A stretch of DNA of 64,000 bases from an uncultured Desulfatitalea sp. (lineage in GTDB: Bacteria > Desulfobacterota > Desulfobacteria > Desulfobacterales > Desulfosarcinaceae). Positions 1 to 64,000 of the stretch are shown here, piece by piece (within the stretch, counting starts at the first letter, position 1; each line of letters begins with the position of its first letter). Both the position numbers and the translations under genes were made by a program. Location: assembly GCA_937868765.1 (NCBI GenBank), contig CALMNL010000004.1:320749-384748 (forward strand), given 5' to 3'. The notes under the pieces are model-generated. The model saw only the letters and a list, made by a program, of their open reading frames with translations, was not told the DNA's origin and ran no database searches.

Positions 1-132
1 GCCCTGGCGGCCACCGGCGTGCTGCCCCTGGAACGCAGCCACTTCGAAACCACCATCCGGCGCATGGTGCCGGCGGACAAGGTGGCGGCCAATCTCACCG
101 CTTTCGACCGGGGCGGACAACTGGTGGCCTGA
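1..132 (+). CDS. C-terminal fragment of a 2-oxoacid (pyruvate/ketoisovalerate):ferredoxin oxidoreductase gamma subunit; 5' end lies outside the window
   Basis: Frame-1 translation ...ALAATGVLPLERSHFETTIRRMVPADKVAANLTAFDRGGQLVA* resembles the conserved C-terminal tail of POR/VOR gamma subunits (...N..AF..G). TGA stop at 130-132. Confidence 0.4.
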   Translation, partial: ALAATGVLPLERSHFETTIRRMVPADKVAANLTAFDRGGQLVA

Positions 133-145
133 CGGAAATTCTTCG

Positions 146-895
146 ATGTCCAGCGCATCGCTCTTCATCCCCTGCATCGTGGACCTCGTGCTGCCGGGCA
201 TCGGCGAAAGCACGGCGGCCATCGTGCGCCATCTCGGACTCACGCCCCGCTACCACCAGGCGCAGACCTGCTGCGGCCTGATGGCCTTCAACAGCGGTTT
301 CCGCGACGAGGCCCGGCGGCTGGCCCGCCATTTCATCGAAGTCTTTGAAGCCGACGAGGTCATCGTCAGCCCGTCGGGGTCGTGCGTAAACATGGTGAAA
401 AACCGCTACCCGGAACTCTTCGCCGACGAGCCGGCCTGGCAGCGGCGGGCCCTGGCCCTGGCACCGCGGGTCTTCGAACTGAGCCAGTTCATCGTGGACC
501 ACCTGGGCGTCACCGACCTGGGGGCGACCCGCCAGGCCGCGGTGGCCTACCACGAGTCGTGCAGCACCCTGAACGGCCTGGGGGTCTCGGCCCAACCCAG
601 GGCCCTGTTGGCCGCGGTGCGGGGCACCACCCTGGTGCCTTTCAAAGGCGCCGACGTGTGCTGCGGCTTCGGCGGCACTTTTTCAAACTCGTTTCCGGAG
701 ATCTCCACGGCCCTGGTATCCCAGAAGGTCGGCTTCTTTCTCGAAAGCGGCGCCGACCTGCTGGTGATGTGCGACCCGGGCTGCCTGCTCAACATCCAAG
801 GCTATCTGCACCGCCATCACCCGGGCAAGCAGGCCCTGCACCTGGCCGATTATCTGGCCGGCGCCCTGCCGGCGGGAACCGGGAGGCGGCCATGA
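146..895 (+). CDS. lutA: Lactate utilisation protein A (LutA); CCG-domain Fe-S oxidoreductase, GlcF/HdrD-like
   Basis: 249 aa. Cys-rich CCG-type motifs (QTCCGLMAFNSG, CVNMVKN, CCGFGGTFS, CDPGC). Followed directly by lutB and lutC. Confidence 0.8.
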   Translation: MSSASLFIPCIVDLVLPGIGESTAAIVRHLGLTPRYHQAQTCCGLMAFNSGFRDEARRLARHFIEVFEADEVIVSPSGSCVNMVKNRYPELFADEPAWQRRALALAPRVFELSQFIVDHLGVTDLGATRQAAVAYHESCSTLNGLGVSAQPRALLAAVRGTTLVPFKGADVCCGFGGTFSNSFPEISTALVSQKVGFFLESGADLLVMCDPGCLLNIQGYLHRHHPGKQALHLADYLAGALPAGTGRRP

Positions 896-2337
896 AAGTC
901 TCTACCGCACGCTTCCGGCAGACGGCCCTGGCAGAGCTGGCCAACGCCCGCACCCAGAAGTTTCTGCAGATCCTGCCGCTGCGCCTCTCGGCCCGGCGCC
1001 AGGAGGCCTATGGCAGTTTCAGCGATCCCGAGGCGGCCCACCGCCTGGGCCAGGCCATCCGGGGCGAGGCCCTGGCCCGGCTGCCCGAGCTGCTGGAACA
1101 ATTCGAGCGCAACGCCCAGGCCAACGGCGCCAAAGTCTTCTGGGCCGCGGACAGCCGGGCGGCCAACGGCTACATCGCCGACCTGGCCCGGGCCAAAGGG
1201 GTGCGCTACGTGACCAAGGGCAAGTCCATGATCACCGAGGAGCTGGGCCTCAACGAGCACCTGGCCGGCTGCGGGATCAGCGCCTGGGAGACCGACCTGG
1301 GCGAGTTCATCGCCCAGCTGCTGGAAAAGCCGCCCTTTCACATCGTGGGCCCGGCCATCAACATCCCGGTCGAACAGATCCGCGACATCTTCCTTGCGAA
1401 AGGGATTCTCGACCAGCCCACCACCGATCCGGTGGCCCTGGGCAAGGCCGCCCGGCGCTTTCTGCGCGACAAGTTCCGCGACCTGCAGATGGGCATCACG
1501 GGGGTCAACATCGCCGTGGCCGAGACCGGCACGGTGGTCAACGTGGAGAACGAGGGCAACATCCGCTTCAACAAATCGGCCCCCCGCACCCTGGTGTGCG
1601 TCATGAGCCTGGAAAAGGTGGTGCCCACCCTGGCCGACGCCCTGCACCTGCTGCGGGTGTTATGCCGCAGCGCCACGGGCCAGGCGGCCGGCGCCTACAT
1701 CTCCCTGGACAGCGGCCCCCGCAAAAACGGCGAGAACGACGGCCCGGAAGAGATGCACATCGTCATCCTGGACAACGGCCGCTCGGCGATCTACGCCAAC
1801 CGGCACACCCGGGAGGCCCTGCGCTGCATCCGCTGCGGCGCCTGCCTCAATGCCTGCCCGGTCTACGGCAAGGTGGGCGGCTATCCCTACGGCTGGGCCT
1901 ACTCGGGCCCCATGGGCCAGGTCCTGACCCCGGCCCTGCGCGGCCTGGCCGATGCCGGCGACCTGATCCGGGCCTGCACCCTGTGCCACCGCTGCAAGAG
2001 CATCTGCCCGGCCGGCATCGATCATCCCGGTCTGCTGCTGCACTACCGTTATAAAGATGTGCAGGCCGATCCGCTGCTTGCGGGCCGCGGCGCCGACCCC
2101 AAAGAGCGCCTGGCCCACCGCTTGTTCGCCCTGGCCGGCAGCCGCTATGCCTATTGGCGGCTTTTCTCCAGGACGCTGCGCCTGGCGGGCCGGTTCTTCA
2201 CGCGGGGAGAAATGCTTCACGGCCTGGGACCATTGGGGCGCGGCTGGTTCCAGAGCCGCGATCTGCCGGCATTGCCGAAGAAGAGTTTTCACGAGCGCTG
2301 GCCGGAGATTGCGGCAAAGCACGACCACCGTTTATAA
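892..2337 (+). CDS. lutB: Lactate utilisation protein B (LutB); 4Fe-4S ferredoxin domain plus LUD/DUF162 domain
   Basis: ATG at 892 overlaps the lutA stop (ATGA). MKVSTARFRQ... carries CIRCGACLNACPVYGKVGGYPYGW and CTLCHRCKSICPAG cluster motifs. The ORF-track start at 382 is an out-of-frame run-on inside lutA. Confidence 0.8.
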   Translation: MKVSTARFRQTALAELANARTQKFLQILPLRLSARRQEAYGSFSDPEAAHRLGQAIRGEALARLPELLEQFERNAQANGAKVFWAADSRAANGYIADLARAKGVRYVTKGKSMITEELGLNEHLAGCGISAWETDLGEFIAQLLEKPPFHIVGPAINIPVEQIRDIFLAKGILDQPTTDPVALGKAARRFLRDKFRDLQMGITGVNIAVAETGTVVNVENEGNIRFNKSAPRTLVCVMSLEKVVPTLADALHLLRVLCRSATGQAAGAYISLDSGPRKNGENDGPEEMHIVILDNGRSAIYANRHTREALRCIRCGACLNACPVYGKVGGYPYGWAYSGPMGQVLTPALRGLADAGDLIRACTLCHRCKSICPAGIDHPGLLLHYRYKDVQADPLLAGRGADPKERLAHRLFALAGSRYAYWRLFSRTLRLAGRFFTRGEMLHGLGPLGRGWFQSRDLPALPKKSFHERWPEIAAKHDHRL

Positions 2338-2376
2338 TCGATTTTCGCGAAGCAATTGCTTCACCGGGGAAAGCCT

Positions 2377-3045
2377 ATGGAAACCAACGCGCGCGAAGCG
2401 ATCCTCGACCGGCTCAAATCCGCCCATCCCGCATCCGTGCCGCCGCGGCCCAGCCTGCCGCCGGCCAGGGAGCTGGCGCTGGATGCCGGGGAATGCGTGG
2501 CGCGCTTTCAGGAGCAGCTCGCGGCCCAGGGCGGGGTGGCTTTCCAAATGGCCGATGAAGCCGCCCTGCTGGCCAGGCTGGAAGAGATCCTGCGCCAGGA
2601 AGCGGTCACCCGCGCCATGGCTGCGGAGGATGCCGTCCTGGCGCCCCTGGACCTTTCGCCGTGGGGTAACCGCGTGGGTGTTGAGATCGTCTCCCCCGCC
2701 GCTTTCAATGACCGCGACGGCTACACCCGGGCAGTCTTCGACCAGGTCCAGGCCGGCATCACCGGCGCCGACTATGCCGTGGCCGAATCGGGCACCCTGG
2801 TGCTGGTCCATGACGCCCGCCAGCCGCGGCTGATCTCCCTGGCACCCCTGGTACACATCGCGGTGGTGCCGCTGGCGCGCGTCGTTCCCACGTATGAAGC
2901 GGCCATTGCGTCCCTCTTCGACGGCGGCCGCCGGCCTTCCCAGGTGACCCTGATCACCGGTCCCAGCATGACCGCCGACATCCAGGCCACACCCTTCCGA
3001 GGCATGCATGGCCCCCAGAAGCTTTACGTGCTGCTGCTGGGTTGA
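2377..3045 (+). CDS. lutC: Lactate utilisation protein C (LutC), LUD domain
   Basis: METNAREAILDRLK... with GITGADYAVAESGTLVL. Completes the lutABC order. GGGGAAAG lies upstream of the ATG. Confidence 0.75.
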   Translation: METNAREAILDRLKSAHPASVPPRPSLPPARELALDAGECVARFQEQLAAQGGVAFQMADEAALLARLEEILRQEAVTRAMAAEDAVLAPLDLSPWGNRVGVEIVSPAAFNDRDGYTRAVFDQVQAGITGADYAVAESGTLVLVHDARQPRLISLAPLVHIAVVPLARVVPTYEAAIASLFDGGRRPSQVTLITGPSMTADIQATPFRGMHGPQKLYVLLLG

Positions 3046-3128
3046 TCCTGGCCGACGACCAGGTCCGAAAACGTCTTGCCGCCCGCCACGGCGATGGTCA
3101 ATATAAAGCTGCGTTTGAAAATGATGCC

Positions 3129-4631
3129 ATGGGGAGCGACGAGGCGATGCTGGACGTACAAATCTGCGAAAGGGCCCGACTGGCCCGGGATGCCCGCTTC
3201 GACGGCCTGTTTTTCACAGGGGTGTTGAGCACCGGTATCTTCTGCCGCCCGATCTGCCCGGCGCCGCAGCCCAAGGCCAGGAATGTAGTCTATTTTCCTT
3301 CGGCCGCGGCCGCCGCCGCGGCGGGTCTGCGCCCCTGCCTGCGCTGTCGTCCGGAAGCGGCGCCCGGCACGCCGGCCTGGAACGGCACGGCGGCTACCGT
3401 CTCGCGGGCCCTGACCCTCATCCGCCAGGGGGCGCTGCAGAGCGGCGGTCTGAGCGCCCTGGCCGGGCGCCTGGGTGTCGGCCCCCGGCATCTGCGCCGC
3501 CTGTTCGAACGGCACCTGGGCACCTCACCCATGGCCATGGCCAATATCCAGCGGGTCTTATTCGCCAAAAAGCTATTGGCCGAAACGCAGTGGCCGATCA
3601 CCGAGATCGCCCTCTGCTCCGGTTTCGGCAGCATCCGGCGCTTCAATGCGGCCTTCCGCAACCTCTACGGCCGCTCCCCCGGCGATTTCCGCCGTGGTCT
3701 GGACGGGCGGCGCCCGGCGGACGCCGCCCGCTTCGAGTGCACCCTGACCCTGCCCTATCGCCCGCCTTATCATTGGGAGGCGATGCTGGCTTTCTTCGCC
3801 GCTCGGGCCATCCCCGGGGTGGAAAAGGTCACACCGGCGGGCTACCACCGCACCCTGCGCACCCTCGGCGGCCCGGGATGGCTGCAGGTGAGGCCTGCCC
3901 CGGCCGGCCATGCGCTGGCGCTGCAGATCTGCCTGCCCGACAGCCGCGGGCTCATGACGCTGGTGGATCGGGTCCGCCGCATGTTCGACCTGGACGCCAA
4001 TCTGGCAGCCGTGCAGCCGGTCCTGCTGGCCGATGAGGATTTGGCGCCCCTGGTGCGCCGCTATCCGGGCATGCGCCTGCCCGGGGCCTGGGACCCTTTC
4101 GAAACCGCCGTGCGGGCTGTGGTCGGCCAGCAGATTTCGATCAAGGCCGCGCGCACCCTGCTGGGCCGCATCGCCGCGAGCGCCGGACCTGCAGTTGCGA
4201 CCGTCCACCCGGGGCTGAGCCATTGCTTTCCCACGGCCGAAGAACTGCTTTGCGCAGCGCCGCCGCCCGGCCTAAGCCCCCGCCGCTGGCAAACCCTTGC
4301 CGGCCTGGCCCGGGCCATCGGCGACGGCGCCATCGAGCTGAGCCCGCACACCGACCTGGAAACCTTTGTGCAGGCCTTGACCCGCCTGCCCGGGATCGGG
4401 CCGTGGACCGCCCAGTACATAGCCATGCGGGCGCTGGGCGAACCGGATGCCTTTCCGGCCGGTGACCTGGGGTTGTGCCAGGCCCTTGAACGCAACGGCA
4501 CCCGGCCGACCCAGCGCCAGATCCTGGCACGAGCCGAGTCCTGGCGCCCCTGGCGAGCCTACGCAGCCACCTATCTCTGGCAGCGCATGGTTCCGGAGGG
4601 CGGCGAAAGCGTCGAGAAACAATCGGATTGA
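3129..4631 (+). CDS. Ada-AlkA fusion: N-Ada Zn-Cys methylphosphotriester-DNA methyltransferase plus AraC-type HTH, fused to DNA-3-methyladenine glycosylase II (AlkA, HhH-GPD)
   Basis: ARLARDARFDGLFFTGVLSTGIFCRPICPA...RPCLRCRP aligns with E. coli Ada 20-70 (zinc Cys cluster). This is followed by an AraC HTH (RRLFERHLGTSPMAMANIQRVLFAKKLL), then an HhH-GPD region (LPGIGPWTAQYIAMRALGEPDAFPAGD). Start at the ATG MGSDEAML; a TTG at 3042 is the alternative. Confidence 0.8.
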   Translation: MGSDEAMLDVQICERARLARDARFDGLFFTGVLSTGIFCRPICPAPQPKARNVVYFPSAAAAAAAGLRPCLRCRPEAAPGTPAWNGTAATVSRALTLIRQGALQSGGLSALAGRLGVGPRHLRRLFERHLGTSPMAMANIQRVLFAKKLLAETQWPITEIALCSGFGSIRRFNAAFRNLYGRSPGDFRRGLDGRRPADAARFECTLTLPYRPPYHWEAMLAFFAARAIPGVEKVTPAGYHRTLRTLGGPGWLQVRPAPAGHALALQICLPDSRGLMTLVDRVRRMFDLDANLAAVQPVLLADEDLAPLVRRYPGMRLPGAWDPFETAVRAVVGQQISIKAARTLLGRIAASAGPAVATVHPGLSHCFPTAEELLCAAPPPGLSPRRWQTLAGLARAIGDGAIELSPHTDLETFVQALTRLPGIGPWTAQYIAMRALGEPDAFPAGDLGLCQALERNGTRPTQRQILARAESWRPWRAYAATYLWQRMVPEGGESVEKQSD

Positions 4632-4654
4632 ATTCACTGAAAGGGAGGCCGACA

Positions 4655-5164
4655 ATGGTGCGCTACGATCACTTCGCTAGCGGCAAGATAGGCACACTCA
4701 CCCTGGTGGGAGACGATCAGGGCCTGCGCCGGATCCATTTCGAAACCGGCCGCCGGCCGCTGACCATCCAGCCGGATTGGCGACAGGATGCCGACCTTTT
4801 CGCGGAGGCCAAACAGCAGCTGGCCGAATATTTTGAGGGCCGACGGCGGACCTTCGACCTGCCCCTGGCTCCGGCGGGAACCGCTTTCCAGATGGCGGTC
4901 TGGGAGGCGTTGCGCGCCATCCCCTACGGCCAGCTGGTGAGCTACCGCTGGGTGGCCGAACGCATCGGCAATGTGAAGGCCAGCCGGGCCGCGGGCGGCG
5001 CCATCGGGCGCAACCCGCTGCCCATCGTCATCCCTTGCCATCGGGTGGTGGGCAGCGACGGCGCGCTCACCGGCTTCGGGGGGGGATTGGCGGTCAAGGA
5101 ACGGTTGATCGAACTGGAAGGTGGTCTCCCAGGCCTTCAGGGGTCACAAAAAAAGAATCGATAG
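4655..5164 (+). CDS. ogt: O6-methylguanine-DNA methyltransferase (Ogt / Ada C-terminal-like)
   Basis: MVRYDHF...; active-site motif IPCHRVVGSDGALTGFGGGL (PCHRV). RBS AAAGGGAGG sits 7 nt upstream. Confidence 0.85.
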   Translation: MVRYDHFASGKIGTLTLVGDDQGLRRIHFETGRRPLTIQPDWRQDADLFAEAKQQLAEYFEGRRRTFDLPLAPAGTAFQMAVWEALRAIPYGQLVSYRWVAERIGNVKASRAAGGAIGRNPLPIVIPCHRVVGSDGALTGFGGGLAVKERLIELEGGLPGLQGSQKKNR

Positions 5165-5219
5165 ATCCCAAATTTTGCCCCCTGATCCCTGGATACGCGG
5201 TCGGCTGCCCGCCGCCGCA

Positions 5220-6098
5220 TCAGGTCAAAATGGCGCCCTTGCGCGGCACATCGACCAAGGCCGGGCTCGCGTCCGCCCGGTCGAAGCCCGCATCCATCTC
5301 CTGGACGCGCATCTGATGCAGCTCGCGGTAATGGGGATGGGTGAAGATGAAGAACTCGTCGTTGCGCAGCCCCTCCAACACGCGGTTGGCGGCGATCTCG
5401 GTGTCGATGCCGGTGACCACCAGCTCCTTGTTGTATTTGCGGGCCGGCTTCTCCTTGACCAGGTCGTCGTGGTAAAGGGCCCCGCCGTATCGCGCCTGGC
5501 GGTTGCGATAGCTGTCATAAACCCGGGACTTGACGAAGCCGGGGCAGAGCACCGACACGCCGATGCCGTCCTTCTTGAACTCCGAGCGCCAGCACTCCGA
5601 GAGGCTCACCACGGCCGCCTTGGTGGCGCAGTAGGGGCCGGAAAAGGAGACCCCGTGGATGCCGGCGATGCTGGCCACATTCAGGATGTGGCCGCCTTCG
5701 CCGTGGGCTTTCATCAAGGGGTGGAACACCTGGGCGCCGTAGACGATGCCCATGAGGTTGACGTCGATGGTCCAGCGCCAGTCCGCTTCGGTCAGATGCT
5801 TATGAGCGCCGGTGGCGGCCACGCCGGCGTTGCCCACCAGCAGGTGCACCTTGCCGAAGGTGGCGGTGGCTTTGGCGGCCGCAACCGCCCACTCCTCTTT
5901 GAGCGCCACGTCCAGAGGAACCCCATCGACCTGCAGGCCCTCGCCCTGCAGGGCTTTGACCGCTTCGGTCAGCATGGCCGTGTCGATGTCGGCCAGCATG
6001 ACGTTCATGCCCTGCCGGCCGAGCACGCGCCCGATGTGAAACCCGATGCCCTCCGCGCCACCGGTGATAAACGCCGTCCTGCCTTTGAAATCTTTCAT
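5220..6098 (-). CDS. Short-chain dehydrogenase/reductase (SDR) family oxidoreductase
   Basis: MKDFKGRTAFITGGAEGIGF (TGxxxGxG), NAG, and a catalytic Y-x3-K (SGPYCATKAA). AGGAG RBS. The longer ORF to 6230 has no RBS. Confidence 0.8.
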   Translation of the reverse strand: MKDFKGRTAFITGGAEGIGFHIGRVLGRQGMNVMLADIDTAMLTEAVKALQGEGLQVDGVPLDVALKEEWAVAAAKATATFGKVHLLVGNAGVAATGAHKHLTEADWRWTIDVNLMGIVYGAQVFHPLMKAHGEGGHILNVASIAGIHGVSFSGPYCATKAAVVSLSECWRSEFKKDGIGVSVLCPGFVKSRVYDSYRNRQARYGGALYHDDLVKEKPARKYNKELVVTGIDTEIAANRVLEGLRNDEFFIFTHPHYRELHQMRVQEMDAGFDRADASPALVDVPRKGAILT

Positions 6099-6564
6099 AT
6101 GCGCTCCTGTTTGAGTGTTTTTTAGCGTCCCAAAACGTCTGGCCGGCCCCTGCCGGAAAAAGGAAAGCCGGTAGGGTCGGAAACAAACGGTGCCCGGCCC
6201 GGTCGGCATCCGTCGCTGCGTGCAAGGCAATGAGGATCCGAAAGGACGTCGAGCAGATAACAGAAACCCGATGCGTATGTCAATTTGACTTGTTGTTGAA
6301 AAATAGCACCAAAAGGACCCATGCCCTGCGTTGCAACTTGCAGCCTTTATCTTTCATCTTTCCCCTCGCACCTTTTTTTGCTATCCATGCCTGACACCGC
6401 ACGTCCTATCTGCACCGCCCTTGCGCCTGTTGGGCTTTATGGCGAAAAAACCGGCAACCGCCAAGCAAAGGGAAATACCTTGCCGACCTGCATCTGCCGC
6501 AAACCCAGGACGTCCCAGCCGTCCAGATCCTGGCGGTCGCTCCAAAACGGCGCCTGCAGTCCGG

Positions 6565-7704
6565 ATGGGTGACGGTTTGAAGAGGGCACGCACATACCTC
6601 GGCCGCCCCGGCCGCAGTCTTCTGACCGGGCTGGCACTGTGCCTGCTCATCGGCCTGGGCGCCTGCACCGGCCGCACCGCCCCGCCGGCCGCGCCGCCGC
6701 CGCCCCTGGCCGAACCGGCGCCGGAGTTCGATCGCCTGTTCCAGCGCAGCGGCGACGGCTGGACCGGTGGCGACGGCACGTTGTCCGTGGCGCTGCCCGA
6801 CGGCCGAACGGTGTGGCTGTTCGGCGACACGCTGCTGGGCACGGTGGCGGCCGACCAGACCCGGGCGGCCGATACGCCCTTTATCCACAACAGCCTGGTG
6901 GTGCAGCGCGGCGGGTCGCTGGAAACCCGCCACGGCCATCGGGACGGCGTGCCAGCCGCCTTCTTCGACCTTCCTGAAAAAAACGCGTGGTACTGGCCCG
7001 GCGACGGCGTCGTGGAAGACGGCAGCCTGCGCGTGTTCCTGCACCGGTTCCGTCTCGAGGCGCCGGAATTATGGGCCTGGCGCTGGACCGGCACCGCCCT
7101 GGCCACCCTCTGCCTGCCCGATCTGCGCTGGACCGGCACCACGCCGGCGCCCTCGGACAACGGCGTACTTTACGGCGTCTGCGTCCTGGAGACCGACGCC
7201 TTCACCTACGTTTACGGCACCCGGGATCAAAGCCGGCCCAAACAGGCCCATGTGGCCCGGGTCGCCGCCGGCCGCATCCTCGGTGCCTGGCACTACTTCG
7301 ACGGCCGCCGATGGACGGACCGATCCACCGACACGGCCCCCGTTCTCGACGGCGTCTCCACCCAGTACGCCGTGATCCAGGCCTGCCAGGGCTACTTTCT
7401 CTTCAGCATGGACGGCCGCGTCCCCTTTTCCAACGTCATCGTGGCCTACCGCTCCCGGGCCCCCACCGGCCCCTGGCAAGGCCCCCAGGCGGTTTACCAG
7501 GCCCCCGAAGCCAACGCCCGCATCGCCGTCTACAACCCCTTTGTCCACACCCAATTCACCGACCGGGGCCGGGTGCTCATCTCTTACAACGTCAACCACG
7601 TCAGCGACCCCGAGGCCCTCTTTGGCGACGCCACCATCTACCGGCCGCGCTTCATCCGCGTGAACCTGGGCGAACTCGACCGGCGCTTCCACGCCCGAGA
7701 ATAG
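6565..7704 (+). CDS. Probable secreted lipoprotein; beta-propeller/sialidase-fold-like (DUF4185-like) domain. Start uncertain
   Basis: MGDGLKRARTYLGRPGRSLLTGLALCLLIGLGAC has a signal peptide plus a lipobox-like LGAC. TVWLFGDTLLG and NAWYWPGDGVV are typical of GH43/DUF4185-like folds. The family assignment is from memory only. Confidence 0.5.
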   Translation: MGDGLKRARTYLGRPGRSLLTGLALCLLIGLGACTGRTAPPAAPPPPLAEPAPEFDRLFQRSGDGWTGGDGTLSVALPDGRTVWLFGDTLLGTVAADQTRAADTPFIHNSLVVQRGGSLETRHGHRDGVPAAFFDLPEKNAWYWPGDGVVEDGSLRVFLHRFRLEAPELWAWRWTGTALATLCLPDLRWTGTTPAPSDNGVLYGVCVLETDAFTYVYGTRDQSRPKQAHVARVAAGRILGAWHYFDGRRWTDRSTDTAPVLDGVSTQYAVIQACQGYFLFSMDGRVPFSNVIVAYRSRAPTGPWQGPQAVYQAPEANARIAVYNPFVHTQFTDRGRVLISYNVNHVSDPEALFGDATIYRPRFIRVNLGELDRRFHARE

Positions 7705-7749
7705 CCGCCCTATCCACCGCCTTGACGAAACGGCCGCTTTACGGCTACC

Positions 7750-9069
7750 GTGGGCCAACACCATCGAGGAGCCATGCCGATACCCTTCAGCGACCCCCTT
7801 GTGCGTTTTATCTCCGCCGGCTGGCGCCTGGCCTTCCGGGAACCGCTCCCCGAAGGCCTCCGGCAGCATCTGGGCCGCATGCTCTCGTTCGGCGCCGCCA
7901 TCGCCGCGGCCCGCATCATTTCGGCCATGGCCCAAATCCTCATTGGAAGAATCCTCGGCCCGACGCAATATGGAAAGTTGACCATCGTGATGCTGCTGGC
8001 CGGTTACTTTTCCCTGCCCATCATCGGCGGATGGGGGCTCGCTTTCACGCGCGTGGCCGCAACGCAGATGGAAACCGAAAAGCGATTTCAAGCCCTCAAG
8101 GCCTTGCTGCTCATTTGTCTTTGCTTCGCCGTGGCGGTCGCCTTCGGCCTGTATCTCTTGCGCATTCCCTTGGGCGAATGGCTCAACATCCAGCGCCCAC
8201 TGATGAACCTGACGCTGGTGATGAGCCTGTTGTATGCCTGGTGGATTCTGGCCAAGCAGGTCGCCCAGGCTTTCCAGGCGTGGGGCAGTTATATCGCCGC
8301 AGACCTGGGGTGGGCCTTGTTGCTGCTGGGCCTTGCCGCCCTTTTGATGGCGCTCGGGCAAATGACCCTCACGACCGCCTGTGCGGCATTCTGGACAGCC
8401 TACTTTTTCTCCGGCCTGGCCCTGGCCAAATGGGCACGCAAAGTCATCGGCACGGGTCCGGCGGTTGCCTTTGCCCGACCGATATTGCAGCACGGCGGCA
8501 TTCTGCTGCTCAACGGCATCATCGGCACGGCCGCCTACAGTGTCGATCGGCTCCTGCTGCAACGCTTCCTCGGCCCTCAGGAGGTCGGTCTCTATCAAGC
8601 TCATCTGCTGGCCACCTTCGGTTTGGTCAGCTCTTTGATGAACCTGATATTAACCTACGCTTTCCCCCTCTTTTGCAGAGATGATCACAACGCCATGCAC
8701 CAGAGCCTCAAACGTATATCATGGCTACAATACCCATTCACGATACTGCTGTCCGCCGTGGTGGGGATGGCCGGCCTGTATCTCTATGGTTATCCGGTTT
8801 CGCCGCTCCTATTCATTTGCTTCTGTCTCTTCAGCGGCCTTCAGTTTCACAGCCAGATCAAGGCCTGGTATATTTCCAGCAAAGGCGCCGCCGCCACGCG
8901 ACGCGTGCTCGGTTCTCAATTGCTTTTTCTGGGCATGGTCATTGTGCTGCTGACAGGGCTCACGAAGCATCTTGGCATTCAGGCCGGCGGCGTATCGCTG
9001 GTGGCATCTTCCTTGATTTCGCTGCTGTATCTATCCAGAATCGAAAAAGGACTGCCCGGCAATTCCTGA
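7750..9069 (+). CDS. Polysaccharide biosynthesis protein / oligosaccharide flippase (MOP superfamily, Wzx-like)
   Basis: About 12 predicted TM helices throughout. GTG at 7750 or ATG at 7774 (GAGGAG lies 2 nt upstream of the ATG). Typical Wzx length. Confidence 0.65.
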   Translation: MGQHHRGAMPIPFSDPLVRFISAGWRLAFREPLPEGLRQHLGRMLSFGAAIAAARIISAMAQILIGRILGPTQYGKLTIVMLLAGYFSLPIIGGWGLAFTRVAATQMETEKRFQALKALLLICLCFAVAVAFGLYLLRIPLGEWLNIQRPLMNLTLVMSLLYAWWILAKQVAQAFQAWGSYIAADLGWALLLLGLAALLMALGQMTLTTACAAFWTAYFFSGLALAKWARKVIGTGPAVAFARPILQHGGILLLNGIIGTAAYSVDRLLLQRFLGPQEVGLYQAHLLATFGLVSSLMNLILTYAFPLFCRDDHNAMHQSLKRISWLQYPFTILLSAVVGMAGLYLYGYPVSPLLFICFCLFSGLQFHSQIKAWYISSKGAAATRRVLGSQLLFLGMVIVLLTGLTKHLGIQAGGVSLVASSLISLLYLSRIEKGLPGNS

Positions 9070-9097
9070 AAAGCGGCCGAGGCCGCCCATACCAACT

Positions 9098-9967
9098 GTG
9101 AGCGCACGTATGCCAAATATTGAGAAGGATCGCCGCTTTGCGTTCGGCAAAAACTGGCGCGGGTTTCTGTCGTCCTTAACCAAGGAAAACATTCGAATCG
9201 CCGAAGCGTCGCTCCAGAAAATGCTGATGACCGATACGCTTCGGGGAAAGACATTTCTGGATATCGGCTCGGGAAGCGGTTTGTTTTCCCTGGCCGCACG
9301 CAACCTGGGTGCAAACGTGCACTCGTTCGACCATGACCCCCTGTCAGTGGCCTGTACAGCGGAACTCCGGTCAAGGTATCATCCCGATGATCCCGATTGG
9401 TCGATCGAGGAAGGCTCCATTCTCAATGAGCGCTTCATCGCATCGCTGAAAAGCTACGACATCGTCTACGCATGGGGAGTGCTGCATCATACCGGAAACA
9501 TGTGGGCGGCCTTAGCGCATTCCGCTTCCCTAGTAAAACAAAAGGGCATCCTGTTCATAGCCATCTACAACGATCAGGGAAGGATATCGGCGTTTTGGAA
9601 AAGGGTGAAAAAGGCTTACTGTTCCGGAGTATTGGGCAAGGCGATGATTTCTTGCATCTTCATTCCGTGTTTCTTTTCAATCGCATTGATCTCCTGTGTA
9701 TCCAGAAAAGAGAACGCCTTTCGGCAATACAAGTGGAACAGAGGCATGTCGATGGTGCACGACTGGGTTGACTGGCTGGGCGGTTTTCCCTTCGAGGTCG
9801 CGTCAGTCGACGCAATCTTCCATTTCCTGCACCAAAAGAACTTTTCGCTCCTCAATCTCAAAATGACCCGCGGCTCGGGAAACAATCAATTCGTGTTTGT
9901 CAGGAAGAATTCCGCCGCCTCTGCCGGCACCGAAGGCACGACAGAGGCGGCGCGGGGTGCCGTTTAG
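9098..9967 (+). CDS. Class I SAM-dependent methyltransferase with a C-terminal hydrophobic anchor segment
   Basis: Motif I FLDIGSGSGLFSLAA, motif post-I HSFDHD, DIVYAWGVLHH. Hydrophobic stretch MISCIFIPCFFSIALISCV. Gene-sized drop in GC (about 50% by eye). Start GTG 9098 or ATG 9110. Stop overlaps the convergent ThiF gene stop (TTAG). Confidence 0.6.
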   Translation: MSARMPNIEKDRRFAFGKNWRGFLSSLTKENIRIAEASLQKMLMTDTLRGKTFLDIGSGSGLFSLAARNLGANVHSFDHDPLSVACTAELRSRYHPDDPDWSIEEGSILNERFIASLKSYDIVYAWGVLHHTGNMWAALAHSASLVKQKGILFIAIYNDQGRISAFWKRVKKAYCSGVLGKAMISCIFIPCFFSIALISCVSRKENAFRQYKWNRGMSMVHDWVDWLGGFPFEVASVDAIFHFLHQKNFSLLNLKMTRGSGNNQFVFVRKNSAASAGTEGTTEAARGAV

Positions 9968-12027
9968 CCGGCGATACGGATCAGCGGCGGCGCAGCGGGC
10001 AAGTCCATCGAGGCGCACGGCAGCGGGGAGGTCCGGTCGGGGGCCGGGGAGATAAAACCGGCAACGGGTTTGCGCAGGGTGCGGCAGGCGACCGGACGGC
10101 CGTGGCCGATGCGAAAGAGCATGACGTGGCGCTCCTGGTCTCCGGAAACGGCGAAGAGCCGCTCGTAACGCGGCCACAGGGCTTCGAGCAGCCGCTGGTG
10201 GGCAGGGCTGAAATCGGCCTTTGCGCCCAATTGCCAGCGCAACCGGAAAAGGGTGATGGCGGTCATGGGTTGGAAGTCCAATCCCAGGGAGGCGGCCGTA
10301 AGCCAGACCCTCTCCAGGGCCTGCCCGCCTTGGACGAAGTCGGCCGGCAGGCCTCCCTGGATCTTGAGCAACCCGATGGCCGAGGCGGAGCACATGCCCT
10401 GGTAGGATATCCTGGAGATCATTTTGCCCAGTCCCAGACAGTTCAGGACGGCCATCACGGGCCAGGGCCGGGTGCGGCGCAGCAGCCATTCGCCGGCAGG
10501 TCCGGCCTCCAGGTTCTTCAAGGGAAATCCGTCCCGCCGGGACAGGGCTTCCTGGGAGGTAAAACGGATCATGCGCATCAGGTGTTCGTGCAAGGCCCGA
10601 TGGCCCGAGCGGATGGTGTCGGCCGCGGCGACCAGGCGGGCCGCCTCTCGGATCTGTTTGCGGTCGGTGAGCAGCAGCAGCCGGGCGCCGTGGAACGCGG
10701 CGGCGGCCTCGATCCGGTGCTGCGCACCAGGTTCCAGGGGCCTGCCATCATACAGAGTGCGATTGGTGTGACGTTCCCAGATGAAGCGCTGCAAAGGATC
10801 TTCGGCCTCGTCCGTGGCGCTCAGGGATATTTCGAGGCCGGCCCGATCGGCGGTGGTCATGGCCACCCGGGCCGAGAGGCCGCAACGACCGGCGGCCAGC
10901 GCCAGGTTTTCGGCGGCCGCACCACAGCTGATCCAGGAGGCCATCTGGGCCACGTTGAAGAAGGAATCGTCGGCCGCCGGGTCCAGCATCACGTGCACGG
11001 TGTGGCCATCGACAGCGAAGCGCCAGGGCTGGCAGTTGTCTCCGGATGGTGCGCGGACGGCGGCTTGCAGCAGATAATCTCTCGTCTCGGCGGAGATTTC
11101 TCTTCCCATCGGTGCGAAGACGGTCGGTGCCTGGGGTCTGGACTCGTTCAGGTATTCGGAAAGAGCCCCGATTTTTGACGCGAGCAGGCGTCGCTTGAGC
11201 CGCTGCATGGGTCCCCGGTTGCCCATCCAGAGCCGGCCCATGTGGAAGCGGCGCGTAAACGGATCGTACTGGGCGTAGAAAGGCGCGGGGCGCAGGCCGG
11301 GTTTGCGCAGCAGAATGCGCAGCGCTTCGGCGGCGGCCGCAGCGGCGCTCAGCTGGCATCCGGCCGAAAGAGAAGGGCCGCGTCCCTCCGCCATACTGAT
11401 GCTCCCCGGCAGCGTATACCCCTTCTGGGCCGCCTTGGGCGCCAGCCCCACGAAGAAGGCGATCAATTTTTCCTCCATGGACATGCGGTCGTCAAGATCG
11501 AAGTACTGGTCGAAGGTCATGCCGCGATCCGGCGCAAAGATGAGCATGGCCGTACCGAACCCGATGGGGCCGGCGGTGATCGCGGGAATGCCTTTTTCCC
11601 GCGCCCGCCGGAAGAGCAGGCGCCGCAGTTCCAGGCTGAAGAAATCGATGCTGTCGACCAGCAGATCGACCCCCTCCAGAAAAGCGTCGATGTTCTGCGG
11701 CGTCACGCCCTGGGGAAAGGAGCGCACTTCGGCGTAAGGGTTGATGGCCTGCAACTCCCGGCGCATCACCTCGATCTTCGGCCGGCCGAAAGTTCCTACC
11801 CGGGCGCCGTGCTGGCGGTTGACGTTAACCGTTTCAAAGCGGTCGAAATCGGCCAGATGAAAGCGGCCGATGCCGGTACGGGCCAGGGTGATCAAATGGG
11901 CGCCGCCTACGCCTCCCAAGCCAGGCAAGGCCACGGTGGCCCGATGCAGCCGATCCTGCTCGGCCAGGGTGATGAAACCGATGTTGCGGGCAAAAGCCGC
12001 TTCCCAATAGGGATATCTGGAATTCAT
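9964..12027 (-). CDS. ThiF/MoeB-type E1-like adenylyltransferase fused to tandem nitroreductase-like (FMN oxidoreductase) domains; MoeY/McbC-SagB-like architecture
   Basis: N-terminus: LAEQDRLHRATVALPGLGGVGGAHLITLARTGIGRFHLADFDRFETVNVNRQ (E1 Rossmann GxGxxG plus NRQ). C-terminus: LLQAAVRAPSGDNCQPWRF (nitroreductase signature) and a second RHTNR...-type half. 687 aa. Confidence 0.7.
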   Translation of the reverse strand: MNSRYPYWEAAFARNIGFITLAEQDRLHRATVALPGLGGVGGAHLITLARTGIGRFHLADFDRFETVNVNRQHGARVGTFGRPKIEVMRRELQAINPYAEVRSFPQGVTPQNIDAFLEGVDLLVDSIDFFSLELRRLLFRRAREKGIPAITAGPIGFGTAMLIFAPDRGMTFDQYFDLDDRMSMEEKLIAFFVGLAPKAAQKGYTLPGSISMAEGRGPSLSAGCQLSAAAAAAEALRILLRKPGLRPAPFYAQYDPFTRRFHMGRLWMGNRGPMQRLKRRLLASKIGALSEYLNESRPQAPTVFAPMGREISAETRDYLLQAAVRAPSGDNCQPWRFAVDGHTVHVMLDPAADDSFFNVAQMASWISCGAAAENLALAAGRCGLSARVAMTTADRAGLEISLSATDEAEDPLQRFIWERHTNRTLYDGRPLEPGAQHRIEAAAAFHGARLLLLTDRKQIREAARLVAAADTIRSGHRALHEHLMRMIRFTSQEALSRRDGFPLKNLEAGPAGEWLLRRTRPWPVMAVLNCLGLGKMISRISYQGMCSASAIGLLKIQGGLPADFVQGGQALERVWLTAASLGLDFQPMTAITLFRLRWQLGAKADFSPAHQRLLEALWPRYERLFAVSGDQERHVMLFRIGHGRPVACRTLRKPVAGFISPAPDRTSPLPCASMDLPAAPPLIRIAG

Positions 12028-12055
12028 TTTACTTCTCCTTTCACGCGAATCGAAA

Positions 12056-13222
12056 TCAGATCTGGACTTGCTGGGCCAGGCGGCCGCGGTCGATGACCCA
12101 GATGTGGGCCTGTTCGTCGTCGGCGGCGATCAGTCGATCCTGGGCCCAGGGCAGCACCATGCTGCGCAGGGAACGGCGGTCCAGGCCACACTGGCCGGCC
12201 AGCCAGCGCGCGTCCACCGGCTGGTTCTCTTTGCCGGCGGCCCCCACCAGGAGCCGTGCGGCCAGCGCCGTGGAAGGGTCGGTGGGGCCGTCCATCAGCC
12301 CGCGCAGCCGGGAAGCCAGCATTCGGCACAGGTGCAATGCCCGTTCGGGGTTGACGCGCAATTGCTCGAGGATCGCCGAACGGGGCCAGACCATCAGATC
12401 CACATCTTCGGAATGGGCCACCAGGCTGGCACTGCGCGGCCGCCCATCCAGGGCTGAGAGCTCTCCGAAGCATTGGCCCGGCCCCATGAGCAGGTGGCTG
12501 TCGGCTGCCTCCACCCCGTCGGCCGTCGGCGGCGCATCGGCTTGAACGCGCACCACGCCGCGCAGTACCTGAAATACTTCGCCACCGGCCTCCCCGCGCC
12601 GGAAGATTACTTCGTTCCGACGATAGAGGCGCCGCAGGCTCGACTCATCGAAGGGCCGCTCTTCGGGGTCCACCAAGCGCTCGCGACTGCCCGGCGGCAG
12701 GTTCTCCAGATCCACGTGCACCGGTACAATGGGCACCCCCAGCGCATGGTCCTGGATCGCGGGCGAAAGGGGGCGGGCCCCCACCAGACGCTGCATCAGC
12801 GGCAGGGCCGGCGGGTGCACCACGGCCAGGACATGGCGGGCCGGCGCCTGGCGCATCCGGCGGAAACACATCTGGATCAGTGACACCACCAGACCCGGAT
12901 GGCGCCGAAAGGCTTTGCGGATGCAGAACCAGCCCACCGTGGCGCACCCGCCGGTCAAGGTGCGCCGCAACGGTCCGAAATCAAAAGCGTGCTCGGCCGG
13001 CAGACCGGCCGGGCCATCCAGAACGAGGCGTATGCCGGCCACCGCCTCGCTGCCGCTGAAGGCCAGGTAGTTGCTGGTCTCCTCGAAACTGTCGTAGCGA
13101 TCGAAAATATGGTCCATGGTGAGGTGGAAACGCTGCTCCTCCGCCACGAACACCCCGTACCGCAAGCGGTACACCTCGGCCTTGTCGGCCGTCGAACGAA
13201 CGGTTCTCAATTCAATTGCCAT
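12056..13222 (-). CDS. Fusion: GNAT-fold N-acyltransferase (N-acyl amino acid synthase / Acetyltransf_5-like) plus cNMP-binding domain plus C-terminal Crp-type HTH
   Basis: MAIELRTV...AEVYRLRYGVFVAEEQRF is a LuxI/N-acyl-aa-synthase-like motif. FRRGEAGGEVFQVLRGVVRV...FGELSALDGRPRSASLVAHSEDVDLMV is cNMP-binding (beta-roll plus GEL[SA] motif). It is followed by a helix-turn-helix. AGGAGG RBS. Only 28 bp before the ThiF gene, so an operon. Confidence 0.6.
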   Translation of the reverse strand: MAIELRTVRSTADKAEVYRLRYGVFVAEEQRFHLTMDHIFDRYDSFEETSNYLAFSGSEAVAGIRLVLDGPAGLPAEHAFDFGPLRRTLTGGCATVGWFCIRKAFRRHPGLVVSLIQMCFRRMRQAPARHVLAVVHPPALPLMQRLVGARPLSPAIQDHALGVPIVPVHVDLENLPPGSRERLVDPEERPFDESSLRRLYRRNEVIFRRGEAGGEVFQVLRGVVRVQADAPPTADGVEAADSHLLMGPGQCFGELSALDGRPRSASLVAHSEDVDLMVWPRSAILEQLRVNPERALHLCRMLASRLRGLMDGPTDPSTALAARLLVGAAGKENQPVDARWLAGQCGLDRRSLRSMVLPWAQDRLIAADDEQAHIWVIDRGRLAQQVQI

Positions 13223-13261
13223 GGGATTCCTCCTATTGATTGATGTTGGCCCAAAGGAGCT

Positions 13262-13283
13262 CTTTTGCTCGATATGCAAAAGC
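13262..13283. promoter_or_regulatory. Perfect inverted repeat CTTTTGC-N7-GCAAAAG, 40-60 bp upstream of the GNAT-Crp start; candidate operator
   Basis: Read directly; 7-bp perfect arms. A second palindrome GCGCGCTG-N6-CAGCGCGC lies at 13307-13328. Confidence 0.35.
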
Positions 13284-13664
13284 AACTCCCCGAAATGCGC
13301 GCTGCCGATTCAGCGCGCAAGCGAGACAGTGGCTGCGCCGAGCGGGTGCGGCTGCGAGGCGACACGGCCGCGCACGAACCCCCGAATGGTTTCACCACCG
13401 CATACATCTAACCGTAATTGTTCAAAATGGATGGCAGAGCCGGGACAACGAAAAGGGAGATGGGGATATCCGGCAGGCGAGCAGCAAGCGTCCAAACGGC
13501 TCTTGCGCTCCTGCGGTGAACACCTTGGAAAGGCTGGAGATAGAGCGCTCGGCCATTTTGATCATCGACGAATCGGCTTTCGCTGGCAACAGCTAATGCA
13601 ATTCGCCGATTTCGCATCTTTTCCGGAAAGATGTCCCAAATGGCCGGCGGGGCGCGCAATGCGC

Positions 13665-13693
13665 TTGACACGGTTTTCAGCGGCCATTATAAA
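13665..13693 (+). promoter_or_regulatory. Near-consensus sigma70 promoter (TTGACA-17 nt-TATAAA) driving the small ORF at 13809
   Basis: TTGACA 13665-13670, 17-nt spacer, TATAAA 13688-13693. About 110-nt leader to AAGGAG-ATG. Confidence 0.55.
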
Positions 13694-13808
13694 GGCCCCT
13701 TTAGCCGCTGCGCCCACCCGTCCGGTTGGCGACGGCCACACGTTCGGCGGATTGGTCGATCAGGCTACCTGGTTGTTGACCCTATTATAAAAAAGGAGAA
13801 ATCCATCA

Positions 13809-14131
13809 TGGCGGACTATTTGATCAATGTTTTTCTGGATGATGCGAAGATGAAGAAGATCGAAGCGGCCGGTTTGGCCGACAAGATCATCGATCTGAAC
13901 GGCAAGAAGGCGGTACAGGTAGAGATGAGCGCCAAAGAGCAGAAGAAGCTGATCAAGGGTTTCACCGACCTGACCTTCGACGCCAACAACGCCTGCGAAT
14001 TGCCCGCTGAGGCCACGGACAAACTGCTGGGCATCATCGCCGACATGAAAACCCTGGATGTGATGAAATTCGCCATCATGAAGCTGTACAATCCCCTGGC
14101 CGGCAAAGCCCCCCGCTCGGCCCAGCGCTGA
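13809..14131 (+). CDS. Small Lys-rich hypothetical protein (107 aa)
   Basis: MADYLINVFLDDAKMKKIEAAGL... Strong RBS AAAGGAG, strong promoter upstream, rho-independent terminator downstream. Lower GC than neighbours. Confidence 0.6.
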
Positions 14132-14162
14132 TTTCACCGCCAGCAGATCGAACGAGCTGCAA

Positions 14163-14198
14163 CCCCGGTCCCGGCAACGGAACCGGGGTTTTTCTTTT
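14163..14198 (+). terminator. Rho-independent terminator (CCCCGGT...ACCGGGG plus TTTTTCTTTT)
   Basis: Hairpin 14163-14188 followed by a T-tract. After the small ORF; may also serve the convergent fadD-like gene. Confidence 0.6.
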
Positions 14199-14205
14199 CA
14201 GCCGT

Positions 14206-15813
14206 TCACTGGATCTTCTTCAACGCCTGTTTGAGGACCTTGCCGGTGGGGTTGCGAGGGAACCGTTCCATGAAATCGATGCGTTCGGGGATCTTGTACT
14301 TGGCGATCTTGTCGCGCAGATAGGCTTGCACCTCTTCGGCCGTCAAGCTGCCCGGCCGCTTGAGCACGATGCAGGCCCGCACCCGCTCGCCCAGGGCGGC
14401 ATCGGGCATGCCCACCACGGCCACCTCGGCGATCTCGGGGTGCTTTTCCAGGGGGATTTCGATCTCGCGGGGGTAGATATTTTCACCGCCGCGGTTGATC
14501 ATCTCCTTGAGGCGGCCGGAAATATAGACGTACCCTTTTTCATCCATGTAGCCCATGTCCCCGGTGTGCAGCCACCCGTCGCGCAGGCTTTCGGCCGTGG
14601 CTTCGGGCTTGTTCAGATAACCGAGCATCACCGCCTCGCCCTTGACGCAGATCTCGCCCCTTTGCCCATAAGGCAGGATGCGGTTGGCGTCGTCCATGAT
14701 CTCCACCTCCAGTCCCGGAAACGCCGTGCCGATGGAGTTCCAGTTGGCCGGCACCCCGGTGCCGGTGGTGGAGACCCCGCAGGCTTCGGTCAGGCCGTAG
14801 CCGTCGATCACCTGGACGCCGAACTTCTCTTTGAACCCCTCGATGAGCCGCACCGGCATGGGCGCGGCCCCGCTGTGGGCCAGGCGCAGCTTGAGCCGGC
14901 CGTGGTCGATGGTTTGGGGATCGACGGCATTGTATATATAATCATACATGGCCGGCACTCCCTGTACAATCGTAACCCCGTAGCGCAGCAGCGAGGGCCA
15001 GAAATCGGCCGGCGAGAAGCTGCGCCGGATGCACAGGGTCAATCCCTGAAAAATGAACGGGTAGGTCCACACGCAGAGGGGATTGGTGTGGAACATGGGC
15101 AGGATGATCATCATCACGTCGCCGGGCCGGGTGGTGCCTAGTACCGCCCGGCCGCGGCAGATACACAACTGGTTGCGATTGGACAGCAGGATCCCCTTGG
15201 GCATGCCGGTGGTGCCCGACGAGTAGAGCAACAACAGGGCATCGTCCGGGGCCTGGGGCACCAGGCATTCATGGTCGGGATAATTCGCCAGAACCTCTTT
15301 CAGCGTGGTTTCGGCAACGGCCTGGCCGTGATCGATGCCGGTCACCACCTCCACGAGGGCCGGTTTGTGCCGGGAAAGCGCCAGGCCGGATGCGAAATCC
15401 ACCATGTACTCGCTGCCCACGAAAACCACCTTGGGCTTTGCATCTTCGAGCACATAGGCGATCTCCGGCCCCTTGAGCATGTAGTTGATGGCGCCGGCCA
15501 CGGCCCCCAGTTTCTGGGCGCCGAACATGGTGTAGTATATATCGGGGGAATTAAGGATCATGGTGGAAACGATGTCGCCCTTTTGCACCCCTTTGGACTT
15601 CAAGTAGTGGGCCACCCGATTGGCGCGCCGGTTGACCTGGGCATAGGTGACCACCTCGTCGTAATAAAGCACCAGCGGCGTATCGGGGATCTCGGCGGCC
15701 CGCGTTACCAGCATCTCGGCCACGCTGTCGAAGGCCAGGCGTTTTCCCGTCAAGGTATCCAGTTTCTCCAGAGGCACCAGTTCGCGCATCAGACGCTTGC
15801 TTTTATCGATCAT
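14206..15813 (-). CDS. Long-chain fatty acid--CoA ligase (AMP-dependent synthetase/ligase)
   Basis: LYSSGTTGMPKGI (AMP-binding motif I), YGLTE, GWLHTGDMGYMDEKGYVYISGRLKE, NPTGKVLK. Start MIDKSK has a GGGAGCAGGA RBS. Confidence 0.8.
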   Translation of the reverse strand: MIDKSKRLMRELVPLEKLDTLTGKRLAFDSVAEMLVTRAAEIPDTPLVLYYDEVVTYAQVNRRANRVAHYLKSKGVQKGDIVSTMILNSPDIYYTMFGAQKLGAVAGAINYMLKGPEIAYVLEDAKPKVVFVGSEYMVDFASGLALSRHKPALVEVVTGIDHGQAVAETTLKEVLANYPDHECLVPQAPDDALLLLYSSGTTGMPKGILLSNRNQLCICRGRAVLGTTRPGDVMMIILPMFHTNPLCVWTYPFIFQGLTLCIRRSFSPADFWPSLLRYGVTIVQGVPAMYDYIYNAVDPQTIDHGRLKLRLAHSGAAPMPVRLIEGFKEKFGVQVIDGYGLTEACGVSTTGTGVPANWNSIGTAFPGLEVEIMDDANRILPYGQRGEICVKGEAVMLGYLNKPEATAESLRDGWLHTGDMGYMDEKGYVYISGRLKEMINRGGENIYPREIEIPLEKHPEIAEVAVVGMPDAALGERVRACIVLKRPGSLTAEEVQAYLRDKIAKYKIPERIDFMERFPRNPTGKVLKQALKKIQ

Positions 15814-15943
15814 GAATCCTGCTCCCATTCCAGATATTCAGCTCAGACCCCAGCAACGCTATACCACGAGGCCGTGGGGATGCCATACCAAAAACGGCGG
15901 CCGGGCACGGCTGTTTCTTCTCATGAACCGCAGCCGGCAAAAA

Positions 15944-15977
15944 GATAAAAAAAGGGCTCAGATTTGAATCTGAGCCC
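15944..15977 (-). terminator. Rho-independent terminator downstream of tRNA-Asp (GGGCTCAGAtttgaaTCTGAGCCC plus T7)
   Basis: Perfect 9-bp stem. T-tract on the minus strand (A7 on the plus strand, 15946-15953). Confidence 0.6.
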
Positions 15978-15990
15978 TTCTCTATATTTA

Positions 15991-16068
15991 TGGCGGGAGC
16001 GACGAGACTCGAACTCGCGACCTCCGGCGTGACAGGCCGGCGTTCTAACCGAACTGAACTACACCCCC
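15991..16068 (-). tRNA. tRNA-Asp (GTC), CCA encoded
   Basis: Reverse complement GGGGGTGTAGTTCAGTTCGGTTAGAACGCCGGCCTGTCACGCCGGAGGTCGCGAGTTCGAGTCTCGTCGCTCCCGCCA is close to E. coli tRNA-Asp. Anticodon loop CTGTCAC. Confidence 0.85.
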
Positions 16069-16144
16069 GCAAACCCGTATATGTCCGAATCGTCGATGCA
16101 TCTGTGCTTCATGCCCTGCCGGATCGACGATCGAGTTACCAAAA

Positions 16145-16220
16145 TGGTAGGCGGAACAGGGCTTGAACCTGTGACCCTCGGCTTGTAAGGCCGATGCTCT
16201 CCCAACTGAGCTACCCGCCC
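16145..16220 (-). tRNA. tRNA-Val (TAC), CCA encoded
   Basis: Reverse complement GGGCGGGTAGCTCAGTTGGGAGAGCATCGGCCTTACAAGCCGAGGGTCACAGGTTCAAGCCCTGTTCCGCCTACCA. Anticodon TAC. Confidence 0.85.
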
Positions 16221-16299
16221 ACATGGAACCTGTTGAGGGCCCCAAATAGAACGCCGTAACTACCAGCTAAACCCAACCATGTCAAGCGGATTTATACGC

Positions 16300-18747
16300 C
16301 TAATTGATCGGCGCCCGTCCGTCCGGTTGGCTGCCGCCTGACGGCTGCATGGCGAACGGGACATCGTGCTTGTGGAACAAGGTTTCGCCTTCGGCCAGCA
16401 CCAGCGCGTGGGGCAGCACTTCGTCCATGTGCTCCACGCTGATGATCTCCAGCTGTTTGGAGATGGTGGCCGGAATGTCCTTGAGATCCTTTTCGTTCTC
16501 CTTGGGAATGATGATCTTCTTGATGCCGCCCCGGTGCGCGGCCAGAATCTTCTCCTTGAGCCCGCCGATGGGCAGCACCCGCCCACGCAGGGTGATCTCG
16601 CCGGTCATAGCCACTTCGCGCCGGGAGGGACGCCTGGTCAGCGCCGACACCACCGAAGTGCACATGGCGATACCCGCTGACGGGCCATCCTTGGGAATGG
16701 CGCCTTCGGGAATGTGAATGTGCAGATCTACCTTGCGGTGGAAGTGGGCATCGATGCCCAAATGTTCCGCCCGGGAACGCACGAAGCTGATGGCCGCCTG
16801 GGCCGACTCTTTCATCACATCGCCCAGCTTGCCGGTGACCGTCACCTGGCCGCGGCCGGGCATGGTCAGGGTTTCCACGAAGAGCAGCTCGCCGCCCACC
16901 TGGGTCCAGGCCATGCCGGTGGCCATGCCGATCTGATCCTTTTCTTCGATCTCGGTGCTGCGGAAGCGCGGCGGGCCCAAGTACTTTGACACAGCGCTCT
17001 CGGTAACGCGCACCAGCTTGTCGGTCTTGGTCTTGACCACGTGGCGCGCCACCTTGCGGCAGATGCTGGCGATCTCCCGCTCCAGGTTGCGCACACCCGA
17101 TTCGCGCGTGTAGCGGTTGATCACCATGTAAACCGCTTTTTCGGAAATGGCGATCTGCTCCGGTGTCAGGCCGTTGGCCTTGATCTGTTTGGGTACCAGG
17201 AACTTTTCGGCGATTTTATACTTCTCGTGCTCGGTATAGCCCGGCAGACGGATGATCTCCATGCGGTCCTGGAGCGGCAGCGGAATGTCCGGCAAGGTAT
17301 TGGCCGTGGTGATGAACAGGACCTCGGACAGGTCGTAATCCAAGTCCAGATAGTGGTCGTTGAAGGCGTAATTCTGCTCCGGATCCAATACTTCCAGCAG
17401 GGCCGCGCTCGGGTCGCCGCGGAAATCCATGCTCATCTTATCGACTTCGTCCAGGCAGAAGACCGGGTTGTTGGTGCCGGCCTTTTTGAGCGACTGGATG
17501 ATCTTGCCGGGCAGCGCGCCGATGTAGGTGCGCCGGTGGCCGCGGATTTCGGCTTCGTCGCGCACGCCGCCCAGCGACAGCCGCACGAAGCGGCGCCCCG
17601 TGGCGCGGGCCACCGAGCGGGCCAGCGAAGTCTTGCCCACGCCGGGAGGCCCGACCAGGCACAGGATCGGTCCGCGGATCTTTTTGACCAGGGCCTGCAC
17701 GGCCAGATACTCCAAGATGCGCTCTTTGGGCTTTTCCAGGCCGTAGTGGTCTTCGTCGAGAATGCGCTCGGCTTCGGTGATGTCGATATGCACCCGGCTA
17801 CGTTCGAACCAGGGCAGGCTGATGATCCACTCGATGTAGTTACGCACCACGGTGGCTTCGGCCGACATGGGCGTCATCAGCTTGAGCTTCTTGAACTCCT
17901 GCTGGGTTTTGGCACTGGCCTCCCGGGGCATGCGCTTGCGCTTGATGCGCTTTTCCAGCTCCTGAAGTTCGTCGGCGGCTTCGTCTTCGGCCCCCATCTC
18001 CTTTCGGATCGCGCGCATCTGCTCGTTGAGGTAGTAATTCTTCTGGGTCTTTTCCATCTGTTCCTTGACCCGCCCCTTGATGCGCTGATCCATGCGGTAG
18101 ACTTCCACCTCCAGGTTGATCAGCTCCACCAGCAGGCTGAGCCGCCGATCGATGGGCATGGCTTCCAGCAGGCGCTGCTTGTCTTCGATCTTGAAAGAGA
18201 AATGGGCGGCCACGGCGTCGGCCATGCGCCCCGGATCGGACATGGCGCCGATCTTGGCCACCAGATCCTTGGCGATGTTCTTATTGAGCTTGGCGTAAGC
18301 TTCGAAGCTGTCTTTCACCGATCGCATCAGGGCTTCGGCCTCGGCTTCGGAGGCGATCACGTCGGGGATGGGATCGAGCTCCACCTGGAAGTATTCCTCG
18401 CCCATGATGAAGCGCCGCACCCGGGCGCGGGTCTGGCCTTCGACCAGGGCCTTGACCGTGCCGTCGGGCAGACGAAGCAACTGCAGCACCGTACCGATGA
18501 CGCCTATGCGGTTGATGTCTTTTTCAGTGGGGTTGTCCACATTGGCGCTGCGTTGGGTGGATAGAAAAATATGCTTGTCCGTGGTGTTCATGGCGCTTGA
18601 AAGCGCGGCCACCGATTTGGGCCGCCCCACGAACAGGGGCGCCACCATCTGGGGAAACACCACGATATCGCGTACCGGCAGCAGCGGCATCGTCCTGCCG
18701 GCCGGCGGATCGTTATCGTTTTTGAAAAATCGAGTTATGCTAACCAT
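16300..18747 (-). CDS. lon: ATP-dependent protease Lon (La)
   Basis: 815 aa. LON N-domain, Walker [14 protein letters not shown], and protease domain [20 protein letters not shown] (catalytic Ser). AAGGA RBS. Confidence 0.9.
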
Positions 18748-18863
18748 ATCCTTACGCCGGCAGCGCCGGCAGTCGTACCTCTTGAGGGTTATGGATCAAT
18801 TCAGGGTGTATTGGCGAAGCGCGCCGCCGGGCGATATCCGCTCAGCGGATACCGCCGCCGGGG

Positions 18864-20108
18864 TTAAGCCTGTTTCTTGGTCTGCTCGTAAAGCAGAATC
18901 GGATCTTCCTTGTGCAACACCACATCTTCGCTGATCACGCACTCTTTCACGTTTTCGATGGAAGGAATCTCGTACATGATGTCCAGCATGCAATCTTCCA
19001 GGATCGCCCGCAGGCCGCGCGCGCCCGATTTGCGCTTGATTGCCTGGTCGGCCACGGCCGCCAGGGCGCTGTCGGTGAGGCGCAGGTTGACCCCTTCCAC
19101 CTCGAACAGCTTCTGGTACTGTTTGACCAGGGCGTTTTTCGGTTCGGTCAGGATCCGCACCAGGGTCTTGGCGCTCAACTCGTCCAGGGTGGCGATCACC
19201 GGCAGACGGCCGAGAAATTCGGGGATCATGCCGTATTTGATCAAATCCTCGGGCTTTACTTCCTTGAGGATCTCGCCCAGGGAAGACTCTTTCTCCTTGA
19301 TCACCTTGGCGCCGAAGCCCATGGTCTTGGACCCCAGGCGGCGCTTGACGATCTGCTCCAGACCGTTGAACGTTCCGCCGCAGATGAACAGGATGTTGGT
19401 GGTATCCACCTTGACGAAATCCTGCTGGGGATGCTTGCGCCCGCCCTTGGGCGGCACGCTGGCCAGGGTGCCCTCGATGATTTTGAGCAGCGCCTGCTGC
19501 ACGCCTTCACCGGAGACATCCCGGGTGATGGAGGGATTGTCCGATTTGCTGGCGATCTTGTCGATCTCGTCGATGTAGACGATGCCCCGCTTGGCCTTCT
19601 CCACGTCGTAATCGGCGTTCTGCAGCAGCGACAGGATGATGTTTTCCACATCCTCGCCCACGTAGCCGGCCTCGGTCAGACTGGTGGCATCGGCGATGGT
19701 GAACGGCACGTTCAGAAAGCGGGCCAGGGTCTGGGCCAGCAGCGTCTTGCCGCTGCCGGTGGGGCCGATGAGCAGGATGTTGCTCTTCTGGATCTCCACA
19801 TCGCTGGTGCTCAAGGCCGAATCGAGCCGCTTGTAGTGGTTGTACACCGCCACGGAGAGGATCTTCTTGGCGGTCTCCTGCTCGATGACGTACTCGTCCA
19901 ACCTGGCCTTGATCTCCTTGGGAATCATCAGATTGGAAAGCTCGCCGGCTTCCTTCTCCGATTCTTCCTCGATGATCTCGCTGCACAACTGGATGCACTC
20001 GTCGCAGATATAGACGGCCGGACCGGCGATGAGCTTTTTGACCTCTTTCTGGTTTTTTCCGCAGAACGAGCAGAAGAGGTTGTCGTTGGGATCGTCTTTT
20101 TTTGCCAT
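18864..20108 (-). CDS. clpX: ATP-dependent Clp protease ATP-binding subunit ClpX
   Basis: Zn-finger [26 protein letters not shown], Walker [12 protein letters not shown]-like loop. Confidence 0.9.
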
Positions 20109-20113
20109 GATAA

Positions 20114-20728
20114 TTACTTCTCCATCTTATCGATATGCTCCAGGTCGTCGCGGTTGCGGATGACATGGTCCACGATGCCGTAATCCCTGGCTTCGATACC
20201 GGATAAGAAATAGTCCCGGTCGGTGTCCCGCTGGATCTGGGCGAGGTCCCGGCCGGTATGCTCCTTGAGGATCTTGTTCAAGGTTTCTTTCATGCGCAGG
20301 ATCTCTTTGGCCTGGATTTCGATGTCCGAGGCCTGGCCCTGAAAACCGCCCATGGGCTGATGGATCATGATGCGCGAATTGGGCAGCGAATAGCGCTTCT
20401 TGGCCGTCCCGGCCGCCAGCAGCAGGGCGCCCATGCTGGCCGCCTGACCGATGCAGACGGTGGCGATGTCGGGCTTGATGTACTGCATGGTATCGTATAC
20501 CGCCAGGCCTGCGGTCACCACGCCGCCCGGGGAATTGATGTAAAAGTTGATATCCTTATCAGGATCTTCCGATTCCAGAAAAAGCAACTGGGCGATCAGC
20601 AGGTTGGCCACCTCGTCGTTGATGGCCGTTCCCAGGAAGATGATGCGGTCTTTGAGCAGCCGGGAATAAATGTCGTAAGCCCGTTCGCCGCGACTGGTTT
20701 GGTCGATGACCATTGGGATCACTGGCAC
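20114..20728 (-). CDS. clpP: ATP-dependent Clp protease proteolytic subunit ClpP
   Basis: GTG start with [43 protein letters not shown] (catalytic Ser), MIHQP (His). Confidence 0.85.
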
Positions 20729-20878
20729 GATGTAACTCCTTTGAATATGAATGGTTGAATCGCCCGCGCGGAACCGCACCGGTTCGAGCCGCCTTGTAAA
20801 GGCCCAAACCGATTATATCGCCTCTGGCTTAGATATCAATAGCGCTTATTGGCCCGCATCCTTTGCGGGCAGGCGGCA

Positions 20879-22189
20879 TTATTTTTCGGTTACCGACGCA
20901 GCCTCTTTAATATTGCTGTTCTCTATGATAATCCGCAATGCCTTCTTTTCAAGCAACGTGTGTTTAAAAAAGGCCAGGTTGTCCTTGTCTTGATTGTAAA
21001 ACGCCTTGATGGTGGCGATGGGCTGGCGGAAGTTGTCGGCCATTTCCTGCAGGCCCTTTTCCAACTCCGCATCGCTCAATTCGAGTTTTTCCTGATCGAT
21101 GATCTTGGACAGGATCAGGTGCCGTCGCACCTGCTTTTCAGCCACCGGCCGATACTTTTCGGACAACACCGTGCGGTTGAGGCCCACCTCCTCCAAGGAA
21201 CGGTTATTGTTGGCAAAGGACCGCTCGGCATCGCTGAGGATATGTTCCAATTCGCTGTCCACCATCGTATCGGGCACTTCAAATTCGGTCTGCTCCAGCA
21301 ATTTCTGGAAAATCTGCTCATTGAGCTCCTGTTCCATGCGCTTTTCGTAACCGCCGACCAGGTTTTCGCGGATCTTGGTCTTTAGGGCATCCAGCGATTC
21401 GAACTGGTCGTTGAGATTTTTTGCGAATTGATCGTCCAGGGGCGGTAGAATCTCCTCGCGGATTTCGTTGAGGGTGACCTTAAACTGGATCTGCTGCCCG
21501 GCCAGGTCCTTGCTGAAATAGTCATCGGGAAAGGTAACGTCGATCTCCTTGAACTCCCCCGGCTTCATTCCCACCAGGCCTTCGTCCAGGTCCTTGACCA
21601 CCCGGCCCTCGCCCAGCTTGACGATGAAATTTTCGGTCTTCTGGGTCGCCTCGTGGGGTTGGCCGTCCTTGTACCCTTCGTAGTCGATCACGGCCACATC
21701 CCCAGTCTGCACGGGCCGGTCGGTCTCGACCTTTTTCTGCTGGGCCAGGTTGCGCTGCATCATCTTGAGCTGCAGATCGATCTCGTCGTCGCTGACCGCG
21801 TATTTGCTCTTGGTCAACTCAAAACCCTTGATCTGGATGTCGGCGATCTCGGGCCGCACTTCCACGGCGGCATCAAAGAGATAAGCGCTCTTTTCCTTGA
21901 GTTCTGGTGGATCCACCTTGGGGGAGCCCACGATCTGCAGATTGGTCTCCTTCAGGGCATGCAGAAACCCTTCCTGGATCAACTTCCCGGTGACATCGGC
22001 CCGCACATCCTTGCCGTAGATGCGCTCCAATACCGCACGGGGCGCCTTGCCGGGGCGAAAGCCTTTTATCTTGGCGGTCTTTTTGAGTTCGCCGTAGGCG
22101 CTTTCGACTTCCCGCGTCACCACCTCGGGGGGCACTTCGATATGCAACACTTTTTTGACACTGCTCTGATTCTCAACCGTCACTTTCAT
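20879..22189 (-). CDS. tig: Trigger factor (ribosome-associated PPIase chaperone)
   Basis: MKVTVENQSSVKKVLHIEVPPE...GFRPGKAPRAVLERIYG is the canonical TF N-terminus. 436 aa. Confidence 0.9.
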   Translation of the reverse strand: MKVTVENQSSVKKVLHIEVPPEVVTREVESAYGELKKTAKIKGFRPGKAPRAVLERIYGKDVRADVTGKLIQEGFLHALKETNLQIVGSPKVDPPELKEKSAYLFDAAVEVRPEIADIQIKGFELTKSKYAVSDDEIDLQLKMMQRNLAQQKKVETDRPVQTGDVAVIDYEGYKDGQPHEATQKTENFIVKLGEGRVVKDLDEGLVGMKPGEFKEIDVTFPDDYFSKDLAGQQIQFKVTLNEIREEILPPLDDQFAKNLNDQFESLDALKTKIRENLVGGYEKRMEQELNEQIFQKLLEQTEFEVPDTMVDSELEHILSDAERSFANNNRSLEEVGLNRTVLSEKYRPVAEKQVRRHLILSKIIDQEKLELSDAELEKGLQEMADNFRQPIATIKAFYNQDKDNLAFFKHTLLEKKALRIIIENSNIKEAASVTEK

Positions 22190-22434
22190 CGCGAAGTTAC
22201 CTTTCTATACCAATAATAAAGTGCCCCGGGCCAATGGTCTCAAGGCACTTGCACTTTTCGCTCCACCCTTTCATCCGCCATCCCTGAATTCGTCTAACAG
22301 CCTAAGATTAAAACGAAAACATGAAGATGGTTCACCCCCATCACCCGCCGAAGACATGGCGTGGGTGAGCTTACGCCGGCTGCGACGCTTATTGACAACC
22401 ACCGTTAGCAGGCTTGGTGGATGGATGGTTCCAT

Positions 22435-22521
22435 TGGTGCGAGAGGGGAGACTTGAACTCCCACTCTGTCGCCAGAGCTGGATCCTAAGTCCAGTGCGTC
22501 TACCAATTCCGCCACTCTCGC
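22435..22521 (-). tRNA. tRNA-Leu (TAG), long variable arm, CCA encoded
   Basis: Reverse complement GCGAGAGTGGCGGAATTGGTAGACGCACTGGACTTAGGATCCAGCTCTGGCGACAGAGTGGGAGTTCAAGTCTCCCCTCTCGCACCA. Confidence 0.85.
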
Positions 22522-22657
22522 AGATTACAGGGTCAAGACCCGATTTATGTGCTTGACTTTCAAACCTTTTCAACTAAACTGCCTTTTTAAAGGAAATTTA
22601 GTTAATATTAAACCACTTGGGTGTCAAGCGAAATAACCCGCCCGAAGGGCTCTCCAG

Positions 22658-23389
22658 ATGGCCCTGCGCCTACCTATTATATATATTCTGACGGCATTTC
22701 TGGCCCTGGCCGGAAGCCTGGCATGGGCGGGACCGACCGAACCGCCGCACAGTACACCCAGTGTCATTGCCCTTGATCCGGGACACGGCGGAAAACAGAT
22801 CGGCGCCCGCGGTCCCCAGGGTACCCTGGAAAAAGAGATCTGCATGGCCCTGGCGGGGCGCCTGGCCTTGTTGCTCGAACCGGACTTTCGCGTGGTTCTC
22901 ACCCGGGGGGACGACTATGACGTCCCGCTCATGGAACGCACCGGCGTGGCCAACCACCAGCGCGCCGATCTATTCGTCAGCCTGCACATGGCCGCCGGAT
23001 TCGCGCCGGCCGCAGACGGCATCACCATCTATACCTTCAAGCCCGCAAACCCCAAAGCGATAGAGCGGGAGATAGCCTCCGCGAGCACTTCGGGAGCGGT
23101 CGCCTGGCATCGGGCCCAAATCCCGCATGCCGCCGCGAGCCGCGATCTGGCCGTTCGATTCCAGCAGCAGTTCGAAGCCATGCCCGGGGCGCCGCCGGTG
23201 CGCACCGCCCAAGCCCCCCTGCTGGTGCTGACAGGCGCCCAGATGCCGGCCGTGCTCATCGAGGTGGGGAACCTGAAACACGCGGCCGCCGAGTCGCGCC
23301 TCAACACGCCCGAAGGCCAATCCCTTTATGTTCAGGCCATGGCCCGGGCCATCGACAGCTTCCTGGCCTCCCGGCGCAGCCCCCAATGA
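22658..23389 (+). CDS. N-acetylmuramoyl-L-alanine amidase (Amidase_3, AmiC-like) with signal peptide
   Basis: IALDPGHGG (Zn-binding H), ...E..., DLFVSLHMAA (second His), signal peptide MALRLPIIYILTAFLALAGSLAWA. Candidate promoter TTGACT-16-TAAACT at about 22550-22585. Confidence 0.75.
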   Translation: MALRLPIIYILTAFLALAGSLAWAGPTEPPHSTPSVIALDPGHGGKQIGARGPQGTLEKEICMALAGRLALLLEPDFRVVLTRGDDYDVPLMERTGVANHQRADLFVSLHMAAGFAPAADGITIYTFKPANPKAIEREIASASTSGAVAWHRAQIPHAAASRDLAVRFQQQFEAMPGAPPVRTAQAPLLVLTGAQMPAVLIEVGNLKHAAAESRLNTPEGQSLYVQAMARAIDSFLASRRSPQ

Positions 23390-23485
23390 TCCGGCGCCCC
23401 GGCCGGCCATCCCGCCTGGCTGTGACAGCAGATTTGCCAACGCTCTTGCGTCCATGGGGTGGGCATGGTATGCAGCCAGCCTGAT

Positions 23486-23563
<78 letters not shown>

Positions 23564-23581
23564 TCATATCAAGGAGTTAGA

Positions 23582-23607
23582 CGGCATCTGGGGATGCCGT
23601 TTTTTTT
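23582..23607 (+). terminator. Rho-independent terminator after tRNA-Pro (GGCATCtggggaTGCCGT plus T8)
   Basis: Hairpin 23582-23600, then TTTTTTTT at 23601-23608. Confidence 0.6.
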
Positions 23608-23698
23608 GGGGCTGACCATGGGCACGAATAGTCGGGCATGCCTTCCATTCTGTCCCGGAACTCTTTTCGAAAATCGGGTCCGCCCAAAATAAGGCCCA

Positions 23699-25636
23699 TC
23701 AGATCCCCAGGCGGACCCCCACCTCGATCACCTGCTCGGGCGGAATTCGGAAAAATGAGGTGGCATCGGCTGCGTTGCGGGACATGAACAGGAATAGGTT
23801 CGCGCGCCAGCGGGCCATGCTGGATGGTTCGGCGATCACCAGGTTTTCACGCCCGATATAAAAACTGGCTGTCTGGGGGTCCAGGTCCAGACCTTGCCCC
23901 TGGGCCAGGGAAAACACCGTGTTGAAACCAGGGTCTTCCATGAAGCCATAGCGGGCTGTGACACGATAAAACCCTCCGCCCAATTTTTCCGTCTGGATCT
24001 TTTCCAGATTCGGGACCCGGGGAACATCTTCGACCCTGAAATTCAGCAGAACGGTTCGGTTGTGCACCACATGATTGTGTTTGACGTTTTTGACCAGGGC
24101 CACCGGCACGGCACTCGGGTTCCCCGTTAAAAAAACCGCGTCTCCCTCGATCTTGTTGGGTGGATGGCTGCTCAGATCGACGATGAATTGATGAACGGGC
24201 GGCATGATTTTTCGCAGATTCCCGGCCAGCACGCGGCGGCCCTTGGCCCAGGTGAGCATCAAGGTAAAGAAGGCCGCGCCGATGACCAGGGGAAACCATG
24301 CGCCGTGAAGGATTTTGCTCAGATTGGCCAAGAAGAAGGGCACGTCCACCAGCAAAAAAAGCCCTGTCAGCGGTGCCGCCCACCCCAGCGGCCACTGCCA
24401 TCGTTGCCGGGCCACAATGAAAAAAAGCACGGAGGTAATCATCATCGTGGAAGTGACGGCCACGCCGTAGGCGGCCGCAAGTTTACTGGAAGTCTGAAAG
24501 CCGGCCACCAGGGTGATTGTGCAGACCATCAGCATCCAGTTGACCGGGGCCACATAGATCTGGCCGATCTGACGTGCCGATGTGTGCCGGATGTTCAAGC
24601 GAGGCAGATACCCCAGCTGAATGGCCTGGCGGGTCATCGAGAATGCGCCGCTGATCACCGCCTGGGAGGCGATGATGGTGGCCAGGGTGGCCAGCAGCAC
24701 CGTGGGAATCAGCGCCCAGGAGGGCACCATGGCGTAAAATGGATGAGTTGCGGCTTCCGGATGTGCCAGCAATAGGGCGCCCTGACCATAATAGTTCAAG
24801 AGCAGCGCCGGCAGTACGAGGCCGAACCAGGTTAAGCGAATAGGACGGGTACCGAAATGCCCCATATCCGCGTAAAGCGCCTCTGTGCCGGTAACCACCA
24901 GAAAAACGGCCCCCAACACCACGAACCCATGCAGTTTGTTGAATATCAAAAACTGGAACGCATACCAGGGTGAAACGGCCATCAGCACCTGAGGGTTGCG
25001 CGCCACCTGCACCGCGCCCATAACGGCCAGGAAACAAATCCAGACCAGGATCACAGGTCCGAAAAGCCCGCCCACGCGGGCCGTCCCATGTCGCTGGATC
25101 ATAAAGAGTCCGATGAGAATGGCAACGGTGATGGGAATGATATAGGGATCAAACACGGGTGTGATGATGCCGACCCCTTCCACGGCGCTCAAGACGGAAA
25201 TGGCAGGTGTGATCATGCCATCCCCATAAAGCAGGCAGGCCGCAAAGAGGCCCAAGGCCACAGCGCCCAAAAAGCGCCGGTTGGCGGGCGGGCCGCCCTG
25301 GCCGCGAATCAGGGCGGTCAGGGCGATGACGCCTCCCTCCCCGTGGTTATCGGCCCGAAAGACGAACAGCAGGTATTTCACGCCGACAATCAATGTCAGG
25401 GCCCAAAACATCAGGGAAAGTATTCCCAAGACATTGGTATGTGTCACCTGGATCCCGTATTCGCCATGGAAACATTCGCGTATGGCGTAGATGGGACTGG
25501 TGGCGATATCACCGAAAACCACCCCCAAGGCGGCGAGGGAAAGCTGCGCCAGGCGGCTTTCAATTTTGGGTTGTGCGTATTGATTCTGCGCTTTTTTGAC
25601 CGTTTCCGTATCTGCCCCGGTGGTGGCATTGGGCAT
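23699..25636 (-). CDS. kup: KUP/HAK/KT potassium uptake transporter
   Basis: MPNATTG... GVVFGDIATSPIYAIRE is the Kup signature. 12 TM helices plus a cytosolic C-terminus. GAGGAGG RBS. Confidence 0.85.
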   Translation of the reverse strand: MPNATTGADTETVKKAQNQYAQPKIESRLAQLSLAALGVVFGDIATSPIYAIRECFHGEYGIQVTHTNVLGILSLMFWALTLIVGVKYLLFVFRADNHGEGGVIALTALIRGQGGPPANRRFLGAVALGLFAACLLYGDGMITPAISVLSAVEGVGIITPVFDPYIIPITVAILIGLFMIQRHGTARVGGLFGPVILVWICFLAVMGAVQVARNPQVLMAVSPWYAFQFLIFNKLHGFVVLGAVFLVVTGTEALYADMGHFGTRPIRLTWFGLVLPALLLNYYGQGALLLAHPEAATHPFYAMVPSWALIPTVLLATLATIIASQAVISGAFSMTRQAIQLGYLPRLNIRHTSARQIGQIYVAPVNWMLMVCTITLVAGFQTSSKLAAAYGVAVTSTMMITSVLFFIVARQRWQWPLGWAAPLTGLFLLVDVPFFLANLSKILHGAWFPLVIGAAFFTLMLTWAKGRRVLAGNLRKIMPPVHQFIVDLSSHPPNKIEGDAVFLTGNPSAVPVALVKNVKHNHVVHNRTVLLNFRVEDVPRVPNLEKIQTEKLGGGFYRVTARYGFMEDPGFNTVFSLAQGQGLDLDPQTASFYIGRENLVIAEPSSMARWRANLFLFMSRNAADATSFFRIPPEQVIEVGVRLGI

Positions 25637-26106
25637 GCGCTGCGTCCTCCTCGATTGGATTGCCTTCAGGCAGTTTCCATCCGGAAATGCTAAAAATAGA
25701 TACACGCCTTTTTTAAAGCGACTATGTCAAAGATGCGACTGCATTTCAATGCCCGCGCCCATACAGCATGCGGTCGCGCCACCCCCGCCGGAGTCCGGCC
25801 ACCTTGCGCCATTCATTGGAGTACCCCTTTCTATTCGAAAAAACGCCGACCCTGAACCTTCCATTTTATAGCTTTAGGAGAACGACATCATCGTTCAAGC
25901 CTGCAGCGGCGAGGCGATGCCCTGGCGCAATGTGCCCGGAGCATCCAGGCGTGCCCGCTTTGGCATGCGCAGCCGGTGTCATATCTCTTCTTTTGCAAAA
26001 CCCACATCTATTGTATGAGGAAGGTTTTGAAGAATACACGCTCTGGCGCGCGCCCCTGTTTGGTGCCTGGTGCCGGCGGGGCGAGATGCAACGGGAATGA
26101 AATGTC

Positions 26107-26868
26107 ATGAGCGAACGCGTCTGGAAAGAACAGTTTCCTATTCACACCCACGAAGCGGACACCAACGGCCTGGCCCGGTTAGATGCCATGTTCTGCTATT
26201 TTCAGGAAGCGGCCGGGCATCATGCCAGCAATCTGGGCGTGGGGATAGAGGATCTGGGGCGCAAGGGATGCTTCTGGGTGCTATCTCGCTGCTGGATGCA
26301 GATCGATCGGTATCCCGCTTGGGGTCAGAAGATCACGGTGCGGACCTGGCCCCGGTCGGTCGAGCGACTCTTTGCGCTGCGCGACCTCCAGTTTATTTCG
26401 GAGCAGGGCGAGATGCTCGGCACCGGCGTTTCGGCCTGGCTGATCCTGAGCCAGGACAAGCATCGCCTGACGCGGCCCGGGCCCATCATGCAGGGCGTGC
26501 CCCCCACCGAAGAGCCGGCCATGCCCGGAGACATCCTTTCCAAGCAGGCCAATGCGACGGCGCTGTCGGACCTGCGCCGTTTCAATGTGCGCTATTCCGA
26601 TCTGGACACCAACCGGCACGTGAACAACGCAGCTTACGTGCGCTGGATCCTGGACAGCTTCGGCGAAGAAAAACACGATCGATACCAGATCGGCGCCATC
26701 CGCATCGACTATCTATCGGAAACCGTCCTGGGCGAGCGCATCGACGTACAGGCCCAGTCCGAGGAACCCGACGGCGGCCAAGTCATCGTCGGCGTGCGCC
26801 CCGAGGGGGCTCAGCCGGTGTTTCTGGCCCGGGTCGGCTGGCGGGAGCGACCGGTCGCGGCCGCCTGA
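26107..26868 (+). CDS. Acyl-ACP thioesterase (FatA/FatB-like, double hot-dog)
   Basis: Acyl-ACP thioesterase family motifs such as DTNRHVNNAAYVRW. Paired divergently with fabH. Confidence 0.7.
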   Translation: MSERVWKEQFPIHTHEADTNGLARLDAMFCYFQEAAGHHASNLGVGIEDLGRKGCFWVLSRCWMQIDRYPAWGQKITVRTWPRSVERLFALRDLQFISEQGEMLGTGVSAWLILSQDKHRLTRPGPIMQGVPPTEEPAMPGDILSKQANATALSDLRRFNVRYSDLDTNRHVNNAAYVRWILDSFGEEKHDRYQIGAIRIDYLSETVLGERIDVQAQSEEPDGGQVIVGVRPEGAQPVFLARVGWRERPVAAA

Positions 26869-26914
26869 ACCTTTGCCCAAACCGACCCGCTCACAGGCCG
26901 TTGAAGATCAAAAA

Positions 26915-27925
26915 TCAGGATGGAATCCGGTAAAGCACCGCACCCCAGGTGACGCCGGCACCCAGCCCCAGAAACATGATCGTGTTGCCCGGGCCGATAA
27001 TCCCTTTTTCGAGGGCTTCGTCGAAAGCCAGGGGGATGCTCGCGGCCGTGGTGTTCCCGTAGCGCTGGATGTTGTGGTAGACCTTCTCGTCCGGCAGTTC
27101 CATGGCTTTGGCGAACGCCTGGTTGATCCGCATGTTGGCCTGGTGGGGGATGAACAGGTCCACCGCCGACAGGGGCAGATCCGCTTTCTTCAGGACCTCT
27201 GCGGTCACCTCGGGCAGGCGGCGCACCGCGTATTTGAAAATATTGCGACCGTCCATCACGGGATATTGCCTGCCTTCCCGCACCATCTCTTCGCTGATGC
27301 GCGGATTGTCTTTGGAGGCCGGGGCATAGGCCATCAGGCTTTCGGCCAGGGAGCCGTCGGCATGCAGGCAAGAGGCCAGGATTCCGGCCTTTTCCTCGCT
27401 CTCCATGGGTTCGATACAGACCGCGGCTGCGCCGTCGCCGAAGATCACGGCAACGTCCCGGCCCCGGGTGGAGATGTCCAGTCCGGTGCTGTGCACTTCG
27501 GAGCCCACCAGCAGGATCCGTTTGGCCATGCCGCTGCGGATGTAGGCATCGGCGGTGGCCATGCCGTAGAGAAAACCGGTGCATTGCTGGCGGATATCCA
27601 GCGCCGGCGTGGTCGTCAGCCCCATTTTATGGGCCAACAGGCATCCCGAGCCCGGGAAAAACAGGTCGGGGCTCAGGGTGGCGAAAATGATCAGGTCCAG
27701 GTCCTCGGGCTTCCAGCCGGCCCGCGCCATGGCGATCTTGGACGCTTCCAGACCCAGATCGGAAGCACCGACGCCCCCCTCCTCGGGAATCCAGTATCGC
27801 TGTTCAATCCCTGTACGCTGCTGAATCCATTCGTCGGAGGTCTCCATCCAGCGGGTCATGTCTTGGTTGGTGACACACCGTGATGGAACATATCGTCCAG
27901 TTCCCTTGATAACAGAATTTTTCAT
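26915..27925 (-). CDS. fabH: 3-oxoacyl-ACP synthase III (FabH)
   Basis: Active Cys QQCTGFLYG, His PHQAN, Asn GNTTAASIP. 336 aa. Confidence 0.85.
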   Translation of the reverse strand: MKNSVIKGTGRYVPSRCVTNQDMTRWMETSDEWIQQRTGIEQRYWIPEEGGVGASDLGLEASKIAMARAGWKPEDLDLIIFATLSPDLFFPGSGCLLAHKMGLTTTPALDIRQQCTGFLYGMATADAYIRSGMAKRILLVGSEVHSTGLDISTRGRDVAVIFGDGAAAVCIEPMESEEKAGILASCLHADGSLAESLMAYAPASKDNPRISEEMVREGRQYPVMDGRNIFKYAVRRLPEVTAEVLKKADLPLSAVDLFIPHQANMRINQAFAKAMELPDEKVYHNIQRYGNTTAASIPLAFDEALEKGIIGPGNTIMFLGLGAGVTWGAVLYRIPS

Positions 27926-28280
27926 AATGATTCTATTCCTTTATACAGTAGTAACAATTTGTCAACCAGCTTCAGGCAACAGGACATATAAACATATTTT
28001 AGAAAATGAACAAGATTTAACCACGCCTCCCGAAGACGAAACCGACCCCTTGGCCGCAAAAATTCAAAAAGTTGCCTTTATATGATTTTTTTAAGAATTC
28101 AAAGGGGGGAGACGGTTTGGATCGGTATCGGCGTCCGAGCGAACGATGCGGCGCTTCTGGATGGAATCGAACTAACCCTGGAAAATCGTGGGCCGTTCGA
28201 TGATCATTGCGTTAGAGGCCATGCCGCGGGCCCAAGGGAGGCTTCACCCGGTGGCATTCAACGGTCTGCGCCATTTCGGC

Positions 28281-29168
28281 TCATGGCGCAGGTGCCGGCG
28301 TAACCATGTAAACCGGCATCAGGTCGTGAAACAGGGAGGCGATCGACCCGGCAATCTTCTTGCCGGTGGGCAGGGTTTCGGCTTTGCTCATTCGCTTTTC
28401 GATACGCAACTCGGCCTGGCTCAGATCGGACAGCGCATCGATATGGGCGGATAAGGATTCGATCTTATGCCGGACTTTACCCTGCTTATACCCCCATTGA
28501 TCCCTGTGCAAAGTGATGTCGTGTGCCAGGACTTTGCGTGAAGCATCTCTCAGGCACAAATCGTGGTCCTTGAATTGCTGCTTCAGCCAAGAATCGTTGG
28601 CCATGTCAGCCAACCAGGCCTTAAAGGCGTCCCAGCATCCGGCGGCTTGCCCGCCGAGGGCGTTGGGTTTGACATATACCCCGTAGGAGAGCGCCATCGG
28701 GTCCACACGGGCAAAAAAGCCGATGCCGTGATGCGGGTCCTGCCGTTCGTGCCGGGACTTCTCCATCCAATGCAGCTCAGGTTGAGCCGAAATCGCCCAG
28801 GCGCTGAATTCCATCTGATCGGAATTCAGGTGCTTGACCACTGCACCGCCGATGCCGTTGCGGCCGCGCCACGTCATCGCCGTGGGGTCACTCTGGAAAT
28901 CCTCTTCGGTCAGACCGGAAAACGGGGCGTTCTTTTTCTTCTTGGACTCATCGCTCTTCCTGGGTTTGACGGCAACCCGGTGCGCCGCCTTCTCCTTCTC
29001 AAAAGACATTCTCTCGAGAATACGCTGCTGCAATTCCACGGAGGTGGCAATCTGCGCGCCATCCTGCCAGCGAATGACCATCACATCTTTTTCTATGGAA
29101 ATAACCTCATATAGGCCTTTCACGTTCTCATAAGTACCGCCGACTTCAAACTTCGGAGCTGCCGCCAT
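28281..29168 (-). CDS. Hypothetical protein (295 aa); ORFan in an AT-flanked islet
   Basis: MAAAPKFEVGGTYENVKGLYEV... GAGG RBS. No recognisable motifs. Flanked by about 350-bp and about 300-bp lower-GC noncoding stretches. Confidence 0.5.
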   Translation of the reverse strand: MAAAPKFEVGGTYENVKGLYEVISIEKDVMVIRWQDGAQIATSVELQQRILERMSFEKEKAAHRVAVKPRKSDESKKKKNAPFSGLTEEDFQSDPTAMTWRGRNGIGGAVVKHLNSDQMEFSAWAISAQPELHWMEKSRHERQDPHHGIGFFARVDPMALSYGVYVKPNALGGQAAGCWDAFKAWLADMANDSWLKQQFKDHDLCLRDASRKVLAHDITLHRDQWGYKQGKVRHKIESLSAHIDALSDLSQAELRIEKRMSKAETLPTGKKIAGSIASLFHDLMPVYMVTPAPAP

Positions 29169-29604
29169 TTCCCCCCCTCTCGTGAGTTTTGTGTCTATCA
29201 ATTGCCGAGGAACAGCCGGGGCCAAAAAAATCAAGCGCCCATGGAGCTTTTTGCCAATTGGAGATGAACGCTGAAAACTTCCGAATGAATTGACCCCGAT
29301 CAATATCGCCGCTGAACCGGTTTAGGCAAACGATCGTTGCAGGCTTCGGGCCGTTGTACGGCTCCCCGGGGCATCCTGAAGCGTGGCCGGAAAGAATATT
29401 TTAAACACGAATTGCCAATAAGCCATGCTGAAAGCATCGAATTTCGAGAAAAGGCTTAACAAGGCCCTCTGCGGCGGCTGATTTTCCCTGGCCAATCGAT
29501 GCCCCCCGGCCCGTGTTCGCGAGCCGGAGGACGTCTATCGTCAGATTTTTTCGTGTGCCCGCCCTATGGCGTCCATCCAGGGATAAACTTCTTCCGGATG
29601 GACA

Positions 29605-30837
29605 CTATAGCACCCTGCCCTGAAAGCCATTCGGATGGCGTGCCGTTTTACGGAGCGATTTCCAAGCGGATGCCGGCCGTTCGGCCGCGGCGCGCAACGG
29701 TTTGGCCGTAGCCGCGCGGTTGTAATCGAAATCGGGCAGGATGCGCTGCTCGATAGGTGTGCCGATGAGCCGGTCGATGGTGCGCAGGATCGGGCGATCA
29801 TCGGTGGTCACCAGGTTGAAGGCCTCGCCGTTGCGTTCGGCCCGACCGGTTCTTCCGATCCGGTGGATATAGGCATCCGCGGTCATGGGGATATCGAAAT
29901 TGACCACATGGGAGACATTGGAAACATCGATGCCCCGGGCGGCAATGTCGGTGGCCACCAGAATCTGAAACTTGCCGGAGCGGAAACCATCCAGGGCGGC
30001 CTGGCGGCGCGCCTGGGAAAGATTGCCTTGCAACGATGTGGCGCCGTACCCCGCCCTGGCGAGGGCTTCGCCCAGGCGCTTGGCACGCTGCTTGGTCCGG
30101 GTGAAGACCAGAACCGAGGCGATCTCGGTTTCTCTCAGGATTTTGAGCAGCAACGGGGTCTTCATGTCCTGGGCCACCGGGAAATGGACATGGCGTACGG
30201 TATCGGCCGGCGCTGTCTCGCCGACTTTGACGACCACCGGTTTGCGCAAAGCTTCGAAGGCCAGCTTGCGGATTTCGGCGGGCATCGTGGCCGAAAACAT
30301 CAGCGTCTGGCGCTCCCTGGGGAGTTGTTTCAGGATTTTGCGAATGTCGGGCGCAAAGCCCATGTCGAGCATCTGGTCGGCCTCATCGAGGACCAGGGCC
30401 TCCAGGTGGCGGAAGTCGACGTTGCCGCGGTTCATATGGTCGATGAGGCGCCCGGGGCAGGCGATGACGATCTCGGCGCCCTTGCGCAGCTTCTGGACCT
30501 GGGGGTTTAGACCGACCCCGCCATATACGGTGACGCTGCGCAGTCGCGTCTGGCGCGCCAGGATCGTAATGTCCTTGTAAATCTGTTCGGCCAGCTCCCG
30601 CGTAGGGGCCAGAATCAGGGCCCGCAGGCCGCTCCCCTTGTTGGTCATCAAGCGATGCAGCAGCGGGAGTGCGAAGGCTGCGGTCTTGCCGGTACCGGTC
30701 TGGGCCAGGCCCATGACATCCTGGCCTTGCATCAGAAGCGGTATGGCCTGGGCCTGGATGGGGGTCGGGCTGCTGAAGCCCGCCGCCGTGATTCCCGCAG
30801 CTACGGCGGGGTGAAACTGAAAAGTACTGAAGCTCAA
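29605..30837 (-). CDS. DEAD-box ATP-dependent RNA helicase (RhlE-like); TTG start
   Basis: MSFSTFQFHPAVAAGITAAGFSSPTPIQAQAIP (Q-motif), AQTGTGKT, DEAD (VLDEADQM), SAT, HRIGRTGR. GAAAGAAGGA RBS precedes the TTG. The upstream ORF-track extension crosses a terminator hairpin. Confidence 0.8.
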   Translation of the reverse strand: MSFSTFQFHPAVAAGITAAGFSSPTPIQAQAIPLLMQGQDVMGLAQTGTGKTAAFALPLLHRLMTNKGSGLRALILAPTRELAEQIYKDITILARQTRLRSVTVYGGVGLNPQVQKLRKGAEIVIACPGRLIDHMNRGNVDFRHLEALVLDEADQMLDMGFAPDIRKILKQLPRERQTLMFSATMPAEIRKLAFEALRKPVVVKVGETAPADTVRHVHFPVAQDMKTPLLLKILRETEIASVLVFTRTKQRAKRLGEALARAGYGATSLQGNLSQARRQAALDGFRSGKFQILVATDIAARGIDVSNVSHVVNFDIPMTADAYIHRIGRTGRAERNGEAFNLVTTDDRPILRTIDRLIGTPIEQRILPDFDYNRAATAKPLRAAAERPASAWKSLRKTARHPNGFQGRVL

Positions 30838-30851
30838 GAAATCCTTCTTTC

Positions 30852-30885
30852 CGTGTTCCTCTAAAATAAAAAGCCCTGGAGCGAT
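30852..30885 (-). terminator. Rho-independent terminator downstream of the flotillin gene (AAGCCCTGGAatcgcTCCAGGGCTT plus TTTATTTT)
   Basis: Stem 30861-30885; T-rich tract on the minus strand. Confidence 0.55.
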
Positions 30886-30995
30886 TCCAGGGCTTACGTT
30901 CTTTTTAACAGACAACCGGGAACACTTTATTTGACCGGAACCATACAGCGGCGCGCCCCCCGTGTCAAACTTTATTAACCGGCCGCTGCGCCCAC

Positions 30996-33005
30996 CTAAC
31001 CCATCTTGAGATCATTCACGGCCGCGCCGAGCTTGTCCAGGATGGCCGGGTCCTTGCGCAGGGTTCCGATGAAGGCCGCTGCGTTTTTGAGGTCGAAATC
31101 CTCGCCGAAGACCTTGCCGATGAGGGCCGCTAACTTCAGATCGCTGGCGCCTTGGGCCAGCAGCGTCTTGAGGTGGGCGATGGCCTCAGGATGCTTGGCC
31201 ATCTGGGCGGCCACGGCATCCACGTTTTCGGCCGGCAAGCGTTTGCCGAACAGGGTCGCCAGCATTCCGCCCAGGGTCTCGCCGATGCCGGTGACCACGC
31301 TGCCGGCCGCCTTCAACGCCTTGGGGTCCATGGTGTCGGTAAAGCCTTCGACAAGGGTGGAAACGCTCTGGCCGCGGTTGAACATCCGCATCATCTGGCC
31401 CATGGTGGACGGGTCGCCGAAGATATTCATCTTGGCGCTGGCCAGGGATTGGCCCATGGCCGTGGCGAAGGCCTTTTGCACCTCGCCGTTGACCTCGATC
31501 TCCTTGAGCTTGACTTCCAGCTGCACCGAGATCTCCTTGAATTCGGCCTTGGCCTTCAATTCGGGCTGGAGTACCTCGTTGATGCGTTTCTGCTCGACAG
31601 CCACTTTCTCTTTCTCGACGCTCACCGGCACCATCTGCTTGGCCTGTTCGCCGGCGGCCTCGGCGGTGAGGGCGTCCATTTCGGCGGCCGCCTTGAGCTT
31701 GCGGGCCTCGGCCTCTTTTTCGGCGGCCTTGCGCAGGGCTTCGGCCTGGCGCTCGGTCTGGTAGGCCTCCTGGTCGATCTGGCGCGCCTTGTCGATATAG
31801 GCCTTTTCGGCCGTCCGCTTGGCCTCTTCGGTCACAGCCACGGTCTTGACCCGCTGGTCGGCGGCTTCGCGCTCGGCTTCGGCCAGCTTCTGGGCCGCCT
31901 CGGCCTGGGCGCGTTCTTCGGCGGTTTTGGCGATGGCCTTCTCGCGCTCGATGTCGGCCACCTGCTGGGCGCGCTGGCGCTCGACGTCGGCCACCTGCAC
32001 TTTTTGCTCGCGCACCACGTTGGCCACGGCCACGGCCTCGTCGCGCTTGACTTCGCGCACCCGGGCCAGCTCGTCCTGTTCGGCGGCAAATGTGGCCGCC
32101 CGCTGGTGGGCCTCGGCCTGGGCTTTTTCGATCTCGCTCTTCTGCCGGGCCTCGGCCGAGGCCCGGGCGATCTCCTGTTCGTAGACGAACTTGTCCTTCT
32201 CCACATCCTGTTTCTTGATGGTCTTGTCCGCCTCGCGCTCCAGCGCGTTGGTCTCGGCGCGCATCTTCTGGGTGATCTCGGCGATCTGGCGGGTGCCCTG
32301 GGCATCGAAGATGTTGGACCCAGCCTTCATCTTGTCGGGCGGGGTCTGGTCGAGCTGGGAGACGGTGACGCTCTCCAGGGTCAAGCCGTTGTGGCGCAGG
32401 TCGCTGGAGACGATCTTCTGCACCGCTTCGGCGAATTCGTCGCGTTTGGCGTTGAGATCTTCCAGGGATTTGGTGGCCGCCACGGTGCGCAGAGCCGAAA
32501 TCAGCTTTTCGTTGACCAGTTCCTTGACCGTGGCCGCGTTGATCGAACGCTCTCCCAGGGAGGTGGCCGAGTTGACCACCGCCTCGCGGTCCTTGGCCAC
32601 CTTGATGTAGAACTCGGCCTTGATGTCGGCACGCAGCTTGTCGCCGGTGATCAGGGCGTCCTGGTCCTTGCGTTCCACGTCCAGGCGCATGGTGGCCAGG
32701 GAGACCGGCACCACCTTGTGCACCACGGGGATGACGATGGCACCGCCGTCGATGATCACCTTCTGGCCGCCCATGCCGGTGCGCACGAAGGCTTCGTCGG
32801 CTGCGGTGCGCACATAGAGCCGGGTGATGATCACCACGATGGCGCCCAGCAGCAGCAGCACCACCCCGAAGCCGACGATGATCAGGCGGCTCACGCCGGC
32901 CACCTGCTCGAACATGAAGGGCACGACGATAAAGGCCAGGGCAAACAAAATCATCAGGACGCCGAAACCAGCGCCCGACCCGCTCTTGACTCTGAATTCG
33001 GTCAT
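30996..33005 (-). CDS. Flotillin-like SPFH/band-7 protein (YqiK/FloT family) with a long Ala/Glu/Lys-rich coiled-coil
   Basis: N-terminal TM helix, SPFH domain, then an extended EA-rich repeat region (AEARQKSEIEKAQAEAHQRAA...). GAAAGGA RBS. The ATG at 33011 or 33005 is ambiguous. Confidence 0.75.
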   Translation of the reverse strand: MTEFRVKSGSGAGFGVLMILFALAFIVVPFMFEQVAGVSRLIIVGFGVVLLLLGAIVVIITRLYVRTAADEAFVRTGMGGQKVIIDGGAIVIPVVHKVVPVSLATMRLDVERKDQDALITGDKLRADIKAEFYIKVAKDREAVVNSATSLGERSINAATVKELVNEKLISALRTVAATKSLEDLNAKRDEFAEAVQKIVSSDLRHNGLTLESVTVSQLDQTPPDKMKAGSNIFDAQGTRQIAEITQKMRAETNALEREADKTIKKQDVEKDKFVYEQEIARASAEARQKSEIEKAQAEAHQRAATFAAEQDELARVREVKRDEAVAVANVVREQKVQVADVERQRAQQVADIEREKAIAKTAEERAQAEAAQKLAEAEREAADQRVKTVAVTEEAKRTAEKAYIDKARQIDQEAYQTERQAEALRKAAEKEAEARKLKAAAEMDALTAEAAGEQAKQMVPVSVEKEKVAVEQKRINEVLQPELKAKAEFKEISVQLEVKLKEIEVNGEVQKAFATAMGQSLASAKMNIFGDPSTMGQMMRMFNRGQSVSTLVEGFTDTMDPKALKAAGSVVTGIGETLGGMLATLFGKRLPAENVDAVAAQMAKHPEAIAHLKTLLAQGASDLKLAALIGKVFGEDFDLKNAAAFIGTLRKDPAILDKLGAAVNDLKMG

Positions 33006-33124
33006 GGGCATTCCTTTCCGATCATAGTTGGTTGAAGGACCCGCGATGAGCTCTTTTCTGGATCCGGGGACAAGCGTCTTCTTCATCTGCGCCATCATGC
33101 ATCCTTTCTTGCAGATCTGCCGGG

Positions 33125-33790
33125 CTATTTCAGGGGGCCGCCGCTCACGGCCGGCATTTCGGTGCCGACATAGAAGGCGCCCTTGGCTTTATCGAAGAAA
33201 AGCAGCACCACCTGGGTGCCGCGGGCGATCTTGCCTTCGCCCCCGCGGGTCAGGCACTGGACGGTGTGCAGGGCACCGGCGTCGTCGTATACATGGGCCT
33301 GGCCGAAGCTCTCGTCGATGGCGGTGACCGCCTCGGCCCACTTGCCCACCAACTGCTCCAGGGAGACGGCATAGGTCTCGGTGGCCGGCATGATGCGCCC
33401 CAGGACCCCGGCCAGAAAACGCGTGAACACAACCGCGGCCATGAAGGCGACGGCGATGGAGACCCATGCGAAGAGCCACGGCGGCAGCAGCGGCTTGAGC
33501 AGGGTGTTGGCCGCGAATCCGGCAAACCCCCACAGAAAGCAGAAGGAGATGATGATGATCGACACGGGCACCCGGCCGATGCCCAGAAACTGCAGGGCCC
33601 TGGCCAGCATGCCGGGCTCGAACTCGTGGGCGTGCTCGATGCCCATATCGTGATCCAGATCCGCATCATGGTCCAGATCCATGTCGTGGTCGCCGGCCAC
33701 CAGGCCGGTGCTGAGCATGAGGACGTAAAACAGGGCGCCCACGAAGGGCAGGACGAAGATCAGGTTCCACCACTGGAGCAACTCGCGCAT
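33125..33790 (-). CDS. NfeD-like membrane protein (YqiJ family), partner of the flotillin
   Basis: N-terminal TM helices, an Asp/His-rich acidic segment (GDHDMDLDHDADLDHDMGIEHAHE), and a C-terminal OB-fold-like region. Located immediately upstream of the flotillin gene. Confidence 0.65.
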   Translation of the reverse strand: MRELLQWWNLIFVLPFVGALFYVLMLSTGLVAGDHDMDLDHDADLDHDMGIEHAHEFEPGMLARALQFLGIGRVPVSIIIISFCFLWGFAGFAANTLLKPLLPPWLFAWVSIAVAFMAAVVFTRFLAGVLGRIMPATETYAVSLEQLVGKWAEAVTAIDESFGQAHVYDDAGALHTVQCLTRGGEGKIARGTQVVLLFFDKAKGAFYVGTEMPAVSGGPLK

Positions 33791-33947
33791 GCATCCCCTC
33801 CTCTATCAGGCTGTTGAATAACTTCGCCTAAGGCCGCCATGCTTCGTTGCGCGGTTTTCGAAAATGCTCACATACTAAGTGTACGCTGGGCTTTTCGAAG
33901 ACCACACGCCTTGCCTGGCGGCCTGATGCCCGTTTTTCAACAGCCTG

Positions 33948-34736
33948 CTATGTCAACTTCTTCGGCCCGGCATCGATCAGGCCGCCCTGGGGCGTTCCTT
34001 CCAGGAAGCGGATGGCGCTGTAGGCCGGGTCCTCGTCCGCGTCGGCTGGGCCGACCTTCTTTTCTGCGGTTCTGTCCAGCTCTGCCTGCCAGCGCCGGCC
34101 CACGGCCGCGGCCTGGGCGCTTTGCACCGTGGCGGCGATTTCGGTTTCCAGGGCATCCATGTCGCGCTGCAGGCGCAGGCTGGCCGCCTGCACCGAGGCC
34201 GAAAGCAGCAGCTTCTCCCGGGCCGCCTCGAACTCGTCGGCGGCCGCGGTCTGGGTCAGGGTCATGGCCTTGTGCTTCTTCTGCAGTTCGATGACGCTTT
34301 CCAGCTGGGCCAGGGCCTTGGCTTCGGCGGCGGCCCGCTGGGCCGCCAGCGCTTCGGCCCGGAAGCTTTCGGCCGCCGCCGCGGCCTGGGCTTCGGCGGC
34401 CTGGGCCTGGGCCAGCATCGGTCGGATGGTTTCCTGCATGCCCGCATAACGCGCCATGGCCGCCTCGGCCTTCTGGGTCTGCCCGCCGGCCAGGGCCTGC
34501 TTGCCGATGGCCTCCACGGCCTTGGCCTCGGCCACCAGGCGCTGCAATTCCCGCCGGCTGCGCGAGGCCAGGTCCAGTTGGGCCTCCACCAGCGTCAGGC
34601 GCTCCTGCAAGGCCCGCAGCCGCTTGGTGGCCAGGGCCTCGATGCCCGCCTTGGCCCTGGTTTCGGCCGGCGTGCGTTGCTCGGCATCCTCAAGAAAGTC
34701 GGCCATCTTGCGCAAAAGATCGCTGAATATACCCAT
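33948..34736 (-). CDS. PspA/IM30 family (phage shock protein A-like) coiled-coil protein
   Basis: MGIFSDLLRKMADFLEDAEQRTPAE... matches the PspA N-terminus (MGIFSR...). AGGAG RBS. Ala/Gln-rich coiled coil. Confidence 0.7.
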   Translation of the reverse strand: MGIFSDLLRKMADFLEDAEQRTPAETRAKAGIEALATKRLRALQERLTLVEAQLDLASRSRRELQRLVAEAKAVEAIGKQALAGGQTQKAEAAMARYAGMQETIRPMLAQAQAAEAQAAAAAESFRAEALAAQRAAAEAKALAQLESVIELQKKHKAMTLTQTAAADEFEAAREKLLLSASVQAASLRLQRDMDALETEIAATVQSAQAAAVGRRWQAELDRTAEKKVGPADADEDPAYSAIRFLEGTPQGGLIDAGPKKLT

Positions 34737-35003
34737 GAACCACTCCTGGGCACTCCCACGGCCGCGGCCGGTCGCTGGCCGGAGGCGCGGCTGCGCATAC
34801 GGCCCGCGACAGCACGCAACCGGGCACGGGTCCGAAAGGTCTGAATGCCGAAGTAGGGAGTGCCCGCCAAAAGGAAAAGTTGGCATCAACGTAGCTAAGC
34901 GGCCGCTGCTTGTCAACGCCGTTCTCAGGGTAGGGTTTCGTTATCGTTGCGGATTTGATGGAAGAAAGAGCGCCTGAAGACCGGCTGGAGGCCGGCCCGG
35001 GCA

Positions 35004-35666
35004 TCAGGCGCCATGTTTGCCGTGGCGCACGATCTCGCCTTCGATGAGGTAGATCACCTCTTCGGCGATGTTGGTGCTGTGGTCGGCGATCCGCTCCAGA
35101 TGGCGGGAGACGAGCAGCAGGTTGACCATGGTGCCCACCCGGTCGGGATGCTCCATGATGACCTCCTTGATGCGGTCATAGGCCTGGGTCTGGATGGCAT
35201 CCACGTCGTCGTCCAGCGTGATCACCTTGAAGGCCAGATCCACATCCAGATTGACCAGGGCATCCAGGCTGGTCTTGAGCATGAATTGCACCTTTTTGGA
35301 CATGGGCGTGTAATCGAAAACGAACTGCATGGGCGGCCGTTTGGCGATGATCATCAACCGCTCGGCGATGTTGACGCATTCGTCGCCGATGCGTTCCATG
35401 TCGTTGTTGATCTTGATGGTGGCGATCAGAAAGCGCAGATCCACGGCCACGGGCTGGTAGAGCGCCAGGATCTTGAGGCACTCCTCTTCGATCTCGACCT
35501 CCATCTCGTCCACTTCCCAGTCTGAAGTGATGATCTTCTGGGCGATCTCGGCATCGCGGTCGGCCACGGCCTGGAACACCAGGCGGGTGCGCTCTTCTAC
35601 CAGGGCGCCCAGGGAGAGCATCTTCTTCTTGATTTTTTCCAGTTCCCTGCGCAGATGTTTGGACAT
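35004..35666 (-). CDS. phoU: Phosphate transport system regulator PhoU
   Basis: Two PhoU repeats (DxxxD motifs: ERIGDECVNIAE, ERIADHSTNIAE). Confidence 0.85.
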   Translation of the reverse strand: MSKHLRRELEKIKKKMLSLGALVEERTRLVFQAVADRDAEIAQKIITSDWEVDEMEVEIEEECLKILALYQPVAVDLRFLIATIKINNDMERIGDECVNIAERLMIIAKRPPMQFVFDYTPMSKKVQFMLKTSLDALVNLDVDLAFKVITLDDDVDAIQTQAYDRIKEVIMEHPDRVGTMVNLLLVSRHLERIADHSTNIAEEVIYLIEGEIVRHGKHGA

Positions 35667-35713
35667 GCGGTCCTCCCTAAAAAGGTGGTTACAACGCCCG
35701 CTCTTGTTTTACA

Positions 35714-36628
35714 CTAGCCGAAACGCCCGGTGATGTAATCCTGGGTCAGCTTGTGCCGCGGCGTGGTGAAGATCTGCTCGGTGCGCCCCACTTCGATAAG
35801 GTCGCCCAGATGAAAGTAGGCCGTGCGCTGGGAGACCCGGGCCGCCTGCTGCATGGAGTGGGTCACGATGGCGATGGAGTACTGCCGGCGCAGCTCGTCG
35901 ATGAGCTCTTCGATCTTGCCCGTGGCGATGGGGTCCAGGGCGCTGCACGGCTCGTCCATGAGGATCACCTCGGGGCCCACCGCGATGGTGCGGGCGATGC
36001 ACAGCCGCTGCTGCTGGCCGCCGGACAGGCTGGTGCCGGCATGGGAAAGCCGGTCTTTGACCTCGTCCCAGAGCCCGGCCCTTTGCAGGGAGGTCTCCAC
36101 GATCTCGTCCAGCTCGGCCCGGTTGCGGGCCAGGCCGTGAATTTTCGGGCCGTAGGCCACGTTGTCGTAGATGCTCTTGGGAAAAGGATTGGGTTTCTGA
36201 AAGACCATGCCCACCTGGGCGCGCAGGGGCACCACATCCACCTGCCTGGCATATATGTTCTGGCCGTCGAGCAGGATCTCTCCGGTCACCCGGCACCCCT
36301 CGATGGTGTCGTTCATGCGGTTGAGACAGCGGATGAAAGTGGATTTGCCGCAGCCCGACGGTCCGATCATGGCGATTACCTGATTACGTCCGATATCCAG
36401 GGAGACATCGCGGATGGCGTGCTTGTCGCCATAGAAGACATTCACATGGCGGCAGGCCATGCGCGGATTGTCCACGAAGGGTTTGCCCACCGTGGGCGCC
36501 GGCTTATCCTGGGCGCGGTCGGCCGGCAACGTTTTTTCCGGGCGATGCTGCGGCTTTGAATCTTCAGGAGTCGTCACGCCGATCTCCTCTTTGGTGAATA
36601 AAGTCCGTTGCTCTGTGGCGGTCTCCAT
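35714..36628 (-). CDS. pstB: Phosphate ABC transporter ATP-binding protein PstB, with an N-terminal extension of about 55 aa
   Basis: VNVFYG..., Walker [23 protein letters not shown], Walker B ILMDEP. GGAGG RBS at the METATEQ start. Confidence 0.85.
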
Positions 36629-36675
36629 GGATACACCTCCAGCGCCAATACAGCCGTTCGACCCTCGCAACGATG

Positions 36676-37743
36676 CTACTTAAGGGCATCCTTGGCAAGG
36701 GTCTTCATCCGGGCGACATCCGCGGCCATCTGCTTGCGCTCGGCGTCGGGCATGGGAATCAAACCCTTGTCGGCCAGATAGCCGTCGGGACCCCAGGCCT
36801 TCTCCGAGCTGAACTCTTTGACATATTCGGCGATGCCCGGAATTCTGCCCACATGGGCTTTCTTGATGTAGAAGAAAAGGGGCCGCGAAACCGGGTAGCT
36901 GCCGTCGGCGATGGCTTCGAAGGTCGGGCTCACGTTTTCCACCACCGCACCCTGGATCTTGTCCACGTTCTGATCCAGGAAGCTGAAGCCGAAAATACCC
37001 GCCGCCTTGGGATTGGCCTCCAGCTTCTGCACGATCAGGTTGTCGTTTTCGCCAGCCTCGATATAGGCGCCGTCTTCGCGCACGGTCTGGGAGATGGCTT
37101 TGAACTGCTTCTCGTCGCTCTTCTTCAAGGCCTTGATCCAGTCGTAGGACTCGGCGCCGTGCTCCATCACCAGTTCCACGAAGGCGTCCCGGGTGCCGGA
37201 GGTGGGGGGCGGGCCGAGCACTTCAATCTTGCTTGCCGGCAGGGCTGGATTGATCTCTTTCCACGTTTTATATGGATTGGGGACCACCTTCTGGGCGCCG
37301 GAGGGATCGGGCACCTGTCTGGCCAGGGCCAGGTACATATCCCTGCGCGTCAGCTTCAGCGGGGGCGCTTTCCTGCTGTTGGCCAGCACGATACCGTCAT
37401 AGCCGATTTTGACTTCCACGATTTCGTTGACACCGTTGGCCGCGCAGGTGTCCATCTCCGAGGGCTTGATCCGCCGGCTGGCATTGGTGATGTCGGGATG
37501 CTCTACGCCCACGCCGGCGCAGAAGAGCTTGAAGCCGCCGCCCGAGCCGGTGGATTCGATCACCGGGGTCTTGAACCCGCTGGTTTTGCCGAACTGTTCG
37601 GCCACCACCGTCGCAAACGGATAGACCGTGGAGGAGCCCACGATCTTGAGATTGTCCCGGGCCGCATCGGCCATGGCCGGCGCCGCGGCGCCCGTCCAGA
37701 TCAAAATCACCGCAGCAAAGGCCTGCAACGTTTTCTTCAACAT
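36676..37743 (-). CDS. pstS: Phosphate-binding periplasmic protein PstS
   Basis: Signal peptide, then [15 protein letters not shown] (phosphate-binding loop). Confidence 0.85.
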
Positions 37744-37806
37744 GATTTCCTCCCAGATTGCATTTTTTTGATAGGTTAAACGATATTTTTCGACGCAAAC
37801 GTTCGA

Positions 37807-39066
37807 CTACCATCTGCGTTCGAAGCGACGGCGCAGGACCACCGCCAGCCCGTTCATCACGATCAGGAACGCCAGCAGCGCCAGGGTGGCCGCCGCAGTG
37901 CGCTCCACGAAGGCCCGCTCGGGGCTGTCGGCCCAGAGGTAGATCTGCACCGGCAGCACCGTGGCCGGATCGGTGAATCCACCAGGGATATCCACGATGA
38001 AGGCCACCATGCCGATCATCAGCAGGGGCGCGGTTTCACCCAGGGCGCGGGCCATGCCGATGATGGTGCCGGTGAGCATGCCCGGCAAGGCCAGGGGCAG
38101 TACGTGGTGCAGAATCATCTGCATTTTGCTGGCACCCACCCCCAGGGCCGCGTCCCGGATGGAGGGCGGCACCGCCTGCAAGGCGGCCCGGCTGGCGATG
38201 ATGATGGTCGGCAGGGTCATCAGCGTGAGCACCATCCCGCCCACCACGGGGGCCGAGCGCGGCATGCCGAAAGCGCCCAGAAAGACCGCCAGTCCCAACA
38301 ACCCGAAGACGATGGACGGCACGGCCGCCAGATTGTTGATGTTGACTTCGATCAGATCGGTCCAGCGGCTGCGCGGGGCAAACTCCTCCAGATAGACCGC
38401 GGTGGCCACCCCCAGGGGAAAGGAGAGCGCCAGGGTGACCAGCAACGTGTAAAAGCTGCCCACCACCGCCCCCAAGATGCCGGCCAGCTCCGGCTCGCGG
38501 CTGTCGCCGGCCGTGAAAAGGGTCCAGTTGAAATGTTTGGCCAGCTTGCCCTGGGATTGCAGTTGACCGATCCAGGCCAGTTGCGCCTCGGAGAGCCGGC
38601 CGGCCTGGCGGCTCAAGTGTCCTTTGACCAGCATGTCCACATCGTCGTCGGCCGGCAGCCAGATGCTCCGGCGGGTGCCGATCAACGAACGGTCCGCCAG
38701 AACCATCTGACGCAGCTGAAAAGCGGCCCCGGAACTTACCAACCCGGTCAGCGCCCGGCGCTCGCCGCGGGCGGTGACCTGGGGAAAGGCCTTGTAGAGC
38801 GCCTCCTTGATCAACCGGGGATAATCGGCGTTGGCCAGCTCGCCGGTGGCGAAGGTTTCGGGATCGAAAGAAATATCCAACTGTACCTGGGTCTGAAAGA
38901 GGGCGGTGTAACCGTTGCCCACGATGCTGGCGAAGAGAAATCCCAGAAAGACCAGGCTCAGCACGATGGCGCCCAGCCCCATGCGCCGGAAACGGCGCTC
39001 GGCCCGGTAGCGTCGTACCAAGCTGCGCTGCACGATCTCGATGGTTTTGGGTTTGCCGTTATTCAT
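37807..39066 (-). CDS. pstA: Phosphate ABC transporter permease PstA (long form)
   Basis: Permease with an EAA-like motif; C-terminal ALGETAPLLMIG. 419 aa. Confidence 0.8.
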   Translation of the reverse strand: MNNGKPKTIEIVQRSLVRRYRAERRFRRMGLGAIVLSLVFLGFLFASIVGNGYTALFQTQVQLDISFDPETFATGELANADYPRLIKEALYKAFPQVTARGERRALTGLVSSGAAFQLRQMVLADRSLIGTRRSIWLPADDDVDMLVKGHLSRQAGRLSEAQLAWIGQLQSQGKLAKHFNWTLFTAGDSREPELAGILGAVVGSFYTLLVTLALSFPLGVATAVYLEEFAPRSRWTDLIEVNINNLAAVPSIVFGLLGLAVFLGAFGMPRSAPVVGGMVLTLMTLPTIIIASRAALQAVPPSIRDAALGVGASKMQMILHHVLPLALPGMLTGTIIGMARALGETAPLLMIGMVAFIVDIPGGFTDPATVLPVQIYLWADSPERAFVERTAAATLALLAFLIVMNGLAVVLRRRFERRW

Positions 39067-40438
39067 ACTGCTCCCGATACTTGCGCACCACCTTGAGCGC
39101 GATGATGTTCAGCCCCAGCGTGATGACGAACAGCAGCAGCCCCAGGGCGAAGGCCGCCAGGGTCTTGGGGCTGTCGAACTCCTGATCACCCACCAGCAGC
39201 GTGACGATCTGCACAGTGACCGTGGTGACGGTCTTCAAGGGGTTGAGCGTCAGGTTGGCGGTCAGGCCGGCCGCCATCACCACGATCATGGTCTCGCCGA
39301 TGGCCCGGGAAACCGCCAGGAGCACCCCCCCCACGATGCCCGGCAGGGCGGCGGGCAGGACTACCTGCCGGATGGTTTCGGAATGGGTGGCGCCCAATCC
39401 ATAGGCGCCGTCGCGCAGGGACTGGGGAACGGCGTTGATCATGTCGTCGGAGAGCGACGAAACGAAAGGAATGATCATGATCCCCATCACCAGTCCGGCG
39501 GCCAGCGCGCTTTCGGAGCTGACATCCAGGCCGATGGCATGTCCCGAAGACCGGATCAGGGGCGCCACCGTCAGGGCAGCGAAGAAGCCGTAGACCACGG
39601 TGGGGATGCCGGCCAGAATCTCCATCAGGGGTTTGACCACCGAACGCAACCGCTTGCCGGCATATTCGGACATGTAAATAGCCGCAAGCAGGCCGATGGG
39701 CACGGCCACCAGCATGGCGATGCCCGAGACCAGCAGGGTCCCGGCCAGCACCGGCACAGCCCCAAAAGCGCCCGAGGAGCCCACCTGGTCGCTGCGGATG
39801 GCCATCTGGGGGCTCCACTGCAGGCCGAAGAGAAAGTCGGTGAGGGGCACGGACTTGAAGAAGCGCAGGGCTTCATACAACACCGACAGCACGATGCCGA
39901 TCGTGGTGAAGATGGCGATGGTGGAGCAGGCGCCCAGCAGCCATAGCACCAGGCGCTCCACCTGGTTGCGGGCCCGCAGTCGGATGTGGATACGGCCATA
40001 GGCCGCCCCCAGGCCCGCCAGGGCGGAGGCCAGCACCGCTGCGGCCAGGGCGATGCGGCTGATGGCCTGGAGCCTCAGGTAGAGCTCGGCGGCGGCCTGC
40101 ACGGCCGGTGAAACCTGTCCGACCGGGATGTTGCCGTAGATGATGTTGCGAATGTCGTTGACGATCAGGCTCAGACGGGCCGCGGAGAGGCTTTGCATTT
40201 CTGGCGGCAATTGGGCCACCACCAGGTGGGTAAGCATGCGACCCTCGAGCATCTGCCAGGCCGCGAAAATGATCAGGGCGGGCAGGCCGCACCAGATCGC
40301 CGTCCACATGCCATAGTAGGCCGGCCTGGAGTGCAGTACGCGCACGCTTGTCGGTCCGCCGGCCACGGTCACCGCGCGGCGCAATCCCAAATAGTAGGCA
40401 GCCAGGGTCATCAACAGCAATAAGGTCAGCAGCATCAT
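39059..40438 (-). CDS. pstC: Phosphate ABC transporter permease PstC (long form)
   Basis: 459 aa permease overlapping pstA by 8 nt. AIGETMIVVMAAG motif. Confidence 0.8.
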   Translation of the reverse strand: MMLLTLLLLMTLAAYYLGLRRAVTVAGGPTSVRVLHSRPAYYGMWTAIWCGLPALIIFAAWQMLEGRMLTHLVVAQLPPEMQSLSAARLSLIVNDIRNIIYGNIPVGQVSPAVQAAAELYLRLQAISRIALAAAVLASALAGLGAAYGRIHIRLRARNQVERLVLWLLGACSTIAIFTTIGIVLSVLYEALRFFKSVPLTDFLFGLQWSPQMAIRSDQVGSSGAFGAVPVLAGTLLVSGIAMLVAVPIGLLAAIYMSEYAGKRLRSVVKPLMEILAGIPTVVYGFFAALTVAPLIRSSGHAIGLDVSSESALAAGLVMGIMIIPFVSSLSDDMINAVPQSLRDGAYGLGATHSETIRQVVLPAALPGIVGGVLLAVSRAIGETMIVVMAAGLTANLTLNPLKTVTTVTVQIVTLLVGDQEFDSPKTLAAFALGLLLFVITLGLNIIALKVVRKYREQYE

Positions 40439-40655
40439 GGGGGGAAAGGTACTGCCCAGCTGTTTGGGAATTGTTCGGGTTTTGTTAGATTTGTGTTAGG
40501 AGGTGGGCGGGCATGGCCGTCCTTGGGAAAGATGGGCCGACGGGATTGGGTAGTGCCGTACTGCTGATAGACGGGCCCCGCCGACTGCGGGGCCCTCTAC
40601 CAAAGAGTCGTATATCTGAATACCTGAGATTATTGTGAATGGGTGGGGAGGGTCT

Positions 40656-41045
40656 CTACCACCGATCCCGGTCACGATCCCGGTCGCGTCCACGGCCACC
40701 GCCACCGCCGCCGTATCCGCCGCCACCGCCGCCACCGCCGCCAAAGCCTCCGCCGCCGCCGAATCCGCCGCCGCGAGCGCCTCGGCCGCCGCCGCCCTTA
40801 TTGGTCTGGGGACGGGCTTCATTAACCACAATCTGACGATTTTGCAGGGTTTGGCCGTTCAGGGCCTCCATGGCTTTCTGGCCATCGCCGCGCGATCCCA
40901 TCTCCACGAAACCGAACCCCTTGGATTTGCCCGTCTCGCGATCCGTGATGATCTTGGCACTGACAACCTCGCCGTGTGCTTTGAAAAGATCGGCTAGTTC
41001 GTTTTCGGTCAGGGTGAAGGCAAGATTGCCCACATAAAGCTTCAT
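40656..41045 (-). CDS. RNA-binding protein with one RRM and a glycine-rich / RD-dipeptide C-terminal tail (GRP-like)
   Basis: RNP2 LYVGNL and RNP1 KGFGFVEM. Tail GGGGRGARGGGFGGGGGFGGGGGGGGGYGGGGGGRGRDRDRDRDRW. Confidence 0.85.
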   Translation of the reverse strand: MKLYVGNLAFTLTENELADLFKAHGEVVSAKIITDRETGKSKGFGFVEMGSRGDGQKAMEALNGQTLQNRQIVVNEARPQTNKGGGGRGARGGGFGGGGGFGGGGGGGGGYGGGGGGRGRDRDRDRDRW

Positions 41046-41337
41046 GATCCGTTTCCTCCTAACAAGTGGCTGTAAAAAAGCACACCCCCTCGGTGTGCCA
41101 CGAAAAAAATCAGTACGCCGGATAGAGAAGCATAGGCAAATCGGATGCTTTCATGTACGAAGGCATCCCGAAGCGCAGCAAGGGTCGGCGGCTGTTTAAA
41201 ATGAATACCTGTTGACGTTGACGATGCTGTAAAAAAACCAAACTCAATGAAGCCATAACCTTTTGATGTGTTGGCGTCCTCTTTGGAGCCCATGGCCTGG
41301 CTTCCGGGGAAGACTGCGCACGGCATGAAGGGACAGA

Positions 41338-41349
41338 AATTGTGTACAC
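41338..41349. promoter_or_regulatory. Perfect 12-bp palindrome TTGTGTACACAA within the putative promoter of the RRM gene
   Basis: Lies in a candidate minus-strand promoter (TTGACA...ATTGTG) about 300 nt upstream of the RRM start codon. Confidence 0.3.
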
Positions 41350-41460
41350 AATATCTCAAAATACGATATTGTCAAATCATATTTGGCGTTTTTCAGGCGA
41401 AATCTCCCGCCGGCCGTCCGGCTGGCGGGGCCACCGGAACCACCACAACAGGCAGGGCTT

Positions 41461-41883
41461 ATGGAACGAAACGCTTTTTCCTTCTTTCATCCCTTGCGGG
41501 TCCGCTATGCGGAGATCGATCTCCAGGGGGTGGTGTTCAATGCCCATTATCTGACCTATTTTGACACCGCCATTACCGAGTTCCTGCGTCACAGTGGCTA
41601 CAGCTACAAGGCGATGTTCACCGATCAGGGCCTGGACTTCCACCTGGTCAAGGCCACCGTGGAGTACCTGCGGCCCATCGTGTTCGACCTGGTCATCGAG
41701 ATCGGCGTGGGCGTGAGCCACATCGGCACCTCCAGCGTGATCTTCACTCCGGCCATCTTCGCCCAGGGCCAGGACGAATGCCTGTCCAAGGGGGAGATCA
41801 TCTGGGTCTGTGCCAAGGTGGGCACCCACAAGTCCCATCCGCTGCCCCAGGCATTCGTCGCCATGTTCCGGCAGGAGAGTTGA
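41461..41883 (+). CDS. Acyl-CoA thioesterase, hot-dog fold (4HBT / YbgC-like)
   Basis: FSFFHPLRVRYAEIDLQGVVFNAHYLTYFDTA is a typical 4HBT motif (D-x-x-G-H-V-N-N-A-x-Y). Confidence 0.7.
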   Translation: MERNAFSFFHPLRVRYAEIDLQGVVFNAHYLTYFDTAITEFLRHSGYSYKAMFTDQGLDFHLVKATVEYLRPIVFDLVIEIGVGVSHIGTSSVIFTPAIFAQGQDECLSKGEIIWVCAKVGTHKSHPLPQAFVAMFRQES

Positions 41884-41958
41884 CACGCCGCCCATCTGGT
41901 CCAATGTTGGCCGCCGACGGTCATGAAACAAAAAAACAGCCGCAGGAAAGGCGCCCCC

Positions 41959-42678
41959 ATGAAACGCATCGGCATTATCGGCGGGATCGGACCGGAATCC
42001 ACAGCGGACTATTACCGCCGCATCATCGATCTGTTCAAGGCCCGGGCAGATGGCTTGACTTACCCGGAGATCGTCATTTTCAGCGCGAATCTGGGAGAAT
42101 TGATTCGCCTGCAAGATGAGGCCACCGCCTCGGGAGACTGGAACCGGTTCATCGCATGGCTTTCAGAGCGGGTGGCGGCGTTGCATGCGGCCGGTGCCCA
42201 ATTCGGGGCGATCGGATCGAACACGCCCCATATCGTCTTCGACGCGGTTCAGGCGCGGTCTCCCATTCCCCTTTTGAGCATCGTGGCGGCCACCTGCCGG
42301 CATGCCCGGGCGCTGGGGGTGCGCAAGCTCGGCCTGCTGGGGACCCGGCTGACCATGAGCGCGGATTTCTACACCGACCTGTTCAGGCGCCACGCTATGG
42401 AGCTGGTGGTACCGGAAGCCGCCGAACGCGACCGAATCCAACACCTGCTCTTTACCGAGATCGAATTGGGCATTCTACGGGATGAGACCCGCCAGGAACT
42501 GCTGGCCATGGTAAAGCGGATGATCGATACCCACGGCATCGAGGCATTGATCCTGGGGTGTACCGAACTGCCCCTGATTCTGCCCGAGGACGCTTTCGGC
42601 ATCCCTTTCCTCAACACCACGGCTATTCACGTCCAGGCCATTGTAGAGCATTGCCTCGACGAAAGGGGCACCCGCTGA
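41959..42678 (+). CDS. Aspartate/glutamate racemase family protein
   Basis: MKRIGIIGGIGPESTADYY..., with a second catalytic region LILGCTELPL (Cys/Thr). Confidence 0.75.
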   Translation: MKRIGIIGGIGPESTADYYRRIIDLFKARADGLTYPEIVIFSANLGELIRLQDEATASGDWNRFIAWLSERVAALHAAGAQFGAIGSNTPHIVFDAVQARSPIPLLSIVAATCRHARALGVRKLGLLGTRLTMSADFYTDLFRRHAMELVVPEAAERDRIQHLLFTEIELGILRDETRQELLAMVKRMIDTHGIEALILGCTELPLILPEDAFGIPFLNTTAIHVQAIVEHCLDERGTR

Positions 42679-42826
42679 GGCGACCTAAAAACCCTTCCCT
42701 TGACTCAAGTCAAGGCGCCCCCGCGCCGATGATCGTAGATAGCCATCATGCCCCCTCGAGGCTCGATAGCACATCAGAGAGGGCGCCGTCCGCCATCGGC
42801 AGGACGGTTTCGGGAAGGAGACATGC

Positions 42827-43033
42827 ATGACCTCCACCATCGACCTTTACAATCGGCTCAAAGAGATCGACCTGGAAATCAAAGAGGCCAAATTGCGCCT
42901 GCCGGCCCACTCCATCAAGCCGGTCCTGATGATGGCCCTTTTCGAACTGGAAGACGAGCGGGACCGCATCTTGAACCAGCTGAAAACGCAGCCCCAGGGC
43001 CCGATGGGCGTCGCCCCATGCCAGCAACCGTAG
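42827..43033 (+). CDS. Small hypothetical protein (68 aa)
   Basis: Strong RBS GGAAGGAG. MTSTIDLYNRLKEIDLEIKEAKLRL... helical. The last 17 nt overlap the start of the next ORF. Confidence 0.5.
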   Translation: MTSTIDLYNRLKEIDLEIKEAKLRLPAHSIKPVLMMALFELEDERDRILNQLKTQPQGPMGVAPCQQP

Positions 43034-43632
43034 CAGAGGCCTGCCGCGAAACCCGCATCCGCTTGGCGTCGGTGGATTGGCCTGTGGTTGCGGGCTGCAT
43101 GGGCAAGCTGCCCATGCCCGAAGGAATTCGGATTCCGTTCTTCGGGGAGGCGTACTGGATCGGCCCCCAGGGATGCCACACCGTAAGCGGTGATCCAGCG
43201 TCCGAAGCCGTGGAATTGGTCCTGAACCGATATGTGCTTCGCTTCCCCGCTTTAGCGCCCCCCGACGGCGCCTGCGTAACCTTTCGCGAGCTGGAAGGCG
43301 CCGGCCCCCTCAGCCAACGCTTTGCCGACAACACCCAGAAAATCATCACCACAACCTTCGGCCGTTCGGCGGATCGACTGCGAGCAGCCGCACAGACGGT
43401 GAAGGGATGCCGTCCTCACCCGAAGCGCGGCTTTGACCTGGCCTTATCCTTCGAGGCCCTGCCCCAACTGCCGCTTTACCTGCAATTCAACGCCGAAGAC
43501 GATGAGTTGCCGGCCCAGGCCGCCTTGCTCTTCCATTGCTCGGCGGCGGTCTATCTGGACCTTCAGACGCTTTTCATCGTCGCCACCTACCTCACCGGCC
43601 GGCTCATCACCGCAGTCGGCCGGAATCCATAG
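43017..43632 (+). CDS. Hypothetical protein (205 aa), possibly DUF3786-like
   Basis: MPATVAEACRETRIRLASVDWPVVAGCMGKL... The upstream part of the 294-aa track ORF is an Arg/Pro-rich out-of-frame artefact. The family guess is from memory only. Confidence 0.45.
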
Positions 43633-43663
43633 GCGCCGAGAACCACCGATCTCTCGAATCCCA

Positions 43664-44488
43664 TCACCGCCAGATGATACCGGCCGTCTTGCGCAGCGGC
43701 AGACGGTAGTACCGGTATTTGGGATACCCCACCATCATGGCCCCGAACACCATGTTGCCGGGCGGCAGGGCCAGGGCGTCCATCAGCGGTTGCCAGAGCT
43801 GGGAAGCACCGGTGAAATAACCGGCCCAGCAGCCACCCAGGCCCTGGGCAGTGATCATCAGTTCAAGATAGGTCAGGGCAATGGTGCAGCTGGATTGCGA
43901 GGCGCGATGGGCCTGGGGTGCGTGAGCCACGATCACATGCGGTGCGCCCCGGAAGATCCGTTCGGTGCCGGCCTCCCAGCTTTTGATCACCAGATCCAGG
44001 TGCAGCATGGCGGCCAGCGGCGACTTTTCGGCCACCAGGTGGCGCATCCAGTCGATCACCAGGCCGGCCAGACGGCGCACCTCCTGATCGTCATAAACCA
44101 CCAGCCACTCCACCGGCTGGCTGTTGTGACCGGAAGGCGCATGGCGCGCGACCTCGATCAACCGGCCCAGCAGATCCCGCGGCACCTTCTTCTGCTTGTA
44201 ACGCCGGATGGATCGGCGCATACGCAGAAATTGCTCGGCCTGTTCGGCGGAGATCAGCAACTCTTTGCGGATCGGTGGGCACTGGTCGGCCGGCATGGCA
44301 CTATGGTTCATGGCGCCATGGGGGCAGACAGCCACACAATGGCCGCACTGAATACACAGCTCTTCACCGCCCGGCACCAGGGCCGGCAGCTCCTGCTCCG
44401 ATTTGAGTTTGATGATGCCCATGGGGCAGGTATCCACACAGATCCCGTCCCGCTTGCATTTTTCCGCGTCCACACTGAGAAGGGTCAT
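43664..44488 (-). CDS. Nitroreductase-family protein with an N-terminal 2x[4Fe-4S] ferredoxin domain
   Basis: CKRDGICVDTCPMG and CIQCGHCVAVCPHG cluster motifs, then RRSIRRYKQKKVP...HAPSGHNSQPVEW (nitroreductase). GGAAGGAAAGG RBS. Confidence 0.75.
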   Translation of the reverse strand: MTLLSVDAEKCKRDGICVDTCPMGIIKLKSEQELPALVPGGEELCIQCGHCVAVCPHGAMNHSAMPADQCPPIRKELLISAEQAEQFLRMRRSIRRYKQKKVPRDLLGRLIEVARHAPSGHNSQPVEWLVVYDDQEVRRLAGLVIDWMRHLVAEKSPLAAMLHLDLVIKSWEAGTERIFRGAPHVIVAHAPQAHRASQSSCTIALTYLELMITAQGLGGCWAGYFTGASQLWQPLMDALALPPGNMVFGAMMVGYPKYRYYRLPLRKTAGIIWR

Positions 44489-44670
44489 TGGCCACCTTTC
44501 CTTCCGATGATTAAGGGTCCTTGTTTCGATATTGATATTGTAACAGAATCGGCGTGTCTCCGACAATAGATCCTGGGCTGGATAATCCGGTTTGACACCC
44601 GGCCCTTGGATGACCTATTTATCCGCAAACAGATTGTCAAAGATGTTCGATTACAAAGGAGCGTTCCGCC

Positions 44671-46380
<1,710 letters not shown>

Positions 46381-46384
46381 CAGT

Positions 46385-48541
46385 ATGCCCCACGGCAGCA
46401 CCTTTTTTGAAATCACCGCCATCCTGAGCCTGGCGACCATGCTAGGTATCGTGGGGCAGAAGCTGCGCCAGCCGCTGATCATCATGTTTCTGGCCACGGG
46501 CATCCTGGCCGGCCCTTCGTTTCTGGGCATCATCCAAAGCTACGACCAGATCGCCCTGCTGGCCCAGATCGGCATTTCTCTGCTGCTCTTCATCGTGGGG
46601 CTCAAGCTGGACCTGAACCTGATCCGAACCACCGGGCCGGTGGCCCTGGCCACCGGCCTGGGCCAGATCATCTTTACTTCGGCCATCGGCTTCGCCATCG
46701 CCTGGGCCCTGGGCATGGCGCCCGTCAGCGCGGCCTATGTGGCCGTTGCCCTGACCTTTTCCAGCACCATCATCGTGGTCAAATTGCTCTCGGACAAGAA
46801 GGAGATCGACTCCCTGCACGGCCAGATCGCCGTGGGCTTTCTCATCGTCCAGGATATCGCCGCCATCCTGGCCCTGGTGGCCTTGACCACCTTCGGCTCC
46901 CAGGTCAACGCAGGGAACTCGGCCTGGTGGCTCTCGGCGGCCATCGTGACCAAAGGCCTGGGGCTGCTGGCGGTGGTGGCCCTGCTGACACGCTTCGTGC
47001 TGCCGGGGCTCACCCGCCGCCTGGCCGGTTTCCAGGAGCTGCTTATCCTATTCGCCGTCGCCTGGGCCGTCTTTCTGGGGGCCGCCGGCGAACTGCTGGG
47101 GTTCAGCAAGGAGGTGGGGGCCTTTCTGGCCGGCGTATCGCTGGCCTCCACCGCCTACCGCGACGCCATCGGCGCGCGCATGACGAGCCTGCGGGATTTT
47201 CTGCTGCTCTTTTTCTTCATCGACCTGGGGGCTCGCATGGATTGGTCGACCGTAGGCTCCCAGGTGGAAGCGACCGTAATCTTTTCACTCTTCGTACTAG
47301 TGGGGAACCCGGTGATCGTCCTGGCCATCATGGGCTTCATGGGCTACCGTCGCCGCACCGGCTTCATGGCCGGCCTGACCGTGGCCCAAATCAGCGAATT
47401 TTCTCTCATCGTGGCAGCCATGGGCGTTTCCGTAGGCCACATCACCAACCAGGACATGGGGCTGATCACCCTGGTGGGAGTGGTCACCATCTTGGCCTCC
47501 ACCTATCTGATTCTCTACTCCGGTCCGCTCTACCGACTGCTCTCCACGCCGCTGAAGATTTTCGAGCGGCGCAATCCCTACCGCGAGACGGCCATCGCTT
47601 CATTTTCCACCATCGCGCCGGTGGATGTCATCCTGGTGGGGTTGGGCAACTACGGCAGCGGTCTGGCCGACTATCTGCTGCGGCGCAACAAGAACATCAT
47701 CGGCGTAGACTTCGACCCGGTGGCCCTGGAACGGTGGCGCGCCCGGGGGATCTCGGTGCTCTACGGCGACATGAGCGATCCGGAGATTCATGAACAGCTG
47801 CCCCTGACCAGAGCACGCTGGGTGGTGAGCACGGTGCGCTCCAGGGAGATCAATCTGGCCATGCTGCGCCAGTTGCAACAACGGGATTATTCGGGAAAGG
47901 TGGCTTTGACCGCGGCCACCCAGGACGAAGCCGCCCTTTTCGAAGAGCACGGCGCCCAGGTGGTGTTCCGGCCGTTCGCCGACGCGGCCGAACAGGCGGC
48001 CGACGCCCTGACCCATGCCATGGACGTGCTACCGGCCAACGTCAACTGGCCCATCGCCTTCCGGGAGGTGCGCATCCAGACGGGCGCTGCCTTTGCCGGC
48101 CAGACCATCCGGGAAATTCCCCTGCGATCGATTACCGGCGTGTCGATCCTGGCGGTCAGCCGTGCCGGTCGGGTCAATTTCGATCTGGGCCCGGACTTCC
48201 GCATTTACCCTGGCGACCGCCTGGTGATCATGGGGCCGCCGGACGAGTTGCGCCATGCCGAAGGGTTGCTCAAGCAGTTCCAGGAGGGTGAAAGCGAAGA
48301 TGCGCCCGATCACTTCGTAGTGGCCGAAATCGAATTGAACGACCACTCGCCCAACGTTCACAAGACCCTGGCAGAGACCCAATTCCGGCAAAAGCACGGC
48401 GTAACGGTGGTGGGGATCCGACGCGACAAGAAACAGATCACCAGTCCCGGTCCGGACGAACTGCTGGCGCCCGGAGACCACCTGATCGTCATCGGCGGTG
48501 CCCGCAAACTCGAAGCCTTGAAGAAACGATCACCGCTTTGA
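46385..48541 (+). CDS. Monovalent cation:proton antiporter-2 (CPA2, Kef/YbaL-like) with a TrkA-N domain and two TrkA-C (RCK_C) domains
   Basis: 12-13 TM Na+/H+ exchanger core. GLGNYGSG Rossmann motif. Two RCK_C-like segments near the C-terminus. Confidence 0.8.
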   Translation: MPHGSTFFEITAILSLATMLGIVGQKLRQPLIIMFLATGILAGPSFLGIIQSYDQIALLAQIGISLLLFIVGLKLDLNLIRTTGPVALATGLGQIIFTSAIGFAIAWALGMAPVSAAYVAVALTFSSTIIVVKLLSDKKEIDSLHGQIAVGFLIVQDIAAILALVALTTFGSQVNAGNSAWWLSAAIVTKGLGLLAVVALLTRFVLPGLTRRLAGFQELLILFAVAWAVFLGAAGELLGFSKEVGAFLAGVSLASTAYRDAIGARMTSLRDFLLLFFFIDLGARMDWSTVGSQVEATVIFSLFVLVGNPVIVLAIMGFMGYRRRTGFMAGLTVAQISEFSLIVAAMGVSVGHITNQDMGLITLVGVVTILASTYLILYSGPLYRLLSTPLKIFERRNPYRETAIASFSTIAPVDVILVGLGNYGSGLADYLLRRNKNIIGVDFDPVALERWRARGISVLYGDMSDPEIHEQLPLTRARWVVSTVRSREINLAMLRQLQQRDYSGKVALTAATQDEAALFEEHGAQVVFRPFADAAEQAADALTHAMDVLPANVNWPIAFREVRIQTGAAFAGQTIREIPLRSITGVSILAVSRAGRVNFDLGPDFRIYPGDRLVIMGPPDELRHAEGLLKQFQEGESEDAPDHFVVAEIELNDHSPNVHKTLAETQFRQKHGVTVVGIRRDKKQITSPGPDELLAPGDHLIVIGGARKLEALKKRSPL

Positions 48542-48799
48542 AAGTGGCCGTCGCTATGCGGCGACACCTTTCCGGTGAGGGGGCAAGCGGCCCGTCTCGT
48601 AGCGCAAGCACCACCGCTCCCCAAAGGCCTTGTTTACGTCCAAAGCCGTGGGGCTGTCTCATGCCGGCCAGCAGGGCAGTGAGCGGTATGCGAGTGTTCA
48701 CAACTCTGGGGCAGACGGCGCGATTGGATGCATGATCGTCGATGGGATGGCGAATGAACTGCTTTCCTGAACTGCCCGGCGGATGGAAACCAATAGTGG

Positions 48800-48976
48800 T
48801 CAGACTTGCTCGAGCTCTTTGAGTCTCTGGACAGCGGCCTCGCGAACTTCGTCGCTCTTGTCGTTTTTGAGCACCTGTTGCAGCAAGGCCGCATCGCTGG
48901 TCTGGTTGACCGCATTGATTCTGACCTTGGGATCGCTGCGCACGATTTTGGGTAAGAAAAGATCCGAGAACTTCAT
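48800..48976 (-). CDS. Small hypothetical protein (58 aa), helical/HEAT-like
   Basis: MKFSDLFLPKIVRSDPKVRINAVNQTSDAALLQQVLKNDKSDEVREAAVQRLKELEQV. GGAGGG RBS. Lower GC. The rest of the 295-aa track ORF is antisense to nfo. Confidence 0.45.
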   Translation of the reverse strand: MKFSDLFLPKIVRSDPKVRINAVNQTSDAALLQQVLKNDKSDEVREAAVQRLKELEQV

Positions 48977-49081
48977 TTTTGCCCTCCAATCGTTAGAGTT
49001 GGTGGTTATTCTATTCGTTACCAAACCAAGCCTTAGATTAAAAGGAAAACCGACAAACTTTTTCAATTTCAGGAGCCCCTC

Positions 49082-49933
49082 ATGAAATATATCGGCGCCC
49101 ATGTCAGCATCGCCGGCGGCGTGGAAAACGCCCCGCTCAACGCCCGGGCCATCGGGGCCACGGCCTTTGCGTTGTTTACCAAGAACCAGCGCCAGTGGCA
49201 GGCCAAGCCGCTGAGCGCCCAGAGCATCAAGGCGTTCACGAGCAACTGCGCGGATAACGGCTACGCCCCTCGCCACATCCTGCCCCACGACAGCTACCTG
49301 ATCAACCTGGGTCACCCCGAGGCCGAGCCGCTCGCCAAATCCCGCAAGGCCTTCATCGACGAATTCCAGCGCTGCGAGCAACTCGGGCTGGTCTATCTCA
49401 ACTTTCACCCGGGCAGTCACCTGGGTAAAACCTCCGAGCGCCGCTGTCTGGCCCTCATCGCCGAATCTATCAACCTGGCCCTGGACCGGACCCGGGGCGT
49501 GACGGCGGTGATCGAGAACACCGCAGGCCAGGGCAGCAATGTGGGCCACCGGTTCGAGCATCTGGCCGAAATCATCGAGGAAGTTGAGGACAAATCCCGG
49601 GTGGGGGTGTGCCTGGATACCTGCCACAGCTTCACGGCCGGGTACAACATCGCCACGGAGCAGGGCTATAACGACGCCTTGAACCAATTCGACCGCATCG
49701 TGGGATTGCGCTATCTAAAGGGGATGCACCTGAACGATTCGCTCAAAGGCGAAGGCAGCCGCGTGGACCGCCACGCCAGCCTGGGCAAAGGCACTCTGGG
49801 CCTGGCGCCCTTCGGCTTCATCATGAACGATCCGCGCCTGGACGACATCCCCCTGATCCTGGAGACCCCCGACGAGAGCCTTTGGTCCGAAGAGATCAAA
49901 CTGCTGGCGGGTATGGAGAAGAAACGCCGGTAG
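49082..49933 (+). CDS. nfo: Endonuclease IV (Nfo), AP endonuclease family 2
   Basis: [40 protein letters not shown]. 283 aa. Confidence 0.9.
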
Positions 49934-49944
49934 GCCGAAAAGAA

Positions 49945-49971
49945 GGGGCGGGTCATTTACGGACCCGCCCC
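49945..49971. terminator. Bidirectional rho-independent terminator between nfo and cspA (GGGGCGGGTCatttacgGACCCGCCCC)
   Basis: 10-bp GC-rich stem. Followed by a T-rich run on the minus strand (TTCTTTTC) and CTATTCATT on the plus strand. Confidence 0.6.
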
Positions 49972-49994
49972 CTATTCATTCGAAAGGTCTCGGT

Positions 49995-50195
49995 CTAGAC
50001 CACGGTGACGTTAACCGCCGCCGGTCCTTTTTGCCCTTGTTCCACCGTGAAGGTCACGCGGTCGCCTTCGTTGAGGGTACGGAAGCCTTTGGCATTGATG
50101 CCGGAATGATGCACGAACACGTCCGGTCCGTTTTCCTGCTCGATGAAGCCGTAGCCTTTTTTCTCGTTAAACCACTTGACTGTGCCGTTGGCCAT
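49995..50195 (-). CDS. cspA: Cold-shock protein (CspA family)
   Basis: [31 protein letters not shown] (RNP1/RNP2 KGYGFI, VFVHH). Confidence 0.9.
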
Positions 50196-50316
50196 AGTGA
50201 CGTCCTCCTTTCATAAAATTCTCTTAGTCCTAAACTTCAGGTCGCCACCTGGCATTTTGCACCTTCAGCTCAAAACCGGCCTCGAATAGACGGCAGGCCT
50301 TTCAAGATTAAACAGC

Positions 50317-50344
50317 ATTTTATTCGGCATCTGCATTATGTCAA
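50317..50344 (-). promoter_or_regulatory. sigma70-type promoter for cspA (TTGACA-16-TAAAAT) giving a 5' UTR of about 120-150 nt
   Basis: Minus-strand cTTGACAtaatgcagatgccgaaTAAAATg. A long leader is typical of cold-shock genes. Confidence 0.5.
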
Positions 50345-50476
50345 GTATTTTCAAGGGGCAGCGGTTTTGGCCCGAGTTTGGAATTGACAATGCGTCCGGC
50401 CTGGGATTAGTTGCCGCCTGACCATCCCTTTCAAAACATTTACACCACCCATCCCGAAGGGCAAAAGGAGCCACCC

Positions 50477-50845
50477 ATGAGCGACCTGGGGAACCAGAGA
50501 GAAATCGATTTCAGCGTTGATAAAGACAATCTGTACCGGGAGGAATCCATCACCGATCTGAGAGCGGCCGCCATCCGCCACCTGGTGCCCATCCGGGCCG
50601 ATGGCAGCGACGATCCCGGCCGTGCGCCGATCTTTATCGGCAGCAGCCAGCTCATGACCCCCGAGGGCCCCCTGCCCATCCAGGCACGCCTGATGGCCAA
50701 CAACCTGGCCGAGGCTTACACCGAGTTCCCCAAGGCCATGCAGCAGGCGCTCCAGGAGGTGATCGCCCAGATTCAAGAGCTGCGCCAGCAGCAGGCCGCC
50801 AAGAAGCGCAGCGAACAATCGCGAATCATCGTCCCCGGGCGATAG
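50477..50845 (+). CDS. Hypothetical protein (122 aa)
   Basis: AAAGGAG RBS. MSDLGNQREIDFSVDKDNLYREESITDLRAAAIRHLVPIRADGSDDPGR... Confidence 0.5.
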   Translation: MSDLGNQREIDFSVDKDNLYREESITDLRAAAIRHLVPIRADGSDDPGRAPIFIGSSQLMTPEGPLPIQARLMANNLAEAYTEFPKAMQQALQEVIAQIQELRQQQAAKKRSEQSRIIVPGR

Positions 50846-50890
50846 GCCTCCCGAAGAACGCGAAATTGAAGGTTGTCCCGCAGACCCCGG

Positions 50891-51823
50891 TCAGGCCGGC
50901 TGTGAGATGCTCTGGGGGTTGGGGGCATGCCAGCCGGCGGCGTAGTGGGCCTGGATCCGCGCCACAATGGTCTGCATCTCCCCTGAAGAGATCGGGCGGG
51001 GCTTGATGTACTGGAAAAGCGCTTCCAATTGGGTGGGGTTGATCACCGAGATTCCGTCGGCCGAGATCCGTTTGACCCGCCATCCGGGTAGAGCCAGAAT
51101 GGCTCTGGCCGATATGGGCGTTTCCAGTCCCTGGGAGAGCCACTCGGAAAAGCGCTCCGCCTGGTCCTGGGCCCAATCGAGAATCAAATGCTCCCGGCCA
51201 TGGGGGAAAAAAAGGGCCCGGCCGTTGTAGGTGACCAACGGTTCCGAATCCGACCCGGAATGGCCGCCCGTCGACTGGATTTGGCGCTGCAGCGCAAAAA
51301 CCCCTTTGGGGCCGACAATCAGGTAGTCCACGTTGATATTTTCCGCCTTAAAATCCTTGAAGATCACGTGGCCACGCTCGGCCAGGGGGGCAACCGCCCG
51401 GGCCACAAGGCCCATGGCCTCATCCTTCCATTTGGCCTCGCGGCGGCGTTCCCGGGCGTTTTTATGGATCAGGAAAGCCAGGGTCCAGAAGACGGCACCC
51501 ACCAACGCCACTCCGAAAAGGGCATATCCGTAATCATCCGCAAGATTGGACAGGATACCGAAGGCACAGGCCGCCAGGGCCAAAAGGGGCGTAGCGATGA
51601 CGAAGGCCAGTCCGCGCCGCACCTGCAGATCCGCGCGGTCGATGGCCGGTGAAACCGACTGGTCCTGGCTGGAAAGTTCCGCCGCGGAGAGCGCACCTGC
51701 CGGAGCCTCGGGCGCTTTCTTATGAAGCAGGCCCAGAAGCAGCGCCAGAAATCCCCAGGCCACGAGGATGGCGGCCAGGGCGCCCAAAGGCAGGATGGAA
51801 TAGGCGAGCATTGATTCGGTCAT
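50891..51823 (-). CDS. NERD (nuclease-related domain) protein with N-terminal transmembrane helices
   Basis: Two to three N-terminal TM segments, then INVDYLIVGPKGVFALQRQ... matching the NERD motif pattern (D...hhh...GhhhhE.K). Confidence 0.55.
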   Translation of the reverse strand: MTESMLAYSILPLGALAAILVAWGFLALLLGLLHKKAPEAPAGALSAAELSSQDQSVSPAIDRADLQVRRGLAFVIATPLLALAACAFGILSNLADDYGYALFGVALVGAVFWTLAFLIHKNARERRREAKWKDEAMGLVARAVAPLAERGHVIFKDFKAENINVDYLIVGPKGVFALQRQIQSTGGHSGSDSEPLVTYNGRALFFPHGREHLILDWAQDQAERFSEWLSQGLETPISARAILALPGWRVKRISADGISVINPTQLEALFQYIKPRPISSGEMQTIVARIQAHYAAGWHAPNPQSISQPA

Positions 51824-52065
51824 ATGGGTGAATGATCCATGCTTTTGCTGTCGCGGGTTGATTCAGACGCGGAAAATTTCCTAAATAGTTAATTATCATT
51901 CAGGATGGTTGCAAGCCGGTCGGCAACCGGGATGATGCCTGTCCGGTCGTCGCTCTTTCCATCCAGGTTCAAGCAATTATCGGCCGGCGACGGTAAAAAA
52001 TGATACCGCAGGGAGGTCCCGCTCAGGAGGATGGATGCTCGACGATCAGCGCGGGCGGGTTCCCT

Positions 52066-52079
52066 TTGACTTAGGTCAA
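52066..52079. promoter_or_regulatory. Candidate CRP/FNR-family binding site TTGAC-N4-GTCAA, about 70 bp upstream of hdrC
   Basis: TTGACttagGTCAA read directly; half-sites as for FNR/Dnr/HcpR-type regulators. Confidence 0.35.
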
Positions 52080-52147
52080 GGCATTGCCATTTGCATTGCT
52101 TTATGAGCAGCATGATCTGAAATACCACAACCAGAGGGTGGACGACA

Positions 52148-52681
52148 ATGACTACAACCCATAAAAGATTCTGCCAGGCGGTGGTCGAACGGTGCGGCGA
52201 AAATTTCCAGCGCTGCCTCCACTGCTTGAGCTGCGCCAGCGGATGCCCTGTGGTGGCCGCCATGACCTACCGCCCCAACGGCGTGATCCGGCTGGTCCAA
52301 TACGGATTTTCCCAGGAAGTCCTGGAAAGCCCCGACATCTGGCTCTGCGTGGGGTGCAACACCTGCACCATCGCCTGCCCCATGGCCATCGACATCCCCG
52401 TACTGATGGACGCCCTGCGCGAAATTGCTTTGGAGAACAGAGCCAAAATCAATGAAACCGGCATCCTCAATTTCCACAAGGAGGTGCTCGACTCCATCCA
52501 GCGATACGGCCGCACCCACAAACTGGAGATCATGATGCGTTACAAGGTGCGCCAGCGCGATCTCTTTTCCGACATGGACCTAGGGCTCAAGATGATGGCC
52601 AAGCGCAAGTTGGACCTGCTGCCCTCCCGGATCGCCGACACCAAGAGCGTTTCCAAATTATTCAAGGAATTCAAAGGATGA
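52148..52681 (+). CDS. hdrC: Heterodisulfide reductase subunit C-like (HdrC), 2x[4Fe-4S]
   Basis: CLHCLSCASGCP and CVGCNTCTIACP. Confidence 0.75.
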   Translation: MTTTHKRFCQAVVERCGENFQRCLHCLSCASGCPVVAAMTYRPNGVIRLVQYGFSQEVLESPDIWLCVGCNTCTIACPMAIDIPVLMDALREIALENRAKINETGILNFHKEVLDSIQRYGRTHKLEIMMRYKVRQRDLFSDMDLGLKMMAKRKLDLLPSRIADTKSVSKLFKEFKG

Positions 52682-53535
52682 CCCCCATGCTTCGAGAAAT
52701 GCAAGAAATATCCTATTTTCCGGGATGTTCCCTGGCCACCAGCGCCAAGGAAAACAACCAATCCCTGAAAGAGGTGTGCGCGCACATCGGGTTCAACCTG
52801 GTGGACCTGCAGGACTGGAACTGCTGCGGCAGTTCGTCGGCCCACAGCATCAATTCGGAACTTGCCTTTCATCTGGCCTGCCGCAACCTGTCGCTGGCGC
52901 CGGCGGGCCGCCCGCTGCTGGTGGCATGCCCCAGTTGCAGCACCCGGCTGCGCATGGCCCAACACCGGCTGCACACGGTACCCGAAGCCCGGGAAGCGTA
53001 TGAACTGCGGTGGGGCCGGCCGGTCGACCCGGACTTGAAGATCATCCACTTTTTTGAATTGATCCAAAGCAGAGGGCCTTTCGGCCGGCAACCGGTAGAC
53101 GCCCTCAACGGCCTCAAGTTCGCCCCTTACTATGGCTGCATGCTGGCCCAGCCGCCGGCCCTGCGCTATGAGCGCAGCTACCATGGCCTCATGGAGAAGA
53201 TGCTCGGCGCTTTCGGCGCCCAGGCGGTCAGCTGGCCCTACCCGGCCCGCTGCTGCGGCACTTTTCTATCCGTGGCCCGGCCCGAGGTGGTCAGCCCGAT
53301 GATCGATACCATCATGCGCGGGGCCCTGGAAGCGGGCGCCGAGTGCCTGGTCACGGCCTGCGCCATGTGCCATCTGAATCTGGAGATCCGCTGCAACCTG
53401 AAAAACCGGCTGCCCACCTTTCATTTCTCCGAATTGCTGGCCATCGCCTACCGGACCCCCATTCAGAAAAGCTGGTTCGCCAAGCATCTGGTGGATCCGA
53501 TGCCGCTGTTGAAAGAACGACGACTGGTTGCATAG
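52678..53535 (+). CDS. hdrB: Heterodisulfide reductase subunit B-like (HdrB), two CCG domains
   Basis: YFPGCSL, NCCGSS, CPSC and YYGCML, RCCG, CAMCH. ATGA overlap with hdrC. Confidence 0.75.
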   Translation: MTPMLREMQEISYFPGCSLATSAKENNQSLKEVCAHIGFNLVDLQDWNCCGSSSAHSINSELAFHLACRNLSLAPAGRPLLVACPSCSTRLRMAQHRLHTVPEAREAYELRWGRPVDPDLKIIHFFELIQSRGPFGRQPVDALNGLKFAPYYGCMLAQPPALRYERSYHGLMEKMLGAFGAQAVSWPYPARCCGTFLSVARPEVVSPMIDTIMRGALEAGAECLVTACAMCHLNLEIRCNLKNRLPTFHFSELLAIAYRTPIQKSWFAKHLVDPMPLLKERRLVA

Positions 53536-53562
53536 CCTTGGCCCTGGTCGCGGCAGGCCGCT

Positions 53563-55680
53563 TCAGGAGTGCACGCCCGCAGAGCGCGTGGCGTTGACTA
53601 CGGCCAGCAGCGCGGTCCCCATGTCGGCGAAGACGGCTTCCCACATCCCGGCCAGACCGATGGCGCCCAGCACCACGAAGACGGCTTTGACCCCCAGGGC
53701 CAGGAAAATGTTCTGCAGCACGATGCGGCGGGTGCCGCGGGCGATGCCGATGGCTTCGGCCAGTTTGGCCGGCGAATCGGTCATCAGCACGACATCGGCG
53801 GTTTCGATGGCCGCGTCGGCGCCCACGTGGCCCATGGCCACGCCCACATCGGCCCGGGCCAGAACAGGGGCGTCATTGATGCCATCCCCCACGTAAGCCA
53901 CCTTGCCGTCTTCGACCGCAGCCAGGGTCTGTTCCAAATAGCGAACCTTATCTTCGGGCAACAGCCCCGCCTCGAAGCGGTCCAGCTCCAGGCTGGCCGC
54001 CACCTGCCCGGCAGCGCAGGGGTTGTCGCCGGTCAGCATGGCCACCTGGGCCACCCCCCGGGAACGCAGCGCCTTTACGGCCTCGGCCGCGTCGGGCTTG
54101 AGGCGGTCGCCGATGAGGATATGACCGGCGTACGCTCCGTCGACGGTCACATGGGCTACAGTGCCTTCCACCGTGCACAGCTCATGGGCGATCCCCTCCT
54201 CGTGAAGCAGCCGATCATTGCCCACCACAATCTCGTGCCCCTGCCACCGGGCCCGCACCCCACGGCCGGCCAGCACCGCATGATCGGCCACGCCGGCGAC
54301 ATCCAACGTACCGCCCGAGCTTTCGAAGGCCCGCACGATGGAGGCGCCGATGGGGTGCGTGGAGTGCCATTCAGCGGCGGCGGCCAAGGCCAGCAGCTGA
54401 TCGGCACTGTAGCCATTGGCGGTCACCACCCGTTCCACTTCGAAAACCCCCTGGGTCAGGGTACCGGTCTTATCGAAAATCACGGTCCGGACATGGGCCA
54501 GTGCATCCAGAAAGTTGGCCCCTTTGACCAGGATGCCCCGCCGGGAGGCCCGCCCGATGCCGCCGAAATAGCCCAGGGGCACGCTGACCACCAGGGCGCA
54601 TGGGCAGGAGATGACCAGCAGAACCAGGGCGCGGTATATCCAGGTACGAAAATCGGCGCCCACGGTCAGGGGCGGCACCACAGCGATCAGGGCCGCGGCC
54701 AGCACTACGGCCGGCGTATAGTACCGGGCGAAGGTGGTGATGAGCTTTTCGGTCGGGGCCTTGCGCGCCGCCGCGTTCTGGACCAGGTCGAGGATCTTGA
54801 CGATGGAGGATTCCCGGAACAGGCGGGTGACCTGCACCGTCAGGGCCCCGTTGAGATTGATGGCGCCGGCCATGACGCCTTCTCCCGGTCGCACCGAGCG
54901 GGGCCGGGATTCGCCGGTGAGCGGCGAGGTGTCCACCCGGGATTGGCCGGTCAACACGGTGCCGTCCAGGGGGATCTTGTCCCCGGGCTTGACCACGATG
55001 GTCTGGCCCACCTCCACCTGCTCGGGCGGCACCACCTGCAACCCGCTCAATGTTTGCACCATGGCCCGCTGGGGCCGTGCGTTCAGCAGCGCCCACACCG
55101 AACGCCGCGAACGGGCCACGGCCCGTTCCTGGAGCAACTCGCCCACCTTGTAGAAGAGCATGACCGCCACGGCTTCGGAAAGGGCGTGGATCGCCAGGGC
55201 GCCCGAGGTGGCAATGGTCATCAAGACATTTTCGTCGAAAAAATCGCCGCGGCGCAAGGTGCGCCCGGCTGCAATCCAGACATTCCAGCCGGCCGAAAGG
55301 TAGGCCGCCAGCACCAGCAGGTACTCCCAACCGTGCCAGGCGGCTGCGTGCAGGCGATCCTCGAACTTTAAATGAATCAGGAAAAGGAGCAGCGAGAGGG
55401 CCAACAACCCCATCTCCCGCTTGAAATGATAGGCCGGCCCCTGCGGCAGCGGCGCGCCTGTCTCGGGCATGGGGATCAGTTGCACGGCCGGCTCGATGCG
55501 TCGGACCATCTCCTCGATGCGCGCCGGTTCGCGGGCCTGGACGTGCAGGGTGAGGCCGGCGAAATCCAGGACCGCATCGTCCACACCTTCCATCCGCTTC
55601 AAATTGTTTTCGAGTTTGGCGGCACAGGCGGCGCAATCCAGATTGCGCACCTGGTACCGTTTCATTGTCGCTGTCGGCAT
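53563..55680 (-). CDS. Heavy-metal translocating P1B-type ATPase (Cd2+/Zn2+/Pb2+; CadA/ZntA-like)
   Basis: N-terminal HMA with CAAC, TM CPC (SCPCALV), DKTGTLT, HP, GDGINDAP. Confidence 0.85.
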   Translation of the reverse strand: MPTATMKRYQVRNLDCAACAAKLENNLKRMEGVDDAVLDFAGLTLHVQAREPARIEEMVRRIEPAVQLIPMPETGAPLPQGPAYHFKREMGLLALSLLLFLIHLKFEDRLHAAAWHGWEYLLVLAAYLSAGWNVWIAAGRTLRRGDFFDENVLMTIATSGALAIHALSEAVAVMLFYKVGELLQERAVARSRRSVWALLNARPQRAMVQTLSGLQVVPPEQVEVGQTIVVKPGDKIPLDGTVLTGQSRVDTSPLTGESRPRSVRPGEGVMAGAINLNGALTVQVTRLFRESSIVKILDLVQNAAARKAPTEKLITTFARYYTPAVVLAAALIAVVPPLTVGADFRTWIYRALVLLVISCPCALVVSVPLGYFGGIGRASRRGILVKGANFLDALAHVRTVIFDKTGTLTQGVFEVERVVTANGYSADQLLALAAAAEWHSTHPIGASIVRAFESSGGTLDVAGVADHAVLAGRGVRARWQGHEIVVGNDRLLHEEGIAHELCTVEGTVAHVTVDGAYAGHILIGDRLKPDAAEAVKALRSRGVAQVAMLTGDNPCAAGQVAASLELDRFEAGLLPEDKVRYLEQTLAAVEDGKVAYVGDGINDAPVLARADVGVAMGHVGADAAIETADVVLMTDSPAKLAEAIGIARGTRRIVLQNIFLALGVKAVFVVLGAIGLAGMWEAVFADMGTALLAVVNATRSAGVHS

Positions 55681-55681
55681 C

Positions 55682-56083
55682 TCAGCCCCCCTCTCCCGCT
55701 TCAGGCTGCTCTCCCAGATGCGCCAGGCCCACCCGCAGGACGTGCCGGATATGTTCATCCTTCAAGGCATAATAGACCACCTTGCCTTCCCGGCGCGCAC
55801 GGACGATCCGGGCCTGCTTGAGCACGCGCAGTTGGTGCGACACCGCCGGCTGCTTCATCGCCAACAGCACGCCCAGATCGCAGACGCACAGCTCGGCAAT
55901 GCCCAAGGCCGCCAGAATTCTTAGACGCGTGGGGTCACCGAACAGCTTGTAAAAGTCCGCCAACTCGGCCAGCCGGCCGAACTCCGGCATGGCGGCGTTT
56001 ACGGCGCGAATCGCTGCAGGGTGGATGCAGGGCTGGGAAAGACAGATGGCCCCACGCTCATCGGAATGAGTAGTTTCAACCAT
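55682..56083 (-). CDS. ArsR/SmtB-family metalloregulator (CadC-like)
   Basis: FGDPTRLRILAAL...ELCVCDL (wHTH plus CVC metal site). 1-nt spacer to the ATPase start. Confidence 0.75.
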   Translation of the reverse strand: MVETTHSDERGAICLSQPCIHPAAIRAVNAAMPEFGRLAELADFYKLFGDPTRLRILAALGIAELCVCDLGVLLAMKQPAVSHQLRVLKQARIVRARREGKVVYYALKDEHIRHVLRVGLAHLGEQPEAGEGG

Positions 56084-56303
56084 TTAAATAACCTTTTAGT
56101 ATTTATATGATCATATGAACATATTTTCAATCGATTCCATCGTCAAGAAAATTTTTTCCGATGGAATGGACATACCCCATCTAGTTTATTTTTTCCCCAT
56201 GATGTGCCGATAGCTCCGTCAGCAACCTGCCCCCCCGCTCCTTTCTGCCGTCGCACAAGGTCCGGACCCATACACGGGCAGCAACATTTGGAGGAAAGGA
56301 TTT

Positions 56304-57764
56304 GTGATGGTGAAAGTGAATTATTGTCTAAAACGTTCGCTGATTGTCATGGGCTGTCTCTTACTCCTGGTCGCTTGTGGGGGAGGCGGCGGTGACGGTT
56401 CATCTGCCACACCAACCCCGACGCCGACCGCTACGCCCAGCCCCACACCGACGCCAACCGCTACGCCCAGCCCCACACCGACGCCGGCGCTGCAACTGGG
56501 ATCACCGGTGCCGGATAAGGGTCTCACGGAGTTCCTGCAACTGGTGCCGGCCCAGGATACGAGCGGCGAAGCTTTCCCGGGCAGTGCCAATACATGGGAT
56601 CTTGACTGGGACTTCACCCTTTATAACGGCTATGACAATCAATTCAACGGCGCTTTGGTGCTCTCCGTCACGGTCGAGGGCAACACGGAGGATTTTCCCT
56701 ATGATCAAGCGTACGATGAGCTGACCTGGTACTCGCCCGAGCTGACCACGGCTGACGGGGAGGTGGTCGCCACCATCCTCGACGACAGCAACGAGGATTG
56801 GCAGCCCCTATCTGAAGGTTATAGCGCCATCATCGCGCCCGGGATCGACAACCGCATCAGTCAAGTGATCGACCTGACCGACGCCGTCGCCCCCATCTAT
56901 CTGAGCGCCACTGTTGACTTTGGCAGCTATCCGGGTTGGATCGAACTGCCGGATTACAGGGCCCTCATGGTCGTTCGGGACCTGGATGGAACGGAGCTCA
57001 CCGCCACAGACACGGGGGACGTTTTGGATCTTACGCCTTGGGCGGGCCAGCAAGTCGTGGTCTCCTTTGAACTGACCTCCCAAACTTACGGCTATTTCAT
57101 CGTGGATGATGTGTCGGTCATGGACGATGACGGCATGGAGTACATCACCGACGGCGGTTTTGAATCGGGCACACTCGACAGCTGGACGGTTTCCAATGCG
57201 CCCGTTTACCAGAATGTGGCTTCGGGCGAACGCGTTCTCAACGGTCTGACGGTCACGCGATCCTTCTACACCACACCCGGCAGTCTGTGGGGCCGCTGGG
57301 TGGATATGTTCACCAACGATACGGGCGCGGACATCACGGCCACCATCGAATATACGACCTATCTGGGCGCGGCGAATTACGCCGTCATTTACCCGACACC
57401 CAGCGCGAACGATCGGGCCTTGACCATCTGGGACGGTGGAAACGGCACCCGGGATGTGGGCTTGGCTTTCGGCCAAACGGACGGCGTCCCCACTTATACC
57501 TCCGATACGGATCTGGGCGCGGGGAATGCAGCCGATGTCATCGCAACGAGTTACACCGTGACGGTGCCGGCCGGCCAATCCGCTGCCATCGCCAACTTCA
57601 TCGTCATGTCCGGCATCGATACCGGTGAGAGCGCCGTCGATGCCAGCGCCACTGCCGACGTAGTAGATGGTGCCCTCCAAGGTATCGTCAACGATTTCTG
57701 GACCGACTTCGCCTACCGCAACGGCATGACCCAGGCCCAGATCGATGCCCTGATCAATTTCTGA
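56304..57764 (+). CDS. Secreted lipoprotein with a Thr/Pro-rich repeat linker and carbohydrate-binding-module-like domains
   Basis: Lipobox LLLVAC followed by GGGGGDGSS. (TPTPTATPSP)x2 linker. ITDGGFESGTLDSWT (CBM4/9-like motif). Confidence 0.6.
   Translation: MMVKVNYCLKRSLIVMGCLLLLVACGGGGGDGSSATPTPTPTATPSPTPTPTATPSPTPTPALQLGSPVPDKGLTEFLQLVPAQDTSGEAFPGSANTWDLDWDFTLYNGYDNQFNGALVLSVTVEGNTEDFPYDQAYDELTWYSPELTTADGEVVATILDDSNEDWQPLSEGYSAIIAPGIDNRISQVIDLTDAVAPIYLSATVDFGSYPGWIELPDYRALMVVRDLDGTELTATDTGDVLDLTPWAGQQVVVSFELTSQTYGYFIVDDVSVMDDDGMEYITDGGFESGTLDSWTVSNAPVYQNVASGERVLNGLTVTRSFYTTPGSLWGRWVDMFTNDTGADITATIEYTTYLGAANYAVIYPTPSANDRALTIWDGGNGTRDVGLAFGQTDGVPTYTSDTDLGAGNAADVIATSYTVTVPAGQSAAIANFIVMSGIDTGESAVDASATADVVDGALQGIVNDFWTDFAYRNGMTQAQIDALINF
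56424..56483 (+). repeat. Direct tandem repeat, 2 x 30 bp with 1 mismatch, encoding the PTPTPTATPS linker
   Basis: gccgaccgctacgcccagccccacaccgac / gccaaccgctacgcccagccccacaccgac. Confidence 0.7.
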
Positions 57765-57886
57765 AAGGTATTGTGATGCGGCCTTCCGATCCGGAAGGCC
57801 CCACAGCTTTAGACCACGGAGGCGCCGTGCATTCAGCCGGCGCCTCTTCGTTTTTTACAGGCGATCAAGGGGGATTGGGCCGGCGG

Positions 57887-58633
57887 CTATGCCGAGCCCA
57901 TGAGCTGAGTCACCACGGCCGGCACCCCGGACAAGGGGCCGCTGAAGTCGGCCGCATGGTTTTCCCCTTCCCGGAGGCTGCGCCCTTTGGTCACGGCCCG
58001 ATAGTCGATGACGCCGGCTTCGGTGGTCTGGAAGGTTTTGAGTCCCACGGTGCCGGCGATCATGTCGTTGATGCCGTCGTTGCCCACCATCAGGCACTGC
58101 TCGGGCAGCACGCCGATCATGGCGCAGATCTGCCGGTAGTACTCCGGGTGCGGCTTGGCGTAGCGCATGTTTTCCATGTGGGTCAACAGCACGAAGTGAT
58201 CGGGATCGAGTCCGGCCCAGGCCAGACGCTTTTCCTGGGCCAGGCGCGGAAAGATGGGGTTGGTGGCCACCACCAGCTTGAGGTTGTGACGTTGCAGCGC
58301 ATCCATGACCGCCACCAGGCCGGCCGGCCTCTCGAAGGTGACGGGAATGTGGTCGTACTCCGTTTCATAAAAGCGCATGAAGCGCTCCCAGACGGCCGCA
58401 CGCAGGTCGCTCAGGCCGTCACAGAAAACATTCAGGAAAAAATCGAGGTTGGTGGTCTGGCCGTCGTTATGCCGCAGGGCGCGGATGCCCCGCAGCAGGC
58501 GCTCCTGAAATGCCTGGCCGGGCAGCAGGTCCTCGAAAAAGGGGATGATGCGCTCCATGTAGCGCAGGTAAAATGCGGTTTCGTCGAAGAGCACCAGGGT
58601 ATTGTCCAAGTCGAGCAGAACGGCCGTCAGCAT
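57887..58633 (-). CDS. HAD-superfamily hydrolase
   Basis: LLDLDNTLV (motif I DxD), motif II VATN, motif IV GNDGINDM. Confidence 0.75.
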   Translation of the reverse strand: MLTAVLLDLDNTLVLFDETAFYLRYMERIIPFFEDLLPGQAFQERLLRGIRALRHNDGQTTNLDFFLNVFCDGLSDLRAAVWERFMRFYETEYDHIPVTFERPAGLVAVMDALQRHNLKLVVATNPIFPRLAQEKRLAWAGLDPDHFVLLTHMENMRYAKPHPEYYRQICAMIGVLPEQCLMVGNDGINDMIAGTVGLKTFQTTEAGVIDYRAVTKGRSLREGENHAADFSGPLSGVPAVVTQLMGSA

Positions 58634-58670
58634 GTTCTTTTCCTTATCTTTTCCTATTCCGGCTTTCTAT

Positions 58671-59639
58671 TTATGATCGCGCCCCCGTCAACCGTCTTTC
58701 GTCCCTTGCTGATTGCTTCCTGCTGTTCAGGACGATCCCGGTGAAAATCATTCCCATGCCCCCCAGGTGATACCCGTGGAGCCGCTCGCCCAGCAGGGCC
58801 ACGGCCAGCAGGATCGAGAAGACCGGCATCAGATGGAAAAAGAGCCCGGCACGATTGGCGCCCACCATCTCCACGCCCCGGTTCCAGAAGATATAGGACA
58901 ATACCGAAGGAAAGAGGCAGACATAGCCGACGGCGGCCAGCGAGGCGCCGGAGAGTTTGAAAAACCCTTTGACCGTCACCTCCCAGACGTAGAACGGCAG
59001 CAGGAAAACCAGTCCCAGGGCCACGATGGCGGTCAGGAAGGTCAGCGGCTCCATCTGCACCGGCCGCAGGCGCAGCAGCACGGAGTAAAGCGCCCAGGCG
59101 ACGCCGGCGCCCAGGGTCCACAGATCGCCTCCGGAAAAATTCAGACCGCCCAGGGCGCCCAGGTTCCCCTGGGTGACGATGAAGACCAGCCCGGCCAGGG
59201 AGAGCAACACCCCGCCGGTTTGCACGGCGCCCATGCGGACGCCGAAAATCGCCCAGGCCAGCACGCCGATGAAGATCGGCACCAGGGCATTGAGCAGCAC
59301 CGTGTTGGTGGTGGTGCTCGACTGAAGTGCCGTATAAATGAATGCATTGAAGATACTGATGGAGGGGATGCTCATCAGGACCAGCATCTTCCAGTGTCGG
59401 CGCACCAGGGGCCACTGGCGCCGCACCCGGGGCAGTCCGAAGGGCAGCAGGATGAGCAGCGCCCCGACCCAGCGGTAAAAATTGAGGCTCACCGGCGGCA
59501 CCAGATGGCGCACGCCCCGACCCAGCACGAAATTGCCGGACCAGAAGAGCACTGTGAGGGTCAGCAGCAGGTAAGGCAGCCAGGGCCTCGGCTCGGGAGG
59601 CGGTTGCGGCAACGGCTTGGGCTGGGTGTTGAGCGTCAT
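58671..59639 (-). CDS. EamA/DMT-family transporter (10 TM)
   Basis: Two EamA repeats. Its 3' end (58671-58707) overlaps the 5' end of the HAD gene by 37 nt in another frame. Confidence 0.7.
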   Translation of the reverse strand: MTLNTQPKPLPQPPPEPRPWLPYLLLTLTVLFWSGNFVLGRGVRHLVPPVSLNFYRWVGALLILLPFGLPRVRRQWPLVRRHWKMLVLMSIPSISIFNAFIYTALQSSTTTNTVLLNALVPIFIGVLAWAIFGVRMGAVQTGGVLLSLAGLVFIVTQGNLGALGGLNFSGGDLWTLGAGVAWALYSVLLRLRPVQMEPLTFLTAIVALGLVFLLPFYVWEVTVKGFFKLSGASLAAVGYVCLFPSVLSYIFWNRGVEMVGANRAGLFFHLMPVFSILLAVALLGERLHGYHLGGMGMIFTGIVLNSRKQSARDERRLTGARS

Positions 59640-59715
59640 GGTCGAAAAAGTAGCATCAAACGAAGCCCGATAAAAGCGGTTTCCATCGCCGGCGGGATTT
59701 GATAATCAAGCGGCC

Positions 59716-60333
59716 ATGATCATCAAATCAGCCGAATTTGTCACCAGCGCGGTCAAGCCCGCCCAGTATCCCGAAGCGGTTCACCCCGAGATCGCCTTTG
59801 CCGGACGCTCCAACGTGGGCAAGTCCAGCCTGATCAACGTCCTGGTGAACCGCAAGCGGCTGGTGAAGACCTCCACCACCCCCGGACGCACCCAACTCAT
59901 CAACTTCTTCATCGTCAACGGCCAGTTGATGCTGGTGGACCTGCCCGGCTACGGTTACGCCCGGGTGCCGGCGTCGGTCAAACGGCAGTGGGGGCCGATG
60001 ATCGAAACCTATCTCTCCGGCCGGCCCAGCCTCAAGGCGGTGGTGCTGCTCATGGACCTGCGCCGCACGCCGGGCGTCGAGGAACTGGCTTTCATGGACT
60101 GGCTGCAGCAGTACGGGGTGACCGCCGTGCCGGTGCTCACCAAGGCCGACAAGCTCTCCAAAACCGAGCGGATCAAACAACGCAAGCGCATCGCCGAGGC
60201 CCTGGAGCGCGCACCGGAGAGCCTGCTGCTCTTTTCGGCCAAGACCGGCCTGGGCCGGGAAACGCTCTGGCAGCAGCTGGAAACCATGATTGGAACGACC
60301 CATGGACCCGAAAACGGAAACCAACATTCCTGA
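59716..60333 (+). CDS. engB: Ribosome biogenesis GTP-binding protein EngB (YihA/YsxC)
   Basis: GRSNVGKSSLIN (G1), DLPGYG (G3), TKADK (G4). Confidence 0.85.
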   Translation: MIIKSAEFVTSAVKPAQYPEAVHPEIAFAGRSNVGKSSLINVLVNRKRLVKTSTTPGRTQLINFFIVNGQLMLVDLPGYGYARVPASVKRQWGPMIETYLSGRPSLKAVVLLMDLRRTPGVEELAFMDWLQQYGVTAVPVLTKADKLSKTERIKQRKRIAEALERAPESLLLFSAKTGLGRETLWQQLETMIGTTHGPENGNQHS

Positions 60334-61216
60334 CGATTTCAAGGCCGGCCTGGTGGCCATCGTGGGTGCGCCCAATGCGGGCAAGTCCACCCTGCTCAAC
60401 CAGATGCTGGGCCAGAAGATCTCGATCACCAGCCAGAAACCGCAGACCACGCGCAACCGCATCCTGGGGGTACTGGACCAGCCCGGGGCCCAGTTGATCT
60501 TTCTGGATACCCCCGGCATCCACCGCGCCGGCAAGCCGCTCAACGTGCGCATCGTGGACGTGGCCATCTCCACCCTGGCCGACGCCGACGTGGTGCTGGT
60601 GATGATGGACGCGGCCGCGCCCAACACCGATGCCGAAGCCTATCTCATCGAAAAGCTCAAGAGCCACCCCCGGCCGGCGGTGCTGGCCCTCAACAAAATC
60701 GACCTGATCGAAAAGCCCAAATTGCTGGGCCTCATCGACCAGTGGTCCCAGGCCCACGCCTTCGAGGCCATCGTACCCATCAGCGCCGAAAAGAACATCC
60801 AGGTAGACCGGCTCATCCAGGCCATGGTCGACCTGCTGCCCCAGAGTCCGCCGCTCTATCCGCCGGGCAGCCTCACCGACCTGAGCGAACGCTTCATCGC
60901 CGGCGAGATGATCCGCGAGAAGGTGTTCCGACTCACCGGCGAAGAGGTGCCCTATGCCGTGGCGGTCACCATCGACGACTACAAGGAAGAAAAAGAGGGC
61001 CGGCTGGTCAAGATCTTCGCCACCATCCACGTGGAGCGCGACTCCCAGAAGGCGATCGTCATCGGCAGGGGGGGCGCCAAGCTCAAGGAGATCGGCGAAG
61101 CGGCCCGCAAGGAGATCGAGCGCATGGTGGGCTGCCAGGTTTATTTGAAACTCTTCGTGCGCGTGCAGAAGAACTGGTCGAAGGATCCCAAGGCGCTGCA
61201 GCGCTTCGGCTATTGA
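60302..61216 (+). CDS. era: GTPase Era
   Basis: GAPNAGKSTLLN, DTPG, NKID, and a C-terminal KH domain (VIGRGGAKLKEIG). Start ATG 60302 or TTG 60290; overlaps engB. Confidence 0.8.
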   Translation: MDPKTETNIPDDFKAGLVAIVGAPNAGKSTLLNQMLGQKISITSQKPQTTRNRILGVLDQPGAQLIFLDTPGIHRAGKPLNVRIVDVAISTLADADVVLVMMDAAAPNTDAEAYLIEKLKSHPRPAVLALNKIDLIEKPKLLGLIDQWSQAHAFEAIVPISAEKNIQVDRLIQAMVDLLPQSPPLYPPGSLTDLSERFIAGEMIREKVFRLTGEEVPYAVAVTIDDYKEEKEGRLVKIFATIHVERDSQKAIVIGRGGAKLKEIGEAARKEIERMVGCQVYLKLFVRVQKNWSKDPKALQRFGY

Positions 61217-61220
61217 CCGC

Positions 61221-62060
61221 ATGATCCTGTCATACAACCCCGTCATCGAGGCCGGCAAGAACCGCTTGTGCGCCGGCCGCCTGCCCGATGAGGACGATCT
61301 GGCCGCCATCCGGCGCGCCGAGGCCGTGATCCTGCCCCAGGGGTGCTCCGAGGCGCTCTACCGCATGGCCCGGGAGAATTGCGCCCACGTCTTTCCCAAC
61401 CTGGACGTGCGCTTCGACTACCCCGGCAAATGCGGCCAGATCCGGCTCTTCCGCGAATTCCAGGTCGCCCACCCGACCAGCGCGCCATTTGCTTCCCTGG
61501 CCGACCACCACGCCCGGCCCCCGGCCCTGCCCCTGCCGGTGGTGCTCAAGCTCGATTGGGGCGGCCAGGGCGAAACCGTCTTCAAAGTGAATGATACAGC
61601 CGAAATGGCGCGCGCCCTGGCACGGGTGGCGGCCTGCGAGGCCACCGGCCAGAGCGGCTTTCTGGTTCAAGAGTGGATCCCCGACGGCGGCCGTTCGCTG
61701 CGGGTGACGGTGGTCGGCCGGCGCCGCATCTGCTACTGGCGCATCCAGCCCGACCCCGAGCGCTTCGGCGCCAGCCTGGCCGCCGGCGGCCGGGTCGATG
61801 CGGACGCCGATCCAAACCTGCAGGCAGCGGCCCGAGCGGTGGTGGACCACTTCTGCCGGCGCACCGGACTGCAATTGGCCGGTTTCGACCTTCTCTTCGA
61901 TACGCGCCGCCTGGCACAGGGCCGCATCGAACCGCTCATGCTGGAGATCAACTACTTCTTCGGCCGCGCCGGCCTGGGTGGATCCGAGGGGTACTACCGC
62001 ATATTGCAAGAAGAAGTAACGGCCTGGCTGGCGCAAAGCGGATTACAAGCCCCCTGTTGA
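61221..62060 (+). CDS. ATP-grasp domain protein (RimK/GSH-synthetase-like fold)
   Basis: PVVLKLDWGGQGETVFKV, FLVQEWIP, and EINYFFG resemble ATP-grasp motifs. Substrate unknown. Confidence 0.55.
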   Translation: MILSYNPVIEAGKNRLCAGRLPDEDDLAAIRRAEAVILPQGCSEALYRMARENCAHVFPNLDVRFDYPGKCGQIRLFREFQVAHPTSAPFASLADHHARPPALPLPVVLKLDWGGQGETVFKVNDTAEMARALARVAACEATGQSGFLVQEWIPDGGRSLRVTVVGRRRICYWRIQPDPERFGASLAAGGRVDADADPNLQAAARAVVDHFCRRTGLQLAGFDLLFDTRRLAQGRIEPLMLEINYFFGRAGLGGSEGYYRILQEEVTAWLAQSGLQAPC

Positions 62061-62116
62061 AGGCCCGGTGGCGGTCTTGGTTCACCGATCACCAGGCCCC
62101 GATTCGGGTACGCTCT

Positions 62117-62680
62117 TTATGCCGTTTCCAAGTACACCTCCTGCAGCCGTTCGAGCAAGCGATGATAAGCTTCGTGCTTGCCGGCACCGATCCTTTCGGC
62201 TTCGATGCGATCAAAGCCCTTCGTCAACTCGTTCAGTTGCGATGAGGACAGGCAGCGCCCGGCAATGACAAACAGCACTTCATTCTCTTTGTCGATGTGC
62301 TGGCCCAACAGTTCGATATAGGTTCGGGCATGCGTGGCAAGCACCCGGGCCGCATTGCTGTCGCCGGCCCTGTATCGATCGAGGGCGAGCTTCATTTCGC
62401 GAACCTGTTCGCGGCCCAACTGATGCTCTTTGAGCATGACACCGATCGGTCCCCCCTGTGTGCTGACCCCGGCCGCCGCCAGAGCGGGAAAAAGCAGCTC
62501 TTCTTCTTTGCCATGGTGGCAGCGGTCCACGAATACGCTGAAAAAGTCGATTAACTGCGCAAGATGCGCCGGTTCGGCAATGGTTCCGGTGGTCTCGATG
62601 GTCAGGCGGATCCGATGCAAGATAGCCAGGGTCAACTTGACCGCTTCGTGTTCCTGTTTGAGTTCCTCGATGGGGTTCAT
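62117..62680 (-). CDS. Hemerythrin-like (HHE cation-binding) domain protein
   Basis: MNPIEELKQEHE...HHGKEEELLFP...EHQ... is an H/E iron-ligand pattern. AAAGGAG RBS. 17 bp downstream of norB. Confidence 0.65.
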   Translation of the reverse strand: MNPIEELKQEHEAVKLTLAILHRIRLTIETTGTIAEPAHLAQLIDFFSVFVDRCHHGKEEELLFPALAAAGVSTQGGPIGVMLKEHQLGREQVREMKLALDRYRAGDSNAARVLATHARTYIELLGQHIDKENEVLFVIAGRCLSSSQLNELTKGFDRIEAERIGAGKHEAYHRLLERLQEVYLETA

Positions 62681-62697
62681 GATTATTCTCCTTTCGT

Positions 62698-63999
62698 TCA
62701 GGCCGCTGCGCGTTCCGGCCGAGGCTTCAGGTCGCGCACCGTTTCGTCTCTGGTTTGGACATAGGACCATCCCGTCACCAAACCGATGACAAAGTAGGCC
62801 AGCGCGCCGGTGCCGACCAGAAATACCGTATCGCCGATCATTCTAAGCCAGCGCAGGGTGTGCATGATCGGCTGTTGCAGAAATTCGGCGCTGCGGGCGT
62901 ACCACAGGCCGTGTTCGATGCTGGCCCAGGTCTGCATCAGGCCGATGGGCAGCAGGCTGAGGCCGATCATCAGCACCAGACCGGCGTTCATCGACCAGAA
63001 GGCCAACTGCAAAGGCGCCTGCCGCCATGCCCGCTGCGGGTAGAGCCGTCTGAGCACGATCAGCACCAGCCCGAGGGCCAGCAGGCCATAAACACCGAAA
63101 AGTGCGGCATGCGCGTGCACCGCCGTGGTGTTCAATCCTTGCATGTAGTAAAGGGCGATGGGCGGATTGATCAAAAAACCGAAGATGCCCGCGCCCACCA
63201 GGTTCCAGAAGGCCACGCCCAGAAAAAAGCGGATGGGCCAGCGGTATTTCTCCATCCAGGTCGCCGCCTTTTCTTTCTGGAAAGTTTCCCAGGCTTCGAA
63301 CCCGATCAAGGCCAGGGGCACCACTTCAAGGGCGCTGAAGGTCGCGCCCACGGCCATGATGGAAATAGGCGTGCCGCTGAAATACAGATGATGAAAGGTC
63401 CCCGGGATGCCGCCGAACAGGTATATGGCGGAAGAGATTAAGACTGCCCGGGTCGCATTTTGCGAACGGATCAGGCCCAATCGCGTAAAGATGAATGCGA
63501 TGGCGGCGGTGGCGAAGACCTCGAAAAAACCCTCGACCCATAGATGGACCACCCACCAGCGCCAGTATTCCATTACCGTCAGATGGGTCCTGGCGCCGTA
63601 GAAGAAACCGGCGCCGTAGAAAAGACCGATGGCGGCCGAGGATCCGGCGAAGAGCAACACCAGCTGTCGGCGGTGGCCCTTTTGCCGCAACGCCGGCCAC
63701 AGGCCGCGCAGCATGAGCGTCAGCCACAGAAGCAGCCCGATAAAAAGCAGGATTTGCCAGAACCGGCCCAAATCCACATACTCATACCCCTGCTGGCCGA
63801 ACCAGAAACCGGCGTTCAGACCGAAAACCTGCTGAACCGAGAGCCATTCGCCGACCAGCGAACCGGCCACGACCAGGAGCAGGGCGCCGAAGAGAAGGTT
63901 GACCCCCAGGCGCTGGAAGCGGGGTTCGCGTCCGCCCACCGCCGGCGCCAGGTACAAACCGGTGGCCAGAAAGGCCGTGGCGATCCAGAATACGGCCAA
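62698..63999 (-). CDS. norB: Nitric-oxide reductase large subunit (NorB, heme-copper oxidase family); 3' portion only, 5' end beyond the window
   Basis: Polytopic protein with HLWVEGFFEVF, HHLYFSG and HAHAALFGV (His ligands of heme-copper oxidases; NorB-like Glu-rich motif). No start codon in the window. Confidence 0.6.
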   Translation of the reverse strand: MAVFWIATAFLATGLYLAPAVGGREPRFQRLGVNLLFGALLLVVAGSLVGEWLSVQQVFGLNAGFWFGQQGYEYVDLGRFWQILLFIGLLLWLTLMLRGLWPALRQKGHRRQLVLLFAGSSAAIGLFYGAGFFYGARTHLTVMEYWRWWVVHLWVEGFFEVFATAAIAFIFTRLGLIRSQNATRAVLISSAIYLFGGIPGTFHHLYFSGTPISIMAVGATFSALEVVPLALIGFEAWETFQKEKAATWMEKYRWPIRFFLGVAFWNLVGAGIFGFLINPPIALYYMQGLNTTAVHAHAALFGVYGLLALGLVLIVLRRLYPQRAWRQAPLQLAFWSMNAGLVLMIGLSLLPIGLMQTWASIEHGLWYARSAEFLQQPIMHTLRWLRMIGDTVFLVGTGALAYFVIGLVTGWSYVQTRDETVRDLKPRPERAAA

Positions 64000-64000
64000 C

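Follow-up and report, generated by a model that had tools for sequence, protein, structure and literature searches.

Layout of the locus

The question raised by this locus is which product is made by two adjoining genes, one of which joins an N-acyltransferase to a Crp-like module while the other joins a ThiF/E1-like adenylating domain to a flavin-dependent oxidase (FDO). The window, which is the whole stretch of 64,000 nt analysed from an uncultured Desulfatitalea sp., carries both ORFs on the minus strand at the coordinates originally noted. The core of the two-gene operon is probably an already described pathway of the oxzAB/trzAS type, in an anaerobe version, and its sole new feature is a complete Crp-like cyclic-nucleotide sensor with a DNA-binding-type domain, fused to the acyltransferase. 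The features are as follows.

7750-9069: flippase, confirmed
9098-9967, convergent to the operon: methyltransferase, confirmed
9964-12027, minus strand: gene B, 687 aa, predicted OxzB/TrzS-like oxazolone synthetase (ThiF cyclase and FDO desaturase)
10057-11097, minus strand: FDO domain (Acg-type tandem nitroreductase), aa 311-657 of gene B
11239-11991, minus strand: ThiF/E1-like adenylating (cyclase) domain, aa 13-263 of gene B (Pfam ThiF, E=1e-44)
12028-12055, minus strand: intergenic spacer of 28 nt, with an AAGGAG ribosome-binding site for gene B at 12035-12040 (sequence read)
12056-13222, minus strand: gene A (ORF), 388 aa, OxzA/TrzA-like N-acyl amino acid synthase with Crp-like module (Pfam FeeM and cNMP_binding; model pLDDT 87; 29 full-length homologues)
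12059-12277, minus strand: Crp-type winged helix-turn-helix, aa 316-388 of gene A (hhalign to Crp/FNR; predicted model)
12287-12637, minus strand: cyclic-nucleotide-binding beta-roll, aa 196-312 of gene A (phosphate-binding cassette FGELS...RSAS; Pfam E=4e-14)
12668-13222, minus strand: FeeM/LuxI-fold acyltransferase domain, aa 1-185 of gene A
13253-13291, minus strand: imperfect palindrome GGGGAGTTGCTTTTGC-N7-GCAAAAGAGCTCCTTT, 30-70 nt 5' of the gene A start

The arrangement as a two-gene operon, proposed in the preliminary description, is upheld. It can be read from the sequence that 28 nt lie between the stop codon of gene A and the gene B start at ATG 12027, and no terminator-like site was observed between the two genes. 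The mechanically called ORF of gene A covers 12056-13285; its real start is placed at ATG 13222, since an AGGAGG ribosome-binding site is located 7 nt 5' of this ATG and an M-x-I N-terminus begins there in all homologues. Further upstream, the core of the palindrome occurs only once within the whole window. The palindrome is kept at the orthologous loci L003, L009, and L010 and partly at L011, is absent from more distant clades, and may serve as an operator or as a hairpin in the 5' leader.

The neighbouring methyltransferase and flippase are real, the former convergent with the operon, and their stretch displays the lower GC content that had been described (0.54-0.58 vs 0.65-0.69 on both flanks). 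They are not conserved with the pair. They occur near it only in some relatives of about 80% identity, where they form one unit with each other, and are not part of the gene A-gene B system.

The acyltransferase and its Crp-like module

The domain calls made for gene A in the preliminary description were borne out by profile searches. In Pfam, aa 16-171 correspond to FeeM (E=2e-18) and aa 198-289 to cNMP_binding (E=4e-14), while the Crp-type HTH was recovered by hhalign. The LuxI/FeeM signature residues are invariant in the family. An assignment to TIGR03694, the PEP-CTERM/exosortase-associated acyltransferases, was rejected, with a score of 18.8 bits for a cut-off of 112; the D. postgatei acyltransferase adjoining its own ThiF-FDO gene lies above that cut-off, at 177 bits.

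Enzymes of the FeeM/NasY (N-acyl amino acid synthase) and LuxI (AHL synthase) types consist of one domain and are about 190-220 aa long, whereas gene A encodes 388 aa; the literature searched contained no description of such an enzyme fused to a cNMP-binding domain or an HTH. The additional part follows the Crp/FNR regulators in the order of its elements: the beta-roll, which contains the FGE...R(S/T)A cassette, is followed by a C-helix and then by a winged helix. Those regulators are devoid of an enzyme domain. In PDB sequence comparisons the beta-roll was matched best by the Crp proteins of T. thermophilus and M. tuberculosis, in whose alignment FGELS...RSAS is evident. Profile-profile comparison (hhalign) of aa 190-388 with Crp/FNR proteins gave 99.5% probability (E=1.5e-22), the alignment continuing across the HTH up to the C-terminal end. 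The AlphaFold model (pLDDT 87) likewise displays Crp topology, with a helix-helix-turn-helix-beta hairpin composed of helices 316-329, 338-344, and 349-361 and a hairpin at 365-376. Judged by the features of Crp/FNR proteins, the phosphate-binding cassette (FGE...R[ST]A) is present in canonical form and a winged helix of HTH_Crp_2 type fits, the C-terminal 94 aa giving no HTH match to Pfam models even at E<=10. Cassette residues F252, G253, and E254 are invariant in the family. Arg263 of the cassette is present in 18 of 22 members and missing in the other 4, and the recognition-helix residues are poorly conserved, differing from clade to clade, so that both cyclic-nucleotide binding and DNA binding by gene A are uncertain.

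The combination of FeeM and cNMP domains is widespread, with no fewer than 98 clusters at the 50% identity level; its extensions are a winged helix, a histidine kinase, or a P450. No description of this architecture was found in the literature searched. A precedent for cyclic-nucleotide control within one chain is provided by Rv0998/MSMEG_5458 of mycobacteria, cAMP-gated acetyltransferases in which a cyclic nucleotide controls a GNAT-fold enzyme. Rv0998 has its cNMP domain at the N-terminus, lacks an HTH, and uses its GNAT domain to acetylate lysines of proteins; gene A differs in that an HTH is present and the cNMP domain is not N-terminal.

The ThiF-FDO enzyme

For gene B, too, the earlier domain calls agree with the profile searches. 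The ThiF domain is followed at aa 319-655 by an Acg-family FMN oxidoreductase (NCBIfam), also detected by Pfam as Nitroreductase and corresponding to an Acg-type tandem nitroreductase. The GxGxxG motif noted in the E1-like domain is located as GxGGxGG at aa 36-42 and is invariant in the family, together with D62, N70-R71-Q72, K84, and D125/D128. The nearest solved structures are Acg and ThiF-type enzymes; for the ThiF domain these are TcdA, ThiF, and MoeB, the closest in sequence being the oxazolone-forming cyclodehydratase TcdA (E=2e-13).

Gene B matches the family model of mycobacterial Rv1355c (TrzS), NF005901, across both domains with E=8.5e-94. Its score is 315 bits for a curated cut-off of 476, and its best model, PRK14851, gives 796 bits for a cut-off of 1170; gene B therefore belongs to a separate, uncharacterised clade. 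A MoeY-like match had been expected to weaken the idea that the two genes act as one system. The reverse applies: gene B falls in the wider MoeY/Rv1355c superfamily, now TrzS, and because that family works with an adjacent acyltransferase, the match supports the operon as a system.

Conservation of the pair

Conservation of the neighbourhood, one of the checks proposed at the outset, holds for the pair. Gene B lies directly 3' of gene A on the same strand at all 19 loci from species-representative GTDB genomes that carry a gene A orthologue at least 43% identical, and also in L001-L006. Furthermore, other genomes encode the same FeeM domain (E=3e-37) in direct fusion with the ThiF-FDO enzyme, and FeeM, ThiF, and FDO share a single chain in 16 of the 120 best gene B relatives. 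A single chain of this kind, the 989-aa DVU_RS16045 on pDV1 of D. vulgaris Hildenborough (PRK14852, NF011425), is 42% identical to gene B in its ThiF-FDO part and sits within an XrtA/PEP-CTERM exopolysaccharide locus, its annotation still being "hypothetical" or "ThiF family adenylyltransferase". It is one fused protein with neither a cNMP nor an HTH module, whereas gene A has both.

Comparison with oxazolone pathways

According to the preliminary description no pathway with this architecture had been described, which is incorrect, since an N-acyltransferase with a ThiF-nitroreductase enzyme constitutes OxzAB/TrzAS (bioRxiv 10.1101/2020.06.11.147165; PMC10404671; PMC12856293). The acyl-oxazolone pathway OxzAB is known from Pseudoalteromonas rubra (de Rond, Asay, Moore, 2020/21) and was reconstituted in vitro from OxzA and OxzB with a requirement for ATP (bioRxiv 10.1101/2020.06.11.147165). 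TyzACB and TrzAS (Rv1356c-Rv1355c) of Mycobacterium tuberculosis followed in 2023 and 2025, TrzA and TrzS performing ATP-dependent cyclisation and then O2-dependent desaturation (PMC10404671, PMC12856293). [quoted passage not shown] The elements of an oxazolone pair are found here: an N-acyltransferase gene of this fold adjoins gene B, an adjacency kept in relatives, the ThiF-like domain has retained its ATP-binding and catalytic residues, and an Acg/FDO-type flavin domain is C-terminal to it.

Compared by gene order and domains rather than by sequence, OxzAB resembles the present pair in that the acyltransferase is directly 5' of a ThiF-nitroreductase di-domain gene on the same strand. From homology, both pairs are taken to catalyse the same reactions, i.e., N-acylation, ATP-dependent cyclisation, and flavin-dependent oxidation. 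The differences are the Desulfobacterales-like anaerobic host, the reported OxzB homologues all coming from alpha-, beta-, and gammaproteobacteria (bioRxiv 10.1101/2020.06.11.147165), and the additional Crp-like module of 200 aa. With TrzAS the upstream acyltransferase is shared, as is the match across both domains, the latter being to the family model and not to the TrzA/TrzS sequences themselves. Among solved structures, Acg comes nearest to the FDO half of both gene B and TrzS, the latter according to the authors of the TrzS work. The 315 bits under the cut-off place gene B in a different clade from the TrzS family, and TrzA is a stand-alone acyltransferase while that of gene A is fused to the Crp-like module. 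A point in common is that trzAS adjoins nucleotide second-messenger genes, those of c-di-GMP turnover (rv1354c, rv1357c). In the Tyz system ThiF and FDO are separate proteins, which are fused in gene B.

Proposed pathway and alternatives

The operon probably encodes a pathway of the oxzAB/trzAS type, whose product would be an N-acyl-oxazolone or its ring-opened N-acyl-dehydroamino acid; the Crp-like module would link synthesis to a cyclic nucleotide. During the first step, the FeeM/LuxI-fold domain of gene A would acylate an amino acid at its amino group, with acyl-CoA or acyl-ACP as donor of the fatty acyl group, giving an N-acyl amino acid. During the second step, the ThiF domain of gene B would adenylate the free carboxylate with ATP, and attack by the amide oxygen would close the 5(4H)-oxazolone ring. 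During the third step, the Acg-type FMN domain would desaturate the alpha-beta bond, resulting in a conjugated oxazolone. As for regulation, the anatomy of gene A suggests as the most likely arrangement that cAMP or cGMP controls the acyltransferase, the binding of the protein to the promoter of its own gene, or the two together.

It is unlikely that gene A is mainly a transcription factor, in which the FeeM-like domain would be a sensor of acyl-CoA or pathway product, or a pseudo-enzyme, and the Crp module the output regulating gene B and other genes. The complete module with its winged helix and the conserved palindrome upstream would suit this, as would the occurrence of the FeeM+cNMP unit in fusion with signalling outputs elsewhere, e.g., HisKA/HATPase in P0195. 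Against it, the signature residues are invariant, the fusion of FeeM to ThiF-FDO fits an enzyme rather than a sensor, the operon has no second acyltransferase to supply the substrate, and the recognition helix is poorly conserved. Assignment of gene B to the MoeB/ThiF/MoeZ-type enzymes that activate a sulfur carrier in cofactor synthesis, as in its automatic annotation, with an incidental neighbour in gene A, is highly improbable. Gene B scores 63-84 bits vs equivalog cut-offs of 152-376, no ThiS/MoaD-like carrier or rhodanese partner is found nearby, here or at related loci, and the strict co-occurrence and fusion with acyltransferase and FDO would have no role in such synthesis; moreover, MoeY, as the mycobacterial homologue was formerly called, has since been shown to be TrzS.

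The least probable reading is a RiPP-type system, in which the E1-like domain would activate a peptide C-terminus and the flavoprotein would oxidise azolines. The analogies drawn earlier with TOMM (McbB/C, SagC/B) and microcin C (MccB/E/D) are abandoned. YcaO, already reported as lacking, is confirmed absent from the annotated ORFs between 0.4 and 48.5 kb of the window and is absent from all related loci. Since the ThiF domain starts at residue 13, there is neither an N-terminal peptide clamp nor an RRE, and gene B aligns with the adenylation core of MccB only (227/357 residues), the N-terminal extension being absent. The flavoprotein half is of Acg/FDO type, the partner enzyme gene A acts on small molecules, and conservation of a precursor gene was not observed. 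A different end product of the same enzymes deserves more weight and is possible, if tentative: a ring-opened N-acyl-2,3-dehydroamino acid (cf. stieleriacines, thalassotalic acids, kyonggic acids) or, under anoxia, perhaps a cyclised compound that is not desaturated, with no stable oxazolone. Oxazolones are easily hydrolysed, and in Stieleria, Thalassotalea, and Massilia a correlation exists between NAS+ThiF+nitroreductase clusters and dehydrotyrosine products, oxazolones not having been observed there; the fused ThiF-FDO enzymes OxzB and TrzS, however, release oxazolones in vitro.

With respect to the oxzAB/trzAS-type pathway as a whole, the characterised FDO step requires O2 and the hosts here are Desulfobacterales-type anaerobes, so that another electron acceptor, and even another final product, may be involved; this also speaks for the alternative end product just named. 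The role first guessed, in which an acylated amino acid signal is synthesised in a cNMP-linked manner and tailored by oxidation, came close to the real chemistry. A diffusible or membrane lipid signal is the most likely product, rather than an antibiotic peptide. As the acyltransferase carries a complete Crp-like module, synthesis of this signal would be wired to a cyclic nucleotide.

Operon Layout and Neighbouring Genes

Gene A and gene B are located on the minus strand, exactly at the positions that the preliminary description gave for its two ORFs. The features of this region of the window are as follows.

6331-9967, plus strand: one unit of a DUF5005/DUF4185 gene, a Polysacc_synt flippase and a SAM methyltransferase, the methyltransferase last
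9964-12027, minus strand: gene B, ATG 12027 to 9964, AAGGAG ribosome-binding site, 28 nt past the gene A stop
12056-13222, minus strand: gene A, ATG 13222 to stop 12056, AGGAGG ribosome-binding site 7 nt 5' of the start, M-x-I start
13253-13291, minus-sense: imperfect palindrome GGGGAGTTGCTTTTGC-N7-GCAAAAGAGCTCCTTT, 39 nt, 30-70 nt upstream of gene A
about 13808-14131, plus strand: DUF6955 gene, ~107 aa (mechanical ORF from 13631), divergent from gene A
14206-15828: acyl-CoA synthetase, 5' of gene A, kept by only the nearest relatives

Every gene A homologue begins with M-x-I at the position of ATG 13222. A longer ORF from TTG 13285 is mechanical only. No terminator-like site was found between the two genes, and their third-position GC of 0.80 is as high as that of the surrounding real genes.

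Upstream of gene A, the palindrome occurs once in the window and is kept in the related loci L003, L009 and L010 and partly in L011, all with orthologues of at least 66% identity. No equivalent is present in the more distant clades of 45-62% identity, for which reason a family-wide operator was rejected. The repeat is a candidate operator or leader hairpin, with thin covariation support. Its sequence can also be taken as a weak sigma-54-like element (GG-N10-GC with a perfect TTGCA), but a sigma-54 promoter 5' of gene A is poorly supported: the element carries four mismatches to TGGCAC-N5-TTGCW, and sites that match less strictly do not exceed the frequency given by chance. Rfam gave no credible match, to a riboswitch or to any other known RNA, within the 585 nt upstream. 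The divergent DUF6955 gene has a strong, conserved promoter (TTGACA-N17-TATAAA); it adjoins gene A down to 66%-identical orthologues (L003, L009, L010, L011), does not do so in the Desulfatitalea loci, and may be a clade-specific accessory gene.

On the opposite side, the methyltransferase is convergent to gene B, the stop codons overlapping by 4 nt. GC falls to 0.54-0.58 across roughly 8-10 kb, covering the flippase and the methyltransferase, versus 0.65-0.69 in the flanks, so that horizontal acquisition may account for part of the plus-strand unit. The methyltransferase and flippase are still together in L003, with two extra genes between them and gene B. The methyltransferase was not detected in L009; the set is near the pair only in some relatives of about 80% identity. 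A tblastn search placed the flippase, the methyltransferase, the acyl-CoA synthetase and the DUF5005 gene in the vicinity of the pair in L003, L009 and L010 alone, and all four were discarded as members of the pathway. The methyltransferase belongs with the flippase to a polysaccharide-type unit that abuts the operon by chance. The acyl-CoA synthetase could supply substrate. The remaining window contains housekeeping genes (ada/ogt, lon, clpXP, tig, kup, fabH, pst-phoU, glnS).

Domains and Catalytic Residues

Residues 16-171 of gene A constitute a FeeM (N-acyl amino acid synthase) domain (Pfam, E=2e-18), and residues 198-289 a cNMP_binding domain (E=4e-14). Across the LuxI signature region, a profile of the N-terminal domain matched two CoA-dependent AHL synthases, BjaI and RpaI, and the counterparts of the signature residues (R21, F25, E28, E29, R31, D41, D44 and R65) are invariant, which argues for a working acyltransferase. 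The phosphate-binding cassette, FGELS...RSAS, is the same as in the aligned cAMP-binding Crp proteins; its Glu is invariant and its Arg is present in 18 of the 22 family members. The last 75 residues gave no match to a Pfam HTH, even at E<=10. Profile-profile comparison matched residues 190-388 to Crp/FNR with 99.5% probability (E=1.5e-22), through HTH_Crp_2 to the C-terminus, and helices and wing follow one another as in Crp in the AlphaFold model, which is confident (pLDDT 87, pTM 0.86) and was built from 22 homologues. The complete Crp-type module proposed from the sequence is thereby confirmed. The recognition-helix residues differ from clade to clade, and DNA binding by the winged helix therefore stays putative.

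In gene B, the ThiF domain begins at residue 13 (E=1e-44) and the remainder is an Acg-family FMN oxidoreductase (FDO). Among proteins of solved structure, TcdA (the ThiF-like cyclodehydratase of tRNA ct6A) is nearest in sequence. The catalytic motifs of both domains are intact: the ATP-binding and catalytic residues (GxGGxGG 36-42, D62, N70-R71-Q72, K84, D125/D128) and the flavin motifs (APSGDNxQPW 326-335, R419/N422/R423) are invariant among 35 homologues. No N-terminal extension able to form a peptide clamp of the MccB/PaaA type is present.

Conservation of the Pair

A scan for relatives of gene A, with one genome per species, yielded 28 loci, all from MAGs, mostly of Desulfobacterales, Desulfatitalea and Desulfosarcinaceae, together with Riflebacteria and Myxococcales. 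The neighbourhood conservation suggested as a check was observed throughout the closer relatives: at all 19 loci with at least 43% gene A identity, gene A is followed immediately, in the same direction, by an orthologue of gene B. In two further loci the orthologue is divergent, within 3 kb, and six metagenomic loci have the same-strand order. The flanks of the pair are entirely different from clade to clade, with PilZ and MsrAB genes in Desulfatitalea and SurA-like genes elsewhere. In two Desulfatitalea-type loci (L001:11735-13398 and L002:11548-13209), the pair is followed by a gene for a PilZ-domain protein and one for a fused MsrA/MsrB methionine-sulfoxide reductase, a hint of connections with c-di-GMP signalling and oxidative stress.

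The two activities also occur in one chain, as 16 of the best 120 gene B homologues carry FeeM together with ThiF-FDO in 850-900 aa. A search of a plasmid collection returned only fusions on pDV1 of D. vulgaris and a partial match from Bdellovibrio. On pDV1 of strain Hildenborough (L037, NC_005863.1 37254-40223), a 989-aa FeeM-like-ThiF-FDO protein, annotated only as "ThiF family adenylyltransferase" and the seed of NCBIfam PRK14852, is located within an XrtA/PEP-CTERM exopolysaccharide locus; PEP-CTERM proteins, a PilZ protein and a sigma-54 regulator are encoded close by. D. postgatei has a TIGR03694 "exosortase-associated acyltransferase" as the partner of ThiF-FDO, transcribed divergently. 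Gene A and gene B are one unit, and the fusion and neighbourhood evidence for this is at the upper limit of comparative genomics.

Probable Assignment to the Acyl-Oxazolone Pathways

The order of an N-acyltransferase gene and a ThiF-nitroreductase di-domain gene was previously recognized by domain co-occurrence, leading to OxzA, which in vitro forms N-decanoyl-tyrosine from decanoyl-CoA and tyrosine, and OxzB, which with ATP converts this product into the oxazolone "tyrazolone" (de Rond et al., bioRxiv 10.1101/2020.06.11.147165). The same chemistry is performed by TyzACB and TrzAS of M. tuberculosis (Grigg et al., Kleetz et al.; PMC10404671, PMC12856293), and the FeeM/AHL-synthase fold is common to TyzA and OxzA (PMC10404671, PMC12856293). 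TrzAS corresponds to Rv1356c/Rv1355c, the latter being the old "MoeY"; TrzS first cyclises its substrate with ATP and then desaturates it with O2, and the structure closest to its flavin domain is Acg (PMC12856293).

Both domains of gene B are covered by its match to the NCBIfam Rv1355c-family model (E=8.5e-94), which stays under the curated cut-off, and the best model for gene B, PRK14851 (a "hypothetical protein" family), is likewise scored under cut-off. The operon is therefore read as an oxzAB/trzAS-type system of a separate, uncharacterised clade. No OxzB-type structure is present in the PDB, and the likeness of gene B to OxzB and TrzS rests on the Rv1355c-family model and on shared nearest structures. 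Judging from the characterised homologues, gene A would transfer an acyl group onto an amino acid, the ThiF domain of gene B would close the ring in an ATP-dependent manner, and the FDO domain would carry out a flavin-dependent desaturation.

The preliminary description had suggested a cNMP-gated operon of an architecture not known to it from any described pathway, with analogies to TOMM and, more loosely, microcin C systems. Its acyl-amino-acid product, oxidative tailoring and cNMP link are retained. The TOMM and microcin C analogies are wrong, and the role of the methyltransferase is likewise abandoned. The claim that no such pathway had been described also fails, as the combination of N-acyltransferase and ThiF-nitroreductase is that of OxzAB/TrzAS. 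The core system is of a known kind; what is new is the Crp-like fusion and the anaerobic host.

The FeeM-cNMP Architecture and Its Significance

No paper was found linking an N-acyl amino acid synthase or oxzA with a cyclic-nucleotide-binding domain. That the architecture is common emerged from an exhaustive HMMER search over 1.84 billion cluster representatives, with FeeM followed by cNMP in at least 98 representatives among the 148 newly returned of 150 listed. Most of these 98 are about 310 aa, and 12 or 13 of them have the winged helix. In variants, the fusion partner is a HisKA/HATPase unit, a further cNMP domain or a cytochrome P450 (proteins P0195, P0211 and P0279). In a metagenome scan with six closer sequences as queries, some 310-aa forms were located directly behind a ThiF-FDO gene (L043, L044, L052) or adjoining split ThiF and FDO genes (L059, L060). 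Other stand-alone 310-aa forms (L042, L048) have as neighbours either an LCM-type methyltransferase and a HIT protein or two-component proteins, namely a hybrid kinase and an RR-HD-GYP protein. Distant winged-helix paralogues in a Riflebacteria MAG (L026:2980-10617) and a Myxococcales MAG (L028:8001-12237) lie among B12-binding radical SAM genes with no ThiF-FDO partner at either locus, which suggests other tailoring chemistry on N-acyl amino acids; L026 also encodes a 678-aa protein in which cNMP_binding is matched strongly and FeeM only weakly, at 23.5 bits against a Pfam cut-off of 27. These varied fusions and neighbours make FeeM-cNMP look like a regulated acyl-amino-acid synthase module of general use, the oxazolone pathway being one case.

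A signalling role for the oxazolones is suspected by both author groups (bioRxiv 10.1101/2020.06.11.147165; PMC10404671, PMC12856293), and trzAS is beside c-di-GMP turnover genes, from which such a role was proposed (Kleetz et al., PMC12856293). PilZ, c-di-GMP and sigma-54 genes recur around the related loci. The Crp-like fusion in gene A is evidence of the same kind as the adjacency of trzAS to c-di-GMP genes but more direct: the committing enzyme fused to a Crp-like sensor constitutes direct genomic evidence tying production to second-messenger signalling.

The acyl-oxazolone pathway, for which characterised examples had come solely from aerobic Proteobacteria and mycolic-acid Actinobacteria, with Planctomycetota added by inference, is now extended to anaerobic sulfate-reducer lineages. 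Hundreds of Desulfobacterota proteins annotated as "ThiF family adenylyltransferase" or "molybdopterin/thiamine biosynthesis", and the "hypothetical protein" models PRK14851/PRK14852, can be re-read as oxazolone synthetases, and through its pDV1 fusion D. vulgaris Hildenborough offers a tractable model for the pathway's Desulfobacterota branch. The anaerobic hosts raise the question of what substitutes for O2 in the desaturation step. A bolder reading, which we consider improbable, is that FeeM-cNMP proteins extended by a winged helix, a histidine kinase or a P450 would be an undescribed class of second-messenger-gated, possibly self-regulating lipid-signal synthases, in which one polypeptide combines the synthase of an AHL-like N-acyl amino acid or oxazolone signal with a cyclic-nucleotide sensor and a transcriptional output. 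If true, the O2-requiring flavin step in strictly anaerobic Desulfobacterales could make the acyl-oxazolone a chemical report of exposure to oxygen.
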